Source of the DNA: Patescibacteria group bacterium
GTDB taxonomy: Bacteria > Patescibacteriota > Microgenomatia > UBA1400 > CG1-02-47-37
Reading direction: 5' to 3'
Length of the DNA: 64,000 bases
Assembly (NCBI GenBank): GCA_038065055.1
Contig: JBBTRT010000005.1
Location: forward strand, 2,706 to 66,705
Shown: positions 1 to 64,000 of the stretch, one piece after another
Layout of the letters: each line of letters starts with the position of its first letter
Position numbering within the stretch: position 1 is the first letter of the stretch
Made by a program: the position numbers and the translations under genes
Notes under the pieces: model-generated
Seen by the model: the letters and a program-made list of their open reading frames with translations, nothing else
Databases searched by the model: none
Told to the model about the DNA's origin: nothing

Positions 1-691
1 CCACCCAGACGTTACTCACATATTTAAACAAACCAATCTCTTTGGGATGGTTGGTGGCGACTAAAACCGCCAAGTGGGCTTTGGCCTGGCGCTGGTCTTC
101 CCTGAGTTTAGCAAGCCAGCTATCCTGCCACTGGGCGTTTTTGCTTTCCCATAAGATCAGGCCGCAGGTTTGGCCGCGTTTGTCGATGACGGTTTGGACC
201 ACATCGGCGCCGCGCTGGCCTTTTTTGACTTCTTTGATTTCATCGTCAGGAAATTCTTTTTTAAGCAAACCTTCCAGTTCCAGTTCCAAAACTTCGCCCT
301 GGGTTTGCTGGGAACCCTGCTCGGCTTTTCTTTGGGCGGCTTCCAGAGCTTTTTTAAGATCGTTGATCACTTTTTCTTTTTCCTGGTCTTTGAGGGAGTG
401 GGCTTCGCTAAACTGTTTGGCCAATTCCTCTTTGATCTTTCCCTCTTCCCGGGCCAGCTGTTTTTTCATCTCCAGCTCCCGTTCTTCGTCATGGCGCTGT
501 AATAGGCGAATCTGATCAGTCAAGCCGGCCAATTGCTTTAAAAGCTGGCTACTGCGGGCTTTTTCCTGCTCCACTTCTTTTTGGGCTTCTTTTTTAGCGT
601 TTTTAACCGCCTCTTCCTGGATTTCGTGCTGAAGGGCGTCGGAAATTTCCAGTTCCTTACCGCAGTATTTGCATTTTATGGTAGTCAGCAT
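1..691 (-). CDS. DUF2130-like coiled-coil protein; the 3' end runs off the window, so it is absent from the ORF track
   Basis: Minus-strand translation from the ATG at 691 reads MLTTIKCKYCGKELEISDALQHEIQEE...KKGQRGADVVQTVIDKRGQTCGLILWESKNAQWQDSWLAKLREDQRQAKAHLAVLVAT and stays open to position 1. The + ORFs 42-515 and 170-502 are low-complexity antisense shadows. Confidence 0.75.
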   Translation of the reverse strand, partial: MLTTIKCKYCGKELEISDALQHEIQEEAVKNAKKEAQKEVEQEKARSSQLLKQLAGLTDQIRLLQRHDEERELEMKKQLAREEGKIKEELAKQFSEAHSLKDQEKEKVINDLKKALEAAQRKAEQGSQQTQGEVLELELEGLLKKEFPDDEIKEVKKGQRGADVVQTVIDKRGQTCGLILWESKNAQWQDSWLAKLREDQRQAKAHLAVLVATNHPKEIGLFKYVSNVWV

Positions 692-764
692 GACTCTATT
701 CTACCATTACCACTACGGTTAACAGGATATTTGCAAACCTTAGAAAATGGTTTATTCTTAAAGT

Positions 765-1865
765 ATGATTGGAAAATGGCCCGGATTAATTTTATTGATT
801 TTGGCAGTGGTTATTGGAGGAAGATTAAGTTTCAACCGGGAAGAAACCAAACCGGATTTTAAGTTACAAGTCGAAAACGGGGTAAAAGGAGTTTTCCTCG
901 GCCAAGAGGTGATGCCACCGCAAATTGACTTGGCTATGGTTGAGCCGGTAACCCAGGTTTTGGGCGATGCCGACGCAACCGGAGAAAAACATATTTACGT
1001 TGACTTAGCTACCCAAACCCTGACGGCCTATCAGGGAGACAGTTTGTTTATGAAAGTTCTGGTTTCCACCGGAAAATGGGGCCGGACGCCGACCGGGGAT
1101 TTTACCATCTGGTCCAAATTCCGGGCGACGCGCATGTCCGGCGGCTCAGGTAATGACTATTACAACCTGCCGAATGTGCCCTATGTCATGTTTTTTTCCG
1201 GCTCTGGCGTAGCGGCCGCTAGGGGCTTTGCTTTGCACGGGACTTATTGGCATAATAATTTCGGCCATCCGATGAGCCATGGCTGTGTCAATATGAGGAC
1301 AGTTGACGCTCAAAAAATATTCGGCTGGGCAGATATCGATACCAAAATAATAATCGATAGTCAAATTCAGGCAATTGCTGAGCCAAGCCCTAGCCCGGAG
1401 CAGACTTTAGCCGGCATATCATCAGACGGGAAAATTAACCTGGAGATGAAGCAGGAAAAAGGCGCGAGCGCCATTACCTGGACTCTGACTGCTAAACAAG
1501 GCGAGGAAGCGGCAAGCACCATCTGGTGGCAGACCTTAGCGGCTGAAACCACGATCTCGATCCCGCTCAACACGGTTTCCCCGGATAATAAATATATGTT
1601 TTTAAAGCAAACCGGGCCGGATAAAACCCGCTATTTGGTGCTAACTACCAGCGGCAAACCACTTAAGTCCGGCGCGCAAACAGTGGAGTTCGCCGAGCTG
1701 TTTGAGGCCAAGTACCCGGAATATAAAATTACCGAGGCGACCGGCTGGGGCGGGATGAATTTAATTGTATTTAATACCGATAAAGCCAAGGGGGGCATAG
1801 GGCCGTCTTTTTGGTTTGACTTGGCTGGTAAATCGTTTATTCAGCTGTCGAATCGATTTGAGTAG
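765..1865 (+). CDS. L,D-transpeptidase (YkuD domain) with an N-terminal membrane anchor and an uncharacterised C-terminal domain
   Basis: Catalytic motif HGTYWHNNFGHPMSHGCVNM (the H...SHGC signature of YkuD). The N-terminus has a hydrophobic helix (GLILLILAVVIGG). Confidence 0.85.
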   Translation: MIGKWPGLILLILAVVIGGRLSFNREETKPDFKLQVENGVKGVFLGQEVMPPQIDLAMVEPVTQVLGDADATGEKHIYVDLATQTLTAYQGDSLFMKVLVSTGKWGRTPTGDFTIWSKFRATRMSGGSGNDYYNLPNVPYVMFFSGSGVAAARGFALHGTYWHNNFGHPMSHGCVNMRTVDAQKIFGWADIDTKIIIDSQIQAIAEPSPSPEQTLAGISSDGKINLEMKQEKGASAITWTLTAKQGEEAASTIWWQTLAAETTISIPLNTVSPDNKYMFLKQTGPDKTRYLVLTTSGKPLKSGAQTVEFAELFEAKYPEYKITEATGWGGMNLIVFNTDKAKGGIGPSFWFDLAGKSFIQLSNRFE

Positions 1866-1895
1866 GAATTGCTACGTCTAACTGGCTAACACTGG

Positions 1896-1916
1896 CTAAC
1901 ACACCCGGGGTGTTAG
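1896..1916. terminator. GC-rich hairpin CTAACAC-ACCCGGG-GTGTTAG after the L,D-transpeptidase gene; no clear U-tract
   Basis: A 7-bp stem was read directly. It is preceded by the tandem ACTGGCTAAC x2 (1881-1900). The same 20 nt recur at 2181-2200. Confidence 0.45.
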
Positions 1917-1962
1917 CAGTGTGACAGAAAATTCAGGCATAATTTAAGGATATAAAGAAAAT

Positions 1963-2170
1963 ATGGGAAAACCCGGATAAACCTAAGTGCAGTATTAAAG
2001 GGAATATCGGCAGAGACGATAAAAGCCGCTACTATCATTTTCCCGGCTGCCAGCGCTACGATTGGATTTCAGTGGATTTATACCTTGGCGACCAGTGGTT
2101 CTGTACGGAAAAAGAAGCGCAAAAGGCCGGATTTACCAAATCCTCCCAGTGTTTTGAGAAAAAGTTCTGA
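1963..2170 (+). pseudogene. Frameshifted mini-gene for a small Cys-containing module (IKGNI...YHFPGC...WFCTEKEAQKAGF), resembling what I recall being annotated as 'sunset domain'
   Basis: ATG at 1963 sits 6 nt after TATAAA (1951-1956) but hits TAA after 5 codons. The conserved domain is in the +1 frame (1943-2170, stop TGA 2168-2170), which has no ATG/GTG/TTG upstream of it. Removing one G from the ATGGG run would restore MENPDKPKCSIKGNIG... Confidence 0.5.
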
Positions 2171-2180
2171 GATCAACAGA

Positions 2181-2233
2181 CTAACACACCCGGGGTGTTA
2201 AGAGTGTTAAGAGTGTTAAGAGTTAAGAGTTAA
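2181..2233. repeat. Second copy of the 20-nt hairpin (2181-2200), followed by the tandem repeat GTGTTAAGA x3 plus GTTAAGA and GTTAA (2195-2233)
   Basis: Read directly. 2181-2200 is identical to 1896-1915. The tandem repeat runs into the stop codon of the convergent gene 2234-2761. Confidence 0.8.
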
Positions 2234-2761
2234 TTATTCCATTTTGACAATGTTTAAACCGTCGGCAATAACCACTATATCCTGAGACAGAAAGGTTAAA
2301 ACGGCCTGTTCGGATCCATGGGATTGCATTAAAGCATCGTGGTAGGAAATCTGAGTAATAACCTTTTTGATAATTTCGTCAGGTTTAAAGTCTTGAAATC
2401 TGCACCGGGCAAAAAAATTGCCGGCAAAAATAGCGGCAATAAACGAAGCGCCAGCGATTTTACCGGTTGGACTCCCCATCGAAAACCTACCCACTTCCAC
2501 CAACGGAATCCTATAGAATGCCGGAATTACTGCCAGTAATAGTTGTTTTTTGGCTCCAAGTTCGAATACGGTATTAGCGGCGGCATTGGCATATACAGAA
2601 TCTATGGCTACTTTACCAAATTGGACCGGCGCTGGAAATTTAAGTTCTTCCCTGGAATCGGTTAACTGTTTTAAAACCGCATAAAGGGAACCCTTTAAAT
2701 TATGCTGAGTATCTTTAACTTCTTCTCTTTCTCTGGGTTCTAAATCTGCTAATTTTGACAT
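2234..2761 (-). CDS. hypothetical protein (175 aa)
   Basis: Clean ORF. A leaderless-type promoter TGTATAAT (complement of 2768-2775) lies 6 nt upstream of the ATG. I recognise no family. Confidence 0.6.
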   Translation of the reverse strand: MSKLADLEPREREEVKDTQHNLKGSLYAVLKQLTDSREELKFPAPVQFGKVAIDSVYANAAANTVFELGAKKQLLLAVIPAFYRIPLVEVGRFSMGSPTGKIAGASFIAAIFAGNFFARCRFQDFKPDEIIKKVITQISYHDALMQSHGSEQAVLTFLSQDIVVIADGLNIVKME

Positions 2762-2799
2762 GGAGGCATTATACAGTAAAAAGTGGTATAAATAGGGGT

Positions 2800-3519
2800 A
2801 TGGACAGGAGTAAGACGCGGTTGGAGAGAAAAAGAGACCAGAATAGCCTGAAACAGGCGGTTAAGTATATTTTCCTGATTGTTTTAAGTTTGGGTTTAAT
2901 TTTTAAATTCGGCTTGCCGGCACTGATTAACATGGCCGGATTGATCGGCAGTTTTAACCAGGCTAAAATCCCAATCGAAAAACAAGACGTGATCCCCCCG
3001 ACCGCGCCGAGAATGGATTTTCTGCCGGAAGCGACTAACAGCGGCCAATTAGATATTCACGGCCAGGCGGAAAGCGGCACTACGGTCCAACTTTTTATCA
3101 ACGGTTTAAATACCAAAGAATCAATCGCTGATAGCGAGGGGCAATTTAAATTTGACAACATTCATTTCCGCGACGGCGAGAATGAAGTTTACGTTCAGGC
3201 TAAAGACGGCGAAAATAACCTTGGCCAAGCCTCCAAAACCGTGACGGTGCGGGTAGACCAGGAGCCGCCGGCCCTGGAAATTACTAAACCCAAGGCCAGC
3301 GACCGCTTTTTTGATAAGGACAATCCCATCAGCGCGGAAGGGAAAAGTGAAGAAGGGGCAAACCTGACGGTGAATAATCACTTTGTGCTGGTGCGAAGCG
3401 ACGGGAGTTTTAGCACGCAAATAAGTTTAACGACGGGAGATAATCAGTTAGATTTTGTGGCTAAAGACAAAGCCGGCAACGAAACCAAGAAAATAATTAC
3501 CGTAAATTACACGCCTTAA
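2800..3519 (+). CDS. membrane-anchored surface protein with two Ig-like (Big-type) domains
   Basis: TM helix YIFLIVLSLGLIFKFGLPALI. Two repeats follow the pattern I.G.aE.G..v.v..N......d..G.F......GdN...v.AkD.aGN. The start was moved to ATG 2800, 7 nt after TATAAA (2787-2792); the track start is 2755. Confidence 0.65.
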   Translation: MDRSKTRLERKRDQNSLKQAVKYIFLIVLSLGLIFKFGLPALINMAGLIGSFNQAKIPIEKQDVIPPTAPRMDFLPEATNSGQLDIHGQAESGTTVQLFINGLNTKESIADSEGQFKFDNIHFRDGENEVYVQAKDGENNLGQASKTVTVRVDQEPPALEITKPKASDRFFDKDNPISAEGKSEEGANLTVNNHFVLVRSDGSFSTQISLTTGDNQLDFVAKDKAGNETKKIITVNYTP

Positions 3520-4541
3520 ATTCCGGCTAAAACAGTAAACCAGATTAAAACCCAGGGATAAAAGAGAGAGTTTTGAAATAGAGAGTGGATCAGTATGGCT
3601 ACCAGGGAAACTTTCAGCACAAGAGACCGGGAAAAAATAGATTTGAGCCAAAATAAATAAGCCGTTAGGCCGACTAAGCCGGTGGTGACGGCTACAAACA
3701 GCAAGCTGGAATCCTGGCCAGCTGAGGCATGGCTGAGATAATCCTGATTATAGTAACGCAAGGTATTAAAACCAAGGCCAAAAATCGGCTGCTGCCATAA
3801 TTTAAAGCCGGCTTGATAGTTTTCCCAGCGCTGGATAATCGAAAAAGTCCGCTCCAGTTTAACGCCGTCGCCGCCGGGACGGGGCAACAAAAAAAGCACT
3901 AAGCATAAAGCGCTAAATCCTAACAAGAAGAACTTTAATTTTTTATTTACTATTGCCAAATAAAGACCGGCGGCCAGTAAAGCTAAATAGCTGCTTCTTG
4001 AGTAAGTTAACAGCAAAGCCAGCAGGTGGATTGCGTAAAGCCACCAGGACCTGGGACGGTTAAAATAAATCAAAATTAAGCCTAAAACTAAAATCAGGCC
4101 GGTAAAATTGGGGTCAAATAAAACCGAGATCAAGCGGTAATAATGGTCGTCCCAGCCCAGCTGCGCCAAAAACCGGGTATCGGGAATAAAGGCGTATTGG
4201 ACCAGGCCCAAACCGGCAATCGAGGTGGATAAATATAACAACCACTGCCAATTAATGGACAGTGAAATTAAAGCAGTGTAGCTAATAAAACGAAATAAAT
4301 AAAGGCTTGCCAATAAAATGTTGGGAAAAGGCAGTTTAAAGGCAGCCAGAAACAAAGAAAAAATTGCGCTCAGGACAAAAATCAGCCAGGGACGGGAAAA
4401 TTTTAACTGAGAATAATTGAGTAAAAGCAATAAAATGATGATTAAATCGTGAGCGTAAATTAAACCGCCGGGCAGGCGCTGGAGCTGGCCCAGGGCTAAA
4501 GTCAAGAATAAGAGCGGTATAAGAATCTTATTGGGGTTCAT
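3516..4541 (-). CDS. O-antigen ligase/polymerase-like (Wzy_C-type) polytopic membrane protein
   Basis: About 10 hydrophobic helices. It has a TYSRSSYLALLAAGL motif typical of the Wzy_C loop region. Confidence 0.6.
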   Translation of the reverse strand: MNPNKILIPLLFLTLALGQLQRLPGGLIYAHDLIIILLLLLNYSQLKFSRPWLIFVLSAIFSLFLAAFKLPFPNILLASLYLFRFISYTALISLSINWQWLLYLSTSIAGLGLVQYAFIPDTRFLAQLGWDDHYYRLISVLFDPNFTGLILVLGLILIYFNRPRSWWLYAIHLLALLLTYSRSSYLALLAAGLYLAIVNKKLKFFLLGFSALCLVLFLLPRPGGDGVKLERTFSIIQRWENYQAGFKLWQQPIFGLGFNTLRYYNQDYLSHASAGQDSSLLFVAVTTGLVGLTAYLFWLKSIFSRSLVLKVSLVAILIHSLFQNSLFYPWVLIWFTVLAGI

Positions 4542-5718
4542 TGAGGTATAGTTTAACCCGAGTCAGGGAATTTTCATAGACAAGGGGCAAGTCTAAAACC
4601 GGTCCGCTATCCCCCACTAAAATATGAGTGTAGCGAGTATTAGGATTTTTCCAGGATTCGTGGTCAAAAGGAAAATCAACGTAATAAAGATTGTGAATGC
4701 CATAGATTAAAACTTTATCGGTCGGCTTAATGTTAGTTTTAAACCAGTTATCACAGTCGTAAAAGTCGCCGAAATCAAACTTTAAATTTTGGCATAAAAA
4801 TTTTGTCCGGTCCGGCTCTAAATATTTAATATTGGCCCAGGCGCGTCCGGAGATGCCGATTAATGCCTGAAGGATAATTAAAGTCAGTATCAGGCGGGTA
4901 GGTTTAACTGCCGCCAGACACATTAAGGCTAAGGGAAATAAAGCAAAGCGGCCAAAATCGGTCCCCGGCATTAAAAACCAGAAAGCAAAAGTTAAAACGG
5001 CAATGCGGAGATAGGGATGGTTTTTTGCCAACAGAAAGATAACTAAAATAATCGGACCGACCCGGAAAGCCGGATCGAAAAACAAACGCAAAGGCCGGGA
5101 CAGCCAAAACCAAAAACCATTAAAAAACCACTCGGATTCAAAACCAAAATTTTGCCCAAAGGGGTAAATAGCGCTACCGGTAGCGTACCAGTTAATCAGG
5201 GCAAAAGGCAAATAACCGAGCAAGCCCCAGGGAATTAAGGTAATCGCCAAGCCATAGATAATGGCCTGAAGTTTAGTGGCGCCGGCTAAAATTAACAATA
5301 AAATCCGGGTGTTTTTTTTAAAATACAAAGCTCCCAAAAGCCAAGCAGTCACCATGAGGTCGATATAGGCCGAGGTAGACAGCCAGCCGACTAAAAGCGT
5401 GGAATACCATAAAAGAGCCGGAGCCAAACCAGAGAGACGGTAAATAAAATAGGCAGATAAAACCCCAAAAAACCAATGGACCAGACTCCCTGGCAAAAAC
5501 ATATAAAGTATTTCGCCTAAGCGGGGCAGGCCGGACCAGTACAGCAAGTTGCCGGGAATGGGATCAATCGAGCCGCGCTGCCAAAATAGTTTAGCTTCGG
5601 TCAAGTGATACCATAAGGCGTCAAAACCCAGTTCCGGCCCCAAGGCGCCGATTAAATTAACCAAAATTTGGCCGATTAATATGACAAACAACCAATTAAA
5701 TCGCCGCGGTTTTTTCAT
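4528..5718 (-). CDS. GT-C fold membrane glycosyltransferase (ArnT/PMT-like)
   Basis: Polytopic, with an acidic motif in the first extracytoplasmic loop (GFDALWYHLTEAKL). Confidence 0.5.
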   Translation of the reverse strand: MKKPRRFNWLFVILIGQILVNLIGALGPELGFDALWYHLTEAKLFWQRGSIDPIPGNLLYWSGLPRLGEILYMFLPGSLVHWFFGVLSAYFIYRLSGLAPALLWYSTLLVGWLSTSAYIDLMVTAWLLGALYFKKNTRILLLILAGATKLQAIIYGLAITLIPWGLLGYLPFALINWYATGSAIYPFGQNFGFESEWFFNGFWFWLSRPLRLFFDPAFRVGPIILVIFLLAKNHPYLRIAVLTFAFWFLMPGTDFGRFALFPLALMCLAAVKPTRLILTLIILQALIGISGRAWANIKYLEPDRTKFLCQNLKFDFGDFYDCDNWFKTNIKPTDKVLIYGIHNLYYVDFPFDHESWKNPNTRYTHILVGDSGPVLDLPLVYENSLTRVKLYLNEPQ

Positions 5719-6304
5719 AGACTTTTACCCGCACCATCAGCGAGTGAAGGCTCATTAAAAAGGCTAAGGCCAAGCCAGGAAAACCGTCTTTAAAACCCAA
5801 GCGGAAAAAATAATTATAGATAAATTTAAAACCCGGAAAAAAGATCAGCTTAAGTAAATTCAGACTATCCCCGGCCAGCTCAACGGCCCGTAAACTGCTG
5901 TAATAATTTAAGCGGTGAATAAAACGGCGAATGCTGATGTTTTGCCGGTGGAGCAAAGGATGGACTAAAGTTTTCACCGGCAACGAGGAGATAAATTTTT
6001 CGTGAACCTGGCCCTGCCAACTGCCGGTTTTGGGCTGGACCAGGCGGATAAAACGGTTATGGCCGGATTCGCCGTAGTTTAGTTTTCGGCCGAGAAACCA
6101 GTCAGTCCGCTTAACCGCATAGTTATATGCCTTATGTTTCGCTGCCTGGTTTATTTCCCGGCGTAATTCCTCAGTTATCGTCTCATCGCTGTCTAAAAAA
6201 AAGGCCCAGGGAGTAGCTGTAGGACGCAGTAGGTCCTGGCGCGCCTCACTAAAATCAATGATCCGCGGTTGTTTTAAGGTAATATAGCTAATTAATTTGG
6301 TCAT
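5696..6304 (-). CDS. family-2 glycosyltransferase-like protein lacking the usual N-terminal nucleotide-binding segment (possibly a remnant)
   Basis: Contains the DxD region WAFFLDSDETITEEL and a C-terminal amphipathic/TM tail. The ORF begins about 50 aa later than typical GT2 enzymes of this type. Confidence 0.5.
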   Translation of the reverse strand: MTKLISYITLKQPRIIDFSEARQDLLRPTATPWAFFLDSDETITEELRREINQAAKHKAYNYAVKRTDWFLGRKLNYGESGHNRFIRLVQPKTGSWQGQVHEKFISSLPVKTLVHPLLHRQNISIRRFIHRLNYYSSLRAVELAGDSLNLLKLIFFPGFKFIYNYFFRLGFKDGFPGLALAFLMSLHSLMVRVKVYEKTAAI

Positions 6305-8177
6305 AGTTTTGACGATACCACAATAAATATTGATAATTATCCTGACCCGGCTGATCGAGAGAGTTTATTTGTTCGGTTATGGTCGGGCCATAAGGATAAA
6401 AATTATGGGCCAGCAAAGAATAAACATTAAAAACACAGATTAAAATAATTAAGCTTTGCAGGAATTTAGATTTAACCGTCCCCAAGGTTATGGCCCAAAC
6501 CACAAATAAAACCGGAAAATAAGCTTCTGACGGCGCGCCGTGAATAAAAAAAGACAGCAAAGTTAAACCTAAAACTGCCAGTAATAATTTAGATTGGCGG
6601 GGTAAAGAATAAAAAAAGATAAAACCGATAAGAACCGCCAGAAGCGGGTAGCCCCAAGCAGTAAATTTAATCCAAAATTCCCAGATTGCCGGCAGGGCAT
6701 TGCCGTAATGAAAAACATTAACCAAGCGGTAACCGGCCCAGGCGGCAAAACCCAAAGTCTGGGTAAAACCATGAGTCAGGTCATAAATAAGTTTGGGAAC
6801 AAAAGGAATAAACCAAAATATCGAGAAACTTCTAAAGACCAAAATAGATAAAAACGTGAGCGGCAGGGTGGTGAGCTCAAACTGGAGTAAAACCGCGGCT
6901 AAAAAGAAACTCCAACCCAGAGATTTTTGCTTCAGGGCGATTAAATACAAAATCGTAAATAAAGGAATCGGACTGGTGTGGTAAGCCAAACGGCTATGGA
7001 CCACGGCCAAGGGCGCGGTGGCCATAACAAAGGCGGCTAATCGGCTCCGGCTGAAACGATAAACCAGATAAACACTTAGTGTGCCGAAAACAGCAGTCAT
7101 AATTGCCGGGGCGACCGGATGAAAATTTCCCAGTTTTAAAGCCAAAGCAATCAGCCAGATAAAGAACGGGCCCTGGCGCAGCCAGGGGACGCTGGAGGGA
7201 ATGCCGACGAGAACCGGTTGACCGATCAACAACATATCCCTGGCGGCCAAGTAATCGCGGCCCTGGTCAGGAATAAAAGTCATTAATTCCGGCAAGCGGT
7301 AAAGCCGTAAAAATAAGGCCAAAGCCAGAATTAAAACTAAACGCCAGTTATTTAAAGCCATGCCTAGATAAATAATCACACCCTGAATTAATGAATGGTA
7401 TTTCCGGTAATAAGCAAAAGCATCCCGGTTATATAGCGGAGAAATTGTTTGCCAGCCAGCCTTATTTGTGGAAGCCGAGACGCGGTGCCAAACCCGGGCC
7501 AGGCCGTAATGAATTGTGTGCAGACCAAAGGCCTGTAAACGACGGCAAAGATCGTTTTCGGTAAAGTAAAGTTTAAACCGGGTATCATAACCGCGAAGTT
7601 CTTTTAAGACTTTAGTTCTAGCCATAAAAGCAGCATCGCAAATCACTTGAGCCGGCCAAACTTTGTTCCGATCCTTATCTGCCATACGATAATGGCGTAA
7701 AGATTTTGGCTTAATAAGTTTGTGCAATAAGGTCAGCTCGGTTAAAGAATGCCAAAGAGTATCATGTTTAGAGCCGGTGGCTACAATCCGGCCATCTTCG
7801 TATAATTGGGCCGGCTCAATGGCGCCAACTTGAGGATTGGATTTTAAATACTGAAGCATTTTAAATAAGGCATTGTCTTTCAAGAAGATATCGGAGTTTA
7901 AAATTAAAAAATACTCCCCTTCACTGATCGCTAAGGCCTGATTATTGGCGCCGGTATAAAATTGGTTGGCAGAGTTGGCAATGAGTTTAACTTGAGGAAA
8001 ATATTTTTTAACCATGGACGCAGAGCCGTCAGTCGAATCGTTGTCGACAACAATAACTTCAAAACTAAGGTTTTGAGTAAATTTAAAAATTGATGCCAAA
8101 CAACGCCGCAATAAAGCTTTCGTGTTGTAGGAAACGATACTAATGGTTAATTGCTTCAATGCAGATTTGGTGGGCAT
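6288..8177 (-). CDS. fusion of a GT2 glycosyltransferase (N-terminal) and a GT-C-like polytopic membrane domain (C-terminal)
   Basis: The N-terminus reads ISIVSYNTKALLRRCLASI...VVDNDSTDGS. The C-terminal ~350 aa are polytopic with PDQGRDYLAARDM in the first loop. Confidence 0.75.
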   Translation of the reverse strand: MPTKSALKQLTISIVSYNTKALLRRCLASIFKFTQNLSFEVIVVDNDSTDGSASMVKKYFPQVKLIANSANQFYTGANNQALAISEGEYFLILNSDIFLKDNALFKMLQYLKSNPQVGAIEPAQLYEDGRIVATGSKHDTLWHSLTELTLLHKLIKPKSLRHYRMADKDRNKVWPAQVICDAAFMARTKVLKELRGYDTRFKLYFTENDLCRRLQAFGLHTIHYGLARVWHRVSASTNKAGWQTISPLYNRDAFAYYRKYHSLIQGVIIYLGMALNNWRLVLILALALFLRLYRLPELMTFIPDQGRDYLAARDMLLIGQPVLVGIPSSVPWLRQGPFFIWLIALALKLGNFHPVAPAIMTAVFGTLSVYLVYRFSRSRLAAFVMATAPLAVVHSRLAYHTSPIPLFTILYLIALKQKSLGWSFFLAAVLLQFELTTLPLTFLSILVFRSFSIFWFIPFVPKLIYDLTHGFTQTLGFAAWAGYRLVNVFHYGNALPAIWEFWIKFTAWGYPLLAVLIGFIFFYSLPRQSKLLLAVLGLTLLSFFIHGAPSEAYFPVLFVVWAITLGTVKSKFLQSLIILICVFNVYSLLAHNFYPYGPTITEQINSLDQPGQDNYQYLLWYRQNYDQIN

Positions 8178-8784
8178 AAAAATTGGGAAAATATTTGGCG
8201 ATCCAGTTAAAATATTTTATCCCGCCGGCCGGGTCGATTTTAATGGTTTTTAGAGTAAAACCGGTTTGAATAATTAATTGCTGAAAAGTATCATATGTGT
8301 AAAATTTTAAATGGGTCCTGTCCAGAGTGCCGTAATCAGTATAATCCCAATGGCCGATTAATAGCTTAAGCCGCTGGCGCCAGTGGGCAATATTGGAAGT
8401 AGTAATGATTAATTTTCCCTTAGGCTTTAAAACTAATTTAATTAATTGAAGTGCTGTTTCCGGGTCAATTAAATGCTCGATAATTGCCGAGGCGAACACG
8501 ACATCAAATTTACCCTTAGCTTTAATTTTTTCCCAGGTTGATTTTAAGTTTAAATCACCAGCAATATCAGGTTTGGCGGCCGGGTTGATATCAACGCCAA
8601 CAACTTGGCAATGAAGCCAACGCTGAAAATATCGGGACATAAACCCGGTGGCACAGCCCAATTCCAAGACTTTAGACCTTAAAGGCACCAAAGCAGTAGA
8701 TAAACGGTCAATATTATCCCGCCGCATCTTAGAGGGAATAAACGGGCCGGAATGAAAATACTTTATTTTTGGATTAAGAGACAT
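8140..8784 (-). CDS. class I SAM-dependent methyltransferase
   Basis: Motif I VLELGCATGFMS and post-I VVGVDIN. Confidence 0.75.
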   Translation of the reverse strand: MSLNPKIKYFHSGPFIPSKMRRDNIDRLSTALVPLRSKVLELGCATGFMSRYFQRWLHCQVVGVDINPAAKPDIAGDLNLKSTWEKIKAKGKFDVVFASAIIEHLIDPETALQLIKLVLKPKGKLIITTSNIAHWRQRLKLLIGHWDYTDYGTLDRTHLKFYTYDTFQQLIIQTGFTLKTIKIDPAGGIKYFNWIAKYFPNFYAHQICIEAINH

Positions 8785-9326
8785 TTGAGTTTTAATTGTT
8801 TATCTAAATGAGATTCTAATACTTTCAGCTTAAATTGGCGAATTAATTTCTCGTAGTCATGGGCCCAGGTAAAGTAATTTAACTGTCCCGGGCGAGACCT
8901 AACTTCTTCGATAAGAATGAGATATTTTTTTGAGACTCTGATTAATTCAGACATGGCTTTAACTAAATTTTGGGGTTTAAGATGCATTAACAAACCATGG
9001 GTAAAAACCAAATCGAAATTATCCGCGGGGAAGGGTAGTTTTAAAACATTGGCCCGGACAAACTTAATTGAATCAGGCGGTTGAAAAGCAAAGTCAGCGC
9101 CGGTAAGAATTGAAGGCTTAATCCCCTGCTTAATTAAATAGCTTAAGTTGCGGCCAAAACCGCAGCCAGGCTCGAAAATCGAGCGCGGCTTTAAAGCTTT
9201 AATTTTGGTTAATAACCAACGGTGCTGGGGAAAAATTTGCTGCTGCCAGAAATCCTTGCGAAAATCCGGAGTTAAATACTCCCAAAACCAGCGCAAATTC
9301 AGTCTGGCTAAAACGGACTTAAACAT
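8763..9326 (-). CDS. class I SAM-dependent methyltransferase
   Basis: Motif I IFEPGCGFGRNL and later FDLVFTHGLLMH. Confidence 0.75.
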   Translation of the reverse strand: MFKSVLARLNLRWFWEYLTPDFRKDFWQQQIFPQHRWLLTKIKALKPRSIFEPGCGFGRNLSYLIKQGIKPSILTGADFAFQPPDSIKFVRANVLKLPFPADNFDLVFTHGLLMHLKPQNLVKAMSELIRVSKKYLILIEEVRSRPGQLNYFTWAHDYEKLIRQFKLKVLESHLDKQLKLKCLLIQK

Positions 9327-10041
9327 ATTTGGTTAATAAATAGCTGTTCATTGTCCCAAGGGCATGACGGCTTTGGTTAACTATTTTTAAATGATTTAAT
9401 TTATAAATTTGATTCAGCTCGCGGCAAGAAAAAAAATGAACATAGGGGTTGAAAAAACGATCAGCCAAATCTGAACGGGCTTCGGAGAATGAAGAAAATG
9501 ATTTTAAGATCAAAAGACTAAATAAATTATAAAGGATAAAATACAACGGACTAAATAAATTAAGCCAAAACTGAGGATAAAACAATCGGAAAATAAATAA
9601 AGCATATAAATAGCGATAAGGATGAGTAGGGTTATATAAAGTTAAGTAAACCAGTCCCTTAGGCCTTAAAACCCGGCTGATTTGTGAAAAAACAATTAAA
9701 TATTCAGGGATATGATGAATCACGCCACAACTTAAGATTAAATCAAAGGTTTTATCAGGAAAAGGTAGTTTGGCAGCCGAAGCTAAGCGATAATCGGCCG
9801 GAGCCAATTTTTTGGCGGCCTGCAAAGAGATACTTGAAGCGTCGATAGCCGTTACTTGACGCTGCCAGTAGAGTTGGTTAAATCTTTCGATAACCGCACT
9901 AGCACCGCAGCCAACGTCTAATATCTTTTTAGTTTTGACTGGTAAAGGAACTAATTTTCCTAATAAAGTATGGGTTTTTAAATAGACTAACGCCTGGTCA
10001 GACAATAAATGAGCGTAAGGATAGGTGTTGTAGTGGGTCAT
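9319..10041 (-). CDS. class I SAM-dependent methyltransferase with a hydrophobic C-terminal extension
   Basis: Motif I ILDVGCGASAV and FDLILSCGVIHH. The C-terminal region is hydrophobic (LFIFRLFYPQFWLNLFSPLYFILYNLFSLLIL). Confidence 0.7.
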   Translation of the reverse strand: MTHYNTYPYAHLLSDQALVYLKTHTLLGKLVPLPVKTKKILDVGCGASAVIERFNQLYWQRQVTAIDASSISLQAAKKLAPADYRLASAAKLPFPDKTFDLILSCGVIHHIPEYLIVFSQISRVLRPKGLVYLTLYNPTHPYRYLYALFIFRLFYPQFWLNLFSPLYFILYNLFSLLILKSFSSFSEARSDLADRFFNPYVHFFSCRELNQIYKLNHLKIVNQSRHALGTMNSYLLTKYV

Positions 10042-11717
10042 GACTTTTTAGTCACCAGAAAGTTACCGATGGCCAAAGCATCAATATCAGTCCGGGTAAA
10101 AGTAGTAATTGCCTGGGCCGGAGTGCAAACAATCGGCTCAATGTCATTAAAAGAAGTGTTTAAAACCAGGGGAATTTTAGTCAGTTGGTAAAAATCATGA
10201 ATCAACTGCCAATAGCGCTGATTTGTCTCTAGGCTGACGGTTTGCAAACGGGCAGTTTTGTCAACATGAGTAACCGCCGGTATCAACTTTTGTTTACCGG
10301 AATTAACCTTGGCCAACAAAATCATATAAGGAGAATCAGCCACGTCAAAAAATTCCAAAGCATGTTCAACTAAAACCGAGGGGGCAAACGGCCTGAACCA
10401 TTCCCGGTGTTTAACCCGCTGGTTTAAAATCGCTTTCATGTCTTGGCGGCGTGGGTCAGCCAAAAGACTGCGGTTGCCCAAGGCCCGGGGACCGACTTCC
10501 ATGCGGCCCTGAAACCAGGCAATAATTTTCCCCTGACTGATCATTTTCGCCACCACGGCGGTAATCGATTTTAATTTTACGTAATTAAGCCGGGTTTTTT
10601 TGAGCTGGGTTAAAATTTCCGTGTCAGAATATTCAGGGCCAAAATAAACGTGTTTTAACGTGGTTGTGCAAGGTTGTTTTAAACATTGGTGGTAAAAATA
10701 CAAAGCACTGCCCAGGGCCGCGCCGGCATCATTGGGAACGGGTTGGACAAAAATATTTTTAAAACCGGTTTGGCGAATAATTTCCCGGGTCATTAAGCAA
10801 TTCAAAGCTACGCCGCCGGCCAGACACAGATTTGGCGAATGAGTCAGTCGGTATAAATGTTTCACCATATGAATCGCCCCGATCTCCAGAACTACCTGAA
10901 GAGCGCGGGCGATATTTTGCTTTTGTTTCGAACCAAAGCGCTTAATAAATAACGGAGATAGCCATTGCTGGCGGCCATGAGTGTGAAAAGAAAAATATTT
11001 TAAGTTCAGTTCAACCCGGCCATGGGCTTTAAGTTTAATCAACGGACGCATTAGTTTGACTAATGATTGGTTGCCATAGGCCGATAAACCCATCACCTTG
11101 CCTTCGTCGCTAAAGGCGGTAAACCCCAAGTAGTCGGTGACTGCCGAATAAAGCAAACCTAAAGAGTGAGGAATTTTTTCGGTTTGCAAAACTTTAATTA
11201 TATTATCCTCCCCAATAGCCATCATGCTGGTAGCAGCTTCTCCCCTTCCATCCAGAGTGAGAATGGCAGCCTGATCAAAAGGAGAAACAAAAAAGGCGCT
11301 GGCACTGTGGGCAAGATGGTGCGGGCAATAAAAAATTGGCTTTTGGGCTAAATCAGGACTGACTGAAGCTAAATATTTTTTTAAACTTAAAACTGCCAAA
11401 ACCCGCTGAGAAAAAGTATAACGGTCACTACCGGAAGGGCCGGTAAAGAGGTTTAAGCTGGCGGGAAAATAACGGAACAAATGAACCAGGTTTTGGGTCA
11501 TTTCCAGCCAAGGCTGCCAAAAAAAAGTAATCTGGTCAATATCATTGGGGCGTATTTTTGCCTGCTTTAAGACTGCTTTAATTGCCTGAAGCGGAAAAAC
11601 CGAGGTATGTTTTTCCCGGTTAAAACGCTCTTCTTCAATAAAGGCGGTAATCTGACCGTCCTGAATTAAACAGGCTGCGGATTCATGGGAAAAAGCAGTT
11701 AAGCCTAAGATATTCAT
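10038..11717 (-). CDS. carbamoyltransferase (NodU/CmcH family)
   Basis: N-terminus MNILGLTAFSHESAACLIQDGQITAFIEEERFNREKH; the length (559 aa) is typical of the family. Confidence 0.85.
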   Translation of the reverse strand: MNILGLTAFSHESAACLIQDGQITAFIEEERFNREKHTSVFPLQAIKAVLKQAKIRPNDIDQITFFWQPWLEMTQNLVHLFRYFPASLNLFTGPSGSDRYTFSQRVLAVLSLKKYLASVSPDLAQKPIFYCPHHLAHSASAFFVSPFDQAAILTLDGRGEAATSMMAIGEDNIIKVLQTEKIPHSLGLLYSAVTDYLGFTAFSDEGKVMGLSAYGNQSLVKLMRPLIKLKAHGRVELNLKYFSFHTHGRQQWLSPLFIKRFGSKQKQNIARALQVVLEIGAIHMVKHLYRLTHSPNLCLAGGVALNCLMTREIIRQTGFKNIFVQPVPNDAGAALGSALYFYHQCLKQPCTTTLKHVYFGPEYSDTEILTQLKKTRLNYVKLKSITAVVAKMISQGKIIAWFQGRMEVGPRALGNRSLLADPRRQDMKAILNQRVKHREWFRPFAPSVLVEHALEFFDVADSPYMILLAKVNSGKQKLIPAVTHVDKTARLQTVSLETNQRYWQLIHDFYQLTKIPLVLNTSFNDIEPIVCTPAQAITTFTRTDIDALAIGNFLVTKKS

Positions 11718-11721
11718 CAGG

Positions 11722-13140
11722 TTATTCTAGACTAATTATTTTAAAACTGCCATTTTGATAAACCGGTTCTTTCGGCCAAATCCAGTCTGAGGGTAAAACC
11801 AAATAACTGGCTGATTCGGCCCGGGCCAGCTGAAGAATGGCTTCAGGCGGCATTTGACGGGCCTTGGCAATCAGTTGAGCGGTGATAATTGGGCTGGCTG
11901 AGCCTAAAGCGCGCCAATCGATTTGATAATCGGCCAGCAGTTTAAAACCGCTAATAATTGCCTGATCGTTAACAATCCCAATGGTGGTTTCCGGCCAAAT
12001 CAGGTTGTGCGAGCGCAGGGAAAAAGACCGGAAAGTAGGTAAAAACGGCAACAAATACAACTGACTATCAGGGCGGGTGTTGGTCCGGAGCCAAAGTTGA
12101 GCGGCCAGCCAATTTTGATCATAGCCAGATGTTTTCGGTGGCAAATGCAAAGTCAACAGCAGAAGTGCGGCAATTAAAGGCAGGTTAAATTTTAACGGTA
12201 AGAGTGTTATTTTGGCAGCTAATCCGAGCCAGCCTAAAACCACTAAATACATGGAGAGCCGGAAAAACTGCAACTGGATGATAAATTTCAAAGGAAAAAA
12301 TTCCGTGAAAATAAGCGCAAAGATAAAAATAATCATGGCCGAGCCAATCAATAGCCTGACACGTTGCTGGCGAATAAAAAATAAGCCAATGAGAGGCCAA
12401 AGGCCTTTAAACCAGGGGATTAAATCCCAGGTAAAAGGAAATAAGTGGTGGCCGGAGCGAAGTTGGTTAAAGGCCAGCCAACCGGACAAACTGACAATTG
12501 ATGAGTGAAAAATGTTGGACTGGAAATTTTGCCAAATAATCGGGAGGCTAAAAAGCAAAAATAACCCCAGGCCGATAGTGGCCAGACGGATTTTTTTAGC
12601 CAATAATAAGGCTAAACCCAACCAGGCCAGCAAATGAATCGCAGTAAGGCTATGAAAATTAGCCATCAGTCCGGCCAAACTAAAGGCTAATAGTTCTTTT
12701 TGGCGCGTAAACAGCCAAAGACAGAGCAAGCCAAAAGGAAAGACAAAAAAGCTTTGGTACAAATAGCCATGATTGATCCCGACCATGATGCCGCCTAAGG
12801 AGAATTTAGGGAACATTAAAAAGAGAACGGCCAGATAACCGGGAAGAGAAGTTTTAAATAGTATCCTGGATAAAAGCACTAAGCCCAGAACAAAAATAAA
12901 AATCGAGATTAAATGGAAAATAAACCAAACCACAGTAACGCTAATAAAACGGCTAAAAAAAACAATCATTGGGTAAAACCAGGTAACATACTGATTTAAG
13001 GATTGGCGATAGACATCGCTGGGGCCGGGAAAAATCAACGGCAAATAATAGGCATCCTGGTTAATCCCAAAAGTGTGGCCACCAAGCAGCAAACTCAAAC
13101 CGGTCAGGCAAAGAATGATCAACCACGAATTAAGGCGCAT
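11722..13140 (-). CDS. polytopic membrane protein, possibly a further GT-C-like glycosyltransferase
   Basis: At least 10 hydrophobic helices followed by a soluble C-terminal ~110 aa. Only its context within the glycan locus supports the call. Confidence 0.4.
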   Translation of the reverse strand: MRLNSWLIILCLTGLSLLLGGHTFGINQDAYYLPLIFPGPSDVYRQSLNQYVTWFYPMIVFFSRFISVTVVWFIFHLISIFIFVLGLVLLSRILFKTSLPGYLAVLFLMFPKFSLGGIMVGINHGYLYQSFFVFPFGLLCLWLFTRQKELLAFSLAGLMANFHSLTAIHLLAWLGLALLLAKKIRLATIGLGLFLLFSLPIIWQNFQSNIFHSSIVSLSGWLAFNQLRSGHHLFPFTWDLIPWFKGLWPLIGLFFIRQQRVRLLIGSAMIIFIFALIFTEFFPLKFIIQLQFFRLSMYLVVLGWLGLAAKITLLPLKFNLPLIAALLLLTLHLPPKTSGYDQNWLAAQLWLRTNTRPDSQLYLLPFLPTFRSFSLRSHNLIWPETTIGIVNDQAIISGFKLLADYQIDWRALGSASPIITAQLIAKARQMPPEAILQLARAESASYLVLPSDWIWPKEPVYQNGSFKIISLE

Positions 13141-13823
13141 AAAAGCAAATAATATGACTGTAAATAAAACTTCACTCCGGGCCAGCCGCCAATGGAAGAA
13201 GATTCGCTGTAATAGCGGATCGGGATCGGTATTTCGCCAATTTTCAGGCCTTGGGAAATCGCGGCTAAAGTAAATTGCTGGTCAAAAATAAAATCAGTGG
13301 AAAACTGCTGAAACGGAACAGACTTCAAAGTTTTTAAAGAGTAGGCACGCATACCGCTCATATGTTCGGAAAAATTAACCCCCAAAACAGAATTAGCAAT
13401 TAAAGTATAGGCCCGGTTTAAGAAATATTTTATTAAGGGCATGCCGCCGGTTAAAGCCTCCCGGCGCGTCCGGATGCGGGAACCAAACATGTAATCATAG
13501 CGGCCTTGTAAAAGCGGCCGAATTAATTCAGGAATTAAAGTGGCATCATATTGATAATCAGGATGAATCATCACCACCACGCTTGGTTTTAATTTTAAGG
13601 CTTCCCGATAGCAGGTTTTTTGATTAGCGCCGTAGCCTAAGTTTTGCGGGTGGGCAAAAACAGTTAGCTTTAATTTTTTGGCCAAAGAAACGGTTTGATC
13701 ACTGGAGAAGTCATCGACCAGAATAATGTCGCTGACTATTTTCCGGTCAATATCAGCCACGGTTTTTCTTAAAGTTTTAGCACAATTATAAGCCGGCATG
13801 ACAACGACAATTTCAGGTTTCAT
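13119..13823 (-). CDS. GT2 glycosyltransferase (polyprenyl-phosphate sugar synthase-like)
   Basis: VVMPAYNCAKTL...ILVDDFSSDQT and the downstream ED-type region. Confidence 0.8.
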   Translation of the reverse strand: MKPEIVVVMPAYNCAKTLRKTVADIDRKIVSDIILVDDFSSDQTVSLAKKLKLTVFAHPQNLGYGANQKTCYREALKLKPSVVVMIHPDYQYDATLIPELIRPLLQGRYDYMFGSRIRTRREALTGGMPLIKYFLNRAYTLIANSVLGVNFSEHMSGMRAYSLKTLKSVPFQQFSTDFIFDQQFTLAAISQGLKIGEIPIPIRYYSESSSIGGWPGVKFYLQSYYLLLCALIRG

Positions 13824-14716
13824 GAGAGAAATTTTATGAGTTGTTTAAATCGGCGGTAATAGGTATGGCGACGAAGCGTGCGGATTCGGGCGCGGCGGGA
13901 AATAAGCGCTAATTTATCTGGGTGAGATAAATAATAATTAATTTTGGCAACGCAATCCTGAGGCGAAGTAAATAAAACCGCTTCCCTGCCATTAACATAC
14001 CAATCAGAATTTAAATGATCAGATAAAAGCAGGGCGCCGGCGGCAGGGATTTCAAAAGCGCGCAAATTGCCGGCTGAAGGCAAATGAGCCGGGGCTAAAT
14101 TTAAACCGATTAAACTCTGCTGATAAATTTTAATTAATTGGGTACCTTCGGCTAAGCCCTGATAATTCGGCTTAAGCGCTGGTGAAAGTTTAATGCCCGG
14201 CTCCAACCGGCCCCAAATTTTTAAACCAGGATATAATTTGGCAATGGCTAAAAGCTGACGCTGACGGTAAGGGAATAAAGTGCCGACAAAACTAACGGGA
14301 TAAATTTTTTTAAGTTTGCGGGCCGGAAAATCTGCCGGGTCAATGGCAGAAATCGGCAAACAAATTGTTTTTTTGGCCCCGAGCCGTTGCCAAACCGGTA
14401 TATGGGTTGGGTCATTAACCACCACTAATTTTGCCTTAATTCCAATCCGGCGTTCGCTGGCTGATAAGGTTTCCGGAGCAACTCCGGTAAAGAAAACCGT
14501 GTTTTTAAAAGGCAAGACTGCATCCAGGCCAGCGGAAAAGAAAATTTCATCAGGCTGAAAATTATTAATAACAGATTTTAAGCGAAAATAATTAATAATT
14601 CTATTGCCGGGAAATTCAGTTAGTTTAAAGATTTTTATTTGGCAGTGAAGCTGGCGCAGGGCTTTGAGCCACAAATAATGGGACCGGTAAAACGGGGCCA
14701 CGAATAAGATTTTCAT
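13820..14716 (-). CDS. CgeB-like / GT1-type glycosyltransferase
   Basis: C-terminal RAFEIPAAGALLLSD motif and an N-terminal Rossmann-like MKILFVAPFY. Confidence 0.55.
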   Translation of the reverse strand: MKILFVAPFYRSHYLWLKALRQLHCQIKIFKLTEFPGNRIINYFRLKSVINNFQPDEIFFSAGLDAVLPFKNTVFFTGVAPETLSASERRIGIKAKLVVVNDPTHIPVWQRLGAKKTICLPISAIDPADFPARKLKKIYPVSFVGTLFPYRQRQLLAIAKLYPGLKIWGRLEPGIKLSPALKPNYQGLAEGTQLIKIYQQSLIGLNLAPAHLPSAGNLRAFEIPAAGALLLSDHLNSDWYVNGREAVLFTSPQDCVAKINYYLSHPDKLALISRRARIRTLRRHTYYRRFKQLIKFLS

Positions 14717-15924
14717 GCCAGGATTTTTTTAAGCTTGATTAAAAATAACGGGTAAACGCTGATTTGGGCTAAGACAACGGCCCAGGCAGTGCCGACTAAG
14801 CCAAAGTTTTTAGTTAAGGGCCAAAGCAAGATAACCATAACTGCTAATTTGATTAAGTTAAAGCCCGCCACAATCCGGGGCTGGCCAACGGCATCAAATA
14901 AAGCCGAGCCAACGGAAACTAACGGCCGGGTTAAAGCATAAAGCAGTAAAACATTTAAAGCCGGAATCATGCCTAGCCACGCAGGGCCCAGGAAAATTGC
15001 TACCAGCCAGGGGGCAAAAAGATAAATCACCAGGCAAAAAGCCGCGCTTAAAGCAAAAGTAATGATCAGAGCTTTTAGAATACCGCGCCTCAAACGAGTG
15101 GTTTCGGTTTGAATCGTGGAAAAAATCGGAAAAATTATCTGGTAAATCAAACCTGCACCCTGAGTCGTAGTTAAGTTAGAAATTTTATAGGCAGTTTGGT
15201 AAAGACCAAGCGAGTAAGCGCCCAAAACTTTACTGACCAAAAAATCATCGCCCTGATCGTTTAAATAGGAAACAAAAGTGCCGACAGTCACCCACTTGCC
15301 GTAAGCAAATAATTCTTTAATTTTAGTGAAACTAATACGGCTAAAATGGACCCGGGAAAAAATAAATGATAAAAAAGTAAAAGCTAACCCGCCGCAGACA
15401 ATTCCCAAGGGTAAGGCAATTAAGGTGCGCAGCTTTACAGCGAGAATAATCGTGGCGACGGATTCGGCAATGGAGGCTAAAGACTGGTACATAAATTCCT
15501 GTTTGAAGTTCATTTCTTTCCGGAATAAAACCACGGCCGGATTGGCCAGGCCTTTAAGAAACGGGGTCAAGCCGACTAAACGGATAGCTAAAGTCAAATC
15601 AGCCTGGTAAAACCGGCTGATAAACGGCGCGGCCACAAACAAAACGGCAGAAATTAAAAATCCGCGGAGAATAAATGCTACCCAGGCAGAGCTAAAATAT
15701 TGGCGGACATCTTTGCGGGTTTGGACTAAGGCCTGGTACATCCCGGATTCGGTCATGACTTCAACCAAGCCATAGGGCAGCATCACGATGCCAAACCAAC
15801 CAAAGTCAGCCGGAGTTAAAATCCGGGCCACAATGATTAATTTCAGGAAAGAAAAGGCTTTAATGACCACTTTTAATAAGCCCAGCCAAAACGCGCCGGT
15901 AAAACTTAATTTAGTTAAAATCAT
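14713..15924 (-). CDS. polysaccharide flippase (Wzx / MOP superfamily)
   Basis: About 12 TM helices. The start was trimmed to MILTKLSFTG (ATG 15924); the track start 16077 would overlap the aminotransferase gene by 167 bp. Confidence 0.75.
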   Translation of the reverse strand: MILTKLSFTGAFWLGLLKVVIKAFSFLKLIIVARILTPADFGWFGIVMLPYGLVEVMTESGMYQALVQTRKDVRQYFSSAWVAFILRGFLISAVLFVAAPFISRFYQADLTLAIRLVGLTPFLKGLANPAVVLFRKEMNFKQEFMYQSLASIAESVATIILAVKLRTLIALPLGIVCGGLAFTFLSFIFSRVHFSRISFTKIKELFAYGKWVTVGTFVSYLNDQGDDFLVSKVLGAYSLGLYQTAYKISNLTTTQGAGLIYQIIFPIFSTIQTETTRLRRGILKALIITFALSAAFCLVIYLFAPWLVAIFLGPAWLGMIPALNVLLLYALTRPLVSVGSALFDAVGQPRIVAGFNLIKLAVMVILLWPLTKNFGLVGTAWAVVLAQISVYPLFLIKLKKILA

Positions 15925-17023
15925 AAACTGCCTTGATGATTGTTTTTTGATCAGCCAGAGATAAATCCGGATAGATTGGCAACATGACAATTTTGGGCCA
16001 AACTTTTTCCACGGTGGGCACCTGGGACGGAAAAGATTTAAACATCGGGTAATAATGGTTCGGCAAGTAATGGACATTGGCAGAAATGCCTTTGGCGTTT
16101 AAATAGTCGATAAACCGGTCGCGAATTTTAGCCTTGACTTGGATAAAATAATTATGATGGCTGGAACGGGCCCAACTTTTAACCGGCGGAGCTGAAAGCC
16201 AGGACAAAGAAATAAAGGCTTGATTATAGCGCTGGTAAATTTTTTGGCGGCGGGCATTTGTCTTAACTAATTTAGCTAATTGAATTAGGCCAATGGATGC
16301 ACTAATATCGTTCATCTGGTATTTAAAACCCAGGTCAGTAACCGCATACTCCCATTTATGAGGCTGGCGGCCGGAATAGCGTTTCCAGGTAGAAGAACTA
16401 ATTCCGGACCAGGCTAAGTGGCGAATGCGGTCAGCCTTAGCTTTATCATTGGTTACCACCATGCCGCCGTCGCCAGTGGTAATATTTTTAATGGCGGCAA
16501 AAGAAAAGCAGCCCAAGTCCCCAAAGCCGCCCACGTGGCGGCCATAATAATAACTGCCGGCAGCGTGAGCGCAGTCTTCAATTAAAGTAATTTGTTTCTC
16601 CCGGCAAACTTTAGTTAAGGGCTTTAAATCCATGGGGTGGCCGCCGTAATGCAGGACTAAAATGGCTTTAGTTTTGCGGGTAATTTTATTTAAAACATCA
16701 TTAACGTCGGTAGATAAAGTTTCCGGGTCGCAGTCGCTGAAAACAATTTTACCGCCGGCTTGTAAAATGGTTTGGTTGGCGGCAACAAAAGTCAGGGACG
16801 GACTGATCACTTCATCGCCGGGCCGGATGGAAGTTAAAAAAGATAAGTGGAGGGCAGCGGTAGCGGAATTCAAAGCGACCGCATATTTAGTATGGGTTAG
16901 CTTGGCCATTTGGGCCTCAAAGGCTAAAGTTTGCGGGCCATTGCCCAGCCAACCGGAACGCAAAACTTTTATCACCGCCGCTTCTTCGGCCTTGCCTAAG
17001 GAAGGTTTAAATAAGGGGATCAT
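15911..17023 (-). CDS. DegT/DnrJ/EryC1/StrS sugar aminotransferase
   Basis: MIPLFKPSLGKAEEAAV... and the FSFAAIKNITTGDGG PLP-lysine region. The start was trimmed to ATG 17023 (TAATG overlap with the upstream gene). Confidence 0.85.
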   Translation of the reverse strand: MIPLFKPSLGKAEEAAVIKVLRSGWLGNGPQTLAFEAQMAKLTHTKYAVALNSATAALHLSFLTSIRPGDEVISPSLTFVAANQTILQAGGKIVFSDCDPETLSTDVNDVLNKITRKTKAILVLHYGGHPMDLKPLTKVCREKQITLIEDCAHAAGSYYYGRHVGGFGDLGCFSFAAIKNITTGDGGMVVTNDKAKADRIRHLAWSGISSSTWKRYSGRQPHKWEYAVTDLGFKYQMNDISASIGLIQLAKLVKTNARRQKIYQRYNQAFISLSWLSAPPVKSWARSSHHNYFIQVKAKIRDRFIDYLNAKGISANVHYLPNHYYPMFKSFPSQVPTVEKVWPKIVMLPIYPDLSLADQKTIIKAVYDFN

Positions 17024-17886
17024 TATCTTAGAATTATACCAGAAATGGCTCCGGCCATAACCGCTAAATCCGCGGTTAACTGAAGGCCGGGCAAATAAAT
17101 TATGCCCCGCCAATTGGTGAGATAACGAAAGTGTTTAAAGATTGGCCAAAGCAAGTAAAGCAAAAATAACCACGGAAAAAATATGAAAACTAGGTAACGG
17201 CCAAAAACAGTGGCGATTTTAATTAAATGCGGCCGAAAGCGTGCCTGAATATCGCCTTGAGCATAGTGATACAGCTGGCGGAAAAACCGGGAAAAACCAG
17301 CCGCTTGCCGCCAAAAAACAATTGCTTTAGGGGCAGTGGCCATTTTACCTTTGGCTTTCAGTTTTTGGGCAAAAACCAGGTCTTCGCAATAATTTAAGTT
17401 GGCTGGATATTCGGCAACTCCTTTTCTGAAAGCGAGTGAGCGGGATGAAGGCAGATAGGTTTTTGGGTTAAATTTATCCGGCATAACGCAGACAAACAAG
17501 GAAGCATAGTATTGAAAAACAGTGTCTATTTTCGGTTGGTAGTAGCCGGCCACGGACAGCACGGTTTTATCTTTAAACGGCTTAGTTAAGCGTTCCAGCC
17601 AATGCTTATCTAAAATACAGCCGGCGTCGGTAATGGCAATGATTTCATTTTGAGCGGCTTTTATTCCCAAGTTTCTCCCAGTTGATCGATTAGTCCCCCT
17701 ATCACACACCAGGAGTGTGATAGGGTATTGCCGGAGTATTTCGAGCGTGCCATCGGTTGAACCGGCATCCACCACAATAATTTCACTTGGGGGCAAAGAT
17801 TGTTCAAAAAGTGAATTTAACAGCGGCTTGATCGTCTCCGCTTCATTTAATACCGTAACTATAAGGCTAACCTTAACGTCGGACAT
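17023..17886 (-). CDS. GT2 glycosyltransferase
   Basis: VSLIVTVLNEAETI...VVDAGSTDGT...AITDAGC. The start was trimmed to MSDVKVS. Confidence 0.8.
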   Translation of the reverse strand: MSDVKVSLIVTVLNEAETIKPLLNSLFEQSLPPSEIIVVDAGSTDGTLEILRQYPITLLVCDRGTNRSTGRNLGIKAAQNEIIAITDAGCILDKHWLERLTKPFKDKTVLSVAGYYQPKIDTVFQYYASLFVCVMPDKFNPKTYLPSSRSLAFRKGVAEYPANLNYCEDLVFAQKLKAKGKMATAPKAIVFWRQAAGFSRFFRQLYHYAQGDIQARFRPHLIKIATVFGRYLVFIFFPWLFLLYLLWPIFKHFRYLTNWRGIIYLPGLQLTADLAVMAGAISGIILR

Positions 17887-18529
17887 TGATACCGAAAGTA
17901 TTAGTAATTTTAAAGTCGATGCCGTCGGATTCAATGACCGCAAAACCTAAGTTGCTGATGGGCGGCTGGCCGCCTGGATGCCAACGCAACTGCTGGAAAT
18001 CTGCCCAGCCAATACGGATCAAGAAATTCCTCATTAAAGCGCCGTGGCTGACCACTAAAACCGTTTGGCTGGAGTAAGCAAAACTAATCTCCCGCAAAAA
18101 AGTAATTAACCGGGTGACGGCGGCGCCCAAATTTTCAATCCCGTAAGGAAACTGAAACTCAAATTTTTCTTCGGTGGATAATTTCTCGTAATCGGCCAGC
18201 AGCTGTTTAAGCTTGGCGTGGTAAACAGTTTCCGGTTGGCCTTCCAGCTCGCCGAAACCCCGCTCCCGCAATATATGATGGGCCGTTACGGCTAATTGGT
18301 GCTGCAAGCCGATAATTTTCGCGGTTTGGTTGGCCCGGACAGCTTGCGAAGAAAAAGCGGCCGCAAACGGAATTGTTTTTAATTTTTTGGCGGCGGCCCG
18401 GGCCTGTTTAACGCCGGTTGAATTTAAAGGGGCATCGATTGTCGAACCCTGGATAATTCCCTGTTTATTATTGTCAGTTTCGCCGTGGCGGACGAGATAG
18501 ATGGTGCACTGTTTGATTATTTTTGCCAT
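17873..18529 (-). CDS. histidine phosphatase family protein (phosphoglycerate-mutase-like)
   Basis: IYLVRHGETDNN catalytic RHG motif and a downstream SHG (VVSHGALM). Confidence 0.8.
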   Translation of the reverse strand: MAKIIKQCTIYLVRHGETDNNKQGIIQGSTIDAPLNSTGVKQARAAAKKLKTIPFAAAFSSQAVRANQTAKIIGLQHQLAVTAHHILRERGFGELEGQPETVYHAKLKQLLADYEKLSTEEKFEFQFPYGIENLGAAVTRLITFLREISFAYSSQTVLVVSHGALMRNFLIRIGWADFQQLRWHPGGQPPISNLGFAVIESDGIDFKITNTFGINVRR

Positions 18530-19476
18530 AACTGAAGATATATTTTAGCAACTCCTGACCACTTAGGATACTTCGGGCATGGCGGCAGATTTTGATCAAG
18601 CTGGCTGATTAGCTCCTGGGCTGAATTGCTGATATGGATGTGTTTGGCGGCCGGAAAGGTAATTAAATAATCTTTTTTTAAGCCATTGTTGTACAAGGCA
18701 AATACCTGGCGCTTGAGCCTTAACGCTTCCCAAATAATCAGGTAAGACGAGCAGAAAACATGGCTGGCGCTGAGTAAAAAGGGTTGAATATTGTTAACTT
18801 TGCCAACAACCCGGCCAAGTTTAACGGCCTTTTGGCGAAGCGGGCCATCGCCCACAAAAGTAATTTTATAACCCTGTTTGGTTAAGATTTTAAAAGCCTT
18901 AAAGTACTCCAATAAACCTAAATCTGCTTGCAAGCGGCCGATAAAAATCAGGTGTTTAGTTTTAGGCTGGGCGGGTTTAATTTTAATTGGTTCAACGGCG
19001 CCATAAGAAATAAAATCAGGTTTGGTTTTATACCAAATGGTTAAATAGCCGCCGATGCAAATATTGCCCCAAGAAAGCCATTCATAGAGCTTTCTTAAAA
19101 CCAGGTTTTTTAATGGAATAGGAAACTTCCCTTCCCAGCCGTGAAAGGTGGTAAAGACTGGTTTAAATGGTAAAAGCAGGCAAAAAGGCAAATACCAAAA
19201 AAAGATGTCGTGGCAGTGAATAATGTCAGCTGATTTAAAAAGCTGCCGATTTTGCCAAAGTTTGCGCCATATCCCCCATTTGGATTCGCAATAGGGGAGC
19301 CGGACGACTTTAATTCCCTGAATTAGTTCAAAAGATTTTAATTTGGGATCGTATTTTTGGGTGGCAATCGTGACTTGGTGGTTGCGTTTCACTAATTCCC
19401 GGCTGATCATTAAAACGTGTTTTTCAGCTCCGCCAATATGCGGATAAAAGAATTTAGTGAGGAAAAGTATTTTCAT
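18517..19476 (-). CDS. GT4/GT1-type glycosyltransferase; first gene of the minus-strand glycan operon
   Basis: MKILFLTKFFYPHIGGAEKHV. TGGTAAAAT (complement of 19485-19493) lies 8 nt upstream of the ATG. Confidence 0.7.
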   Translation of the reverse strand: MKILFLTKFFYPHIGGAEKHVLMISRELVKRNHQVTIATQKYDPKLKSFELIQGIKVVRLPYCESKWGIWRKLWQNRQLFKSADIIHCHDIFFWYLPFCLLLPFKPVFTTFHGWEGKFPIPLKNLVLRKLYEWLSWGNICIGGYLTIWYKTKPDFISYGAVEPIKIKPAQPKTKHLIFIGRLQADLGLLEYFKAFKILTKQGYKITFVGDGPLRQKAVKLGRVVGKVNNIQPFLLSASHVFCSSYLIIWEALRLKRQVFALYNNGLKKDYLITFPAAKHIHISNSAQELISQLDQNLPPCPKYPKWSGVAKIYLQLWQK

Positions 19477-19504
19477 TCTCCTATATTTTACCAGACGCGG
19501 TCAG

Positions 19505-19527
19505 CCTGCGAGGAGAGTCCTTGTTGG
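19505..19527. repeat. REP-like palindrome, degenerate copy (CCTGCGAGGA GAG TCCTTGTTGG)
   Basis: Read directly. It shares 19 nt (AGCCTGCGAGGAGAGTCCT) with the copy at 63083-63101. Confidence 0.7.
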
Positions 19528-19587
19528 CAGGGCTTAAGTTTACTAATCTGATAGACAAAGAACATAAAAAGTTAATATAATAAAAGA

Positions 19588-19872
19588 ATGATGAAAATTG
19601 ATAATAAACAGTATAAGGAAGATATAAAAAAAGAGGAAAACCTTTGGAATAATACAGCCAAAGAAGAACTAAATATATTTCAACCTGATTATAAATTTTA
19701 TCAAAAAACAATACCTTATAAAATATATCGAGATGTTTATGTCAAAAAAATGTTAGAAAAAATCAGTTTTGGAGATAAAGTTCTCGAATTAGGTTGTTAC
19801 AATGGTTGGTTCTCATTAGAAATGGCAAGAAAAGGAGCAATAATTGACGCTTATGATTTATCCTCTAATTAA
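19588..19872 (+). pseudogene. 5' remnant of a class I methyltransferase gene, ending just after motif I/post-I
   Basis: The 94-aa ORF ends ...KVLELGCYNGWFSLEMARKGAIIDAYDLSSN*. The rest of the fold is missing and the surroundings are very AT-rich. Confidence 0.5.
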
Positions 19873-19941
19873 TTAACTAAATTATTGTAGATTAATGAAA
19901 TTAATGTTAACTTTAGAAGAATAGTAAAATTTAATAAATTT

Positions 19942-22767
19942 ATGCCCGCCCTTGTAGGATTCTTAGTAGGATTCTTACTAAAACTTAGTAAAGGATTATT
20001 TTTAATCTTTGGTTTTTTATTCCTTTTTTCTAATCTTCCTCAAGAAGCCTCAGCTGCGACCTTTAATATTGACCCAGGTGACACCACTGGATTAATTAAT
20101 GCAATTAACTTATCAAATTCTAGTCTTGAAAGTGATGTCATTAATCTATCGCCAAATAGTGTTTATGAACTAACATCGATCAATAATGATACTTATTCAA
20201 AAAATGGAATGCCTGTTATTATTTCAGAAATAGTTATTAATGGAAATAATTCAACAATAAAAAGAATCTCAATTGATAGATTCCGTATTTTAGCAATCGT
20301 AGCCCCAGGAAAATTAACTTTAAACAATATTACAATCTCAAATGGTTTTAGCGAAGATCCTTATTATGGTGGAGGCGGAATATTTAATATTAATGGAAAT
20401 CTTATAATTAATAATTCATTTATTTCAAATAATAATTCTCTTATTGGAGGAGGTGCAGGAATATGGGCTGAAAATGGATCCAATACATCAATTTATAAAA
20501 CTAAAATTTCAAATAATAATGGTGGTGGTGGTGAATCAATATCAAGTGGCGGAGCTTTTACTAAAAGAGGAGCGGGAGTGTTTGAAGTTATCGAAAGTAT
20601 TATCAGTAATAATTTTGCCAAGACAATTGGCGGAGCTATTTATTCCAATCATAGCGGTGAAATAATTTTAAGAAATACCGAGATTTCCAATAACTCTGCT
20701 AATAATGAAGGCGGGGCAATATTTGATTATGCAGGATTAATTACAATAGACAGGTCTTGTATCTCAGGAAATTCTTCAATAGCAGTTTCAATACCCGTCG
20801 ATGGTCTCCCAACTGCAATTATTTCTGCTCCAAACAACTACTGGGGTCATGAGAGTGGACCATCAGGAGTCGGTCCGGGTAGCGGCGACTCGATCAGCTC
20901 CAATGTCAATTATTTGCCATTTTTAGCTGACTGTCCGCCACCCCCTTCCCCCTCCCCTTCCCCTTCGCCAAGCCCGGAGCCAAGCATATTGCCGTCGCCG
21001 CTGCCATCGCCCCAACCGACAAAAACTCCCGTAGTAATGCTTCCCGGCTTTGGCGGCAGTTGGAATACTCAAGCGTTAATTTCCGGAGGCGATGAAGGAA
21101 TTTGGAAAAAAACTCCGTTTGTCAAAATCTACGACAACTTAAAACAGACTTTTTTAAACGCTGGCTACACTGAAGGCCAAAATTATTTTGAGCTTTATTA
21201 CGACTGGCGCAAACCACTGGACAACCTCGCCGATCAATTAAAAAACTTTTTGGAAACAACAGTTTTAGCCGGCAAGCCGGAAAACACAAAAATAAACTTT
21301 ATCGGACATAGTATGGGCGGACTAGTTGCCAGAACGTACGGCCAAAAATACGGCATAGATAAAATCAATGAATTAGTTACCGTCGGTTCATCGCATCAAG
21401 GGGCTATCCCCGCCTGGAGACTTTGGTCGGGCGCGGATGTTGACGACCATTGGTCATTTAGCCGGCTTGGCCTGCAACTTTACTTACAGTTGCAAAAAGG
21501 CAGGTTTGATTCGCCGGTTGCCGCGATTCAAGCCTTATCTCCCAGTCTACAGGACCTAACCCCAACCTTTGATTTTGCCAAAAAGAACAATTTGGCTGTG
21601 CCAATTAACACCATGAGTTTTACTAATAATTATCTAGCCGAATTAAATAATGCTTTAACGCCAAACTTGAAAAATATTTTCAATATTGTTTATGGGGAAG
21701 CCGAAAATAACACCGTTGAATGGGTTAATTTGGGAACCAGATCTTTGGCTGACAGGCTGTTGGGCCGGTGGCCGGACGGCAGACCGATTGATTACCTTTT
21801 CACTCCGCAAGGCGATTTAACCGTTTTGGCGAAAAGCGCAATCATAAATGAAGTTGGCTCTATTGCCACAGTCTCCGGCAATCATTCGGAAATTGTGAGC
21901 GAGGCGGACGGAATTCAGGCAATTTTGAACGCATTGGATTTAACACAAGTCGTGCCGTCGACCGCAACCGCAAGCGCCCGCCGCAACCCGCTTTTGTTTT
22001 TCTTTTTACACTCGCCGGCGCAAATTAAAGTTACCTCCGCTGAAGGACTGGAAGCCGGTTTTGGTTCAGCGGCGACTTTACCGGACACAATTTACTCGGA
22101 AGAAGATAAGTTGCTGCTAATTCAAAACGCTTTAAGCGATTATTATCAAACAGAAATAGTCGGGCAAGGTAATGGAGTTTACGGCCTGGAAATCGGCCAA
22201 TTAACTGATGAAAGCGATAACTGGTTCAATATTGAAAATAATATCAATCAAGGCGAATCTGATTTTTTCGAGGTAAACTTAACCCAAGTGAAACCGGCCA
22301 ATCCGCTGGAATTAACAATTTACCAGTTAAATAAAATAAAAAATTCCGCCAGCAGTAAAAAATTAATCAAAAGAATTGAAGCAATTATCAGGAAATTAAA
22401 CCTGCAAAGGCAAAATGGATTGCTGGACATTATTGATGATATTTACAGCCTGGATTATAAAATCAGCGAACTGGATAAGGCAGGTAAATGGCTAATTGAA
22501 ACGATTGAAGAACCCGTTAAAGACAGGTTGAAAATATTAACTAAACTAATAACGGCAAAAGAAATAATAACCAGCGAAAAGTTTTTGGAGTCGATGAAAA
22601 ATAAAATCGATCAAAAAATTAAGAGCGAAAATCCGGAAATTGGAACAAGACTAGAGCTGGCGGAAGAGTATTTGGCTAAAGCGAAGGCTGATTTTGAAAA
22701 GGGGCTTTACCGGCGGGCAAGGGCGGAAAGAAAGATAGTTAAGATAATTTTGCATAAAATATTATAG
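19942..22767 (+). CDS. secreted multidomain protein: signal peptide, right-handed beta-helix with PMP-like GGAI/FxxN repeats, Pro/Ser linker, alpha/beta-hydrolase lipase (LCAT/PGAP1-like), C-terminal coiled coil
   Basis: Signal peptide ...LPQEASA/ATF. Repeats GGGIFNINGN, GGAGIW, GGAIYSN and GGAIFDY. Linker PPPPSPSPSPSPSPEPSILPSPLPSPQP. Lipase features MLPGFGGSW...YDWR...GHSMGGLVAR. The tail is Lys/Glu-rich and helical. Confidence 0.75.
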   Translation: MPALVGFLVGFLLKLSKGLFLIFGFLFLFSNLPQEASAATFNIDPGDTTGLINAINLSNSSLESDVINLSPNSVYELTSINNDTYSKNGMPVIISEIVINGNNSTIKRISIDRFRILAIVAPGKLTLNNITISNGFSEDPYYGGGGIFNINGNLIINNSFISNNNSLIGGGAGIWAENGSNTSIYKTKISNNNGGGGESISSGGAFTKRGAGVFEVIESIISNNFAKTIGGAIYSNHSGEIILRNTEISNNSANNEGGAIFDYAGLITIDRSCISGNSSIAVSIPVDGLPTAIISAPNNYWGHESGPSGVGPGSGDSISSNVNYLPFLADCPPPPSPSPSPSPSPEPSILPSPLPSPQPTKTPVVMLPGFGGSWNTQALISGGDEGIWKKTPFVKIYDNLKQTFLNAGYTEGQNYFELYYDWRKPLDNLADQLKNFLETTVLAGKPENTKINFIGHSMGGLVARTYGQKYGIDKINELVTVGSSHQGAIPAWRLWSGADVDDHWSFSRLGLQLYLQLQKGRFDSPVAAIQALSPSLQDLTPTFDFAKKNNLAVPINTMSFTNNYLAELNNALTPNLKNIFNIVYGEAENNTVEWVNLGTRSLADRLLGRWPDGRPIDYLFTPQGDLTVLAKSAIINEVGSIATVSGNHSEIVSEADGIQAILNALDLTQVVPSTATASARRNPLLFFFLHSPAQIKVTSAEGLEAGFGSAATLPDTIYSEEDKLLLIQNALSDYYQTEIVGQGNGVYGLEIGQLTDESDNWFNIENNINQGESDFFEVNLTQVKPANPLELTIYQLNKIKNSASSKKLIKRIEAIIRKLNLQRQNGLLDIIDDIYSLDYKISELDKAGKWLIETIEEPVKDRLKILTKLITAKEIITSEKFLESMKNKIDQKIKSENPEIGTRLELAEEYLAKAKADFEKGLYRRARAERKIVKIILHKIL

Positions 22768-22819
22768 AGGCAATGGTGGTGAAGGTGATAATGAAGTGGT
22801 AAGTGGTATAATTTATCCA

Positions 22820-23302
22820 ATGCCAGGACAAATTATTCTTATTCATGATAGACCAGACTTTGCCGAAGTCAAAGCAGAGCTTTTAAGCTGGCAACTTGAA
22901 TGCAAAGTAATACCGGTGACTACAGCCAAAGAAGCAATGGAATTAATTTCCAAGGGCTTAGGAAAAGTTGACACGGTAATAGTTCATAAAGACCAGGGGC
23001 AATATTCCAAAGAAGAATATACTGGATCTAATAGAGGGTGGGTTGATGATATCGTTGAGGCAATTCATAAAGAAAATGAAACAGTACGGATAGGAATATT
23101 AAGCGGAGAATTTCCTAACGGGATCGGGCACGTTAAAGAATTAAAAGCGGATTTTTACCTTAGCCCTGAAGACACCGTACGAGAAGAATCATGGTTTTTG
23201 GAGCAATTGCAAAAAGGACCTGTTTCTCCAAAGGAAATTGGGAAAAGAGGGCAAGAGGTAGCGATGCCGTCAGGCCCTTCGGCTGCTGAAAGGCTTTATT
23301 AA
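22820..23302 (+). CDS. receiver (CheY-like) fold protein with degenerate acidic pocket; hypothetical
   Basis: QIILIHDRPDF...VIPVTTAKEAMELI...VDTVIVHKD resembles a receiver beta-alpha pattern, but the N-terminal DD pair is HD. The start was set to ATG 22820, 7 nt after TATAAT (22807-22812). Confidence 0.4.
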   Translation: MPGQIILIHDRPDFAEVKAELLSWQLECKVIPVTTAKEAMELISKGLGKVDTVIVHKDQGQYSKEEYTGSNRGWVDDIVEAIHKENETVRIGILSGEFPNGIGHVKELKADFYLSPEDTVREESWFLEQLQKGPVSPKEIGKRGQEVAMPSGPSAAERLY

Positions 23303-23372
23303 TTTTTTTGGTTAAGATAAATTTTTAAAGCAAGGGGTGGGGCGAGGGCAGAGGCAATTGTGAAAAAAGTGA

Positions 23373-23852
23373 TTATACAAAAGTGGCTTTGATAACTTTT
23401 CGATCACCCTGGCACCAATCCCAACCTCTGGGAATGGGGATACCGGCTTGAGACAAATGAGCAAAATTTTCCTGGTAATTCCTACCAGTCAACCGAATAG
23501 TTTCCCTGGTAAAATCATCACGGCACGAATAGCTGCTAACGGCAAGAAAAAATGGCAGTTCCTGACCTGATTCCAGCTGGGGCAACCTCGACCAGGTAGT
23601 TTGCAGGTTAATAATATCCCCGTTCATCGGCATGGCGGCCAGGTAAACACCTGAGGAAAGCGCCCTAAGGACTTGCTCAACTGACTGGGGATACAGCCGG
23701 CCAAATTCTTGAGGAATATCAAAGCAAATGGTCGCAAAATTGGCGACAGTCGCCGCTTGAGTATATTGGTACTTGACTAAACGCTGTTGCAAAAAATCTT
23801 TCAGGGCAGAGGTTTCTTGTTCGCTGTAAGCACCACAAAATTCTATTGACAT
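23373..23852 (-). CDS. hypothetical protein (159 aa)
   Basis: Clean ORF, 10 nt downstream of its operon partner. I recognise no family. Confidence 0.5.
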   Translation of the reverse strand: MSIEFCGAYSEQETSALKDFLQQRLVKYQYTQAATVANFATICFDIPQEFGRLYPQSVEQVLRALSSGVYLAAMPMNGDIINLQTTWSRLPQLESGQELPFFLAVSSYSCRDDFTRETIRLTGRNYQENFAHLSQAGIPIPRGWDWCQGDRKVIKATFV

Positions 23853-23862
23853 AACTGTGTAG

Positions 23863-24336
23863 CTACTCGGCTAAAACTGATTCTCTCTGGACAGAAGGAA
23901 AAATAACCACTGAAATAGGCGCGTCAGTTACTGAAGGCGTAAATTTTACAGGAACATCTAGGGTATCAGCATAAAAAGTAGCCGTTATTTCAGGAACAAT
24001 TTGAACTGGTTTGCCTTCTTCGCTTAACTCAAATGAACCTAGGTGTCTAGCTGTATCTTCGGTAGTAAAAACGTCAACTATGGTTTTACCTGGTTGACCT
24101 GTTTTCTTGTTTTTTCTAATATCGCTGACGGAAAGAATTAAGGCTGGCTGTCCAGCCTCATCAACTATATCTAATTTCTGATCTTGCCCGGTTGTTACCA
24201 TAGCAATCGTGCCGGCATCCTTTAATTTAAGTTTGCTGGAAGGCGGGTTAATCGCCACTAAACCTTCCCCTAATTTAAAAAGCGCAGCTCCGGCAAGAGG
24301 CAAAAGAGTACCAATTAAACTAATTTCTTGAAACAT
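23863..24336 (-). CDS. hypothetical secreted/membrane-anchored protein (157 aa)
   Basis: N-terminal hydrophobic segment ISLIGTLLPLAGAALF. TGGTAAAAT (complement of 24344-24352) lies 7 nt upstream of the ATG. Confidence 0.5.
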   Translation of the reverse strand: MFQEISLIGTLLPLAGAALFKLGEGLVAINPPSSKLKLKDAGTIAMVTTGQDQKLDIVDEAGQPALILSVSDIRKNKKTGQPGKTIVDVFTTEDTARHLGSFELSEEGKPVQIVPEITATFYADTLDVPVKFTPSVTDAPISVVIFPSVQRESVLAE

Positions 24337-24371
24337 ATGGCATATTTTACCATTTTGCTATAATCTGGGTA

Positions 24372-24800
24372 ATGAGAGAGTTGTTTACTAAATTCGAGCC
24401 GGAATTTTGCGATGCCCCGATAGCAAAAGAAGTTCAATTTGCTTATCAACTAATGGTTTGGATGAGTAATAAAAAAAGATTTCTTTCACCTAGAGACACC
24501 ATTTCTAATTTAATGGCGGCGGTCACTTTAAGAATGGAAATGATGCCTCATGTTTACCAATTAGGTTTACAGTCAAACGCCACGATTGAAACTGCAATAC
24601 CAATATACAGTCAACAAAATAAAGGCATTACCGCACACACTATTTTAGTGCCAGCTTATTTTGACAAGATATTTAATCTGCCTTTCAGAATGCATCAAGC
24701 CTTAAATGGTTTAGTCACCGCAACCAGCCAAATGAGATATGACGGAAGTTGCCAATTTGTTGAATATCATCGAGCCGCGTTCTTACAATCAGTCCACTAA
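24372..24800 (+). CDS. hypothetical protein (142 aa)
   Basis: Clean ORF. TGCTATAAT (24356-24364) lies 7 nt upstream of the ATG. Confidence 0.5.
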   Translation: MRELFTKFEPEFCDAPIAKEVQFAYQLMVWMSNKKRFLSPRDTISNLMAAVTLRMEMMPHVYQLGLQSNATIETAIPIYSQQNKGITAHTILVPAYFDKIFNLPFRMHQALNGLVTATSQMRYDGSCQFVEYHRAAFLQSVH

Positions 24801-24819
24801 ATTTTGGTATAATAGGCTT

Positions 24820-25605
24820 ATGACTAAAATATTTTTAGATAGCGGGGATCCGCAGGAAACTAAAACGGCTTTGCAGGTGCTGGGAAAACTGGATGGCCAA
24901 ACGACTAATCCCAGCTTGATTGCCAAAAACCCCCAAGCGCAAGGAAAAAAATTTAAAGCCGTAGTGCAGGAAATTTCCCAACTAATCCCCCAGGGTTCGG
25001 TATCAATTGAAGTGTACGCGGATAAGACGACCACAAAAGAACAAATGGTCAGCGAGGGTTTGAAAATGAACAGCTGGATCCCGAACTGCCACATTAAACT
25101 GCCGATTTTTCCGGCCGGGCTGGAAGCGGCGGCTGAACTGGTAAAACAAGGAGTAAACGTGAACATGACTTTGTGTTTCAGTCAAGAACAGGCCGCGGCA
25201 GTCTACGGCGCTACCATGGGAGCGAAAAAAGGCCAGGTGTTTATTTCGCCGTTTATCGGTAGGCTGGATGATAAAGGCATTAAAGGCATGGATTTAATTA
25301 AAAATATTCTGAATATGTATAAAACCGGCGACGGGCACGTGGAGGTGCTAGGGGCCAGCATCCGGTCTTTGTCCCACCTGACTGACAGCCTGGAAATGAA
25401 CGTGGATATTTTGACGGCCCCTTTATCGATTTTAACGGCCTGGCAGAATAAAGAAGCGGTGACTGAACCGGCGACCTTGCTAGGGATTGAGTATGAAACT
25501 CTGGATTTGAACAAACCCTGGCATGAATTTAATCTTGAACATGAATTGACAAATGCGGGAATGGATAAGTTCGCGGCCGACTGGAAAGGGATGATTAAAG
25601 AATAG
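24820..25605 (+). CDS. tal: transaldolase / fructose-6-phosphate aldolase family (short TalC/FSA type)
   Basis: MTKIFLDSGD...GQTTNPSL...CHIKLP...NMTLCFS...FISPFIGRLDD. The start was set to ATG 24820, 6 nt after TGGTATAAT. Confidence 0.85.
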   Translation: MTKIFLDSGDPQETKTALQVLGKLDGQTTNPSLIAKNPQAQGKKFKAVVQEISQLIPQGSVSIEVYADKTTTKEQMVSEGLKMNSWIPNCHIKLPIFPAGLEAAAELVKQGVNVNMTLCFSQEQAAAVYGATMGAKKGQVFISPFIGRLDDKGIKGMDLIKNILNMYKTGDGHVEVLGASIRSLSHLTDSLEMNVDILTAPLSILTAWQNKEAVTEPATLLGIEYETLDLNKPWHEFNLEHELTNAGMDKFAADWKGMIKE

Positions 25606-25679
25606 TGCTCGCGTCTGGATTTGAACCAGAGACCTCTCGAATGTGAATCGAACGCTCTAACCAACTGAGCTACGCGAGC
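25606..25679 (-). tRNA. tRNA-Val (anticodon CAC), 74 nt, no encoded CCA
   Basis: The reverse complement folds as a cloverleaf. Acceptor GCTCGCG/CGCGAGC; D arm GCTC-AGTTGGTTA-GAGC; anticodon arm TTCGA-TTCACAT-TCGAG; variable loop AGGTC; T arm TCTGG-TTCAAAT-CCAGA; discriminator A. Confidence 0.9.
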
Positions 25680-25695
25680 AATTTGGGATTAAGCG

Positions 25696-25724
25696 TTGAC
25701 ATAATTATAACAAACCCCTAGCAT
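25696..25724 (+). promoter_or_regulatory. sigma70-type promoter for lepB: TTGACA, 17 nt spacer, TAGCAT, 7 nt before the ATG
   Basis: TTGACA at 25696-25701, TAGCAT at 25719-25724 and ATG at 25732, all read directly. Confidence 0.55.
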
Positions 25725-25731
25725 TAAGAGT

Positions 25732-26310
25732 ATGGAAAATGACGGAATTTTAAAAAGATTGTGGCTGTGGTTTTTAGATTTTATCGAGACAATCGTAATT
25801 GCCCTGGCTATTTTTGTGGTGGTATACCGCTTTTTATTCCAGCCGCACCAGGTAAAAGGCAATTCCATGTTTGATAATTTTCATGACGGCGAATACTTGC
25901 TGACCGATAAAGTCAGCTACCGCTTTAATCTGCCGGTAAAAGACGACGTCATTGTCTTTAAAGCGCCGATGAATGAAGATTATGATTACATCAAGCGAAT
26001 TATTGGCTTGCCCGGAGATAAAGTGTCACTAAAAGATGGTCAAGTATATATCAATGACCAACAAGACAATGAATCCGGCTATTTAGACGGCAGAATCCGA
26101 ACTATGCCTGGACGATATTTATATGAAGGAGTAACGATTAACGTACCCAGCGGCAATTATTTTGTCATGGGAGATAACCGAAATAACTCAAGCGATTCCA
26201 GGGATTTTGGGCCGGTGCCGGGGGAAAATATCGTCGGCAAAGCTTGGGTAAAATACTGGCCGTTAAATGATCTGGGGCTGATTAAAAAATACCCTAAGTT
26301 AAAGATTTAA
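25732..26310 (+). CDS. lepB: signal peptidase I
   Basis: Catalytic Ser box KGNSMFDNF, Lys box YIKRIIGLPGD and GDNRNNSSDSR. Confidence 0.9.
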   Translation: MENDGILKRLWLWFLDFIETIVIALAIFVVVYRFLFQPHQVKGNSMFDNFHDGEYLLTDKVSYRFNLPVKDDVIVFKAPMNEDYDYIKRIIGLPGDKVSLKDGQVYINDQQDNESGYLDGRIRTMPGRYLYEGVTINVPSGNYFVMGDNRNNSSDSRDFGPVPGENIVGKAWVKYWPLNDLGLIKKYPKLKI

Positions 26311-27112
26311 CTAGCTGCTGAAGGATGGTTTCGGTGGCTTCAGGCGTTCCTTTTAAGACAATCTGCAACCGGGTTTCACGGTGGGTGCGGATTAATTTAA
26401 CTTTCGCGCCAGGCAATGACTTGGTTAAAGATGCGACCATGGAGTCGATTTCCTGGCTGACTAAATGGGCCGGGCGGGAAGGCGAGGCTTTGGCCTCTTG
26501 GCCGGTTTTAGACTTCATCCGGCGGGCCAGTTCTTCAGCGCGGCGGACAGAACCGGATTCTTTGAGAATAATCTTGTACGCCTCAATCATCGAATTTTTA
26601 TCTTCGATTGAAGATAAGGCCCGGGCGTGGCCTTCAGAAATCAGGCCGGACAGCAAGCCGTCTTTTAAAGCATCAGGCAAAGATAAAAGTTTCAAGGAGT
26701 TGGAAACATAAGACGGGCTTTTGCCGATACGCTGGGCAATCTCGGCATTGGAAAGGTCAAATTCTTCGATCAGGCGTTCAAAAGCTTTAGCCCGGTCGAT
26801 GGCGTTTAAGTCGGTGCGCTGGACGTTTTCCACAATCGCCATCTCCAGCATTCCCTGAGGCGAAGTTTCCTTGATAATTGAGGGAACATGGCTTAAACCG
26901 GCTAGCTTGGCGGCCCGCCAGCGGCGTTCGCCGGCAATAATCTGAAAACCGGCCGGGGTGTGGGCCACAATCAAGGGTTCAATAATACCATGTTCGCGAA
27001 TGGAATCAACCAAATCCATCAACGAATCCGGAGTAATCATGCCGCGGGGCTGAAGCGGATTGGGCTGAACCTGGTTAATGTCGAGTTGGTCGATGGCTTG
27101 TTTATCCGGCAT
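26294..27112 (-). CDS. parB: ParB/Spo0J-type partition protein
   Basis: GIIEPLIV...FQIIAGERRWRAAKLAG and HTH region SNAEIAQRIGKSPSYVSNSLKLL. Confidence 0.9.
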   Translation of the reverse strand: MPDKQAIDQLDINQVQPNPLQPRGMITPDSLMDLVDSIREHGIIEPLIVAHTPAGFQIIAGERRWRAAKLAGLSHVPSIIKETSPQGMLEMAIVENVQRTDLNAIDRAKAFERLIEEFDLSNAEIAQRIGKSPSYVSNSLKLLSLPDALKDGLLSGLISEGHARALSSIEDKNSMIEAYKIILKESGSVRRAEELARRMKSKTGQEAKASPSRPAHLVSQEIDSMVASLTKSLPGAKVKLIRTHRETRLQIVLKGTPEATETILQQLVKSLT

Positions 27113-27353
27113 AGACGGAAATAAATTTACGGCCTTGGCGGGTTAAAAATTTAACAATGCCGTTGCGCATAGCGTATAAAGTGTAATCGCGCCCCTGGCC
27201 AACGCCTTCGCCCGCATGGACAACCGTGCCATTTTGGCGGATTAGAATCATGCCGGTGGTGACTTTGGCGCCGCCGAATTTTTTAACCCCTAAGCGTTTA
27301 CCGGGACGGGTGGTATGCTGAATAGTGGAACCGGTGGTTTTTTTATGGGCCAT
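27102..27353 (-). CDS. rpmA: 50S ribosomal protein L27
   Basis: MAHKKTTGSTIQHTTRPGKRLGVKKFGG...GMILIRQNGT. Confidence 0.95.
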   Translation of the reverse strand: MAHKKTTGSTIQHTTRPGKRLGVKKFGGAKVTTGMILIRQNGTVVHAGEGVGQGRDYTLYAMRNGIVKFLTRQGRKFISVYAG

Positions 27354-27357
27354 AAAA

Positions 27358-27666
27358 TTAGATTTTTAAAATTTTAACCTCAGTTAATTGCTGGCGCTTA
27401 CCAGTGGTCTTGCGGTAACGGGATTTAGCTTTAAATTTTTCCACCGAGATTTTTTTAGCCTGATATTGGCGAAGAATTTCCGCTGTCACCTTAACAGCTT
27501 TCAGGTAAGGTTCGCCGAATTCAGCCTTATCACCGTCTATGGTTAGCAGGACCTGATCAAAGTTAATTTTATCACCGGCTTTTCCCTCAAAACGGGGAAT
27601 TGATAACTTTAGGTTAGGAGTGACTAAAAATTGTTTGCCTTTGGTTAAAATGACAGCAGTCTTCAT
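27358..27666 (-). CDS. rplU: 50S ribosomal protein L21
   Basis: MKTAVILTKGKQFLVTP... and a C-terminal basic tail. TATAAT (complement of 27675-27680) lies 8 nt upstream of the ATG. Confidence 0.9.
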   Translation of the reverse strand: MKTAVILTKGKQFLVTPNLKLSIPRFEGKAGDKINFDQVLLTIDGDKAEFGEPYLKAVKVTAEILRQYQAKKISVEKFKAKSRYRKTTGKRQQLTEVKILKI

Positions 27667-27689
27667 AAAACGGTATTATAAAACAATTT

Positions 27690-28739
27690 TCACTTAATTG
27701 CCAATGGTGTTTTCACTGAGTGATGTGACTCAATATTAGCCACTAGCCCGAGACAAAACATGACTGATAAAAGTGAACTGCCGCCGCCGGAAGCCAAGGG
27801 CAAGGTAATGCCGGTAACCGGTAAAATCCCCAAATTCATCCCCAAATTTACAATTATCTGAAAACTTAACATGAAAAAACTACCCATGACAACCAAATAG
27901 CCGAATTTATCGGGAGCCTGACTGGCTAAAGTTAATAAATATTTAAGCAACCAAAAATAAGCCAAAATTAAAACACAAGAACCTACAAAACCCAATTCTT
28001 CTGCCAGGGCGGCAAAGATAAAATCAGTGTGGCTTTCAGGGAGAAATTGCAGTTGTAACTGGATTCCCTGACCTAATCCCCGGCCGAAAAAACCACCGGA
28101 ACCGATGGCAACCAAAGATTGAATAACCTGATAGCCGCTGCTGCCGGCCTGCTGGTAAGGGTTTAAAAAAGTTAATAGCCGCTGCTGCTGGTAAGGGTGG
28201 AGAAATTTAATTGCCAGCGGGATAAAAGCCGCTCCGGCGATAATTAAGCTAAAGGGGTAAAACCACGGCCAATCCGAGGCCAGCAACATCCCCAGCCAAA
28301 TGGCTAAAACCACTAAAGTACTGCCTAAATCAGGCTGGAAATAAATTAAACCGGCAGGCAAAAGGACTAATAGGCCATAGACTATAAATTGAATTGGCTG
28401 GGACCAAGAATGTTTGACGGATAAAAACCCGGCAAAAATAATAATTAACAAGGGTTTGATCAGCTCTGACGGCTGAATGGTAAAATTACCCAACTGAATC
28501 CAGCGGACCGAACCCCGGGTAACGACGCCAAAAACAAACGGCAGTAACAGCAGTCCCAAGGTTAATAAATAATACAACTTGGTTAAAACCAGGTGGTTTA
28601 AATAATAAAACCGGAAACTGATTACGGCGACGATTAGACCAAAAAATAAAAATAGCAGCTGACTGAATAAAAGATCAAGGGAAATCGAGCCTAAAATCGC
28701 TAAGCTTAAAGCTAAAATAATCACTACCGGAATAATCAT
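27690..28739 (-). CDS. rodA: SEDS family protein (FtsW/RodA/SpoVE); RodA-like because it lies outside the dcw cluster
   Basis: Polytopic, with QPSELIKP, GSGGFFGRGLGQG, LPESHTDFIF and GITLPLASGGGSS. Confidence 0.8.
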   Translation of the reverse strand: MIIPVVIILALSLAILGSISLDLLFSQLLFLFFGLIVAVISFRFYYLNHLVLTKLYYLLTLGLLLLPFVFGVVTRGSVRWIQLGNFTIQPSELIKPLLIIIFAGFLSVKHSWSQPIQFIVYGLLVLLPAGLIYFQPDLGSTLVVLAIWLGMLLASDWPWFYPFSLIIAGAAFIPLAIKFLHPYQQQRLLTFLNPYQQAGSSGYQVIQSLVAIGSGGFFGRGLGQGIQLQLQFLPESHTDFIFAALAEELGFVGSCVLILAYFWLLKYLLTLASQAPDKFGYLVVMGSFFMLSFQIIVNLGMNLGILPVTGITLPLASGGGSSLLSVMFCLGLVANIESHHSVKTPLAIK

Positions 28740-31540
28740 AGCCGGATAACTTTAAGTTTTGGGCCGCGGATTAGTTTTTTCACCAAAGTTTTTTGGGAAA
28801 TATAGCCAGCAAAATCATTGGGCCAATCAGGCAGTTCCAAATTAATCCATTCGTTGAGCTCGGTCCCGGCCAGCTTACGGGCAGATTGAATCTGGCGAAC
28901 CAGCTCCCGGGCAATACCCTCTGACTTTAATACCGAAGTCAGTTTTGTATCCAAAACTACTGCCCCGTCTTCTTTGTCAGTAAAAATTAAAATTTTAATA
29001 TTTGTTTCCTGTAAAATTAAGTTTCTTAATTCTGCTGACCCAAAAGACTGAGTATTTACAGTGGCTTTGGCTAAGGGTTGGCGGACAGGAAAATTTAAGG
29101 CTTTGCGCTGAGAATGAATTTTTTCGACTAAATCACGGGCTACAATCATATCATTTTCCAAACTTTGATTAATTAAAGCGTCATCAAATTTCGGCCAATC
29201 GGTTAAATGAACTGAAGTTTTAGAGCCGGTTAAATTATGATAAACCGTTTCGCTGATAAACGGTGTGATCGGCGCCATGACCTGGCTTAAGTTTAAAAGC
29301 GCCCAGGCAAGAGTGGCCTGTGAGTTTTTGTCAGATCTCACTTGTTCCCGGCTGTTGCGTAAATACCAGGTGGATAAATCAGTGACATAAGCCTGAATCA
29401 AACGGCAGGCCGAAACGGTGTTATAGCGATCGAGGCTGTGAGTGACATTAGAAATTAAACTGTGGGTTAAGCTGACCAGCCATTGATCTAATAAGCGTTC
29501 AGTTGAGGGGGTAAAGCCAGCGGCCAGCTGAGGCACATAAAGTTTATAGAAACTAAAAACATTAAAGAAAATCGAGATTAGTTTTTGATAAATTTCCTTA
29601 ACGGAGATTTCCGAAAAATTAGGATTATCCGCTTTCATCACTGAAGAAGACATTAAGTAAAAACGCAAGGCATCAACGCCGTATTTTTCGATCAATAAAT
29701 TCGGATCAGGAAAGTTGCGTTTGGATTTGCTCATTTTGGTACCGTCTTCGGCCATAATAGTGCCGGTAGTAAGAACGTTTTCAAAAGAGGGTTTTTTAAA
29801 TAAGGCCACGGACATCACGTGCAAGGTGTAAAACCAGGCGCGGGTTTGGGCAATGTATTCGGAAATAAACTGGGCCGGGTAGTGGGATTCAAATTTGGCT
29901 TTATTTTCAAACGGGTAATGCAGGGAAGCAAACGACATACTGCCGGATTCCACCCAACAGTCGAATACCTCTTTGATCCTGGTGCCGGAGTCGGTCTTAG
30001 CCTCATCAACCCAAACCTTGATATCATCAATAAATTCACGGTGGATATCAGTTATTTTGGCGGCGGCTGGTTTACCCACGGCCCACTTTTTAAGCTCGGC
30101 AATCGAACCAATAACCCTCATTTTTCCGGTTTTAGAACTAAGCCAAACCGGCATCGGCGTGCCCCAATAACGGGAACGGGAAATGTTCCAGTCAGGCGCC
30201 TCTTCCAAACCTTTGCCGAAACGGCCGTGCTTTAAATGGGCCGGATACCAATTGATGCTTTCGTTCGCTTTAATTAATTGAAGTTTTAATTTTTGGATAT
30301 TAATAAACCAAGCCGGAATCGGAGCATAATAAAGGCGGGTGCTGCAGCGGTAACAAACCGGCACCCGGTGCTGGTAAGGATCGTGGCGGTAAATTAAATT
30401 GCGTTTGGCTAATTCCTCATCAATCAAAGGATCGGCTTTTAAGATATATATCCCGGCCCATGGTTTAACGACTGATTTTAATTTTCCTTCTTCATCAACG
30501 TGTTCAATCATTTGAATTTTGTGTTTGGCCATAACCCGATAGTCATCTTCGCCGTAAATAGCCAAAGTGACAACGCCGGTACCATCAGCATCGGTGACAT
30601 AATCATCGGCGACAATGACGCCATGACGTTCATCTTTTTTTGGTTTAAAAAATTGAAAGTGTTCCACAAACTCTAGCTTTTCCAAATCTTTACCGGCATA
30701 AGTGGCGACGATTTTATAAGGCTCAGGATTTAATATTTTTAAAGTGTTTTTGGCTAAAATGTAAAATTCATCCCCTTGCTTGACTTTGACATAAGTATAT
30801 TTGGGATTAACGGCCAGGGCCGGAGTGGCTAATTTATTCCAAGGGGTAGTGGACCAAGCCAAAAGGAAAGTTTTAGCTTCAGCTTTAACCGGAAATTTAT
30901 AAATGGTGGAAGCGTCGTTAATTTCGGCGTAAGAATTATCCATGGCAATTTCAAAGTTAGATAAAGGCGTGCCGCAGCGCGGGCAGTAAAGAATGACCCG
31001 GCGGCCCTGATAAACCAAATCTTTTTCGTATAAAGATTTAAAGGCCCACCAAACCGATTCCATATAGGTTGTGTCCATGGTTTTATAGGAATGTTTAAAA
31101 TCCACCCAGCGGCCCATGCGACGAATGGTTTTTTCCCACTCTTTATCAAAGCGCAAAATAGCCGAGCGGCAGGCGGCGTTAAATTTTCCGATGCCCATGG
31201 CTTCGATGGCTTTTTTGCCACCTTTTAAATCCAACTCTTTTTCAACAATGTTTTCGATCGGGATGCCGTGGCAATCCCAGCCCCAAACCCGCTCCACCCG
31301 ATAACCTTTCATGGTCCAGTAACGGGGAATAACGTCTTTAGTGGTGGAAGATAAGATATGGCCGTAGTGCGGCAAACCGGTGGCAAACGGCGGGCCGTCG
31401 TAAAAGATGTAGGAATGTTTGGGGTCGCGCTGGTTGACCGAAGTTTCAAACACGTTAGTTTTGTCCCAAAACTTTAAGACCTCGTGTTCCAGTTGAGGCA
31501 AATTAGGCCGGGTTTGAAAGTAAGTGATTTTTAAAGACAT
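28736..31540 (-). CDS. ileS: isoleucyl-tRNA synthetase
   Basis: HIGH box PFATGLPHYGHIL, KMSKS box GTKMSKSKRN, 934 aa. Confidence 0.95.
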   Translation of the reverse strand: MSLKITYFQTRPNLPQLEHEVLKFWDKTNVFETSVNQRDPKHSYIFYDGPPFATGLPHYGHILSSTTKDVIPRYWTMKGYRVERVWGWDCHGIPIENIVEKELDLKGGKKAIEAMGIGKFNAACRSAILRFDKEWEKTIRRMGRWVDFKHSYKTMDTTYMESVWWAFKSLYEKDLVYQGRRVILYCPRCGTPLSNFEIAMDNSYAEINDASTIYKFPVKAEAKTFLLAWSTTPWNKLATPALAVNPKYTYVKVKQGDEFYILAKNTLKILNPEPYKIVATYAGKDLEKLEFVEHFQFFKPKKDERHGVIVADDYVTDADGTGVVTLAIYGEDDYRVMAKHKIQMIEHVDEEGKLKSVVKPWAGIYILKADPLIDEELAKRNLIYRHDPYQHRVPVCYRCSTRLYYAPIPAWFINIQKLKLQLIKANESINWYPAHLKHGRFGKGLEEAPDWNISRSRYWGTPMPVWLSSKTGKMRVIGSIAELKKWAVGKPAAAKITDIHREFIDDIKVWVDEAKTDSGTRIKEVFDCWVESGSMSFASLHYPFENKAKFESHYPAQFISEYIAQTRAWFYTLHVMSVALFKKPSFENVLTTGTIMAEDGTKMSKSKRNFPDPNLLIEKYGVDALRFYLMSSSVMKADNPNFSEISVKEIYQKLISIFFNVFSFYKLYVPQLAAGFTPSTERLLDQWLVSLTHSLISNVTHSLDRYNTVSACRLIQAYVTDLSTWYLRNSREQVRSDKNSQATLAWALLNLSQVMAPITPFISETVYHNLTGSKTSVHLTDWPKFDDALINQSLENDMIVARDLVEKIHSQRKALNFPVRQPLAKATVNTQSFGSAELRNLILQETNIKILIFTDKEDGAVVLDTKLTSVLKSEGIARELVRQIQSARKLAGTELNEWINLELPDWPNDFAGYISQKTLVKKLIRGPKLKVIRL

Positions 31541-31552
31541 AGGGTTATCTTA

Positions 31553-31577
31553 ACAAAAAATCGCCGGAAAGGCGATT
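31553..31577 (-). terminator. intrinsic terminator-like hairpin (AATCGCC-TTTCC-GGCGATT followed by TTTTTTG) in minus orientation, just upstream of the ileS -10 box
   Basis: Minus strand reads ...TATAATCGCCTTTCCGGCGATTTTTTGTTAAGATAACCCTATG. Confidence 0.6.
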
Positions 31578-31626
31578 ATAAAACAACTATTTTAATTGCG
31601 GTTATTTAGTGTTAAGTTAAATTAAT

Positions 31627-32094
31627 ATGATCAATGATCTTAATCCTGAACAGAAAGTTTCTTTAGAAAAAAAACAAAATGGAACCGAAACCATAAAATG
31701 GTGGGAACTTTCTTTACCTGGAGAAACTTTACTTGCCAATGGAGGGGAATTGCCGGAGATTGCCGTTCCAGGTCATGAATCTCCAGTAGAAACAAATTCC
31801 CAATATAATTCTTATACTCTTTTAACAGCTCCAGAGGAACAAGGAAAAATTAGAGTATTGGCTGCTTGTTTCACTGGTCATATCTATTCTGATAAGGATG
31901 TAGGTTATGATCTAACTAGTTTGCATAATGATATTAAGTCAGAGATGGAAAGAAGGGGGTTAAAAAATTATACACTTAGAGAAGTAGTAGCTATTCTAAA
32001 AGATCGCGAATCAGAACTGGAAAAAGTTGGGGTAGAAATAAAACAACTAACAGGCGGCAAAATGAGTGTCGATTATATAAAGATTGATGAATAA
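31627..32094 (+). CDS. hypothetical protein (155 aa), AT-rich island gene
   Basis: Clean ORF with noticeably lower GC than its neighbours. I recognise no family. Confidence 0.5.
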   Translation: MINDLNPEQKVSLEKKQNGTETIKWWELSLPGETLLANGGELPEIAVPGHESPVETNSQYNSYTLLTAPEEQGKIRVLAACFTGHIYSDKDVGYDLTSLHNDIKSEMERRGLKNYTLREVVAILKDRESELEKVGVEIKQLTGGKMSVDYIKIDE

Positions 32095-32098
32095 CTCC

Positions 32099-32121
32099 CC
32101 TACAAGGACGGACCTTGTAGG
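32099..32121. repeat. REP-like palindrome (CCTACAAGG ACGGA CCTTGTAGG), perfect 9-bp stem
   Basis: Read directly. It lies 4 nt after the stop of 31627-32094, between convergent genes. Confidence 0.8.
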
Positions 32122-32181
32122 TAAAAGACAAATTAATGGCGTCCATAATGTTGAAGATGTTATTGTTAATAATTTTAATAT

Positions 32182-32985
32182 TTATGACAATATCAACTTT
32201 ACAACAATAATATTTCCTTCTTCTTTTACGCTCTTCTTTAATCTTCCTTTAATTTTAAGATTTTCAATAACTTTTTTAATTTTTTCAACATTTTCTCCGC
32301 CTATACCATGTATATTAAACTCACTAATGCCATATTTCCTCATTAAATCAATTTTCTTAGAAATTGACTCCTCAATATCTTTTCCGCTCATTTCATGATG
32401 AACAAAAAGTGCAAAAGGATAATTTAGAACAATTTCCTCATAAACCTTAAGAAAGCTTTCTGGGGTGAATTTTGGTAATTTTGACATTTCTTCATAAGCT
32501 GGCCTAACCCAACTCTCAAAGTAGCCAGCACTACATAAATTACTAATATTTCTCCCCCTTAAACCATATCTACGACTGATTTCTTCTTTTAATCCGCGCG
32601 TTTCACCTCCATTCCTAAGAACAGACCTTAAATATAAAGAAGCCTTTAATATAGGAAAGTCTTCTAATGGAATTTTTTCTTTAAAATAATTCAAGAGCTC
32701 ATCGTTGTCAGACTCTCCAATCTTTGCAACATAGTCATCAGCTTTACTATTAAAATCCTCCTCCAGAACAGGCATTCCCCTATTAACAAGCTTGGGTGCA
32801 CGACGAAGAATTGTTTGTTTTTCTTTTTCTGTTAGTTGGTTCCAATTTACATTGAGCGTTCGGCTATCAACAATATATGTTGCTTTTGCGTTATTGGAAA
32901 AGAGAGACACACTAATATTATTAAGAAGACGTAAATTAACGCTTTTAAGAGCAGGAAAAAGCCCTTTTAGCCATTCCCAATTCAT
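32182..32985 (-). CDS. hypothetical protein (267 aa), AT-rich island gene
   Basis: Clean ORF with a 4-bp ATGA overlap with the upstream small gene. The C-terminal ~50 aa (EFNIHGIGGENVEKIKKVIENL...IIVVKL) faintly resemble an Smr-like alpha/beta module, but the similarity is weak. Confidence 0.5.
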   Translation of the reverse strand: MNWEWLKGLFPALKSVNLRLLNNISVSLFSNNAKATYIVDSRTLNVNWNQLTEKEKQTILRRAPKLVNRGMPVLEEDFNSKADDYVAKIGESDNDELLNYFKEKIPLEDFPILKASLYLRSVLRNGGETRGLKEEISRRYGLRGRNISNLCSAGYFESWVRPAYEEMSKLPKFTPESFLKVYEEIVLNYPFALFVHHEMSGKDIEESISKKIDLMRKYGISEFNIHGIGGENVEKIKKVIENLKIKGRLKKSVKEEGNIIVVKLILS

Positions 32986-33215
32986 CTACCGCTCTCAACA
33001 AATTCAATTAAAGAAGGTATATCAGACTTTAAATAAATCTCTGATCCTTTCGTAATACCAGCAAATTCTTTTATATTAACTTCCTCCCCATTACGAGATA
33101 AAATTCTTTCTCCAGTTTTATTATCTACTATTAATCCATCACCATCTATCCTCTTACCAAAAGCGCTGAGAATATTAAAGCCAATACTTTTATGAAATGT
33201 AAATACTTTTTTCAT
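32982..33215 (-). CDS. hypothetical small protein (77 aa from ATG 33215; the track gives a TTG start at 33263)
   Basis: MKKVFTFHKSIGFNILSAFGKRIDGDGLIVDNKTGERIL... On the minus strand, TTGCTT, 17 nt spacer and TATAAA lie upstream of ATG 33215, and the track's TTG start coincides with that -35 box. Confidence 0.45.
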   Translation of the reverse strand: MKKVFTFHKSIGFNILSAFGKRIDGDGLIVDNKTGERILSRNGEEVNIKEFAGITKGSEIYLKSDIPSLIEFVESGR

Positions 33216-33272
33216 TTTATCTGAGTCAAATTTATTTATACACGATATAAAATTGTAAAGCAAGCATATATT

Positions 33273-34388
33273 TTATCTTCCCTGGCGGAGAAAGGCGGGG
33301 ATGTCGAACTCGTCGCCGGGGTTGTCTTTGACTTCGGTTAGTTCCGGTTTGGCCAGCGGAGAGTTAGGGTCGGTACCCGGAGTAGTGGCCTGCACAATCG
33401 GCCGGGTGGATAAATCTTTTAAGCGCTGGCGGGTTTCATCAAAACCTGTGGCAATAACGGTAATTTTTATTTGATCAATTAAATCTTTATCAATCGAAGT
33501 CCCGAAAATAATATTGGCATCGGCGTCGGCCGAGCGGGCAATAATTTCCGAGGCTTGGTTAACCTCATTCATCGTTAAGTCAACGCCGCCGACGATGTTG
33601 TACAGCACGCCTTTAGCGCCTTCAATCGAGGCTTCCAAAAGTGGCGAGGCAATGGCCGACCGGGCGGCAGTCTGGGCGCGGTTTTCACCGACGCCGCTGC
33701 CAATACCCATCAAAGCCGTACCGGCATCTTTCATGATGGTTTTAACATCGGCAAAGTCAACGTTAATCAACCCGGTGCTGGTAATTAAATCAGCAATTCC
33801 CTGAACGCCCTGCATTAAAACGCCATCGGCCAGTTTAAAGGCTTCGATTAAAGTCAGGTTTTTATCGATCACATCCATCAAGCGCTGGTTGGGAACTACA
33901 ATGAGGGTATCCACCTTGCCTTTTAAGTTCTCAATCCCCTCTTCAGCGGTAACCATGCGGCGGGTGCCTTCAAATAAAAACGGTTTCGTCACAACGGCGA
34001 CAGTCAAAGCCCCGGATTCTTTGGCCACCTCGGCAATAATCGGCGTGGCGCCGGTACCGGTGCCGCCGCCCATACCGCAGGTAATGAAAATCATATCAGA
34101 ATCGAATAAAAGTTCCTGAAGTTTTTCCTTGGACTCTTCGGCCGCTTGCTGGCCGATTTTGGGATCAGAACCGGAGCCTAAACCTTTGGTTAATTTGTCG
34201 CCGATTTGAAGTTTGGTATCGGCCTGGCAGGCCAGTAAAACCTGCGCATCAGTATTAATCGAAACAAACTCCACGCCTTTTATCTGGCGGGATTGAATCA
34301 TGGTATTGACAGCATTGTTGCCGCCGCCGCCGACGCCTAAAACTTTGATTTTGGCAAAGGTTTTTAAATCAGGTTTAACTAAAGCCAT
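33273..34388 (-). CDS. ftsZ: cell division GTPase FtsZ
   Basis: IKVLGVGGGGNNAVN and GGGTGTGATP tubulin signature. The start was trimmed to MALVKPD. Confidence 0.95.
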   Translation of the reverse strand: MALVKPDLKTFAKIKVLGVGGGGNNAVNTMIQSRQIKGVEFVSINTDAQVLLACQADTKLQIGDKLTKGLGSGSDPKIGQQAAEESKEKLQELLFDSDMIFITCGMGGGTGTGATPIIAEVAKESGALTVAVVTKPFLFEGTRRMVTAEEGIENLKGKVDTLIVVPNQRLMDVIDKNLTLIEAFKLADGVLMQGVQGIADLITSTGLINVDFADVKTIMKDAGTALMGIGSGVGENRAQTAARSAIASPLLEASIEGAKGVLYNIVGGVDLTMNEVNQASEIIARSADADANIIFGTSIDKDLIDQIKITVIATGFDETRQRLKDLSTRPIVQATTPGTDPNSPLAKPELTEVKDNPGDEFDIPAFLRQGR

Positions 34389-34437
34389 AGTACAGATCCG
34401 GGCAGGGAGATTAAATAACAATACCCTATTTTTTAAA

Positions 34438-35718
34438 TTAAGGCAAGAAGCTTTTAAAAAGCTTAAGGCCTTTGGAAAAAACGCCTTTGACGGGAATTTT
34501 ACCCATAAAGTTACCTAAGGTTTTAAAGGCAGAATCGGACTTAATCCCTTTAAAATTTTTCACTCCATATTCAATCAATCCCCAGGCAGTGGCAAAAGCA
34601 GGAGATTTAATTTCATCAACTAATCCATTTAAACCTTTGGGGTAACCGACTCTTACCGGCAAGGATAACGTCCGTTTGCAGGCGCTGGTTAAACCGGCAG
34701 TTAAAGCGCCGCCGCCGGTAATCACAATGCCGGCCGGGGTGGCGCCGCCAAAACCGGATTGTTTTAATTGTTCACCGATCAGGCTGAAAATTTCGTTCAG
34801 GCGCGGACGAATAATGCCTTCAATCAAAGTTTTGCGGGAAAGTTTACCAACTTCTTCATTTAAATTTAATTTTTTAACATCCAATTCATCGGTAATTTCA
34901 CCCTCAGGCAAACGACTATGGTCGGATAAAGCAATTTTAATTTTTTCCGCGGTTTCCAAACTAACCCGCAAACCAATCGCCAGGTCATTGGTAATATTTT
35001 TGGCGCCAACCGGCAAAACACAGGAATAAGACAGCGAACCCTCAACAAAAATGCCGATGGAAGTGCTGCCGCCGCCCAAGTCAACCAAAACCACTCCCAA
35101 TTCTTTTTCCGTGGGGGACAAAACCGCTTCGGCGCTGGCTAACCCGGAAAAAACCAAACTATCCACTTCGACGCCAATTTCCGAAACACACTTACTGACA
35201 TTTCTCATGGCGGTGGAACTTCCGGTGATTAGATGAGCTTCGGCCTCCAACCGAACGCCGCCCATTCCCACCGGATCTTTAACCCCTTCCTGAGAATCGA
35301 CTTTAAAATCCCGGGGAATAACATGTAAAATATCCCGCGAAGACGGCAAAGAAACCGCCCGGGCGGCATCAATCACCCGGCTGACATCCTGATCGCTAAT
35401 TTCTCCATCCGGTTCAGCCACAGCCACCACACCCTTGGAATTAATCGATTCAATGTGAGCGCCGGAAATGGAAGTTAAGCACGAAGATAAGGAATAGCCG
35501 GCCATGCGCTCGGCGGCTTCAACTGACTGGGTAATCGACTCAATAGTTTCTTCAATGTCGACAATCTGGCTTTTGCGCAACCCTTTAGCCGGCTCAACCG
35601 CTACGCCAATAACACTGATTTTTTCCCGGTTTTCACTTAAGCTCGCGATTAAAGTGGTCACTTTGGTAGTCCCGATATCAATGGCGGAGATAAGTTGATT
35701 TTTTGGCATATTATTCAT
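34438..35718 (-). CDS. ftsA: cell division protein FtsA
   Basis: Actin-fold motifs AIDIGTTKV, LVDLGGGSTSI and GIVITGGGA. Confidence 0.9.
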   Translation of the reverse strand: MNNMPKNQLISAIDIGTTKVTTLIASLSENREKISVIGVAVEPAKGLRKSQIVDIEETIESITQSVEAAERMAGYSLSSCLTSISGAHIESINSKGVVAVAEPDGEISDQDVSRVIDAARAVSLPSSRDILHVIPRDFKVDSQEGVKDPVGMGGVRLEAEAHLITGSSTAMRNVSKCVSEIGVEVDSLVFSGLASAEAVLSPTEKELGVVLVDLGGGSTSIGIFVEGSLSYSCVLPVGAKNITNDLAIGLRVSLETAEKIKIALSDHSRLPEGEITDELDVKKLNLNEEVGKLSRKTLIEGIIRPRLNEIFSLIGEQLKQSGFGGATPAGIVITGGGALTAGLTSACKRTLSLPVRVGYPKGLNGLVDEIKSPAFATAWGLIEYGVKNFKGIKSDSAFKTLGNFMGKIPVKGVFSKGLKLFKSFLP

Positions 35719-36409
35719 AGCTTAAGACCGGCTTGTCAAAGCGTAAGTCAATTTTTGCCGGTAAAGCTTCATCTATTTTAAAGCCTGACAAGATGTATTG
35801 TAAAGCGGCAATACTAGCGGAAATATCTTTTTCCAAATTTATCACGGCTAAGGGGCCTTTGGCAGTTTGCAGTTCAATTATTTGCTGGGGCAGCCAAGTA
35901 ATTTTTTGACTGGCAATAAAATATTCATTTAAAGCGGTAATAAGCTTGAACAATGAATCAGAGAAATCTGACCGGCCTAAGCTTACAGGCTTATCAGCGG
36001 GAACGTTAATTACCGGCAGCTGGCTGCTGGTTTGCTGGCCGGTAAAAATTTCGCCCTTAGAGTCCATAAAATAAACCTTGGCGTCAGCGGACTCAATTCT
36101 GGCTAAAGCCAAACGGCGGGTTAATTTTAAATATATTTTATCCGGCAAGGTCCGGCGCAGATTAATTTCGGCAAGGCTTGGATCAAGCGCCTGCAATTGG
36201 CGGTTAATCGAAAGGCTCGAGATTTGTAAAATGTTCTGGTTATGCAAACCAACTAAAACCGGCTCGTAAATCAACGGACAAGGGTATTGGTCTAATTCGC
36301 ACCCAATTGATTTAATTTTAAAAAAATCGCTGCGCATTAAAAAAAAGCCGACCGCAATAATTACGATGGCTAAAAATAAAGGGAAAAAACGCTTAATTTT
36401 CCGCTTCAT
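35711..36409 (-). CDS. ftsQ: FtsQ/DivIB-type cell division protein
   Basis: N-terminal TM helix FFPLFLAIVIIAVGFFL followed by a POTRA-like region. It sits between murG and ftsA. Confidence 0.7.
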   Translation of the reverse strand: MKRKIKRFFPLFLAIVIIAVGFFLMRSDFFKIKSIGCELDQYPCPLIYEPVLVGLHNQNILQISSLSINRQLQALDPSLAEINLRRTLPDKIYLKLTRRLALARIESADAKVYFMDSKGEIFTGQQTSSQLPVINVPADKPVSLGRSDFSDSLFKLITALNEYFIASQKITWLPQQIIELQTAKGPLAVINLEKDISASIAALQYILSGFKIDEALPAKIDLRFDKPVLSYE

Positions 36410-37394
36410 AGCTTAGTTCTTTGACAAGGATAAATAATTTGGCGGTTGCCTGTCTGATCAGAGAACGGTCAAGACGGCGCTGACTTGACTGAGGTAAAAT
36501 TTTAAAGGCCACACGAATAGCTTTTTGGAGAGAGTTTGAAGTTAATTTAGGCTGGGGCAAAATTAAGGCTAAACCTAAGGAACGTAAAAATTTGGCATTA
36601 GTCAGCTGTTCATTTGGTTGCGCGGTGGTTAACGGAATTAAAATTGCCCGCTGGTTTAACCAGGCCAATTCGGTAACAATATTAATGCCGCTGCGGCTGA
36701 TCACCAAGCAGTTAGGAGTTAAAATTTGGGCCAGTTCTTGGGGTTCAAACCAGGGCTTAACAACATAATTTTGGTGGGTAAATTCAGGCCAAGTGGTTTG
36801 ATCCTGAGCCAAACCAAACTGATGATAGACCTGATAGCGCTTGACTAAATCAGGCAGAATCAAAGCGATAGCCCTATTAATTACCAATGAACCCTGATGG
36901 CCGCCGGTAATATAGATGGCCTGACGAGAGGAGGGTGACCGAAAGTGTAATTTTAAAAATTCCTGACGAATAGGATTACCGGTTAAAACAGTTTTACGGC
37001 GGGGGAAATATACCAGGCTTTCCGGCCAAGAAACGGCAATTTTATTTGCCAGAATTGACGTTAAGCGGGAAGTCAGGCCGCTAGCAAAAGTCTGTTCATG
37101 AATCAGCAACGGCACTCGTTTAATTTTAGCGGCCAAACAGACCGGCAAAGCCGCATAACCGCCAAAACTGACTATCACCGAGGGCTGCAGCTGCTTTATT
37201 TTCTGCAGTGAAAGAAAAATAAAATAGGGTAATTTGAAGAACGAGAGAAAGGATTTAATTGGTTTGTGGCGGTTAAATTTCGGCGAGTTTAAAGTTAAAA
37301 ACTCCACCTGGAAATGATGTTTTTCCAGCTCTGATTGCAAAGCTAAAGCCGGAGTCAAATGAGCGCCGGTAAGTAAAATTTTAGGCTGAGTCAT
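36393..37394 (-). CDS. murG: UDP-N-acetylglucosamine--N-acetylmuramyl-(pentapeptide) pyrophosphoryl-undecaprenol GlcNAc transferase
   Basis: GGYAALPV, LLIHEQT, VISRSGINIVTELA and PNEQLTNAKFL. The N-terminal G-loop is divergent (LLTGAHLTP). Confidence 0.8.
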   Translation of the reverse strand: MTQPKILLTGAHLTPALALQSELEKHHFQVEFLTLNSPKFNRHKPIKSFLSFFKLPYFIFLSLQKIKQLQPSVIVSFGGYAALPVCLAAKIKRVPLLIHEQTFASGLTSRLTSILANKIAVSWPESLVYFPRRKTVLTGNPIRQEFLKLHFRSPSSRQAIYITGGHQGSLVINRAIALILPDLVKRYQVYHQFGLAQDQTTWPEFTHQNYVVKPWFEPQELAQILTPNCLVISRSGINIVTELAWLNQRAILIPLTTAQPNEQLTNAKFLRSLGLALILPQPKLTSNSLQKAIRVAFKILPQSSQRRLDRSLIRQATAKLFILVKELSYEAEN

Positions 37395-38496
37395 GCTTTT
37401 TTTTCGGATTAACGCAGAGGCGCGAAATATTTAATAAGATACCGACTGCGGCCAAATTAACTACCAGGGAAGAGCCGCCGTAAGAAATAAACGGCAAAGG
37501 CACGCCGGTTAACGGCAATAAAGCCAGCATAGCAGACAGATTGATGACAGTTTGAATCCCCAACCAACCGGCAATCGCTGAAGCTAAAAGCCGACTGAAT
37601 TCATCCGGAGCGAAACGGGCAATGGTAATCGCCCGGAAAACTAAATAAAATAAGGCGGCAATTAAAATGGCGGCGCCGATAAAACCGACTTCTTCGGCAA
37701 TAATGGCAAAAATCGAATCAGTGGATACCTGAGGCAAAAACTCATATTTTTGCCGCGATTGGCCAAGCCCCAACCCCCACCAGCCGCCGGAACCAATAGC
37801 AATTAACGCCTGCTGGATATGGTAAGAACTGCCTAAAGGATCGCGGCCGGGGTCAAAAAAAGTCAACAGCCTGGCCCGACGGTAATCTGAAAGCCAAATC
37901 AGGCCGCCACCGCTAGCTAAACCTAAAATTATTAAGCCAAATAAATGAAATAAATTAGCCCCGGAAATAAAATAAGTTAACACGGCCGTGAAAATTACGA
38001 CAATGGCAGTTCCTAAATCCGGCTGCAGCATAATTAAACCTAAAATTAAAGCAATTAAAGCCAAAAACGGCAATAAATGACGTTTTTTGGCCATCCAGGC
38101 AGCTAAGTAAAGGCTTAAAGTCAGTTTAACCAATTCAGTCGGCTGCAAGGTAAAACCAAAAAGGTTTAACCAGCGGCGGGCGCCTAAAGTGCTTTGGCCA
38201 AAACCGGGAATTAAAACCGCAACCAATAATATTAAGCTAAAAATGAGGCCGGGAAGGGCCAGTTTTGCCAGCCAGGTTAAAGGAAGCCGCGACAAAACCA
38301 GCAAACTAATAAAACCAAATATTGCCCACAGGCTTTGCTGGCGGACAAAATGATACTTGTCAGCAAACAAGCGGTTAGCCTCAATAATTGAGGCGTCATA
38401 AACCATTAATAAGCCAAATAAAGTAATAACGACTGTCAAAACTAATAAAATTCTATCGACAGGTTTAGTTTTGGGTTTGAAGCTGGTTAACGGCAT
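37381..38496 (-). CDS. ftsW: SEDS family lipid II flippase/polymerase FtsW
   Basis: QPTELVK, GSGGWWGLGLGQS, LPQVSTDSIF and PFISYGGSS, within the dcw cluster. Confidence 0.85.
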   Translation of the reverse strand: MPLTSFKPKTKPVDRILLVLTVVITLFGLLMVYDASIIEANRLFADKYHFVRQQSLWAIFGFISLLVLSRLPLTWLAKLALPGLIFSLILLVAVLIPGFGQSTLGARRWLNLFGFTLQPTELVKLTLSLYLAAWMAKKRHLLPFLALIALILGLIMLQPDLGTAIVVIFTAVLTYFISGANLFHLFGLIILGLASGGGLIWLSDYRRARLLTFFDPGRDPLGSSYHIQQALIAIGSGGWWGLGLGQSRQKYEFLPQVSTDSIFAIIAEEVGFIGAAILIAALFYLVFRAITIARFAPDEFSRLLASAIAGWLGIQTVINLSAMLALLPLTGVPLPFISYGGSSLVVNLAAVGILLNISRLCVNPKKKHDSA

Positions 38497-39850
38497 ATTT
38501 AAACTGATCGCCCCGGTCTTTGTAATTTATAAACATATCAAAGCTGGCGCAAGCCGGCGACAAAACCACGGCACTAACCGGCGGGGCTAATTTAACGGCG
38601 GCGCTAACAATGGATTTCATGTCAGTCAGGCCCTCAATTACCGGCGCTTGAAGCCGGCCGGCAGCGGCAATCGAGGCTTTAATTTTCCCAGCCATCTGGC
38701 CGATTAAAATCACTCCGGCCAAACGATGACAACTATGCAAGGTGGCACCCAAATGAGAATAATCGGAACCTTTATCCGAGCCGCCTAAAATGATGACAAT
38801 GGGTTCGTGAAAAGACTGCAGGGCGGCAATGGCGGTTTCCGGAATCGTCGAAAAAGAATCGTTATAGAATTTCACCTGATTTACCTCTTTGACTAATTCC
38901 AAACGGTGTTCCAAACCTTTAAATTCAAAAACCGCTTTTTTAATCCCCACAATCGAGGCCCGGGCCAAACGGCCGGCAACTATCGCGGCAGTCACATTTT
39001 CCCAGTTATGCTCCCCCCGCAATAATAATTTATCAACTGAACCGACCAAGAGCGGCTGACCCATGGTTTTTAAATACAAGCGGCGCTGGTAGACATAACT
39101 GCCAGTCACCCGCTGATACCGGCTAAACCAATAAATTTGCGCTTTGGTGGAGTGAGCCAAAGACCGGCTAAACTGATAATCAGAGTTTAAAACCGCAAAA
39201 TCAGCTTTTGATTGCCAACGGACAAGATTAGTTTTGGCTAGGCGGTACTCCCGGGTATGCCGGTGAACATCAAGATGCTCGCTGGTAATGTTAAGCACAA
39301 CGCTAATATGAGGACTAACAGTTAAATCCTGGAGTTGAAAGCTGGAAAGTTCCAAACAGACCCAGTCTTTGGGCTTTAAAACGCTTAATAATTTAAGCAT
39401 GGGCTTACCGATGTTGCCGGCCAAAAAAACATTGATCCCGGATGCGCGCAAAATAGCAGCGATCAAAGAGGCGGTCGTTCCTTTACCCTTGGTGCCGGTG
39501 ACGCCGATAATCTTAGCGGGGCAAAATTCAAAAAAAAGCTTAGTCGGGCTGGTAATTTTGACCCGGTGTTTCTGGGCCGCTAATAAGACAGGATGAAGGC
39601 GGTAAAAGCCGGGCGAGCGGACAATAATTTGGAATTCGTTTAAACCGGCAGCTAAATAGTCCGGACCAAAAAAAGTTTTTACAGCCAAGTCTGCAGGTAA
39701 TTGTTTGATTAGCGGCGCAAGTTCAACTTCTGTTTGGCGATCAAATACCGTCACTGAACAGGTAGTTTTTAAACCGTCCAACCAACGGAGAAAATCAAGA
39801 GTTTCTAAGCCCAAACCGAGAACGGCCACCGACTGATTTACAAAGCGCAT
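38465..39850 (-). CDS. murD: UDP-N-acetylmuramoylalanine--D-glutamate ligase
   Basis: VAVLGLGLE Rossmann N-terminus and P-loop GVTGTKGKGTT; dcw position. Confidence 0.85.
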   Translation of the reverse strand: MRFVNQSVAVLGLGLETLDFLRWLDGLKTTCSVTVFDRQTEVELAPLIKQLPADLAVKTFFGPDYLAAGLNEFQIIVRSPGFYRLHPVLLAAQKHRVKITSPTKLFFEFCPAKIIGVTGTKGKGTTASLIAAILRASGINVFLAGNIGKPMLKLLSVLKPKDWVCLELSSFQLQDLTVSPHISVVLNITSEHLDVHRHTREYRLAKTNLVRWQSKADFAVLNSDYQFSRSLAHSTKAQIYWFSRYQRVTGSYVYQRRLYLKTMGQPLLVGSVDKLLLRGEHNWENVTAAIVAGRLARASIVGIKKAVFEFKGLEHRLELVKEVNQVKFYNDSFSTIPETAIAALQSFHEPIVIILGGSDKGSDYSHLGATLHSCHRLAGVILIGQMAGKIKASIAAAGRLQAPVIEGLTDMKSIVSAAVKLAPPVSAVVLSPACASFDMFINYKDRGDQFKYAVNQLQTQN

Positions 39851-40539
39851 GATGTGAATATTATACTATTTTTGATTTTGGCCGGGTCACCAGTGGTAAA
39901 AAATTCATGAGTCGGATGAAGAGAATTACTTAATAAATTTTTTTGCGTTAATATTTTCCGGGTTTGGCAGGCAATGGCACGACTGGGTTCAATCAACGCA
40001 ACCTGGCTGCCGACAATTTTTTGAATCTGGTCTTTTACCAAAATATAGTGAGTACAACCCAAAGCGATGGTTTTTGTTCCTGATGGGATCGGCGGGAAAA
40101 AATCGGTAATATTTGCTCCAGCTTCAATTGCTTCCGCTAAACCCGGGCAAGCAATCGTGGTCACCGGATATTGGCTCGATAATTTACGATAACCCCGGCT
40201 TTTAGCGGTGGACGGGGTTACCAAAACCACGCCGCCTTGTTTAACTGCCGGCTCAGTGCCAATAATCGGCAAGGAATAATGTTGGCGTAAAGGACTGATG
40301 GTATTGGTAGTAATGGTGTTGCAGGCAATCACTAAAGCTTTGCAATTATTAACCAGAAAAAAATTCATTATTTTTAATAAACGGCGGTTGATTGTGCCAG
40401 GATTTTTGGCACCGTAGGGAAAAAAGGCATGGTCGGCCAAATAAAGGATGTTTTCCTGAGGCAGTTCGGTTAAGATGGCTTGGTAAATCGCTAAGCCGCC
40501 CAAACCGGAATCCAGAATTGCTAAAGGACGGCGATCCAT
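39838..40539 (-). CDS. murI: glutamate racemase
   Basis: ILDSGLGGL, catalytic Cys motifs VIACNT and LGCTHY. Confidence 0.85.
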   Translation of the reverse strand: MDRRPLAILDSGLGGLAIYQAILTELPQENILYLADHAFFPYGAKNPGTINRRLLKIMNFFLVNNCKALVIACNTITTNTISPLRQHYSLPIIGTEPAVKQGGVVLVTPSTAKSRGYRKLSSQYPVTTIACPGLAEAIEAGANITDFFPPIPSGTKTIALGCTHYILVKDQIQKIVGSQVALIEPSRAIACQTRKILTQKNLLSNSLHPTHEFFTTGDPAKIKNSIIFTSCAL

Positions 40540-41594
40540 ATTCCAAATAAAGCCAGCATGATGCTGGCCAAAATCGCCCGGGTAACAATTTTCGGTTCTT
40601 CCCAGCCTTTAAGCTGCAACCATAAATGAAAGGGTGAAACCGGAAAAATTTTGCGACGACGGAATCTTTTAGACAATAACTGCAATAAGCTGGAGAGGAT
40701 TTCGGCAATAAAAATGCCGCCGATAATAATTAAGGCCATGACTTTCCCGAGCAATAAACCAACCACGGCAAAAGTAGCGCCAAAAGCCAAGGAACCGACG
40801 TCGCCCAGCCAAATTCTGGCCGGGTAAACATTAAAGTAAAGAAAAGCAATCAAACTTCCCAGCCACAGGGCGAGAAAAAAAGATAACGGCGTATCTAAAA
40901 TCGAGGCGGATAAAAACCAAAAAGCAAACAAAGCGATCATTAAGACTCCGGAAGCCAAACCGTCCAGGCCGTCGGTGATATTAACCGCATTGGCAAAACT
41001 TACCACCACGGTGGCGGCAAAAGGGATAAACAACCAACCAAGCTTCAAGGTGGAGATAAAGGGAATATAAAGAATGTCGATGCCTAAATTAAAGTAAAAC
41101 ATACAGGCAATAATCAAGGCCAAAATCCACTGGATAATAAATTTGTGGCGCATTCTTAAGCCAAAAAAGCCGGTGTGGTCAAAATGGAAAAACTTCATGA
41201 TGTCGTCGTAAAGGCCTAAAAGCCCGAAAGAAATAAAAGTAAAAAAGATGACGTGGATTTCCGCTTTGATCGGGTAAACATTGGTAATAAAAACCCCGGC
41301 GTACTTAGCTAGAGGAAAAAGCAAAAAGAAAAGCAAGGTCACAACACTAATAACTAAAAACCCGCCGCCGACCGGAGTGCCTTTTTTATGGGCGTGAAAG
41401 CGGTCAAAAATCGGCGTGGGCCGATTAAAAGCGTCTTTGGTTTTTTGGGCCTGGCGGGTAAAACGCCAGCGGTAAAGCAAGTGAATAAAAGGCACCAGGC
41501 TCACGGCAGTGATGACAAAAGAAAAAATAAGCAAGCTTAAAAGCAAAGCCATAGGTTGATTATAAATGGCGGAAGAGACGGCGGATAGTCTCAA
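40521..41594 (-). CDS. mraY: phospho-N-acetylmuramoyl-pentapeptide transferase
   Basis: KKGTPVGGG and NAVNITDGLDGLA; polytopic. Confidence 0.9.
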   Translation of the reverse strand: MRLSAVSSAIYNQPMALLLSLLIFSFVITAVSLVPFIHLLYRWRFTRQAQKTKDAFNRPTPIFDRFHAHKKGTPVGGGFLVISVVTLLFFLLFPLAKYAGVFITNVYPIKAEIHVIFFTFISFGLLGLYDDIMKFFHFDHTGFFGLRMRHKFIIQWILALIIACMFYFNLGIDILYIPFISTLKLGWLFIPFAATVVVSFANAVNITDGLDGLASGVLMIALFAFWFLSASILDTPLSFFLALWLGSLIAFLYFNVYPARIWLGDVGSLAFGATFAVVGLLLGKVMALIIIGGIFIAEILSSLLQLLSKRFRRRKIFPVSPFHLWLQLKGWEEPKIVTRAILASIMLALFGIWIAVL

Positions 41595-42573
41595 ATATAT
41601 AGGTTAACCAATAAGTCCAGTGAAGCGGCAGATCATGGGCAGGCAAATAGTTGATTGACCGGCCCCCAAAACCGGTTTTAAATAAAGTCACGCCGGCAAA
41701 ACGATGATGAGGATTATTTCCACTGGCTATCCCCCAAAAATTGTAACGTTTAAAACCACGGCGCCTGGCTTCTTTAATTACGGCCCACTGCAAGGCATAA
41801 GAAGCCGGAATATCCCGGAATTGGTCGGCCGAGCCAGAGTAATGATAAACCGCTTCGGGGCCGTAAAAAATAATAAAAGCAATGGCTAAAACCTGCTGTT
41901 TATAGATTACTTTAAATAGTTGAATTTGATTATCTGGCAAAAAAGCCTGAAATTGAGCCTCGAGGTAGGCAAGAGAAAAAGGAACAAAATGATGTCTCTT
42001 GGCAACCGCCAGCTGCAAATGGTAAAGGGCCTGAACGTCTTTAATGTCCTTTGAGGAGACGACTTTTAGCCCCAGAGACAAAGATTTTTTAATACTATAG
42101 CGGGTATTTTTCCTCATGGCGGCAAGCAATTGCTCTTCGGATGGTTCCAGATCTAAAACCCAAGTAGATTCGGCATGAAGATGCATGGGCGACTTAATTA
42201 AATTTAATTTAGGAACTGAAGTAATGTTCGGTCTAATTCTGATAAAGACTGCCTGTTCTTTCACACCTAAAGACTTTAAATAACTAAAAACATAATCAAT
42301 TTCAGCTTGACTCTGCCAATTAAGAATCGGGCCGCCGGGAATTTCCAAATAAGTCGCCCGCTTGGCGCGAATTTTGATCGCTAAAATTAAGCCAACTAGT
42401 TTATTTGTCTCAAAAATACCCAGGCGAAAAATCTTATGGCCAAGCTGGAGATGAAATTCGCCCCAATTCCAGGACTGAAGGAAAGTGCATTGCTCTGACT
42501 TCTGTAAATAACTTTCCCAATCAGCTTTACTGGTAATTGGTTTTAAATTAAGCATGGGATTTAATGAAGTCAA
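41560..42573 (-). CDS. FemAB-family peptidoglycan aminoacyltransferase (FemX-like)
   Basis: FLQSWNWGEF N-terminal signature; the length and two-GNAT-like architecture are typical of FemABX. Confidence 0.75.
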   Translation of the reverse strand: MTSLNPMLNLKPITSKADWESYLQKSEQCTFLQSWNWGEFHLQLGHKIFRLGIFETNKLVGLILAIKIRAKRATYLEIPGGPILNWQSQAEIDYVFSYLKSLGVKEQAVFIRIRPNITSVPKLNLIKSPMHLHAESTWVLDLEPSEEQLLAAMRKNTRYSIKKSLSLGLKVVSSKDIKDVQALYHLQLAVAKRHHFVPFSLAYLEAQFQAFLPDNQIQLFKVIYKQQVLAIAFIIFYGPEAVYHYSGSADQFRDIPASYALQWAVIKEARRRGFKRYNFWGIASGNNPHHRFAGVTLFKTGFGGRSINYLPAHDLPLHWTYWLTYIFETIRRLFRHL

Positions 42574-43597
42574 CGACTCTTTGGACGTCGCTTAAATTCA
42601 TCCGCGGGTGAGTCGGCAAATTAATAATTTTATTTTCATACCAATTCCCCAGCCACAAATGCTCTAATTTAGCCAGTTTAATTAATTGAATTGGATCTTT
42701 AACGATTAAAGGAAAACGCAGGTAAGTTGCTTCCGGGTGAAAGGGCTGGTTAAAAGCCTGGCAATAAAGCCGGGCAATCTGGCGGCGGTGACGATTAAAA
42801 CTATCCAGCCTCTGCCACTGATGCAAGGCCAGACCGGCCAAAGCATTGGGAAGCTGTTCAGGAACTAACTGGTTTAAAGGCAAGGCAATTAAGTTTAATT
42901 TCCGGCACAGATGAATTAAATATTTGCCGAAATAATAGTAAGCCGGCACCGCTAGGGAAAAAATTAAAGGGTGTAATAATTGCTTAAAAATCCAAAAATA
43001 TCCGGGCAAAGGCATATTTAATTGAACTGTTTTCCGGGTTAAAAGAGCGCCGCCGAAAATCGAAGAGATGATTTTATCCCGGCCAAAACTCAAAACCGTG
43101 ATCTCGCCAAAGCTACCGACTTTTTTACCTTTGAAAGTGGCGCCTAAGCTGTGGGCCAAATCTTCGATCAAGATTAACTGATGTTTTTTGCATAAACTGG
43201 CAATAAAAGCCATGTCATCGGGAATGCCGAAAAGATGCTGAATAATTAAAACTTTAGTCTGGGAAGTAATTTTGGCTTTGATTTGGCCCAATTCATAACC
43301 AATTGGTTTTAAACCGGCCTTAATAATCGCCTGAGGTACTACCTGACAAGTGAAACTGGGGTATAGAACCTCAGCTGAAGATAAATTTAATGATTTTAAG
43401 CCCAGGTAAAGCGCAGTCCTGGCTGAGTTTGTCAAATAAACATGGGGAAAATTAAAATAAGTTTTAATTTTAGCGGTCAAACGGCCGGTAAATTGGCCGG
43501 TTTGCCAAAGCCAGGGTTGCAGCAATAATTTTAATGCCAGCAAGACATCAGTAAATTGAGCGTTGGGTGAGATGCCGATCAGGATTGGTTTGAGCAT
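42548..43597 (-). CDS. DegT/DnrJ/EryC1-like PLP-dependent aminotransferase embedded in the dcw cluster
   Basis: EDLAHSLGA...GEITVLSFGRDKIISS (PLP-Lys region). Confidence 0.7.
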   Translation of the reverse strand: MLKPILIGISPNAQFTDVLLALKLLLQPWLWQTGQFTGRLTAKIKTYFNFPHVYLTNSARTALYLGLKSLNLSSAEVLYPSFTCQVVPQAIIKAGLKPIGYELGQIKAKITSQTKVLIIQHLFGIPDDMAFIASLCKKHQLILIEDLAHSLGATFKGKKVGSFGEITVLSFGRDKIISSIFGGALLTRKTVQLNMPLPGYFWIFKQLLHPLIFSLAVPAYYYFGKYLIHLCRKLNLIALPLNQLVPEQLPNALAGLALHQWQRLDSFNRHRRQIARLYCQAFNQPFHPEATYLRFPLIVKDPIQLIKLAKLEHLWLGNWYENKIINLPTHPRMNLSDVQRVVDFIKSHA

Positions 43598-44865
43598 AAA
43601 ACTTTAATAAATTTGGCAGAAAAACGACCTTCAATTAATAATAAATGATTCTTAGTTAAAATTAGGGTCAATTTTTGAAGCAGATCGGCTTCAGAACCGG
43701 TCTTGACCTGGAAATATGGGGCAATCTCCGGTTTGGTAACAAAAATTTGGTCAAAAACAGGTTTCGCCTGAGCAGCCAGCTGGCGATGAATTTTGGCTGA
43801 CTGACTGCCTAATTCAATAATCCCCGGGGTAATCAAGATTTTGGTTTTAAAAGGCAAATCAGAAACATATTTTATAGCCTGGTTAAAACCGGCAGGATTG
43901 GAGTTATAACTGTCATTGATAATGGTTGCTTGATTTAGCCCTTTAGTCAAAGTGAGTGCAGATTTTAATTGAGGGAGATGAGTTAAGTCAAATTTTTTAA
44001 TTCCCAAATATTGCGCCACAATAATAGCGGCACTAAGATTTAATTGCTGGCCTTGGCCAAGCAAATTTATCTTTTGTTTGGCATAACCATAAAACTTGGT
44101 TGGGGCCTGGCTGATGGCGAGTTTTTTAGTAAATTGGTTAACGCCGTTAACGACCGCCAGGCCGTTTTTGGGTAAAGCTAAGAGTAATTCTGATTTGGCT
44201 TTAATAATATTTTCCTGGCTGCCAAAAAGACCCAAATGCTGCTCATTAATTCCGGTTAAAATACCAATTTTTGGCTTAACCAGGCGGCAGATGGCGGCAA
44301 TCTCGCCGAGCCTATAAGCGCCCATTTCAACCACAAAATATTGATGGGTTGAATTTAAAGATTTAAGAATTGTAAGAGCAACACCAATGGTAGTATTGGA
44401 ATTTAATGGAGTTTTAAGGACAGGATACTTTGAGGCTAAGATATGACTCAATATTTCTTTGGTGCTAGTTTTGCCATAACTGCCGGTAATACCGATAACA
44501 GTCAATTTTTTATAAAATAAAAGCTTAATTTTGGCGGCCAAAATAATCAGGTCGTAAAGCAAACCGGTTAGGGGAGCTAAAAATAAAACCGCTAAGCTGA
44601 CAGTTAAAGGCAGCAATAAATAGGCCAGCAAAGGGTGAAATAAAAAAGAGAAATAAAAAGATAGATAAAATAAAATTAAAATTTTAAAGGTTAGGCGGGG
44701 GCGGAAAAGTTGAAGCGAGGGCAATAAGTATTGATTTCGGGCAGAAGTGGCTAACATGGCCCGGAACCGGTCCCAGCGGTATTCTTTCAGCTGCCAAAAA
44801 TACAAGCAGCGGCTGATTGCCTGCAGCAATAATAAAAAATAAATTATTTTGAACCAATAAACCAT
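43579..44865 (-). CDS. murF: MurF-type Mur ligase whose N-terminal domain is replaced by a ~125-aa hydrophobic (about 4-helix) region
   Basis: P-loop GITGSYGKTSTKE begins near residue 128. It is preceded by IIYFLLLLQAI..., ILILFYLSFYFSFLFHPLLAYLLLPLTVSLAVLFLAPLTGLLYDLIILAA. The C-terminal part is Mur-ligase-like (NDSYNSNP). Confidence 0.75.
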   Translation of the reverse strand: MVYWFKIIYFLLLLQAISRCLYFWQLKEYRWDRFRAMLATSARNQYLLPSLQLFRPRLTFKILILFYLSFYFSFLFHPLLAYLLLPLTVSLAVLFLAPLTGLLYDLIILAAKIKLLFYKKLTVIGITGSYGKTSTKEILSHILASKYPVLKTPLNSNTTIGVALTILKSLNSTHQYFVVEMGAYRLGEIAAICRLVKPKIGILTGINEQHLGLFGSQENIIKAKSELLLALPKNGLAVVNGVNQFTKKLAISQAPTKFYGYAKQKINLLGQGQQLNLSAAIIVAQYLGIKKFDLTHLPQLKSALTLTKGLNQATIINDSYNSNPAGFNQAIKYVSDLPFKTKILITPGIIELGSQSAKIHRQLAAQAKPVFDQIFVTKPEIAPYFQVKTGSEADLLQKLTLILTKNHLLLIEGRFSAKFIKVLCSNQS

Positions 44866-45512
44866 AAGATTTTTTCCTTAAGCGGCTTAATGTGAGTAAA
44901 CGGCAAGCCGTGTTGAGCGTCACTGATAACGAAAAAGCGCGAATGGTTAATCAATTCATGGATTAACCGGCCGTCTTTAAGCGGGGTGTAGTGGTCGAAC
45001 TTTCCCCAGATAATCAGCGTCGGCGCCTTAACTTTAACCATATTTTTTTGTTGGTCTTCAGTTAAAATTATGGCCATGGTCTGCCTCATTTTTGGATTAG
45101 CGCGGTAATAATCAGTCGCGAGGAGTAAACGGTAAAGCAAAGATTTGGCTTTTTCCCGCAGGTAACCACGAAGCAATTTAGCCAGCGGGGTGATTATTTT
45201 CCGTTTCCAGCTTGGACGCCTAATTCCGGCGCTAGCAATAAGAATTAATTTTTTCACCCGCTCCGGATGGTTAGCGGCAAAATTAATGGCAATCTGGCCG
45301 CCAAAAGAATGGCCGGCAAGAAAAAACGGCGGTAATGTTTTGGTTTTCTGATAAAGCCAATCGGAAAAGTCAGCAATATTTCTGACTTTATCTTGGGGCA
45401 AACCAGGTAAAATTACAAATAAACCGGTAGATTTGAGTTTTTTAACCAATGGTTTCCAGCGGGACAAATCACTGCCCCAACCGTGAAGAATAACCAATGT
45501 CTCTGCCATCAA
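44844..45512 (-). CDS. alpha/beta hydrolase
   Basis: Nucleophile elbow AGHSFGG and LVILHGWGS. Confidence 0.75.
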   Translation of the reverse strand: MMAETLVILHGWGSDLSRWKPLVKKLKSTGLFVILPGLPQDKVRNIADFSDWLYQKTKTLPPFFLAGHSFGGQIAINFAANHPERVKKLILIASAGIRRPSWKRKIITPLAKLLRGYLREKAKSLLYRLLLATDYYRANPKMRQTMAIILTEDQQKNMVKVKAPTLIIWGKFDHYTPLKDGRLIHELINHSRFFVISDAQHGLPFTHIKPLKEKILWFIGSK

Positions 45513-46486
45513 CGATTAATTAATTTAATAATCGTACGGGCTAATTTGGCAGAATCGTGGCGCAACAAACTGCGTTTTAAGCTGTCGCTGGTTGGTTTTT
45601 GATAAGGAGTGTTGGCCAGCAATGGTTGGCGGATTACCCGGCTGTCTTCTCCCAAATTATCTTCCACCGAATATTCAGTTTGAGTTTTGTAGGCTTGTAA
45701 AATTACCGGCGGAATCGGTTGATTATTCACAATAATACTGTCAATCTTACGACCGCTGTATTTTTCCAGCTCTTTAATATGGTCCAGGGCGGTAAAATAA
45801 TTAGTTTGGCTATTTAAAGTCATCAGGTTAACAATGTAAACTAATTTGGCTTGGGAACGTTGAAGCGCTGACCGCGACCCCTTGACAACTAAACTGGCAA
45901 TCAAACTGTTAAACAAATCGCCCGGGGCAAAAATAACCAGTTCAGCGGTTTCGATGGCAACTTTTGCCTGAGGATTAATCAAGGCTTGAGGCAAAGTGTA
46001 AAGCTTGACAATCCGTTCATTTTTTTTCAGGCGGTGGACTTCGATTTTGTGTTCGGAAATAATGGTTTGGCCATCAGAATACTCGGCAGCCAGTTTGACC
46101 ATCTGCCGGGAAATAGGCAGAATCGTGCCTTTAAGGCGGAAAAGTTTGGAAATTTGTTCAACAGCGGCCGGTTCACTGCCTAAAATGTCTTCCAAGGCAG
46201 TTAAAAATAAGTTACCCAGGCTGTGGCCCTTAATCCCTTTGCCTTTTTCAAACCGGTAAGTAAAAAGTTTTTGGAATAAGCCGTTTTCTTTTGCCAAGGC
46301 CGCCAAGCACTGGCGGATATCGCCAACCGGTAAAAATCCAAATTCATCCCGCAGGCGGCCGGTTGACCCACCATCGTCAGTGACCGGCACAATGGCGGTT
46401 AAATCGACCGGGTAATTTTTTAAACCGGAAAGCAAGACAAAACTGCCGGTGCCGCCGCCAATGACCACAATTTTTTTTTGTTGCAC
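45509..46486 (-). CDS. YvcK/CofD-family protein (gluconeogenesis factor-like); GTG start
   Basis: VVIGGGTGSFVLLSGLK...VTDDGGSTGRLR. TGGTAAAAT (complement of 46494-46502) lies 7 nt upstream of the GTG. Confidence 0.85.
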   Translation of the reverse strand: MQQKKIVVIGGGTGSFVLLSGLKNYPVDLTAIVPVTDDGGSTGRLRDEFGFLPVGDIRQCLAALAKENGLFQKLFTYRFEKGKGIKGHSLGNLFLTALEDILGSEPAAVEQISKLFRLKGTILPISRQMVKLAAEYSDGQTIISEHKIEVHRLKKNERIVKLYTLPQALINPQAKVAIETAELVIFAPGDLFNSLIASLVVKGSRSALQRSQAKLVYIVNLMTLNSQTNYFTALDHIKELEKYSGRKIDSIIVNNQPIPPVILQAYKTQTEYSVEDNLGEDSRVIRQPLLANTPYQKPTSDSLKRSLLRHDSAKLARTIIKLINR

Positions 46487-46562
46487 AGCGTCTATTTTAC
46501 CATTTGATTGACTTTTAAGAAAATAGGAATAAACTACGAGTGTAATTTACAAAAATATAATT

Positions 46563-47030
46563 ATGAGCTTAAATGAAACCTCGGTTACGTATTCTGAAAA
46601 AATAAATCCTGTTATCAAGGCGGCGGCGGCTTTCGTTCCGGTCAGTGATTATTGGCAATTAAGATTAAGCACAGCAATTCCAACTGATGAAGTAGGGCAA
46701 ATTACCCGGGCAGTCAGGGCAACCAATGAATGGGCTCGGAATTTTGGCAAATCAGAAAAGATTAATCAGCCGATTAAGCCATCTTTAAATCCGATCGTGA
46801 TCGCTTCAAGAAAATTTCTCCAGCGTATCCCTTTGGAGGAATATTTACCGGCCCGGCATGAAGTAATTGTAGAGGCAATTGCATCCAGTAACAAAAGGGT
46901 GGCTTATCTTGAAGAATCAATTGGTTATGATGCTGAACTAGATAAAGCTGAATGTGAAGGGATGGCTCTTTCAAGTGAACTTAGTATGACTACAGCAGCA
47001 ATAAAGGCAGTCAACCAGCCTCCGGCTTGA
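46563..47030 (+). CDS. hypothetical protein (155 aa)
   Basis: Clean ORF. I recognise no family. Confidence 0.5.
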   Translation: MSLNETSVTYSEKINPVIKAAAAFVPVSDYWQLRLSTAIPTDEVGQITRAVRATNEWARNFGKSEKINQPIKPSLNPIVIASRKFLQRIPLEEYLPARHEVIVEAIASSNKRVAYLEESIGYDAELDKAECEGMALSSELSMTTAAIKAVNQPPA

Positions 47031-47035
47031 TTCAA

Positions 47036-47057
47036 CCTGCAGGGCTGTCCTCGTAGG
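47036..47057. repeat. REP-like palindrome, degenerate (CCTGCAGGG CTGT CCTCGTAGG), immediately 5' of the RayT-like gene promoter
   Basis: Read directly. It abuts TATAGT (47060-47065). Confidence 0.7.
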
Positions 47058-47219
47058 TGTATAGTTAAAGTAATGCCGGCAAAAAATAGTCTTAAGAATT
47101 ATTCCCCTGAGGCTTACTACCATGTTTATAATCGCGGAGTTGCCAAACAACCTATTTTTCTTGACGAGCAAGATTTTAAAACCTTTTTATCTTACCTTAA
47201 ATTTTACTTGACTACTCCC

Positions 47220-47246
47220 AACCTTCAAGGACTGTCCTTGAAGGTT
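47220..47246. repeat. REP-like palindrome, perfect 13-bp arms (AACCTTCAAGGAC T GTCCTTGAAGGTT), inside the RayT-like ORF (encodes NLQGLSLKV)
   Basis: Read directly. Confidence 0.85.
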
Positions 47247-47525
47247 GCCCCCTCAAGAAAACTAAAAAACTATACCGATCAAATTAAGCTGCTTGCCTAT
47301 TGTTTAATGCCAAACCACTTTCATTTTTTTATTTTTCAAAAAGAAGCAAATTCAATGACTGAATTCATTAGCTCGATAAGTACAAAATATTCAATGTATT
47401 TTAACAAAAAATACAAATGCGTCGGCCATGTTTTCCAAGGAAGATATAAAGCATTAACGGTAATAAATGAGAATCAGTTTATTTATCTGTCCAAATATAT
47501 CCACCAAAATCCCTTAGATATTTTA

Positions 47526-47548
47526 CCTACAGGGACTGTCCTTGAAGG
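47526..47548. repeat. REP-like palindrome (CCTACAGGGACTGTCCTTGAAGG) inside the RayT-like ORF (encodes PTGTVLEG)
   Basis: Read directly. It is identical over 26 nt to the copy at 47737-47762. Confidence 0.85.
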
Positions 47549-47736
47549 TTATAAATTCTCCAGCTATCAAAATTATCTAGGTTTGTATAATCAGGCTTGG
47601 ATAAATAAGGATGAAATTTTATGCTATTTCAATCAAAATCCAACTAAACAATCTTATAAAGTTTTTGTCGAAGAATCAGATGAAAGAGATTTACCTATGA
47701 TTAAAAATATTACCTTGGACTTCGAATAATAATGCG

Positions 47737-47759
47737 CCTACAGGGACTGTCCTTGAAGG
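47737..47759. repeat. REP-like palindrome (CCTACAGGGACTGTCCTTGAAGG) 3' of the RayT-like gene; it overlaps the last codons and the stop of murA on the other strand
   Basis: Read directly. MurA ends ...NNLQGQSL* and its TAG is the complement of 47738-47740. Confidence 0.85.
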
Positions 47760-49000
47760 TTATTTATTTTAGCACCAAGGGCCTGCAAATGGCCGATAAA
47801 GTTTTCGTAACCCCGGTTAAGATGCTCCACTCCGGTCAACACAGTTTCCCCCCGGGCACACAAGCCGGCTAAAACCAAAGTGGCGCCGGCGCGGATATCC
47901 GGAATCGTTAATTTTTGCCCCTGAAGCTTGGCCGGACCAATAATTTTAATGGATCCGGGCATCTGACTAATCTTGGCACCCATGGCTAGTAGCAGAGGCA
48001 CAAACTGAAACCGGTGAGGAAAAATAGTATCCGTGACCTGTGACTGGCCCTGAAACTGAGTAGCGAGAACTGACCATAGTGGCTGCCAATCAGTCATAAA
48101 GCCTGGGTGCGGAGCGGTCTTAATGTTAACCGCACGTAACGGTTGATGATAGTAAAAACGAATCCCCTCGCTTAAAACTTTAAAACCCGCGCCAATTTCG
48201 GTTAATTTGGTTAAAAAAGCGGTTAAATCTTGTTCCCGGGCATGCTTGACCAGAATATTTCCTTGAGTAATCAAAGCGGCAATGGCATAGGAGACTGCTT
48301 CATTGCGATCCGGCATTACCGAGTAACTGGCTGAACCTAAGTCTTTAACGCCGTTAATAATGATCGTCCGGGGCGCTTGCCTGGTTATTTTGGCGCCCAT
48401 TTGAGTTAAAAAAGCAATTAAGTCATCGACTTCCGGTTCCAAAGCGCAATTTTTAAGGATGGTTTTCCCTCGGGCCAAGACAGCGGCCATAATTAAAGTT
48501 TCTGTGCCGGTGTGGGTAGGCTCGGGAAAAGTATAATTTCCGCCTTTTAAAACAGGACAAGTGGCGTAAATTAATTGGTTTTTGAGCTTAATTTTGGCGC
48601 CTAAGGCCTGCAGTCCGGCAAAGTGCCAGTTTAAGCGGCGCTCCCCGATTTGGTCGCCGCCGGGCAAAGGCATGATTGCCTGCTGAAACCGGGCCAAAAG
48701 CGGAGCTAAAAATAAACTGGAAGCCCGCGAGGCCTGACCCAAACTTTGCGGCACAGTAAAAGACTGAAGGTTATCTGCCTGAAGTTTAAAATAGTTAGCG
48801 TCAGCCTTAACTTGGCCGCCTAGCTGAAGAATAATTTCTTTGACCAACTCAACATCGGCAATGCGGCAAACATTGGTTAAGTTAACTTCCCTATGGCTCA
48901 ACAACGAAGCAATCATCAGTTTAAAAGCAGAGTTTTTGGCACCGCTTAAACTGACCGTGCCGTTTAAACGTTGGCCGCCTTGAATAGTAATTTCAGCCAT
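47738..49000 (-). CDS. murA: UDP-N-acetylglucosamine 1-carboxyvinyltransferase
   Basis: MAEITIQGGQRLNGTVSLSGAKNSAFKLMIASLL; 420 aa. Confidence 0.9.
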   Translation of the reverse strand: MAEITIQGGQRLNGTVSLSGAKNSAFKLMIASLLSHREVNLTNVCRIADVELVKEIILQLGGQVKADANYFKLQADNLQSFTVPQSLGQASRASSLFLAPLLARFQQAIMPLPGGDQIGERRLNWHFAGLQALGAKIKLKNQLIYATCPVLKGGNYTFPEPTHTGTETLIMAAVLARGKTILKNCALEPEVDDLIAFLTQMGAKITRQAPRTIIINGVKDLGSASYSVMPDRNEAVSYAIAALITQGNILVKHAREQDLTAFLTKLTEIGAGFKVLSEGIRFYYHQPLRAVNIKTAPHPGFMTDWQPLWSVLATQFQGQSQVTDTIFPHRFQFVPLLLAMGAKISQMPGSIKIIGPAKLQGQKLTIPDIRAGATLVLAGLCARGETVLTGVEHLNRGYENFIGHLQALGAKINNLQGQSL

Positions 49001-49784
49001 AAATAATTATTTCCGGTTCCAAGTTTAAATTAAGCTTGGTTTTAGCCTGGGTTTGAATTAATTTAATTAATTGCCGGACATCGGCTGATTTAGCCCCGCC
49101 TAAATTAACAATAAAATTGGCGTGGCGACGAGAAATTTGCGCCTGGCCAAGCTGCCTGCCTTTAAGGTGCAGCTGTTGGTCAATAATAGCGCCGCTAGAT
49201 TGACCGGGAGGATTTTTAAAAATACAGCCGCTAGATTGCTGGGGCTGATGAGCTTTTTTTAATTGGATAGTTTTTACTAAGCGCCGGGCGGCTTCAGAAT
49301 CGCCGGGTTTTAACTGGACAGTGACAGTTAAAATTACTCCCTGATATTTGGTAGTTTTAATAACAAACTCTGACCATAAATGGCCGACGCCGTGCATGGC
49401 CACAGCGGTGGCGCCGCCAACAGTCGCCGGAATGCCAGCAAAAGCCTCCAGCCCGGTTAAACCGTGATTAATCAGGTGCATAATGGCTTTGGGTAAAAAA
49501 ACGCCGCTGTCCAGTTCAACCCGCTGATGTGGTAAAAGCCGGATTTTGGCGGTGGAATTTTTAATTACCAAGCCTTTTAAGCCTTTATCCGGAATTAAAA
49601 TATTACTCCCCTTGCCTAAGATGGTAACCGGCCAATGATTGATTTTAGCTAGTTTGACGGCTAATTTTAAATCACTAATGGTTTTAGCTTCGCAAAAATG
49701 CTCGGCCGGGCCGCCGATTTTAAAAGTGGTAAAAGGAGCTAAGATTTGATTTTGGATAATGTCCATAGAATCTCCTTGTGCCAA
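48993..49784 (-). CDS. murB: UDP-N-acetylenolpyruvoylglucosamine reductase (short form)
   Basis: LAPFTTFKIGGPAEHF FAD-binding N-terminus. An alternative start is MDIIQ at 49766. Confidence 0.8.
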   Translation of the reverse strand: MAQGDSMDIIQNQILAPFTTFKIGGPAEHFCEAKTISDLKLAVKLAKINHWPVTILGKGSNILIPDKGLKGLVIKNSTAKIRLLPHQRVELDSGVFLPKAIMHLINHGLTGLEAFAGIPATVGGATAVAMHGVGHLWSEFVIKTTKYQGVILTVTVQLKPGDSEAARRLVKTIQLKKAHQPQQSSGCIFKNPPGQSSGAIIDQQLHLKGRQLGQAQISRRHANFIVNLGGAKSADVRQLIKLIQTQAKTKLNLNLEPEIIIYG

Positions 49785-51163
49785 AGCCAGTTATTGCCGG
49801 CGCCAAGGGTAATTAAGATATCGCCGGAACGGCAATAGTGTTTGATAAAGGCTAAAGTAGCGGCTTTACCAGGGCAATAATAAACTTGGCGGTGGTGTTT
49901 AGCAACCGAGTTGCTAAAACTTTTACTGGTTAAGCCTAAGTTGTCTTTTTCCCGGGCAGAAGCAAAAATGTCGTTGATCACGACCAGGTCGGCCTGGCTA
50001 AAACTTTGACTAAACTCAGTTAACAAAGCTTTGGTACGGGAATAAGTGTGTGACTGGAAAATAGGAATCAAACGGCGGTCAGGAAACCATTCCCGGGCGG
50101 CTTGCAGAACGGCTTTAATTTCAGTCGGGTGATGAGCATAATCATCATAAAGACTAATTTTCTTAACCTCACTAATTAATTCAAACCGACGCTTAACCCC
50201 GGTAAAAGTTTTTATACCAGCTTGCAATTTTTGGGTTGAGGCCCCTAAATTATAGGCCGTTACTATGGCGGCAGTAGCATTTAAAAGATTGTAATTGCCG
50301 GGCAGAGTTAAAATCATTTCCGGCCAAGTTACGCCTTTGACTTTAAGGGTAAAAAACTGTTTTTTATCGGCCAAATGATGGCTAATAATCTGCCAATCGG
50401 CCAAAGGAGAAAAACCATAAGTGATCACCGGGCGGTTTAAACGGCTGATAAATTGCTTGCAGCGGGGATTATCGATATTAATAATAATAAAGCCATTTTT
50501 AGGAACTGGCTGTAAAAACTTAATAAACGAGTCAAAAACTGAATCTAAAGACGGATAAACATCCGGGTGATCGTATTCCAGATTAGTAATTACTGCCATA
50601 TAAGGAGTTAAATAATGAAACCGGGGAGTTAAATTTTTTAGCGGGTCGGTGATGAATTCATCGGCTTCCGCCACAAAATACGGGGAACGGGAATTAAAGC
50701 GGCCAGGGGCCGGTAAGGAAAAAATCGCGCCGGCGCCAACCGCATAACTGGGCTGAAAGCCGGCCGCAGTTAACAGATGAGCAATCAGGGCCGAAACAGT
50801 TGATTTGCCGCCAACGCCGCTAACCGCCACGACCTGTTTACCGCTGGAAAATAGACCGAGCGCCTGAGCATGGCTTAAAACCGGAATATTTTTAGCTTGA
50901 GCGGCCACCACTTCCGGATTATCACTCCCCTGGTGAGCGCCGGTATAAATAACTAAATCACAATTACGGGGCAAATTTTTTGGGGAAAAACCCAGCTTAA
51001 CTTTCAACTTCCTGGTTTTTAAAACCGCATCGGTAGGAAACACTTCAGCGGTGTCGCTGCCGGAGACTTTTTTACCTAAATCTAAAGCGCACAAAGCCAG
51101 GGCAGTCATACCGACGCCTTTAATCCCGGTAAAATGAATGGTTTTAAGTTTTTTTAAATTCAC
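49739..51163 (-). CDS. murC: UDP-N-acetylmuramate--L-alanine ligase
   Basis: IHFTGIKGVGMTALA and P-loop SGVGGKSTVSA. Confidence 0.9.
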   Translation of the reverse strand: MNLKKLKTIHFTGIKGVGMTALALCALDLGKKVSGSDTAEVFPTDAVLKTRKLKVKLGFSPKNLPRNCDLVIYTGAHQGSDNPEVVAAQAKNIPVLSHAQALGLFSSGKQVVAVSGVGGKSTVSALIAHLLTAAGFQPSYAVGAGAIFSLPAPGRFNSRSPYFVAEADEFITDPLKNLTPRFHYLTPYMAVITNLEYDHPDVYPSLDSVFDSFIKFLQPVPKNGFIIINIDNPRCKQFISRLNRPVITYGFSPLADWQIISHHLADKKQFFTLKVKGVTWPEMILTLPGNYNLLNATAAIVTAYNLGASTQKLQAGIKTFTGVKRRFELISEVKKISLYDDYAHHPTEIKAVLQAAREWFPDRRLIPIFQSHTYSRTKALLTEFSQSFSQADLVVINDIFASAREKDNLGLTSKSFSNSVAKHHRQVYYCPGKAATLAFIKHYCRSGDILITLGAGNNWLWHKEILWTLSKIKS

Positions 51164-52238
51164 CGGCTGATAATGATTGATAAAGAACTAAACCGCTAGC
51201 CAGCAAGGCTTTAGCACCTAAAGTGACGCCCGGCATCACCGAAGAGTTAATTCCCAATTGGCTTCCTTTTGCCAAAATAGCGCCTAGCTTTGACTTGCCG
51301 GGAAGAACCTCTTTTTTGTCAAACCGCATATTGGCCAGCCGAGCGCCGGAGCCTAAATTGCTCCCCCCTTCGATAATGGAATCACCCACATAATTGGTGT
51401 GGAAAAAATTATTCGGGCCAACGTAACTCCGGGCAATTTCCGTGTAATATCCGACCGTAGTACCGGATTCAATGATAGAATCCCGAATCAAACAGTGGTG
51501 GCCGATGATAACTTTGGGGCCAATATAGGAATTAATAATCTGGGCGCCGGGGTAAATCTTGGCGGTTTTATCGATGATAGATTTACCGGTTAATAAACCG
51601 GCAGTTAAATCCAAAATTTGCCAAGGATATTTTAGTTGATAGAATTTGCCGGCGGCTTTAACCAGAAGCGAATTGGTTAATTGATTTAAACCGGCTTCGT
51701 AATCAGCTTTAAGCACGGCAATAAATTCTTCGATTTTAGGAAAATAGTCTAAGACGATTTTTAACCACTCGCTCGGTTCTTTTCCCTCGGCAGGCTTTTC
51801 GATGACCTGCAGGGACTGTCCCTGCAGGCTGAAAAAACCGCCGGTGAGACCGGGATGGCTCTTGATACCGGTAAAAATTACTTTATCAGGAGTAGTTTTT
51901 ATTGCTCGTGAAAATTGCTGAATAATTTTAGGGTCAATCCAGTCATCTCCGTTAACTACTACGGTCGGGCCTACAAGGTCCAACCTTGCAGATAAGACGG
52001 CGCCGGCCATGCCGTTGGGTGCGGGTTGGACGACTATCTTGGCTTTGGGAAAAAGTTTAGCAACTGCAGTTTTGTCTTTAGGATTAACCACGATAATTAT
52101 TTGGCTGGGTTTTAAACCCTGACAATTAGCCACAACATGCTCCAGCAAAGTCTTGCCTAAAAACGGCAATAAAGGCTTACTGGTAACAAGCGGCTGAAAC
52201 CGTTTACCGATGCCGGCGGCTAAAACTAGTAATTGCAT
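51144..52238 (-). CDS. sugar-phosphate nucleotidyltransferase with a C-terminal left-handed beta-helix (GlmU-like)
   Basis: LVLAAGIGKRFQPLVTSKPLLPF N-terminal signature, VIEKP motif and C-terminal hexapeptide-repeat region (IGPKVIIGHHCLIRDSIIESGTTVG...). Confidence 0.75.
   Translation of the reverse strand: MQLLVLAAGIGKRFQPLVTSKPLLPFLGKTLLEHVVANCQGLKPSQIIIVVNPKDKTAVAKLFPKAKIVVQPAPNGMAGAVLSARLDLVGPTVVVNGDDWIDPKIIQQFSRAIKTTPDKVIFTGIKSHPGLTGGFFSLQGQSLQVIEKPAEGKEPSEWLKIVLDYFPKIEEFIAVLKADYEAGLNQLTNSLLVKAAGKFYQLKYPWQILDLTAGLLTGKSIIDKTAKIYPGAQIINSYIGPKVIIGHHCLIRDSIIESGTTVGYYTEIARSYVGPNNFFHTNYVGDSIIEGGSNLGSGARLANMRFDKKEVLPGKSKLGAILAKGSQLGINSSVMPGVTLGAKALLASGLVLYQSLSAGEFKKT
51806..51828. repeat. REP-like palindrome, perfect (CCTGCAGGGAC T GTCCCTGCAGG), in frame inside the GlmU-like gene (encodes SLQGQSLQV)
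   Basis: Read directly. Both arms contain CCTGCAGG. Confidence 0.85.
51970..51992. repeat. possible degenerate REP-like copy (CCTACAAGG TCCAA CCTTGCAGA) in the same gene
   Basis: 7 of 9 stem positions can pair. It resembles the 32099 copy. Confidence 0.35.
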
Positions 52239-53272
52239 AATTTTAAAGCCTTTCTGACAGCCTGATGTTCAGACCAGGGCGATTCTATTGTACCAAAACA
52301 CATTGATTGTTCGTGGGCTTTGCCGAAACAAGCGACGGTATCTCCCGGCCGGGCCAGTTTAACCGCCAGGTTAATAGCTTTTTGGCGGTCAGGCTCAAGG
52401 TAAAGTTTTTTCTTGGTTTTATAGCCGGCTTTAATTGCCTGAATAATCTGGTTCACGTCCTCGGTGCGGGGGTCTTCGGCAGTTAAAATGGTAATATCCG
52501 CCAAACGGCCGGAAATTTCCCCCATAAGCGGCCGTTTAAGACGATCGCGCAAACCCGCGCAGCCAAAAACCGCGATCAGTCTTTTTTGAGTTTTGGAGCG
52601 CAAATACAGTAAAGCTTTTTCCAGGGCATCGGGTTTGTGGGCAAAATCAATCACCACATTAAAAGGCTTGAGGCGAACAAATTCCATCCGGCCGGGAACA
52701 CCGGGAAAAGTTTTTAGGGCCTGAGCAATAACTGTCTGCTTGATACCCATTTTTACGGCAATAGCGCTAGCGGCATTGTTATTGGCTTTGAAAAAATTGT
52801 CGGAAGGCGCAAAGCTGACTTTATTTTCCGACATTTGCAATAACTTCAATTTCGCCTGGCGGTAATTGGCAAAAGTCCGATGATAATCCAAATGCTCATG
52901 GGTGATGTTGGTAATCAGGCCGTATTTAAACTTAATTCCCCAATTGCGATTTTGATCCAAACCATGAGAAGTGACCTCGAGAACCACGTGAGTATGTTTT
53001 TTATCCAGATATGAACGGAGCAGTTTTTGCAGAGTAAACGGTTCGGGGTTAGTAACGTGCAGGCCGGGAACCGAGACAGTGGATAAAAGTGCCGCTTTAT
53101 AGCCGGCTTTAGTTAAAATATGATGCAGGAGGTGGCAGACGCTGGTTTTACCGGAGGTGCCGGTAATGCCGATGACAATGAGTTTTCTTGAGGGAAAACC
53201 ATAAATTAAGTTTGCCAAGACCGCCTGAGGCAAATGCCAAAAAAGATTAATTAGGTTTTGCCTAAAATTCAT
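52226..53272 (-). CDS. murE: MurE-like Mur ligase, short (348 aa), lacking the canonical N-terminal UDP-binding domain
   Basis: P-loop GITGTSGKTS at residue ~36, NITHEHLDYH, DFAHKPDALEKAL and TAEDPRTED (at the position of the DNPR-type motif). Confidence 0.7.
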   Translation of the reverse strand: MNFRQNLINLFWHLPQAVLANLIYGFPSRKLIVIGITGTSGKTSVCHLLHHILTKAGYKAALLSTVSVPGLHVTNPEPFTLQKLLRSYLDKKHTHVVLEVTSHGLDQNRNWGIKFKYGLITNITHEHLDYHRTFANYRQAKLKLLQMSENKVSFAPSDNFFKANNNAASAIAVKMGIKQTVIAQALKTFPGVPGRMEFVRLKPFNVVIDFAHKPDALEKALLYLRSKTQKRLIAVFGCAGLRDRLKRPLMGEISGRLADITILTAEDPRTEDVNQIIQAIKAGYKTKKKLYLEPDRQKAINLAVKLARPGDTVACFGKAHEQSMCFGTIESPWSEHQAVRKALKLCNY

Positions 53273-53334
53273 TAATCTATTGTACTACATTGGCTTTTTT
53301 TATCGAACTGATATAATATCCTATAATTAATTCT

Positions 53335-53877
53335 ATGCTCTATCAAGAACAATTTGCTGATACCAGAGCCTTAATGGGTGAGATTGATAGTTTTCTAACT
53401 CATGTCGAACCATTAAATATTAAGTTAAGTGGTGACGTATTGGTAATTGGTCCGGCACCGGATTTAATTGACTTAGTCGTAGTAGAACCGCAGTTAAATC
53501 GAGTTAAGTCAATTACCATTGTTGATCAAGATTTTAGAGCGGAAAGGGCTGGTTTTCTGAGTATTTTTCAACAATGTCACCCTGATGTTGCTGTAACTTT
53601 AATACAACCTAAGCGATTTCAAGATTTAACCCAAACATTTGACGCAATTATTTTTATAGGCGCGAGCGCTTATTTTCATATATGTAATTCTTATTTAAGC
53701 ATACCTAATCGCCTTAAACCTGGAGGAAAATTCTTCGGAACATGTAATTTCCCTCTTGAAGCGGCAACTGTAAGTTTGACTCAAGATTCAACTATGGAAG
53801 TCATTGTATCTGTGCCAGGTCATCCACGTTGGGAACCTGATTGGACCGGAATTATTATTGAGAAGGCACAACATTAA
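53335..53877 (+). CDS. hypothetical protein with a Rossmann/methyltransferase-like pattern, opposite strand within the dcw cluster
   Basis: VLVIGPAPD, ITIVDQD, FDAIIFIGA and LKPGGKFF. TATAAT (53322-53327) lies 7 nt before the ATG. The 3' end overlaps ftsI by 23 bp. Confidence 0.4.
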   Translation: MLYQEQFADTRALMGEIDSFLTHVEPLNIKLSGDVLVIGPAPDLIDLVVVEPQLNRVKSITIVDQDFRAERAGFLSIFQQCHPDVAVTLIQPKRFQDLTQTFDAIIFIGASAYFHICNSYLSIPNRLKPGGKFFGTCNFPLEAATVSLTQDSTMEVIVSVPGHPRWEPDWTGIIIEKAQH

Positions 53878-55546
53878 AATGATTCAGTAATTCGGCGGCG
53901 ATGTTAAACCACAAAGGGGCAGCAGTTTCCGAGGCCCACTGGGAAGTTTTCGGTTCTTTTAAGGTAACTAGCATCACAAATTTGGGTTTGTCCGCGGGAG
54001 CAAAACCGATAAACGAAGCGTTTGTAACAGTGTCCGCATATTTACCACCGACCGCCACTTGAGCGGTACCGGTTTTACCGGCAATGTTATAACCGGTAAC
54101 ATTGGTCCACTTGGCTTCGCCGTCTTTAACGGCAGCCACCATCATATCAGTCACCTGCTGGGCGGCTTCCTGGCTGATAACCCGGTGGCGGGATTTAAGC
54201 GGCAAAGTAATCGTTTGCCGGTCGCTGATAATTTGATTCACCATTCTCGGCTCAACTAATTCGCCGCCGTTGGCAATCGCGGCCGTTGCCTGAAGCATTT
54301 GCATTCCGGTGGCTAAAAAACCCTGGCCAAAACTGGCAGTCGCCAGATCAACAAAAGTCCACTGTTTATCAGGTTTAAAGGGCGGCACTTGTTCATCCTG
54401 CAAATCAATGTTGGTCGGAGTCGAAAAACCAAATTTTTTAAAATAGTCCAAGAATTTGTCCAGCCCGAGTTTTTGACCCACAAAAACCATTCCAACATTG
54501 TCAGAATGGACAATAATATCAGTCATGGTTTCGTTAGGACGGTACTGATTATCCCAAGTATTAATCAGATATTTATCAATTTTAACCGGACCGTCACAGA
54601 TTTCACAGATCGTATCGGGTTTAATTAAATCTTCATTCATGGCAGCGGCCATAACCACGATTTTAAAAATCGATCCGGGTTCAAAAGCATCGGCAATCAC
54701 CGGATTTAAAAACAATTCCGGCTCGAACTGAGAATATTTAACCGGATCATAAGCCGGCAAAGACGCCATCGCGAGAATCGCGCCGGTAAAGGGGTCCATG
54801 ACTGTGACGGAACCGGACTTAGCGCCATAACGTTCGAGGGCAGCAGCCATCTTTTTTTCGACCATAAATTGCAAACCTTTATCTAAAAAAAGCTTTAACT
54901 TCCGGCCGTCGCGCGGTTCCTGGTTGAAAAACTGGCCAAAAATAATCGGCTGGCTGAAAGCATCGTGTTCCTGACGGAGAATTCCCGGCTGGCCGGCCAA
55001 TTCGGCCTGATAAAAGCCTTCCAAGCCATACACGCCTTTATCTTCTCCTTGATCTCCTTGGCCGACAAAACCAACGAGATGGGCGGCCATTGAGGCCTCT
55101 GGATAAAACCGAAGCTGGTCAGGTTCAAAACTTAAATTTTTCCAGGCTAAACTTTCTAAGGACCATTTTTGTGCCTGGCTGATTTTTTTTGCCAAAGTTA
55201 CCCAGTTAGTTTTAGGATCGGATAAACGATTATAAAGCGCGGCAGAAACCGTTGAGTTTAAAAGCGGGGCTAAAGTATTAGCCGCAGTTTTTAGATCGGT
55301 GTCCGGGTTATTTTTAATAAAAAAAGCATTATAGGCCGGTTGATTGGCCACCAGATAACTGTTGTCACTGGTAAAAATTTCCCCTCTTTTAGCACTTACC
55401 GTAGTAGTGGTTTGCTGTTGGGAACGGGCTAAGGAGAGCAAGTTATCCGCGGCTAACACCTGCCAGTAAAACAGCCGCCCTAATAAAACAATGACCATTA
55501 AGATAAAAAACAGGCGAAGGCTAATTAAGCGCCAATGAATGCTCAT
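53855..55546 (-). CDS. ftsI: class B penicillin-binding protein (FtsI-type transpeptidase)
   Basis: SxxK (GSIFKIV), SxN (HSDNVG), KTG (AGKTGTA) and an N-terminal TM anchor. Confidence 0.9.
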   Translation of the reverse strand: MSIHWRLISLRLFFILMVIVLLGRLFYWQVLAADNLLSLARSQQQTTTTVSAKRGEIFTSDNSYLVANQPAYNAFFIKNNPDTDLKTAANTLAPLLNSTVSAALYNRLSDPKTNWVTLAKKISQAQKWSLESLAWKNLSFEPDQLRFYPEASMAAHLVGFVGQGDQGEDKGVYGLEGFYQAELAGQPGILRQEHDAFSQPIIFGQFFNQEPRDGRKLKLFLDKGLQFMVEKKMAAALERYGAKSGSVTVMDPFTGAILAMASLPAYDPVKYSQFEPELFLNPVIADAFEPGSIFKIVVMAAAMNEDLIKPDTICEICDGPVKIDKYLINTWDNQYRPNETMTDIIVHSDNVGMVFVGQKLGLDKFLDYFKKFGFSTPTNIDLQDEQVPPFKPDKQWTFVDLATASFGQGFLATGMQMLQATAAIANGGELVEPRMVNQIISDRQTITLPLKSRHRVISQEAAQQVTDMMVAAVKDGEAKWTNVTGYNIAGKTGTAQVAVGGKYADTVTNASFIGFAPADKPKFVMLVTLKEPKTSQWASETAAPLWFNIAAELLNHFNVVPSQ

Positions 55547-55838
55547 GAAAATATTTTACCTGTGGTTTATCGGTATAACCGGCAGCCAGGGCCGCTTGCT
55601 GTAAATCAATTAAATTACCGCTTTTGGCCGCCAATTCAGTTGCCAGGTAGAAATTCTGAGTTTTAACCTCAGCAACAGTTTGTTTTAATTGATTTAAATC
55701 TCCACCCCAGGTAGCCGGACGATTAGATAAAACCATGCGCGTAAAAGCTAATAAAATCACTAAGGTAATTGAACCGCCAAGACACCACCGGCATTTGCGG
55801 CTAATTTGCTGATATTGAGTTTTTTCTCCTCTTGTCAT
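55521..55838 (-). CDS. ftsL: FtsL-like small bitopic division protein
   Basis: A single TM helix (GGSITLVILLAFTRMVL) plus a short helical ectodomain. It sits between rsmH and ftsI. Confidence 0.55.
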   Translation of the reverse strand: MTRGEKTQYQQISRKCRWCLGGSITLVILLAFTRMVLSNRPATWGGDLNQLKQTVAEVKTQNFYLATELAAKSGNLIDLQQAALAAGYTDKPQVKYFHEHSLALN

Positions 55839-56668
55839 ATCTTTTCTCCTAAACGCAGCTTGGCACTGCGGCTGCGGGGGTTGGTTAAAACTTCTTCCCG
55901 ACTGGGTTTAAGCGGGTGTTTCGTTAAATTTTTAAGTTGCTGATTATGTTTCATAAAATTTTTGACAATGCGGTCTTCCAGCGAATGAAAGCTGATAACG
56001 GCTAATCTTCCGCCTGGTTTTAATAGTTTTACGGCCTGAGGTAAAACCGCTTCCAGGTTGGCCAGTTCCTGGTTAACCGCAATCCGTAAAGCCTGAAAAA
56101 CCTGGGTCGCCGGGTTGGTTCTCCCCCGGTGGCGAACCACAGAGCTAATTAACTGGGCCAGCTCTTGAGTCGTGGTTATTGGCCGGCTTTTGACGATTAC
56201 CGAGGCAATCGCTAACGCTCTGGGTTCTTCACCGTAATCAGTGAACAACTGATAAAGCTCGGCTTCGCTCAGTTTATTCACCAGATCGGCGGCAGTCGTG
56301 GTTAAGCGCGGGTCCAGCCGCATGTCTAACGGGCCATTGGTTTGAAACGAAAAGCCCCGGTTAACATCGGCCAGCTGATTACTGGATAAACCTAAGTCAA
56401 GCAAGACGCCGCTTGCCTGGGTAACCCCGAGCGATTCGGCAACCTTGAGTAACTGACTAAAGTTAGCCTGGACAAAGCGGGCATTAGGTAATTTAGCCTG
56501 GGCCCGCTTTAAGGCATCCGGGTCAACGTCTAAACCGATAACCTCACCACCAAGGCGAGCAATTTCGGCAGCATGGCCGGCAGAACCGACGGTGCAGTCG
56601 AAATATATTTGGTTGGCGGTTATGTTCAAACCGTCAACAACTTCATGTAAAAGAACTGGGTTGTGCAG
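55835..56668 (-). CDS. rsmH: 16S rRNA (cytosine1402-N4)-methyltransferase; proposed CTG start at 56668 (the first canonical start is TTG at 56629)
   Basis: The in-frame upstream extension encodes HNPVLLHEVVDGLNITANQIYFDCTVGSAGH, which matches the conserved RsmH N-terminus. AGGAG (complement of 56678-56682) lies 9 nt before the CTG, and an in-frame TAG lies at 56681-56683. Confidence 0.8.
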   Translation of the reverse strand: MHNPVLLHEVVDGLNITANQIYFDCTVGSAGHAAEIARLGGEVIGLDVDPDALKRAQAKLPNARFVQANFSQLLKVAESLGVTQASGVLLDLGLSSNQLADVNRGFSFQTNGPLDMRLDPRLTTTAADLVNKLSEAELYQLFTDYGEEPRALAIASVIVKSRPITTTQELAQLISSVVRHRGRTNPATQVFQALRIAVNQELANLEAVLPQAVKLLKPGGRLAVISFHSLEDRIVKNFMKHNQQLKNLTKHPLKPSREEVLTNPRSRSAKLRLGEKI

Positions 56669-57083
56669 AGAGTTTTTCTCCTAAGGCACTGATATTTTTT
56701 GATAGGTATTTTTCATATTCGGTCCACCGGCTCTCGCTCCATAATTCCACCCGATTACCGACGCCGATAAACACGGCCGCCGTCTGAATCTGGGCATAAT
56801 CGCGCAAGTATTTGGGAATAATAAAGCGGCCCTGGCTATCCAGATCAATTTCAAAGGCGCTTCCCAAAAGAAAGCGGTCAGTCGCCCGGGCGGGTTCAAG
56901 AGTAAGTTTCTGGTTGGTAATTTGGCCCACCACTTGCTGCCAGTCTTTATTAGAGACAATCATCAGGGATTGTTCGTAACCGGCGGTAATAATGGCTTTT
57001 TGGCCTAGAGCCTGTTTAAATTTAACCGGTAAGGCAGTTCTTCCCTTGAGGTCGATTTTAGTTTGATAATGACCGATAAGCAT
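56643..57083 (-). CDS. mraZ: transcriptional regulator MraZ
   Basis: MLIGHYQTKIDLKGRTALPVKFKQAL and the second SpoVT/AbrB-like repeat DSQGRFIIPKYLRDYA. Confidence 0.9.
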   Translation of the reverse strand: MLIGHYQTKIDLKGRTALPVKFKQALGQKAIITAGYEQSLMIVSNKDWQQVVGQITNQKLTLEPARATDRFLLGSAFEIDLDSQGRFIIPKYLRDYAQIQTAAVFIGVGNRVELWSESRWTEYEKYLSKNISALGEKLSAQPSSFT

Positions 57084-57092
57084 ATATATTCA

Positions 57093-57120
57093 CCACTATT
57101 CCCCACTTTGTTCCACTTTA
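57093..57120 (-). promoter_or_regulatory. putative MraZ operator: three direct boxes AAAGTGG / AAAGTGG / ATAGTGG with exact 10-bp phasing, in the mraZ 5' leader
   Basis: Minus strand reads TTAAAGTGGAACAAAGTGGGGAATAGTGGTGAATATATATG. The CCACT cores on the plus strand are at 57093, 57103 and 57113. Confidence 0.65.
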
Positions 57121-57124
57121 ATTG

Positions 57125-57153
57125 ATTTTGATGTATTTTCACGGGCATGTCAA
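57125..57153 (-). promoter_or_regulatory. Pmra-like promoter: TTGACA (complement of 57148-57153), 17 nt spacer, CAAAAT (complement of 57125-57130)
   Basis: Read directly on the minus strand: TTGACATGCCCGTGAAAATACATCAAAAT. Confidence 0.55.
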
Positions 57154-57171
57154 GTGGTATATAATCTAACT

Positions 57172-57630
57172 ATGACTGGTCCACTTGTTCCAAAAGATTT
57201 TAAAGTTCCTGAAGTTTTAGAAACAGAAAAATTCAGATTAAGAATGTTGAAAATCAGTGATGTGGTTAAAGATTATGATGCAGTAATGTCTAGCCTTAAC
57301 CATCTACGGGGAATTTTTGGTGATGGTAGTACCTGGCCACAAAAAGACTTGGGTTTTGAACAAGACTTAATTGATTTGGGATGGCATCAAAAAGAGTTCC
57401 AAACCAGATCATCTTTTGCCTATACGGTCATGAACCCTAATGAAAGCCAATGCTTGGGTTGCATGTATATTTTTCCCTCATCAAAACCAGAATACGAGGT
57501 CGAAATATTTATGTGGGTAAGAAAAAGTGAGTTCGATAAAGGACTTGATCAAGTGTTATTTAAAACCGTAAAGAGTTGGGTTGAAGAAAAATGGCCATTT
57601 AAAAAAGTCCGTTACCCTGGAAGAGAGTAA
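57172..57630 (+). CDS. GNAT-like acetyltransferase (tentative)
   Basis: The ETEKFRLRMLKISDVVKDYDAV N-terminal pattern and the size fit the Acetyltransf_3-type. The start was set to ATG 57172, 6 nt after TATAAT (57160-57165); the track has GTG at 57154. Confidence 0.4.
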   Translation: MTGPLVPKDFKVPEVLETEKFRLRMLKISDVVKDYDAVMSSLNHLRGIFGDGSTWPQKDLGFEQDLIDLGWHQKEFQTRSSFAYTVMNPNESQCLGCMYIFPSSKPEYEVEIFMWVRKSEFDKGLDQVLFKTVKSWVEEKWPFKKVRYPGRE

Positions 57631-57669
57631 AACAAATTTTTGAAGTGCTGTGGAATATGGGGAAGAAGG

Positions 57670-58026
57670 TTAATCGGTAACCTCAACTCCAACCTTGTCA
57701 GCAACCTTAATCATTAATGACTCTAACCGATGATATTGTTCTGCCATAATTACTTCATTATCGCGATGTTTTTCTATTTCTGCTAAAATTGGGTCGATTT
57801 TTTGCTGCCATTTATGCTCAAATTCTCTGAACGTGTCTGATTTGAAAAAATTCCAATCTTCTTTCATTTCCTCTCGAAAATATTTGAATTGGTCGTTTAC
57901 TTGTCCGAAACGCTTATCTACTTGTTCGAAGCGCTTATCTACCTGTTCGAAGCGCCTATCCATCTTTTTTTCTAAATGCTGAATATCTTTCTTGGTGGCA
58001 AAACCATTAGTTAATTTTTTGGTCAT
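57670..58026 (-). CDS. small coiled-coil protein with tandem RFEQVDK heptads (DUF1640-like)
   Basis: ATKKDIQHLEKKMDRRFEQVDKRFEQVDKRFGQVNDQF, encoded by 21-bp tandem DNA repeats at 57885-57968. Confidence 0.6.
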   Translation of the reverse strand: MTKKLTNGFATKKDIQHLEKKMDRRFEQVDKRFEQVDKRFGQVNDQFKYFREEMKEDWNFFKSDTFREFEHKWQQKIDPILAEIEKHRDNEVIMAEQYHRLESLMIKVADKVGVEVTD

Positions 58027-58085
58027 AGTTAATTAGTACCGCGTGTAAAGAAAAAAGTAAATTACCAAAAGTTAGAAAACAGTTA

Positions 58086-58937
58086 TTATATCTTCAGCTT
58101 TTCTACGGCAATACCGGCAAGGACAATTAACCCGCCGCCAAGTAATTGAATCGGAGTCATGGTTTCTTTAAGTAAAGTCATGGCCATTAAACTGACAAAA
58201 ACCGGGGTTAAGGAATACATCATGGTCAGATAGGCGGCCGAAGCATATTGATAAGCCCGGAAACGAAATAAAGTTAAAACAATGTATGCACCAGCCAACA
58301 AAATTATTAAAGCGATTGATTTTGGCCAATAGACAGCATGATTAAATAAAGCAATGAGGCTAAGGGGAATGACGCCAATTAAATAGGCAGCGGCCGCACT
58401 TAAATTCGGGCTCATTCTTTTAACCGCCATTTTCCCTAAAACAGTATTTCCCAAAGCAATTAAGGCGGCTTCGATTAAGGTAAAAATATCACCGGCAGAA
58501 AACACCAGTTTTTGCCCTTGGGCGATCAATAAATATGAACCAAATAAAATTACTATGGCTAGAACTATCTTCTTTAAAGTTAGTTTTTCTCCCAGAAAAA
58601 TGTATGCAAACAAAAAAGTAAATAAGATTACAGTGCGAATTAAAAACGAGTAATTAATCGCTTGGCTATACCTTAAAGCTAAAGCTTCAGTGATGCCGAT
58701 GCCGACGGTGCTAATTAAGCCCATGCCTAAAAGAATAGTTAGATCATATCGGGTAATTTTTTTAGCCGCCTCTTTTTGTTTTAAAAACACTATTCCCCAA
58801 AATGGAACCGAGAAAATAGTAGTCCAAAAAGCGACGTTGTAAGCGTTTCCGCCGCCAATATAAATGAATCGGGCAATAATAATGGCAATTGCCCAAGATA
58901 GTGCCGCAAGAAAAGTGTATTTAAACTTCTGGGTCAT
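58086..58937 (-). CDS. EamA/DMT-family transporter
   Basis: 10 TM helices in two 5-TM halves. AAGTGGTAAAAT (complement of 58945-58956) lies 7 nt upstream of the ATG. Confidence 0.75.
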   Translation of the reverse strand: MTQKFKYTFLAALSWAIAIIIARFIYIGGGNAYNVAFWTTIFSVPFWGIVFLKQKEAAKKITRYDLTILLGMGLISTVGIGITEALALRYSQAINYSFLIRTVILFTFLFAYIFLGEKLTLKKIVLAIVILFGSYLLIAQGQKLVFSAGDIFTLIEAALIALGNTVLGKMAVKRMSPNLSAAAAYLIGVIPLSLIALFNHAVYWPKSIALIILLAGAYIVLTLFRFRAYQYASAAYLTMMYSLTPVFVSLMAMTLLKETMTPIQLLGGGLIVLAGIAVEKLKI

Positions 58938-59012
58938 TTTGGCTATTTTACCACTTACTGGATAAGTTTTATTTCCAATTACAATTAAAATCGCTAAAAC
59001 CCAGAGGCAACT

Positions 59013-60005
59013 TTAAGAATTATCTTTAATATATTGTTTAAATTGTTTCATTAGAGAATCGTCAATCTCAATCCAACCTTTTCTTAAATTTTCGTCTCTA
59101 GTTTTGATAGTCGTTTCACCAGGGATTCTCATTTTTTCCCCAACCTTCATTTTGGCTTTTTTCATTCTTTCAATCATCATTTTCATTTTACGTTTAAACT
59201 CTTTCACATCCCCGACTAGTTTTGGAGAAAAGACCAAAAGAAAATTACCCCAATCATTTCTTTTCGGCATGTCAATAAATCCAGCCCCGACTAAGATACC
59301 AGCTAAAATCTCCACGATCATAGCCAGGCCAGAGCCTTTATAAGTATTATCAAAAGAAAGCAGTGATTTAGCTTTATTGGGATTGGTTGTTAATTCCCCA
59401 GTTTCATCGACAGCCACGTTTTCCGGTAAAGATTTTCCCGTTGCTTGAGCTATAAGCAAAGCGCCCCAACTGATCGCCGTTGTCCCCATGTCAAAAATAA
59501 ACGGCTGCGGTTCAGCAGGAATAGCAAAACCAACCGGATTGGTTCCAAATAAAGGTTCTGCAGTGCTAAAACTGGCCATGCATAATGGCGATCGCGCCAT
59601 AGCTATTCCAATTAAATTAGTTTGAGCGATTTTTTCCAGATAATATGACAAACTGCCGCAAGTCGAGTAGGTATTTCTGGTGCCGGTTATCGCAAATCCT
59701 ACTTTTGTGGCTTTTTCCATGGCTTTTTCCATTGCCAAAGACATCACCAACATGGCCGGATTCTGATTTGCGTCAATAATTTGTGATGCTGGCGTATCAA
59801 TTACAATCTTTGGTTTGCCAGTTGGTTTTTGAGCCAGTTGACTCGACCCGGCAATAAACAAACGGACAATCCCATGAGAAGTTTTATTGGAAAGTTGACC
59901 AAATAAAATTACCTCGGCAATTCTGTCAGCATCTTTTCCATCATAATGTTTTGTTTTTAAAGCCTGATAAATTAACTTCCTTAACTCAGGAATTGTTATT
60001 TTCAT
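59013..60005 (-). CDS. Ldh_2-family (malate/L-lactate/sulfolactate-type) dehydrogenase
   Basis: SHGIVRL motif and the GTNPVGFAIP region. The start was trimmed to MKITIPE (ATG 60005). Confidence 0.75.
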   Translation of the reverse strand: MKITIPELRKLIYQALKTKHYDGKDADRIAEVILFGQLSNKTSHGIVRLFIAGSSQLAQKPTGKPKIVIDTPASQIIDANQNPAMLVMSLAMEKAMEKATKVGFAITGTRNTYSTCGSLSYYLEKIAQTNLIGIAMARSPLCMASFSTAEPLFGTNPVGFAIPAEPQPFIFDMGTTAISWGALLIAQATGKSLPENVAVDETGELTTNPNKAKSLLSFDNTYKGSGLAMIVEILAGILVGAGFIDMPKRNDWGNFLLVFSPKLVGDVKEFKRKMKMMIERMKKAKMKVGEKMRIPGETTIKTRDENLRKGWIEIDDSLMKQFKQYIKDNS

Positions 60006-60538
60006 ATAAACTCTAAAATCTGAGGCAGCCGAACGCATTTATCATCATTACCAAAATGACCAAGCCCTTTAACTAAAACAAATTTTGCATTGAGCCTTTT
60101 ACTCATTTCTTCAGCCGTAGAAGCAGTTACGTACGGATCATGTTCTCCCTGAATTACCACTATATCTTTGACATTATTCTTAATTTTCCGATGGTTAATT
60201 TTTGTTTTCCAAAATAATCGATGAGCTTTAAATAAATCATCAAAGTCCCAACCGGAAACTATAATCATCTTGGCAAATTTGTATTTTTCGGCTAAACGCA
60301 TGGCAACCAAAGTACCAATACTATGGCCGATGATAATCGTGTTTTTATCGATTATTAAAATCTGTTTAACTTTCTGAATCATCTTGGTCAAATTTGGCGT
60401 TTTAGCCCTAATTGTGGGTAAATCTGGAAGAAAAACAGCATAACCACGTTTTTCTAATTCTGATTTAATCCACGGATACCAAATATCCGTTGTTTGGGAA
60501 AACCAACTTTGAAGAAATAATGCTTGTTTTTTTGCCAT
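60002..60538 (-). CDS. small alpha/beta hydrolase (YdeN/RBBP9-like serine hydrolase)
   Basis: IIGHSIGT nucleophile elbow and GEHDPYV...GHF; 178 aa. Confidence 0.65.
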   Translation of the reverse strand: MAKKQALFLQSWFSQTTDIWYPWIKSELEKRGYAVFLPDLPTIRAKTPNLTKMIQKVKQILIIDKNTIIIGHSIGTLVAMRLAEKYKFAKMIIVSGWDFDDLFKAHRLFWKTKINHRKIKNNVKDIVVIQGEHDPYVTASTAEEMSKRLNAKFVLVKGLGHFGNDDKCVRLPQILEFI

Positions 60539-60545
60539 ATGCCGC

Positions 60546-61340
60546 CTACCTTACCACTAAGAATGTTCCCAGGCTGGTGACCGGGGCGGAGAGCTTAGCT
60601 TCGCCAACGGTCGATTTTAACTCGGCGTAAGCCTTACCATCCCAAAACATTAACTTAGCGCCGGTCAGGTCATCTTTAGACTGGATGGTTAAAGTGGCAG
60701 ACTTTAAAGTTTGTTTGTCGGCGGCTAAAAACGCGTACGGGCCGGCTAAAACTTCACCGTCAACCGGGGCGGGAAGGCCCATGGTGCCGGAAATAATTAA
60801 ATAAGTGGCACTGGGTAAACCGGATTTACCCACGTCCAAAGTGGCTTTAATATCTTTGCTGGTAAACACCCCCTGGCGGTCAAACATATTTTGGAGGTTA
60901 AAGTCAGACTTTAAAGTATAAGCTTCGCTGCCGCCGTCGAAACGCAAAGTTAAACTGCCGCCGGAAACATTTTCATCGTAACGGCATTTACCCTTGGAGC
61001 AGGAACCAAAGAGTAGGTTTTTGGCCACCGGAGTGGGTTCTTGCGAAAAATCTATGTTGCCGAAAACGCCCTGGATTAAATTGTCAGCCTGGTATTCCAT
61101 TTCGTACTCCACTTTAGTGGCATTGGTGACTTTATCAATCCCCAAGGTCACTTCCTTACCGTCTGCCCTGGGAATTAAGGTCACAAAAGGCCTGTCTTTG
61201 AGCGCTAATTGGTTGATTTGCTCGACTTTACGGCTAGCGGGTTTGGTAGTTTCTGTGTTTTTTGGTTTTTTATAAATATAAATACCGACGATTAAAACAA
61301 TAATAATAGCGGGAATAATATATTTTAAGTAAGGTTTCAT
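60546..61340 (-). CDS. hypothetical membrane-anchored extracytoplasmic protein
   Basis: N-terminal TM helix YIIPAIIIVLIVGIYIY; the remainder looks beta-rich. I recognise no family. Confidence 0.5.
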   Translation of the reverse strand: MKPYLKYIIPAIIIVLIVGIYIYKKPKNTETTKPASRKVEQINQLALKDRPFVTLIPRADGKEVTLGIDKVTNATKVEYEMEYQADNLIQGVFGNIDFSQEPTPVAKNLLFGSCSKGKCRYDENVSGGSLTLRFDGGSEAYTLKSDFNLQNMFDRQGVFTSKDIKATLDVGKSGLPSATYLIISGTMGLPAPVDGEVLAGPYAFLAADKQTLKSATLTIQSKDDLTGAKLMFWDGKAYAELKSTVGEAKLSAPVTSLGTFLVVR

Positions 61341-62689
61341 AGTTTCTCCTGAAAATAGTTAACTAATTGATCAATTTTGATTCGCTCCTGTTTCATGGTG
61401 TCCCGGTCGCGGACCGTGACCGCCTTATCTTTTAGGCTATCAAAATCCACGGTAATGCACCAGGGGGTGCCGGCTTCGTCCTGACGGCGGTAGCGCTTGC
61501 CGATGTTACCACCATCATCCCAGGCGGTGGTGAATTTAGGACTTAAGAGTTTAAAAACCTGACGGGCGGCAGTAACTAACTCTGGTTTATTTGGCAATAA
61601 TGGAAAAACAGCGACTTTAAATGGTGCCAAACGGGGGGTTAATTTTAACACCACTCGGTCTTTTTCCTCAGTGTAGGCTTCAGTCAGTAAAACCAGAATT
61701 GAGCGGGATAAGCCAAAAGTCGGTTCGATGACGTGGGGAATGAATTTTTCCTGAGTGTAGGGGTCGGTGTAGCGCAAATCCACGCCACTTTTTTCCATGT
61801 GGTTTTTCAGATCAAAATCAGTCCGGTAAGCACAAGCAAACCACTCTTTAAAACCAAAGGGGAATTCGTATTCTAAATCTTCAGTGCGCTTAGAATAGTG
61901 AGCTAATTCTTTTTGGTCGTGAGCGCGCCACTTTAATTTCTTTTTGTTAACGCCTAAGGAAACAGCAAATTTCTCGATTTCTGATTGCCAGTATTCAAAC
62001 TCTTTTTCCCAGGTTTTAGCGTCAATGTAATATTCAAATTCAGCCAAGTCGAATTCCAGAGTGCGGAAAACCTGCTGGCCTTTGGTGATTTCATTGCGGA
62101 ATACTTTGCCGGATTGGGCCAGGCCAAAAGGCAGCTTGGGAGCAAAAGTATCCAAAATTTGTTTAAAGTCCACAAACATACCCTGGGCGGTCTCCCCTCT
62201 TAAATAGGCAAGGGATTTATTTTCCGGGACAATGCCGATGTGGGTTTCGAAAAGCAAGTTGAATTTTTTGGCTTCGGTCCAGTTAAATTGGCCGCAAGCC
62301 GGGCAAGCAATCTTTTTAGTGGTGATAATTTCGTTTAATTCTGCCAAACTTTTACCTTCGACTTTGGTTTTCAATTTGTCTTCGATCAAGTGATCGGCGC
62401 GGGTACGGGTGTGGCACTGCTTGCATTCAATTAAAGCGTCGGTAAAACTGGAGGTGTGGCCGGAGGCTTCCCAAACTTTGGGGTTCATGAGAACGCTGGT
62501 TTCAAGGCCGTAAATATTTTCCCGGGTGGAAACAAAAAATTCCCACCAGTAATTCCGGAGGTTGCGCAAAAGTTCGACGCCCAAGGGGCCGTAGTCGTAA
62601 GTATTGGCCAGTCCCCCATAAATTTCCGAGCCGGGGAAAATAAACCCGCGGCGCTTAGCCAAGGCGGTCACTTGCTTAAATAAGTCCAT
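61337..62689 (-). CDS. glyQS: glycyl-tRNA synthetase (dimeric class II type)
   Basis: AKRRGFIFPGSEIYGGLANTYDYGPLG and the class II motifs (FRNEITKG..., GLSR...). Confidence 0.9.
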   Translation of the reverse strand: MDLFKQVTALAKRRGFIFPGSEIYGGLANTYDYGPLGVELLRNLRNYWWEFFVSTRENIYGLETSVLMNPKVWEASGHTSSFTDALIECKQCHTRTRADHLIEDKLKTKVEGKSLAELNEIITTKKIACPACGQFNWTEAKKFNLLFETHIGIVPENKSLAYLRGETAQGMFVDFKQILDTFAPKLPFGLAQSGKVFRNEITKGQQVFRTLEFDLAEFEYYIDAKTWEKEFEYWQSEIEKFAVSLGVNKKKLKWRAHDQKELAHYSKRTEDLEYEFPFGFKEWFACAYRTDFDLKNHMEKSGVDLRYTDPYTQEKFIPHVIEPTFGLSRSILVLLTEAYTEEKDRVVLKLTPRLAPFKVAVFPLLPNKPELVTAARQVFKLLSPKFTTAWDDGGNIGKRYRRQDEAGTPWCITVDFDSLKDKAVTVRDRDTMKQERIKIDQLVNYFQEKL

Positions 62690-63041
62690 ATCTGCCGGTA
62701 ACCCTTTGTTTTAAAATTTCAAATTCCTGACGGGTAGGAGTAGTTTCGGCTAAATTGGCAATTGATTGCTGTAAATCCCGACCCATTTTATTCATTCTAA
62801 CTACTAATCTTCGCTCTAACCGTCGTTCAGATTTGCCTAATTCGCTCTTTAAATCGTCTTTTGTGGGAAAACTTTTAAGATCATTTTTCGTGGCGAAATT
62901 TTTCAAGTCGCCTCTCGCAACTAATTTCCTTTGAGTGATTTCTTCACCGATTATTTGCCGAACATCGTCCTTGGTGGCAACACCAACATCTTTTAAAACT
63001 TTGATTAAATCTGTTTTTGTTAAAGCTTTATCTTTTACCAT
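62676..63041 (-). CDS. small coiled-coil protein with repeated (A/P)TK(D/N)DL motifs (DUF1640-like); possibly related (by repeat style) to 57670-58026
   Basis: VATKDDV..FATKNDLKSFPTKDDLKSEL. TAGTAT (complement of 63049-63054) lies 7 nt upstream of the ATG. Confidence 0.55.
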   Translation of the reverse strand: MVKDKALTKTDLIKVLKDVGVATKDDVRQIIGEEITQRKLVARGDLKNFATKNDLKSFPTKDDLKSELGKSERRLERRLVVRMNKMGRDLQQSIANLAETTPTRQEFEILKQRVTGRYGLI

Positions 63042-63080
63042 ATATGTAATACTAACAAATTGAATTAATGAAGTCTATCA

Positions 63081-63111
63081 GTTAGCCTGCGAGGAGAGTC
63101 CTCTTAGGCTA
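63081..63111. repeat. REP-like palindrome (TTAGCCTGCGAGGA GAG TCCTCTTAGGCTAA), degenerate
   Basis: Read directly. Confidence 0.7.
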
Positions 63112-63137
63112 ATAATTACTTCTATCTACATCAAGTA

Positions 63138-63162
63138 CCTGCAAGGAGAGTCCTCGCAGAGG
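63138..63162. repeat. REP-like palindrome (CCTGCAAGGA GAG TCCTCGCAGAGG), degenerate with a 1-nt bulge
   Basis: Read directly. Confidence 0.6.
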
Positions 63163-63168
63163 TTCACA

Positions 63169-63202
63169 ACTACGAGGTTGGACCTTGTAGGTTACTTGTA
63201 GG
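63169..63202. repeat. REP-like palindrome (ACTACGAGG TTGGA CCTTGTAGG) plus a duplicated right half-site CTTGTAGG
   Basis: Read directly. Confidence 0.6.
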
Positions 63203-63392
63203 CTTATTTTCTTAAACTAATTCCTAACATGAGGAGGAGGTTGAAGTCGAGGAGCCAGGCGGCGGTGAAGATGATGAGTTTAATCGGACGGGTGGCAGAT
63301 TTGGAAGACAAATACAACTTAACCGGGTAGGCGAAAACCAGCAAGCCGCAAATTAGGGCCGAAGTGGAAAGAAGAATCAGCTTTTAATTATA

Positions 63393-63923
63393 CTACCTGA
63401 TTTTGTTGGAATGAAGCGTGCGTTCGGTAATGGAGGCAATGTGGGTTTCTAAAGACTCGCGGGAGATTTCGGCGGGCAAGCCAAAACCCAATAATTTTAA
63501 TAATTCTGTTTCAAAGTTAACGATTAAATCCGAGGTAACTGATTGGCTGTTTAATTGGGATAAATAAGTTTTGAGTAAAGCAAAAATTGCCACCTGTTCC
63601 TGGTTTTCGACCGTTAATTTGTCGACTAATTCGCAAAATAAATAGGCAATGCGGACACGGTTTAAATTTTGGCGCAAACGGGAAAAATTATTAACCGTGG
63701 CGGCTTCGGTGATCAAATCAATACTTTTAGTTGTCACGATCATTAAGCGGGATAAAGTAAAAATTTCCAAGTGGCCTTTTTTGCGGGAGGTCAATTTGCG
63801 GATACCTTTGGCCATTAATTTTAATTTGCCGGATCTTTCGGAAAAAACAGTAATTAAGCGGTCGGCTTCGCCTAAATTCTGCCGTTTTAAAATAATCGCG
63901 GTGGCCCGGTAAATTTTGGCCAC
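63393..63923 (-). CDS. recO: DNA repair protein RecO (short form), GTG start
   Basis: AKIYRATAIILKRQNLGEADRLITVFSERSGKLKLMAKG (OB-fold N-terminus typical of RecO). Confidence 0.75.
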   Translation of the reverse strand: MAKIYRATAIILKRQNLGEADRLITVFSERSGKLKLMAKGIRKLTSRKKGHLEIFTLSRLMIVTTKSIDLITEAATVNNFSRLRQNLNRVRIAYLFCELVDKLTVENQEQVAIFALLKTYLSQLNSQSVTSDLIVNFETELLKLLGFGLPAEISRESLETHIASITERTLHSNKIR

Positions 63924-63924
63924 G

Positions 63925-64000
63925 TTACCAAGCTAATTCCCGATCAGCGTCTAAAGCAAAGGTTTCTTCCTGGCCGTTGAGTTTAATGGTGTAGTTGAAA
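63925..64000 (-). CDS. 3' end of an unidentified gene; the 5' part lies outside the window
   Basis: The minus frame reads ...FNYTIKLNGQEETFALDADRELAW* with TAA at 63925-63927, 1 nt before the recO GTG. Confidence 0.4.
   Translation of the reverse strand, partial: FNYTIKLNGQEETFALDADRELAW

What the first reader, a model, noticed from the sequence alone, without database searches (positions are those of the whole stretch)
51806..51992. Perfect REP-like palindrome translated in frame inside the GlmU-like nucleotidyltransferase gene, with no obvious length change (behaviour reminiscent of Rickettsia palindromic elements)
CCTGCAGGGACTGTCCCTGCAGG (11-bp arms) lies inside the ORF and encodes SLQGQSLQV immediately before the conserved (V/I)EKP motif. 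In related sugar nucleotidyltransferases that position is, as I recall, a beta-hairpin of about the same length.

The palindrome therefore seems to occupy a structural hairpin and does not lengthen the protein. A second, degenerate copy (51970-51992, encoding ARLDLVGP) lies 140 bp away in the same gene.

In-frame palindromic elements in housekeeping genes are known for Rickettsia RPEs. Seeing the same behaviour for a RayT-associated hairpin would link the two phenomena.
Basis: partly seen in the sequence, partly recalled or inferred. Interest (0 to 1): 0.6.

Follow-up and report, generated by a model that had tools for sequence, protein, structure and literature searches.

The report
In-frame REP hairpins kept inside a gene
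A 23-base perfect palindrome inside a cell-wall sugar-activating enzyme gene of a Beckwithbacteria (CPR) genome is a true copy of the genome's transposase-associated REP hairpin family, translated as a surface loop without lengthening the protein and kept as a hairpin at the same two codon positions in about ten species.

Summary
CCTGCAGGGACTGTCCCTGCAGG (51806-51828) lies in frame in a 364-aa ST0452/GlmU-like nucleotidyltransferase gene and encodes LQGQSLQ, the tip of a beta-hairpin just before VIEKP. A weaker copy lies at 51971-51991.

It is not an RPE-like insertion. Orthologues have the same length at both sites. It is also not chance. The sequence belongs to a GTAG-type REP family that flanks, and sits twice inside, a syntenic single-copy RayT-like Y1 transposase 4 kb away. 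The family also occurs intergenically.

Most palindrome-bearing orthologues (13 read at site 1, 13 at site 2) carry a palindrome at these two positions, although synonymous sites are near saturation. About 86% of stem positions pair, against 25-52% in slid controls. Compensatory changes include a purely synonymous one. The loop switches among the discrete REP subfamilies, in either orientation. Two relatives with no RayT or REPs in the locus have no palindromes.

Best reading: these are old intragenic REPs, kept up like the rest of the REP population. What keeps them up is not shown.

Intragenic REPs and REP-donated TAG stops were described in 2013. This is therefore a new variant of a known kind, in a new phylum, notable for being length-neutral, orthologously conserved and covarying.

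The parts
51806..51828 (-). Site 1: perfect 23-nt REP palindrome (subfamily a, core GGACAGTCC on the sense strand). It is read in frame 0 as L138-Q144 (LQGQSLQ), the tip of a beta-hairpin before VIEKP.
51971..51991 (-). Site 2: imperfect REP copy (subfamily b, sense CTGCAAGGTTGGACCTTGTAG). It is read in frame 2 as S-A-R-L-D-L-V-G, at a helix end plus loop. The same site is a strong palindrome in orthologues.
51144..52238 (-). Host gene: 364-aa sugar-1-phosphate nucleotidyltransferase with a left-handed beta-helix acetyltransferase-like domain (ST0452 / archaeal-GlmU-like). It lies in the dcw/mur cluster.
47073..47729 (+). RayT-like Y1 (HUH) transposase, 218 aa. H82/H84 and Y142 (YIHxNP) are invariant. 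It is syntenic in 7 species.
47036..47057 (.). Degenerate REP 5' of RayT (CCTGCAGGGCTGTCCTCGTAGG, one base missing).
47219..47247 (+). REP inside RayT, site A: 14-nt perfect arms, frame 0, encodes NLQGLSLKV.
47526..47548 (+). REP inside RayT, site B: frame 2, encodes PTGTVLEG.
47737..47759 (.). REP 3' of RayT. On the minus strand it also supplies the last residues (QGQSL) and the TAG stop of MurA (47738..49000).
32099..32121 (.). Intergenic REP (subfamily d, CCTACAAGGACGGACCTTGTAGG) between convergent ORFs.
63085..63192 (.). Intergenic cluster of three REPs (subfamilies c, c and b).

Best explanation
**What it is.** The palindrome is a true member of this lineage's GTAG-type REP population, the hairpins associated with a single syntenic RayT-like Y1 transposase. 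It is embedded in frame in a housekeeping gene.

**How it came to be there.** REP sequence took over two surface segments of the enzyme in the ancestor of one Beckwithbacteria clade. These are the tip of the beta-hairpin before (V/I)EKP and a helix-to-strand loop. The length did not change.

**Why the protein tolerates it.**
- Frame 0 of the REP reads L-Q-G-x-(S/T)-L-(K/Q), which fits a hairpin.
- Frame 2 reads A-x-(G/R)-x-x-L-x-G.
- The consensus CTA...TAG edge would give a stop in frame 0. It is replaced by CTG...CAG or CTT...AAG.

**What has happened since.** Both sites have been actively kept as hairpins. Stems are preserved by compensatory changes. The loop is repeatedly exchanged among the same few REP subfamilies found outside genes, in either orientation. 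I infer short length-preserving replacement, templated by other REP copies or produced by RayT strand transfer, rather than slow drift.

**Shown and inferred.**
- Shown: family membership, orthologous conservation, covariation, subfamily switching, and absence of palindromes in two loci that have no RayT or REPs.
- Inferred: that RayT or REP-to-REP template switching is the maintaining agent, and whether the hairpin has any use to the host.
For: **1. Family membership**
- The site shares 20 of 23 bases with the REPs flanking RayT.
- In 248 kb of clade DNA there are 59 family copies, and 0 in shuffles.
- L165 site 2 is 21/21 identical to that genome's RayT-flank REP. L171 site 2 is 21/21 identical to the window's intergenic REP at 63170, read on the reverse strand.

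**2. Same two sites in many species**
- Across the whole gene alignment the two sites are the top two palindrome centres. Their mean Watson-Crick pairs are 8.18 and 7.82 of 10, against a background of 2.19 +/- 1.18.

**3. More than protein constraint**
- With the residues fixed and codons resampled, P = 1e-4 to 1e-2 for most orthologues.

**4. Covariation**
- Site 1: 86% of cells pair, against 25-52% when the partners are slid. Four pairs change on both sides, including the purely synonymous CAA/TTG to CAG/CTG (7 versus 4 sequences). No shuffle of 500 reaches the covariation score.
- Site 2: 87% against 33-52%, with six pairs changed on both sides.

**5. Not passive inheritance**
- Four-fold degenerate sites are 39% identical between orthologues, against 28% expected at random.

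**6. Subfamily switching**
- In 15 of 22 in-gene copies the 5-nt centre equals one of six extragenic centres, out of 512 possible. Different subfamilies and both orientations occur at the same site in different species.

**7. Natural controls**
- L167 and L172 have no RayT and no REP in 21 kb, and no palindrome at either site.
- All seven loci with RayT have palindromes.

**8. The REP family is older than the in-gene copies**
- More distant Beckwithbacteria (L010, L012) have the REPs but not the in-gene palindromes.
Against: - **L166.** All four RayT-linked REPs have changed their core to GGATAATCC, but the two in-gene copies have not. Coupling to that RayT's local REPs is therefore loose.
- **L004.** It has strong palindromes at both sites but only a lone REP where RayT normally sits.
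- **L164.** It has REPs nearby but decayed in-gene sites.
- **Census.** Apart from RayT itself and the MurA tail, no other gene in the 248 kb examined carries a copy. The loci were all chosen around this one gene, so a genome-wide census was not possible.
- **Mechanism.** Nothing here shows RayT binding or cutting these sites.
- **Strand.** G-T versus A-C mismatch counts give no strand signal.
- **Origin.** How REP sequence replaced the native codons without changing the length is not reconstructed.
Confidence: 0.62

Rival explanations
1. Gene-specific functional hairpin. The stems are kept by selection for an mRNA or DNA structure that serves this gene or the dcw/mur operon, for example a decay barrier, a processing site or a translational pause. 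RayT and the REP pool would be irrelevant to their upkeep.
For: - Stems are conserved with synonymous compensatory changes despite saturated synonymous sites.
- The in-gene copies do not follow the RayT-linked core change in L166.
- L004 keeps both palindromes without a local RayT.
Against: - Selection for a bare hairpin does not explain why loops match discrete extragenic REP subfamilies in 15 of 22 cases, or why whole 21-mers are identical to extragenic REPs.
- No T-run or terminator-like context follows the hairpins.
- There is no bias towards G-U on the sense strand.
- Both sites are lost together in the loci that lack REPs.
Confidence: 0.2
2. Neutral mutational by-product. Once a quasi-palindrome exists, intrastrand template switching during replication keeps correcting one arm against the other. 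The arms then co-evolve with no selection and no RayT involvement.
For: - Compensatory changes and loop inversions are what template switching produces.
- The encoded surface loops tolerate the resulting residue changes.
Against: - It does not explain the recurrent match to extragenic subfamilies.
- It does not explain the decay in L167, L164 and L172 while other lineages keep 9-11-bp stems.
- Other incidental palindromes in the same gene, at residues 163 and 255, are not sharpened in this way.
Confidence: 0.1
3. Recent RPE-like insertion. A mobile palindrome jumped into the gene in this genome and happens to fit.
For: It is a perfect palindrome that closely matches nearby RayT REPs.
Against: - There is no length gain relative to any orthologue.
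- The site is palindromic in about ten species that are 60-86% identical in protein sequence.
Confidence: 0.03
4. Chance, or purely protein-level convergence. The residues LQGxSLQ are needed for the hairpin, and the codons happen to pair.
For: - The residues are conserved.
- Frame-0 palindromes naturally encode an alternating hydrophobic and polar pattern around a Gly turn.
Against: - Codon-resampling P values are 1e-4 to 1e-2 per orthologue at two sites.
- One compensatory pair is purely synonymous.
- The same 21-mer is read in two different frames within one protein (L171).
- No family hits occur in shuffles.
Confidence: 0.02

Closest known systems
Intragenic GTAG-type REPs and REPtrons (Di Nocera, De Gregorio and Rocco 2013, PMC3733652)
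   Same: - Short GTAG-ended stem-loops associated with a RAYT gene that they flank.
- Some copies lie wholly inside ORFs and are translated.
- REP ends donate TAG stop codons, as with MurA here.
- Some genes carry two copies.
   Different: - The published cases are described as inserts that add residues, often dimers of 20-30 aa.
- Here single 21-23-nt units replace native loops with no length change.
- They sit at orthologous codons across many species and show compensatory evolution and subfamily switching.
- Two conserved copies lie inside the RayT ORF itself.
- The phylum (Patescibacteria/CPR) is not among those surveyed.
REPIN-RAYT systems (Bertels and Rainey; PMC3116915, PMC5581495)
   Same: - A single-copy, syntenic, vertically inherited Y1 transposase with a dispersed population of cognate hairpins.
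- Long persistence within a lineage.
   Different: - The copies are mostly single REPs rather than inverted doublets.
- Density is very low: a few loci in 64 kb.
- Copies occur inside coding sequence.
- The transposase scores below NCBIfam's REP_Tyr_transpos cut-off.
Rickettsia palindromic elements (RPE)
   Same: Palindromic repeats translated in frame in housekeeping proteins, at surface positions.
   Different: - RPEs are insertions that lengthen the protein.
- According to PMC3733652, RPE-4/6 belong to the CGTC-tagged superfamily, which has no dedicated transposase.
- The element here is GTAG-type, RayT-linked and length-neutral.
ST0452 (Sulfolobus tokodaii) / archaeal-type GlmU sugar-1-phosphate nucleotidylyltransferase-acetyltransferase (PDB 2GGO, 5Z09)
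   Same: - The host protein aligns end to end.
- It shares the hairpin followed by the IEKP motif.
   Different: - Scores are below the equivalog cut-offs.
- The substrate is unknown.
- The ST0452 hairpin is 2 residues longer and its sequence is not related to REPs.

Membership tests
GTAG-type REP family | Short (20-40 nt) stem-loop able to fold as single-stranded DNA | tested here: met
   11-nt arms, -12 kcal/mol, z = -5.4.
GTAG-type REP family | GTAG tetranucleotide at one end | tested here: inconclusive
   The family consensus is CTAC...GTAG, and site 2 ends in GTAG. The site 1 copy has GCAG instead, because TAG would be a stop in its frame.
GTAG-type REP family | Multiple dispersed copies, mainly extragenic | tested here: inconclusive
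   The window has intergenic copies at 32099-32121 and 63085-63192. There are 59 copies in 248 kb of clade DNA. No whole genome could be censused.
GTAG-type REP family | Association with a RAYT gene flanked by the same repeats | tested here: met
   RayT at 47073-47729 is flanked by copies at 47036 and 47737. The same four-copy layout, with spacing of about 186/304/209 nt, occurs in L078, L165, L166 and L168-L171.
RAYT (REP-associated tyrosine transposase) | Y1/HUH fold with HUH motif and catalytic Tyr | tested here: met
   Pfam Y1_Tnp scores 46.4 bits against a cut-off of 23. H82, H84 and Y142 are invariant in 37 homologues.
RAYT (REP-associated tyrosine transposase) | Reaches the curated NCBIfam REP_Tyr_transpos score | tested here: not met
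   40.6 bits against a cut-off of 80. Only residues 68-148 align.
RAYT (REP-associated tyrosine transposase) | Single copy, vertically inherited | tested here: inconclusive
   The gene sits in the same place (MurA/GlmS | RayT | CofD) in 7 species. Copy number per genome cannot be tested with these tools.
Rickettsia palindromic elements | In-frame insertion that lengthens the protein relative to orthologues | tested here: not met
   There is no extra length at either site.
Rickettsia palindromic elements | Sequence family (CGTC-tagged, per PMC3733652) | tested here: not met
   The ends are CTAC/GTAG, not CGTC.
GlmU / ST0452-like bifunctional enzyme (host gene) | N-terminal nucleotidyltransferase domain plus C-terminal hexapeptide beta-helix | tested here: met
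   Pfam NTP_transferase, NTP_transf_3 and Hexapep. Full-length alignment to 2GGO/5Z09. The AlphaFold model shows the expected secondary structure.
GlmU / ST0452-like bifunctional enzyme (host gene) | Equivalog-level score or demonstrated substrate | tested here: not met
   Arch_glmU scores 147 against a cut-off of 292, and glmU 84 against 367. Activity cannot be tested here.

The most novel reading that the evidence does not exclude
**Reading.** The two in-gene sites are fixed, length-constrained landing pads. Members of the REP population are repeatedly copied onto them, with whole-loop replacement in either orientation and no indel.

**What it would mean.**
- REPs in this lineage would be renewed by templated overwriting of existing hairpins (RayT strand transfer or REP-to-REP template switching), not only by insertion at new places.
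- The hairpins would be dual-coding elements kept by selection or drive at the nucleic-acid level, inside essential coding sequence of a minimal CPR genome.

**Why it would be useful.** The reading frame forbids indels, so every replacement event stays readable. That makes these sites a natural reporter for how REPs are maintained.
Probability: 0.3. Interest if true: 0.75.

Novelty: new variant of a known kind. Interest (0 to 1): 0.55.

Why it matters
- **Open question.** How REPs are spread and kept uniform by RAYTs has never been shown directly. REPs are usually treated as extragenic by definition.
- **What this case adds.** Two REP hairpins have survived inside an essential cell-wall precursor gene, and two more inside the transposase gene itself. 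This spans a divergence at which synonymous sites are nearly randomised. The stems are preserved by compensatory, partly synonymous changes. The loops are swapped among the genome-wide subfamilies.
- **Implication.** Some force acting on the nucleic acid maintains them within coding sequence.
- **A tractable comparison.** The same codons can be compared across many species, with RayT-less lineages as natural knock-outs, to separate selection, gene conversion and transposase action.
- **Phylogenetic reach.** It extends REP/RAYT systems to the Candidate Phyla Radiation.
- **For annotation.** Odd conserved peptides such as LQGxSLKV and AxGTVLxG in CPR proteins are translations of REPs.

Tried and rejected
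- **Metagenome scan**. Close orthologue DNA came from 12 exact-protein look-ups instead.
- **Genome scan**. It gave only a few Beckwithbacteria. The rest, mainly Daviesbacteria and Gottesmanbacteria, served as palindrome-free outgroups.
- **PDB search with RayT**. Only chance-level hits.
- **Strand inference**. I compared G-T with A-C mismatches, which would point to an RNA or single-strand bias. There was no signal: 5 versus 4-5 at site 1, and 5 versus 1 at site 2.
- **Distant RayT homologues** in L010 and L012. They are not flanked by this REP family.
- **Secondary palindrome peaks** in the gene at residues 163, 206 and 255. They come from residue-level symmetry, are present in RayT-less species too, and are not REP-like. 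Rejected as further sites.
- **Terminator or attenuator reading.** No T-run follows either hairpin.
- **Excisable unit.** I considered whether the two same-orientation copies 164 nt apart could bound an excisable element. Rejected, because excision would shift the frame of an essential-looking gene.
- **Peptide-based census.** A census of REP-encoded motifs in protein databases was not feasible, because the query would be too short for significance.

Full report
**1. The observation**

- The window has 42.7% G+C. Protein matches place it in Candidatus Beckwithbacteria (Patescibacteria/CPR).
- CCTGCAGGGACTGTCCCTGCAGG lies at 51806-51828, with 11-nt perfect arms.
- It sits inside the minus-strand ORF 51144..52238 (364 aa). 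This ORF has an N-terminal nucleotidyltransferase domain and a C-terminal hexapeptide beta-helix. Its closest solved relative is ST0452 of Sulfolobus tokodaii. It scores below the GlmU equivalog cut-offs.
- The codons AGC CTG CAG GGA CAG TCC CTG CAG GTC give SLQGQSLQV, directly before IEKP.
- Shuffled sequence gives no match. As single-stranded DNA the site folds at -12 kcal/mol, z = -5.4.
- The second copy reads CTGCAAGGTTGGACCTTGTAG on the sense strand at 51971-51991. It has 8 of 10 Watson-Crick pairs plus 2 G-T and encodes SARLDLVG.

**2. It belongs to a REP family tied to a RayT-like gene**

- Four kilobases away, ORF 47073-47729 is a Y1_Tnp protein. Its HUH motif (H82, H84) and the Tyr of YIHxNP (Y142) are invariant in homologues. 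One source names a homologue RayT. It scores below NCBIfam's curated REP_Tyr_transpos cut-off.
- The gene is flanked by copies at 47036-47057 and 47737-47759.
- It also contains two in-frame copies. One at 47219-47247 encodes NLQGLSLKV. One at 47526-47548 encodes PTGTVLEG.
- The 3' flank copy also supplies the last five residues and the TAG stop of MurA on the other strand.
- Intergenic copies lie at 32099-32121, between convergent ORFs, and in a cluster at 63085-63192.
- The family consensus is CTNCARGG-N5-CCYTGNAG, often CTAC...GTAG. That makes it GTAG-type in the sense of PMC3733652.

**3. Insertion or replacement**

- In the 50-orthologue alignment the segment has the same length everywhere in the close clade: GGYFDLQG(x)(S/T)L(K/Q)VVEKP.
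- It is within one residue of distant orthologues whose hairpin reads, for example, YLKVEGERVKGIVEKP.
- ST0452 is 2 residues longer at site 1 and 2 shorter at site 2.
- AlphaFold (pLDDT 95.9) puts L138-L143 between strands 134-137 and 144-147. Site 2 lies at a helix end plus loop.
An RPE-style insertion is excluded.

**4. Orthologue DNA**

Thirteen orthologue sequences were read at site 1 and 13 at site 2. They span 60-86% protein identity to the window.

- Most of them have a palindrome at the same codons of both sites, though not the same palindrome.
  - L004 site 1: ACCTTCAGGGA-GAG-TCCCTGAAGGT, 11-nt arms.
  - L001 site 1: CTTCAAGGT-CCA-ACCTTGAAG.
  - L165 site 2: CTACAGGGACTGTCCTTGTAG.
  - L169 site 2: 10 of 10 pairs.
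- Scanning every possible centre along the codon alignment, the two sites are the two highest peaks. Their means are 8.18 and 7.82 pairs of 10, against 2.19 +/- 1.18 for the background.
- With residues fixed and codons resampled, most orthologues reach P = 1e-4 to 1e-2 at each site.
- Pair counts:
  - Site 1 has 86% of cells paired, against 25-52% with slid partners. Four pairs change on both sides, and no shuffle of 500 reaches the covariation score.
  - Site 2 has 87% against 33-52%, with six such pairs.
  - One compensatory pair is purely synonymous: Gln CAA with Leu TTG (7 sequences) versus Gln CAG with Leu CTG (4 sequences).
  - Others couple a synonymous change to a residue change: Leu CTT with Lys AAG versus Leu CTG with Gln CAG, and Gly GGT with Thr ACC versus Gly GGA with Ser TCC.
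- Four-fold degenerate sites are only 39% identical between orthologues, against 28% expected at random. Stems of 8-11 bp cannot be passive leftovers.

**5. The in-gene copies behave as members of the REP pool**

- In L171 the two sites carry nearly the same 21-mer (19 of 21 bases). It is read in two different frames, as ATRSNLVG and as LQGPTLK.
- L171 site 2 is 21/21 identical to the window's intergenic REP at 63170, read on the reverse strand. L165 site 2 is 21/21 identical to its own RayT-flank REP.
- In 15 of 22 in-gene copies the 5-nt centre equals one of six centres seen in extragenic copies, out of 512 possible. The same orthologous site carries different subfamilies, in either orientation, in different species.
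- This pattern points to replacement from the pool, or to a shared and very specific constraint on loops. It does not look like drift.

**6. Link with RayT**

- RayT sits at the same place (MurA/GlmS | RayT | CofD) in the window and in L165, L166 and L168-L171. The four-copy layout has the same spacing in each. All seven loci have in-gene palindromes.
- L167 and L172 have no RayT there and no family copy in 21 kb. Neither has a palindrome at either site. L167 site 1 looks like a decayed subfamily-b copy, with 14 of 21 bases matching. L172 has a hairpin 4 residues shorter.
- Two cases do not fit cleanly.
  - L164 has REPs nearby, no local RayT, and decayed sites.
  - L004 has a lone REP where RayT should be, and both sites are strong.
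- In L166 all four RayT-linked copies share a derived core, GGATAATCC, which the in-gene copies lack. Homogenisation is therefore strongest locally.
- More distant Beckwithbacteria (L010, L012) have the REPs but no in-gene palindromes. The direction of transfer was from REP into gene.

**7. How it most likely works**

- Shown:
  - These are intragenic REPs.
  - They are ancient and length-neutral.
  - Their stems are actively maintained and their loops turn over.
- Inferred: upkeep is by short length-preserving replacement. This could be template switching between REP copies that share 8-9-nt arms, or RayT cleavage and rejoining. Selection on the protein then filters the outcome. Hence CTG/CAG or CTT/AAG appears in place of CTA/TAG in frame 0.
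- A host-level role for the hairpins is possible but unsupported. Examples would be mRNA processing in the mur operon or a RayT-dependent DNA function. No terminator context was found and there is no strand bias in wobble pairs.

**8. Comparison with what is known**

- Di Nocera et al. 2013 (PMC3733652) already report GTAG and CGTC REPs inside ORFs, sometimes twice per gene. They report REP ends providing TAG stops and REPs overlapping RAYT gene ends. They identify R. conorii RPE-4/6 as CGTC REPs.
- I did not find the following described, so as far as this library shows these points are new:
  - length-neutral single units that replace native loops;
  - conservation at orthologous codons across many species with covariation;
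  - switching among subfamilies at a fixed site;
  - two conserved in-frame copies inside the RayT ORF;
  - occurrence in CPR bacteria.

**9. Limits**

- All loci were fetched around one gene. The statement that no other housekeeping gene carries a copy covers only the window and the dcw neighbourhoods, 248 kb in total.
- The shuffle controls ignore relatedness. The slid controls and the codon-resampling test do not have this weakness.
- RayT activity on these sites is untested.

**10. Verdict**

It is a RayT-family hairpin, in frame, in a structural hairpin, with no length change.
- It is not an RPE-like insertion, and the general phenomenon is already published.
- It is a new variant of a known kind. 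Interest is 0.55.

Noticed in passing
window 47219-47247 and 47526-47548: The RayT ORF itself contains two in-frame REPs (NLQGLSLKV and PTGTVLEG). They are conserved at the same positions in homologues. Small indel variants occur at exactly these spots: some homologues lack 4 residues at site A, and others have 3-residue duplications such as LEGLEG or SLKSLK.
   Followed up: partly
window 47737-47759 (MurA 47738..49000, minus strand): MurA reads into the RayT-flank REP. It gains five C-terminal residues (QGQSL) and takes its TAG stop from the REP's GTAG end. L168 MurA stops before the REP.
   Followed up: yes
L025:2025, L034:10421, L038:10427, L054 and L058 (hairpin tip); L032:10590, L039:10539, L045:8600 (about residue 190): Daviesbacteria orthologues of the same enzyme carry a different dispersed repeat, CCTTCGACTTCGCTCAGGAC. 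It is a short stem with a conserved loop, found in 11 of 171 loci. It is inserted in frame at the tip of the same beta-hairpin, adding 8-10 residues (NPSTSLRTG). In the opposite orientation it sits at a second site (DPERSRRD). This is true RPE-like lengthening.
   Followed up: partly
window 63085-63192 and 32099-32121: Ordinary extragenic REPs of the same family. There is a three-hairpin cluster in one spacer (subfamilies c, c and b) and a single copy (subfamily d) between convergent ORFs.
   Followed up: yes
L004:10294; L007:16439-16705: Possible scars of RayT loss. L004 has a lone REP exactly where RayT sits in relatives. L007 keeps only a RayT fragment (residues 50-159), bounded by REP copies that correspond to the two internal sites.
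   Followed up: partly
window 47730-47740 versus L165, L166, L169-L171: The window (and L168) lacks the GlmS gene that lies between MurA and RayT in most relatives. RayT orientation also differs in L170. This suggests rearrangements at the REP-bounded RayT locus.
   Followed up: no
window 46563-47030: A 155-aa ORF with no Pfam match lies next to RayT. ORFs of similar size (157-163 aa) accompany RayT in L165, L169 and L171.
   Followed up: no
orthologues P0020, P0024, P0030, P0049, P0054, P0064 (L172:10001-11095): A subset of close orthologues has a hairpin 4 residues shorter (GGYFDGLKIVEKP). L003 is 2 residues shorter. These look like deletions centred on the palindrome.
   Followed up: partly
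L006 (CP011210), hairpin codons of the orthologue: A more distant Beckwithbacteria orthologue has an unrelated perfect 7+1+7 palindrome, GGTGACGCCGTCACC (GDAVT), at the same hairpin tip. This may be chance (rough P about 0.03).
   Followed up: no
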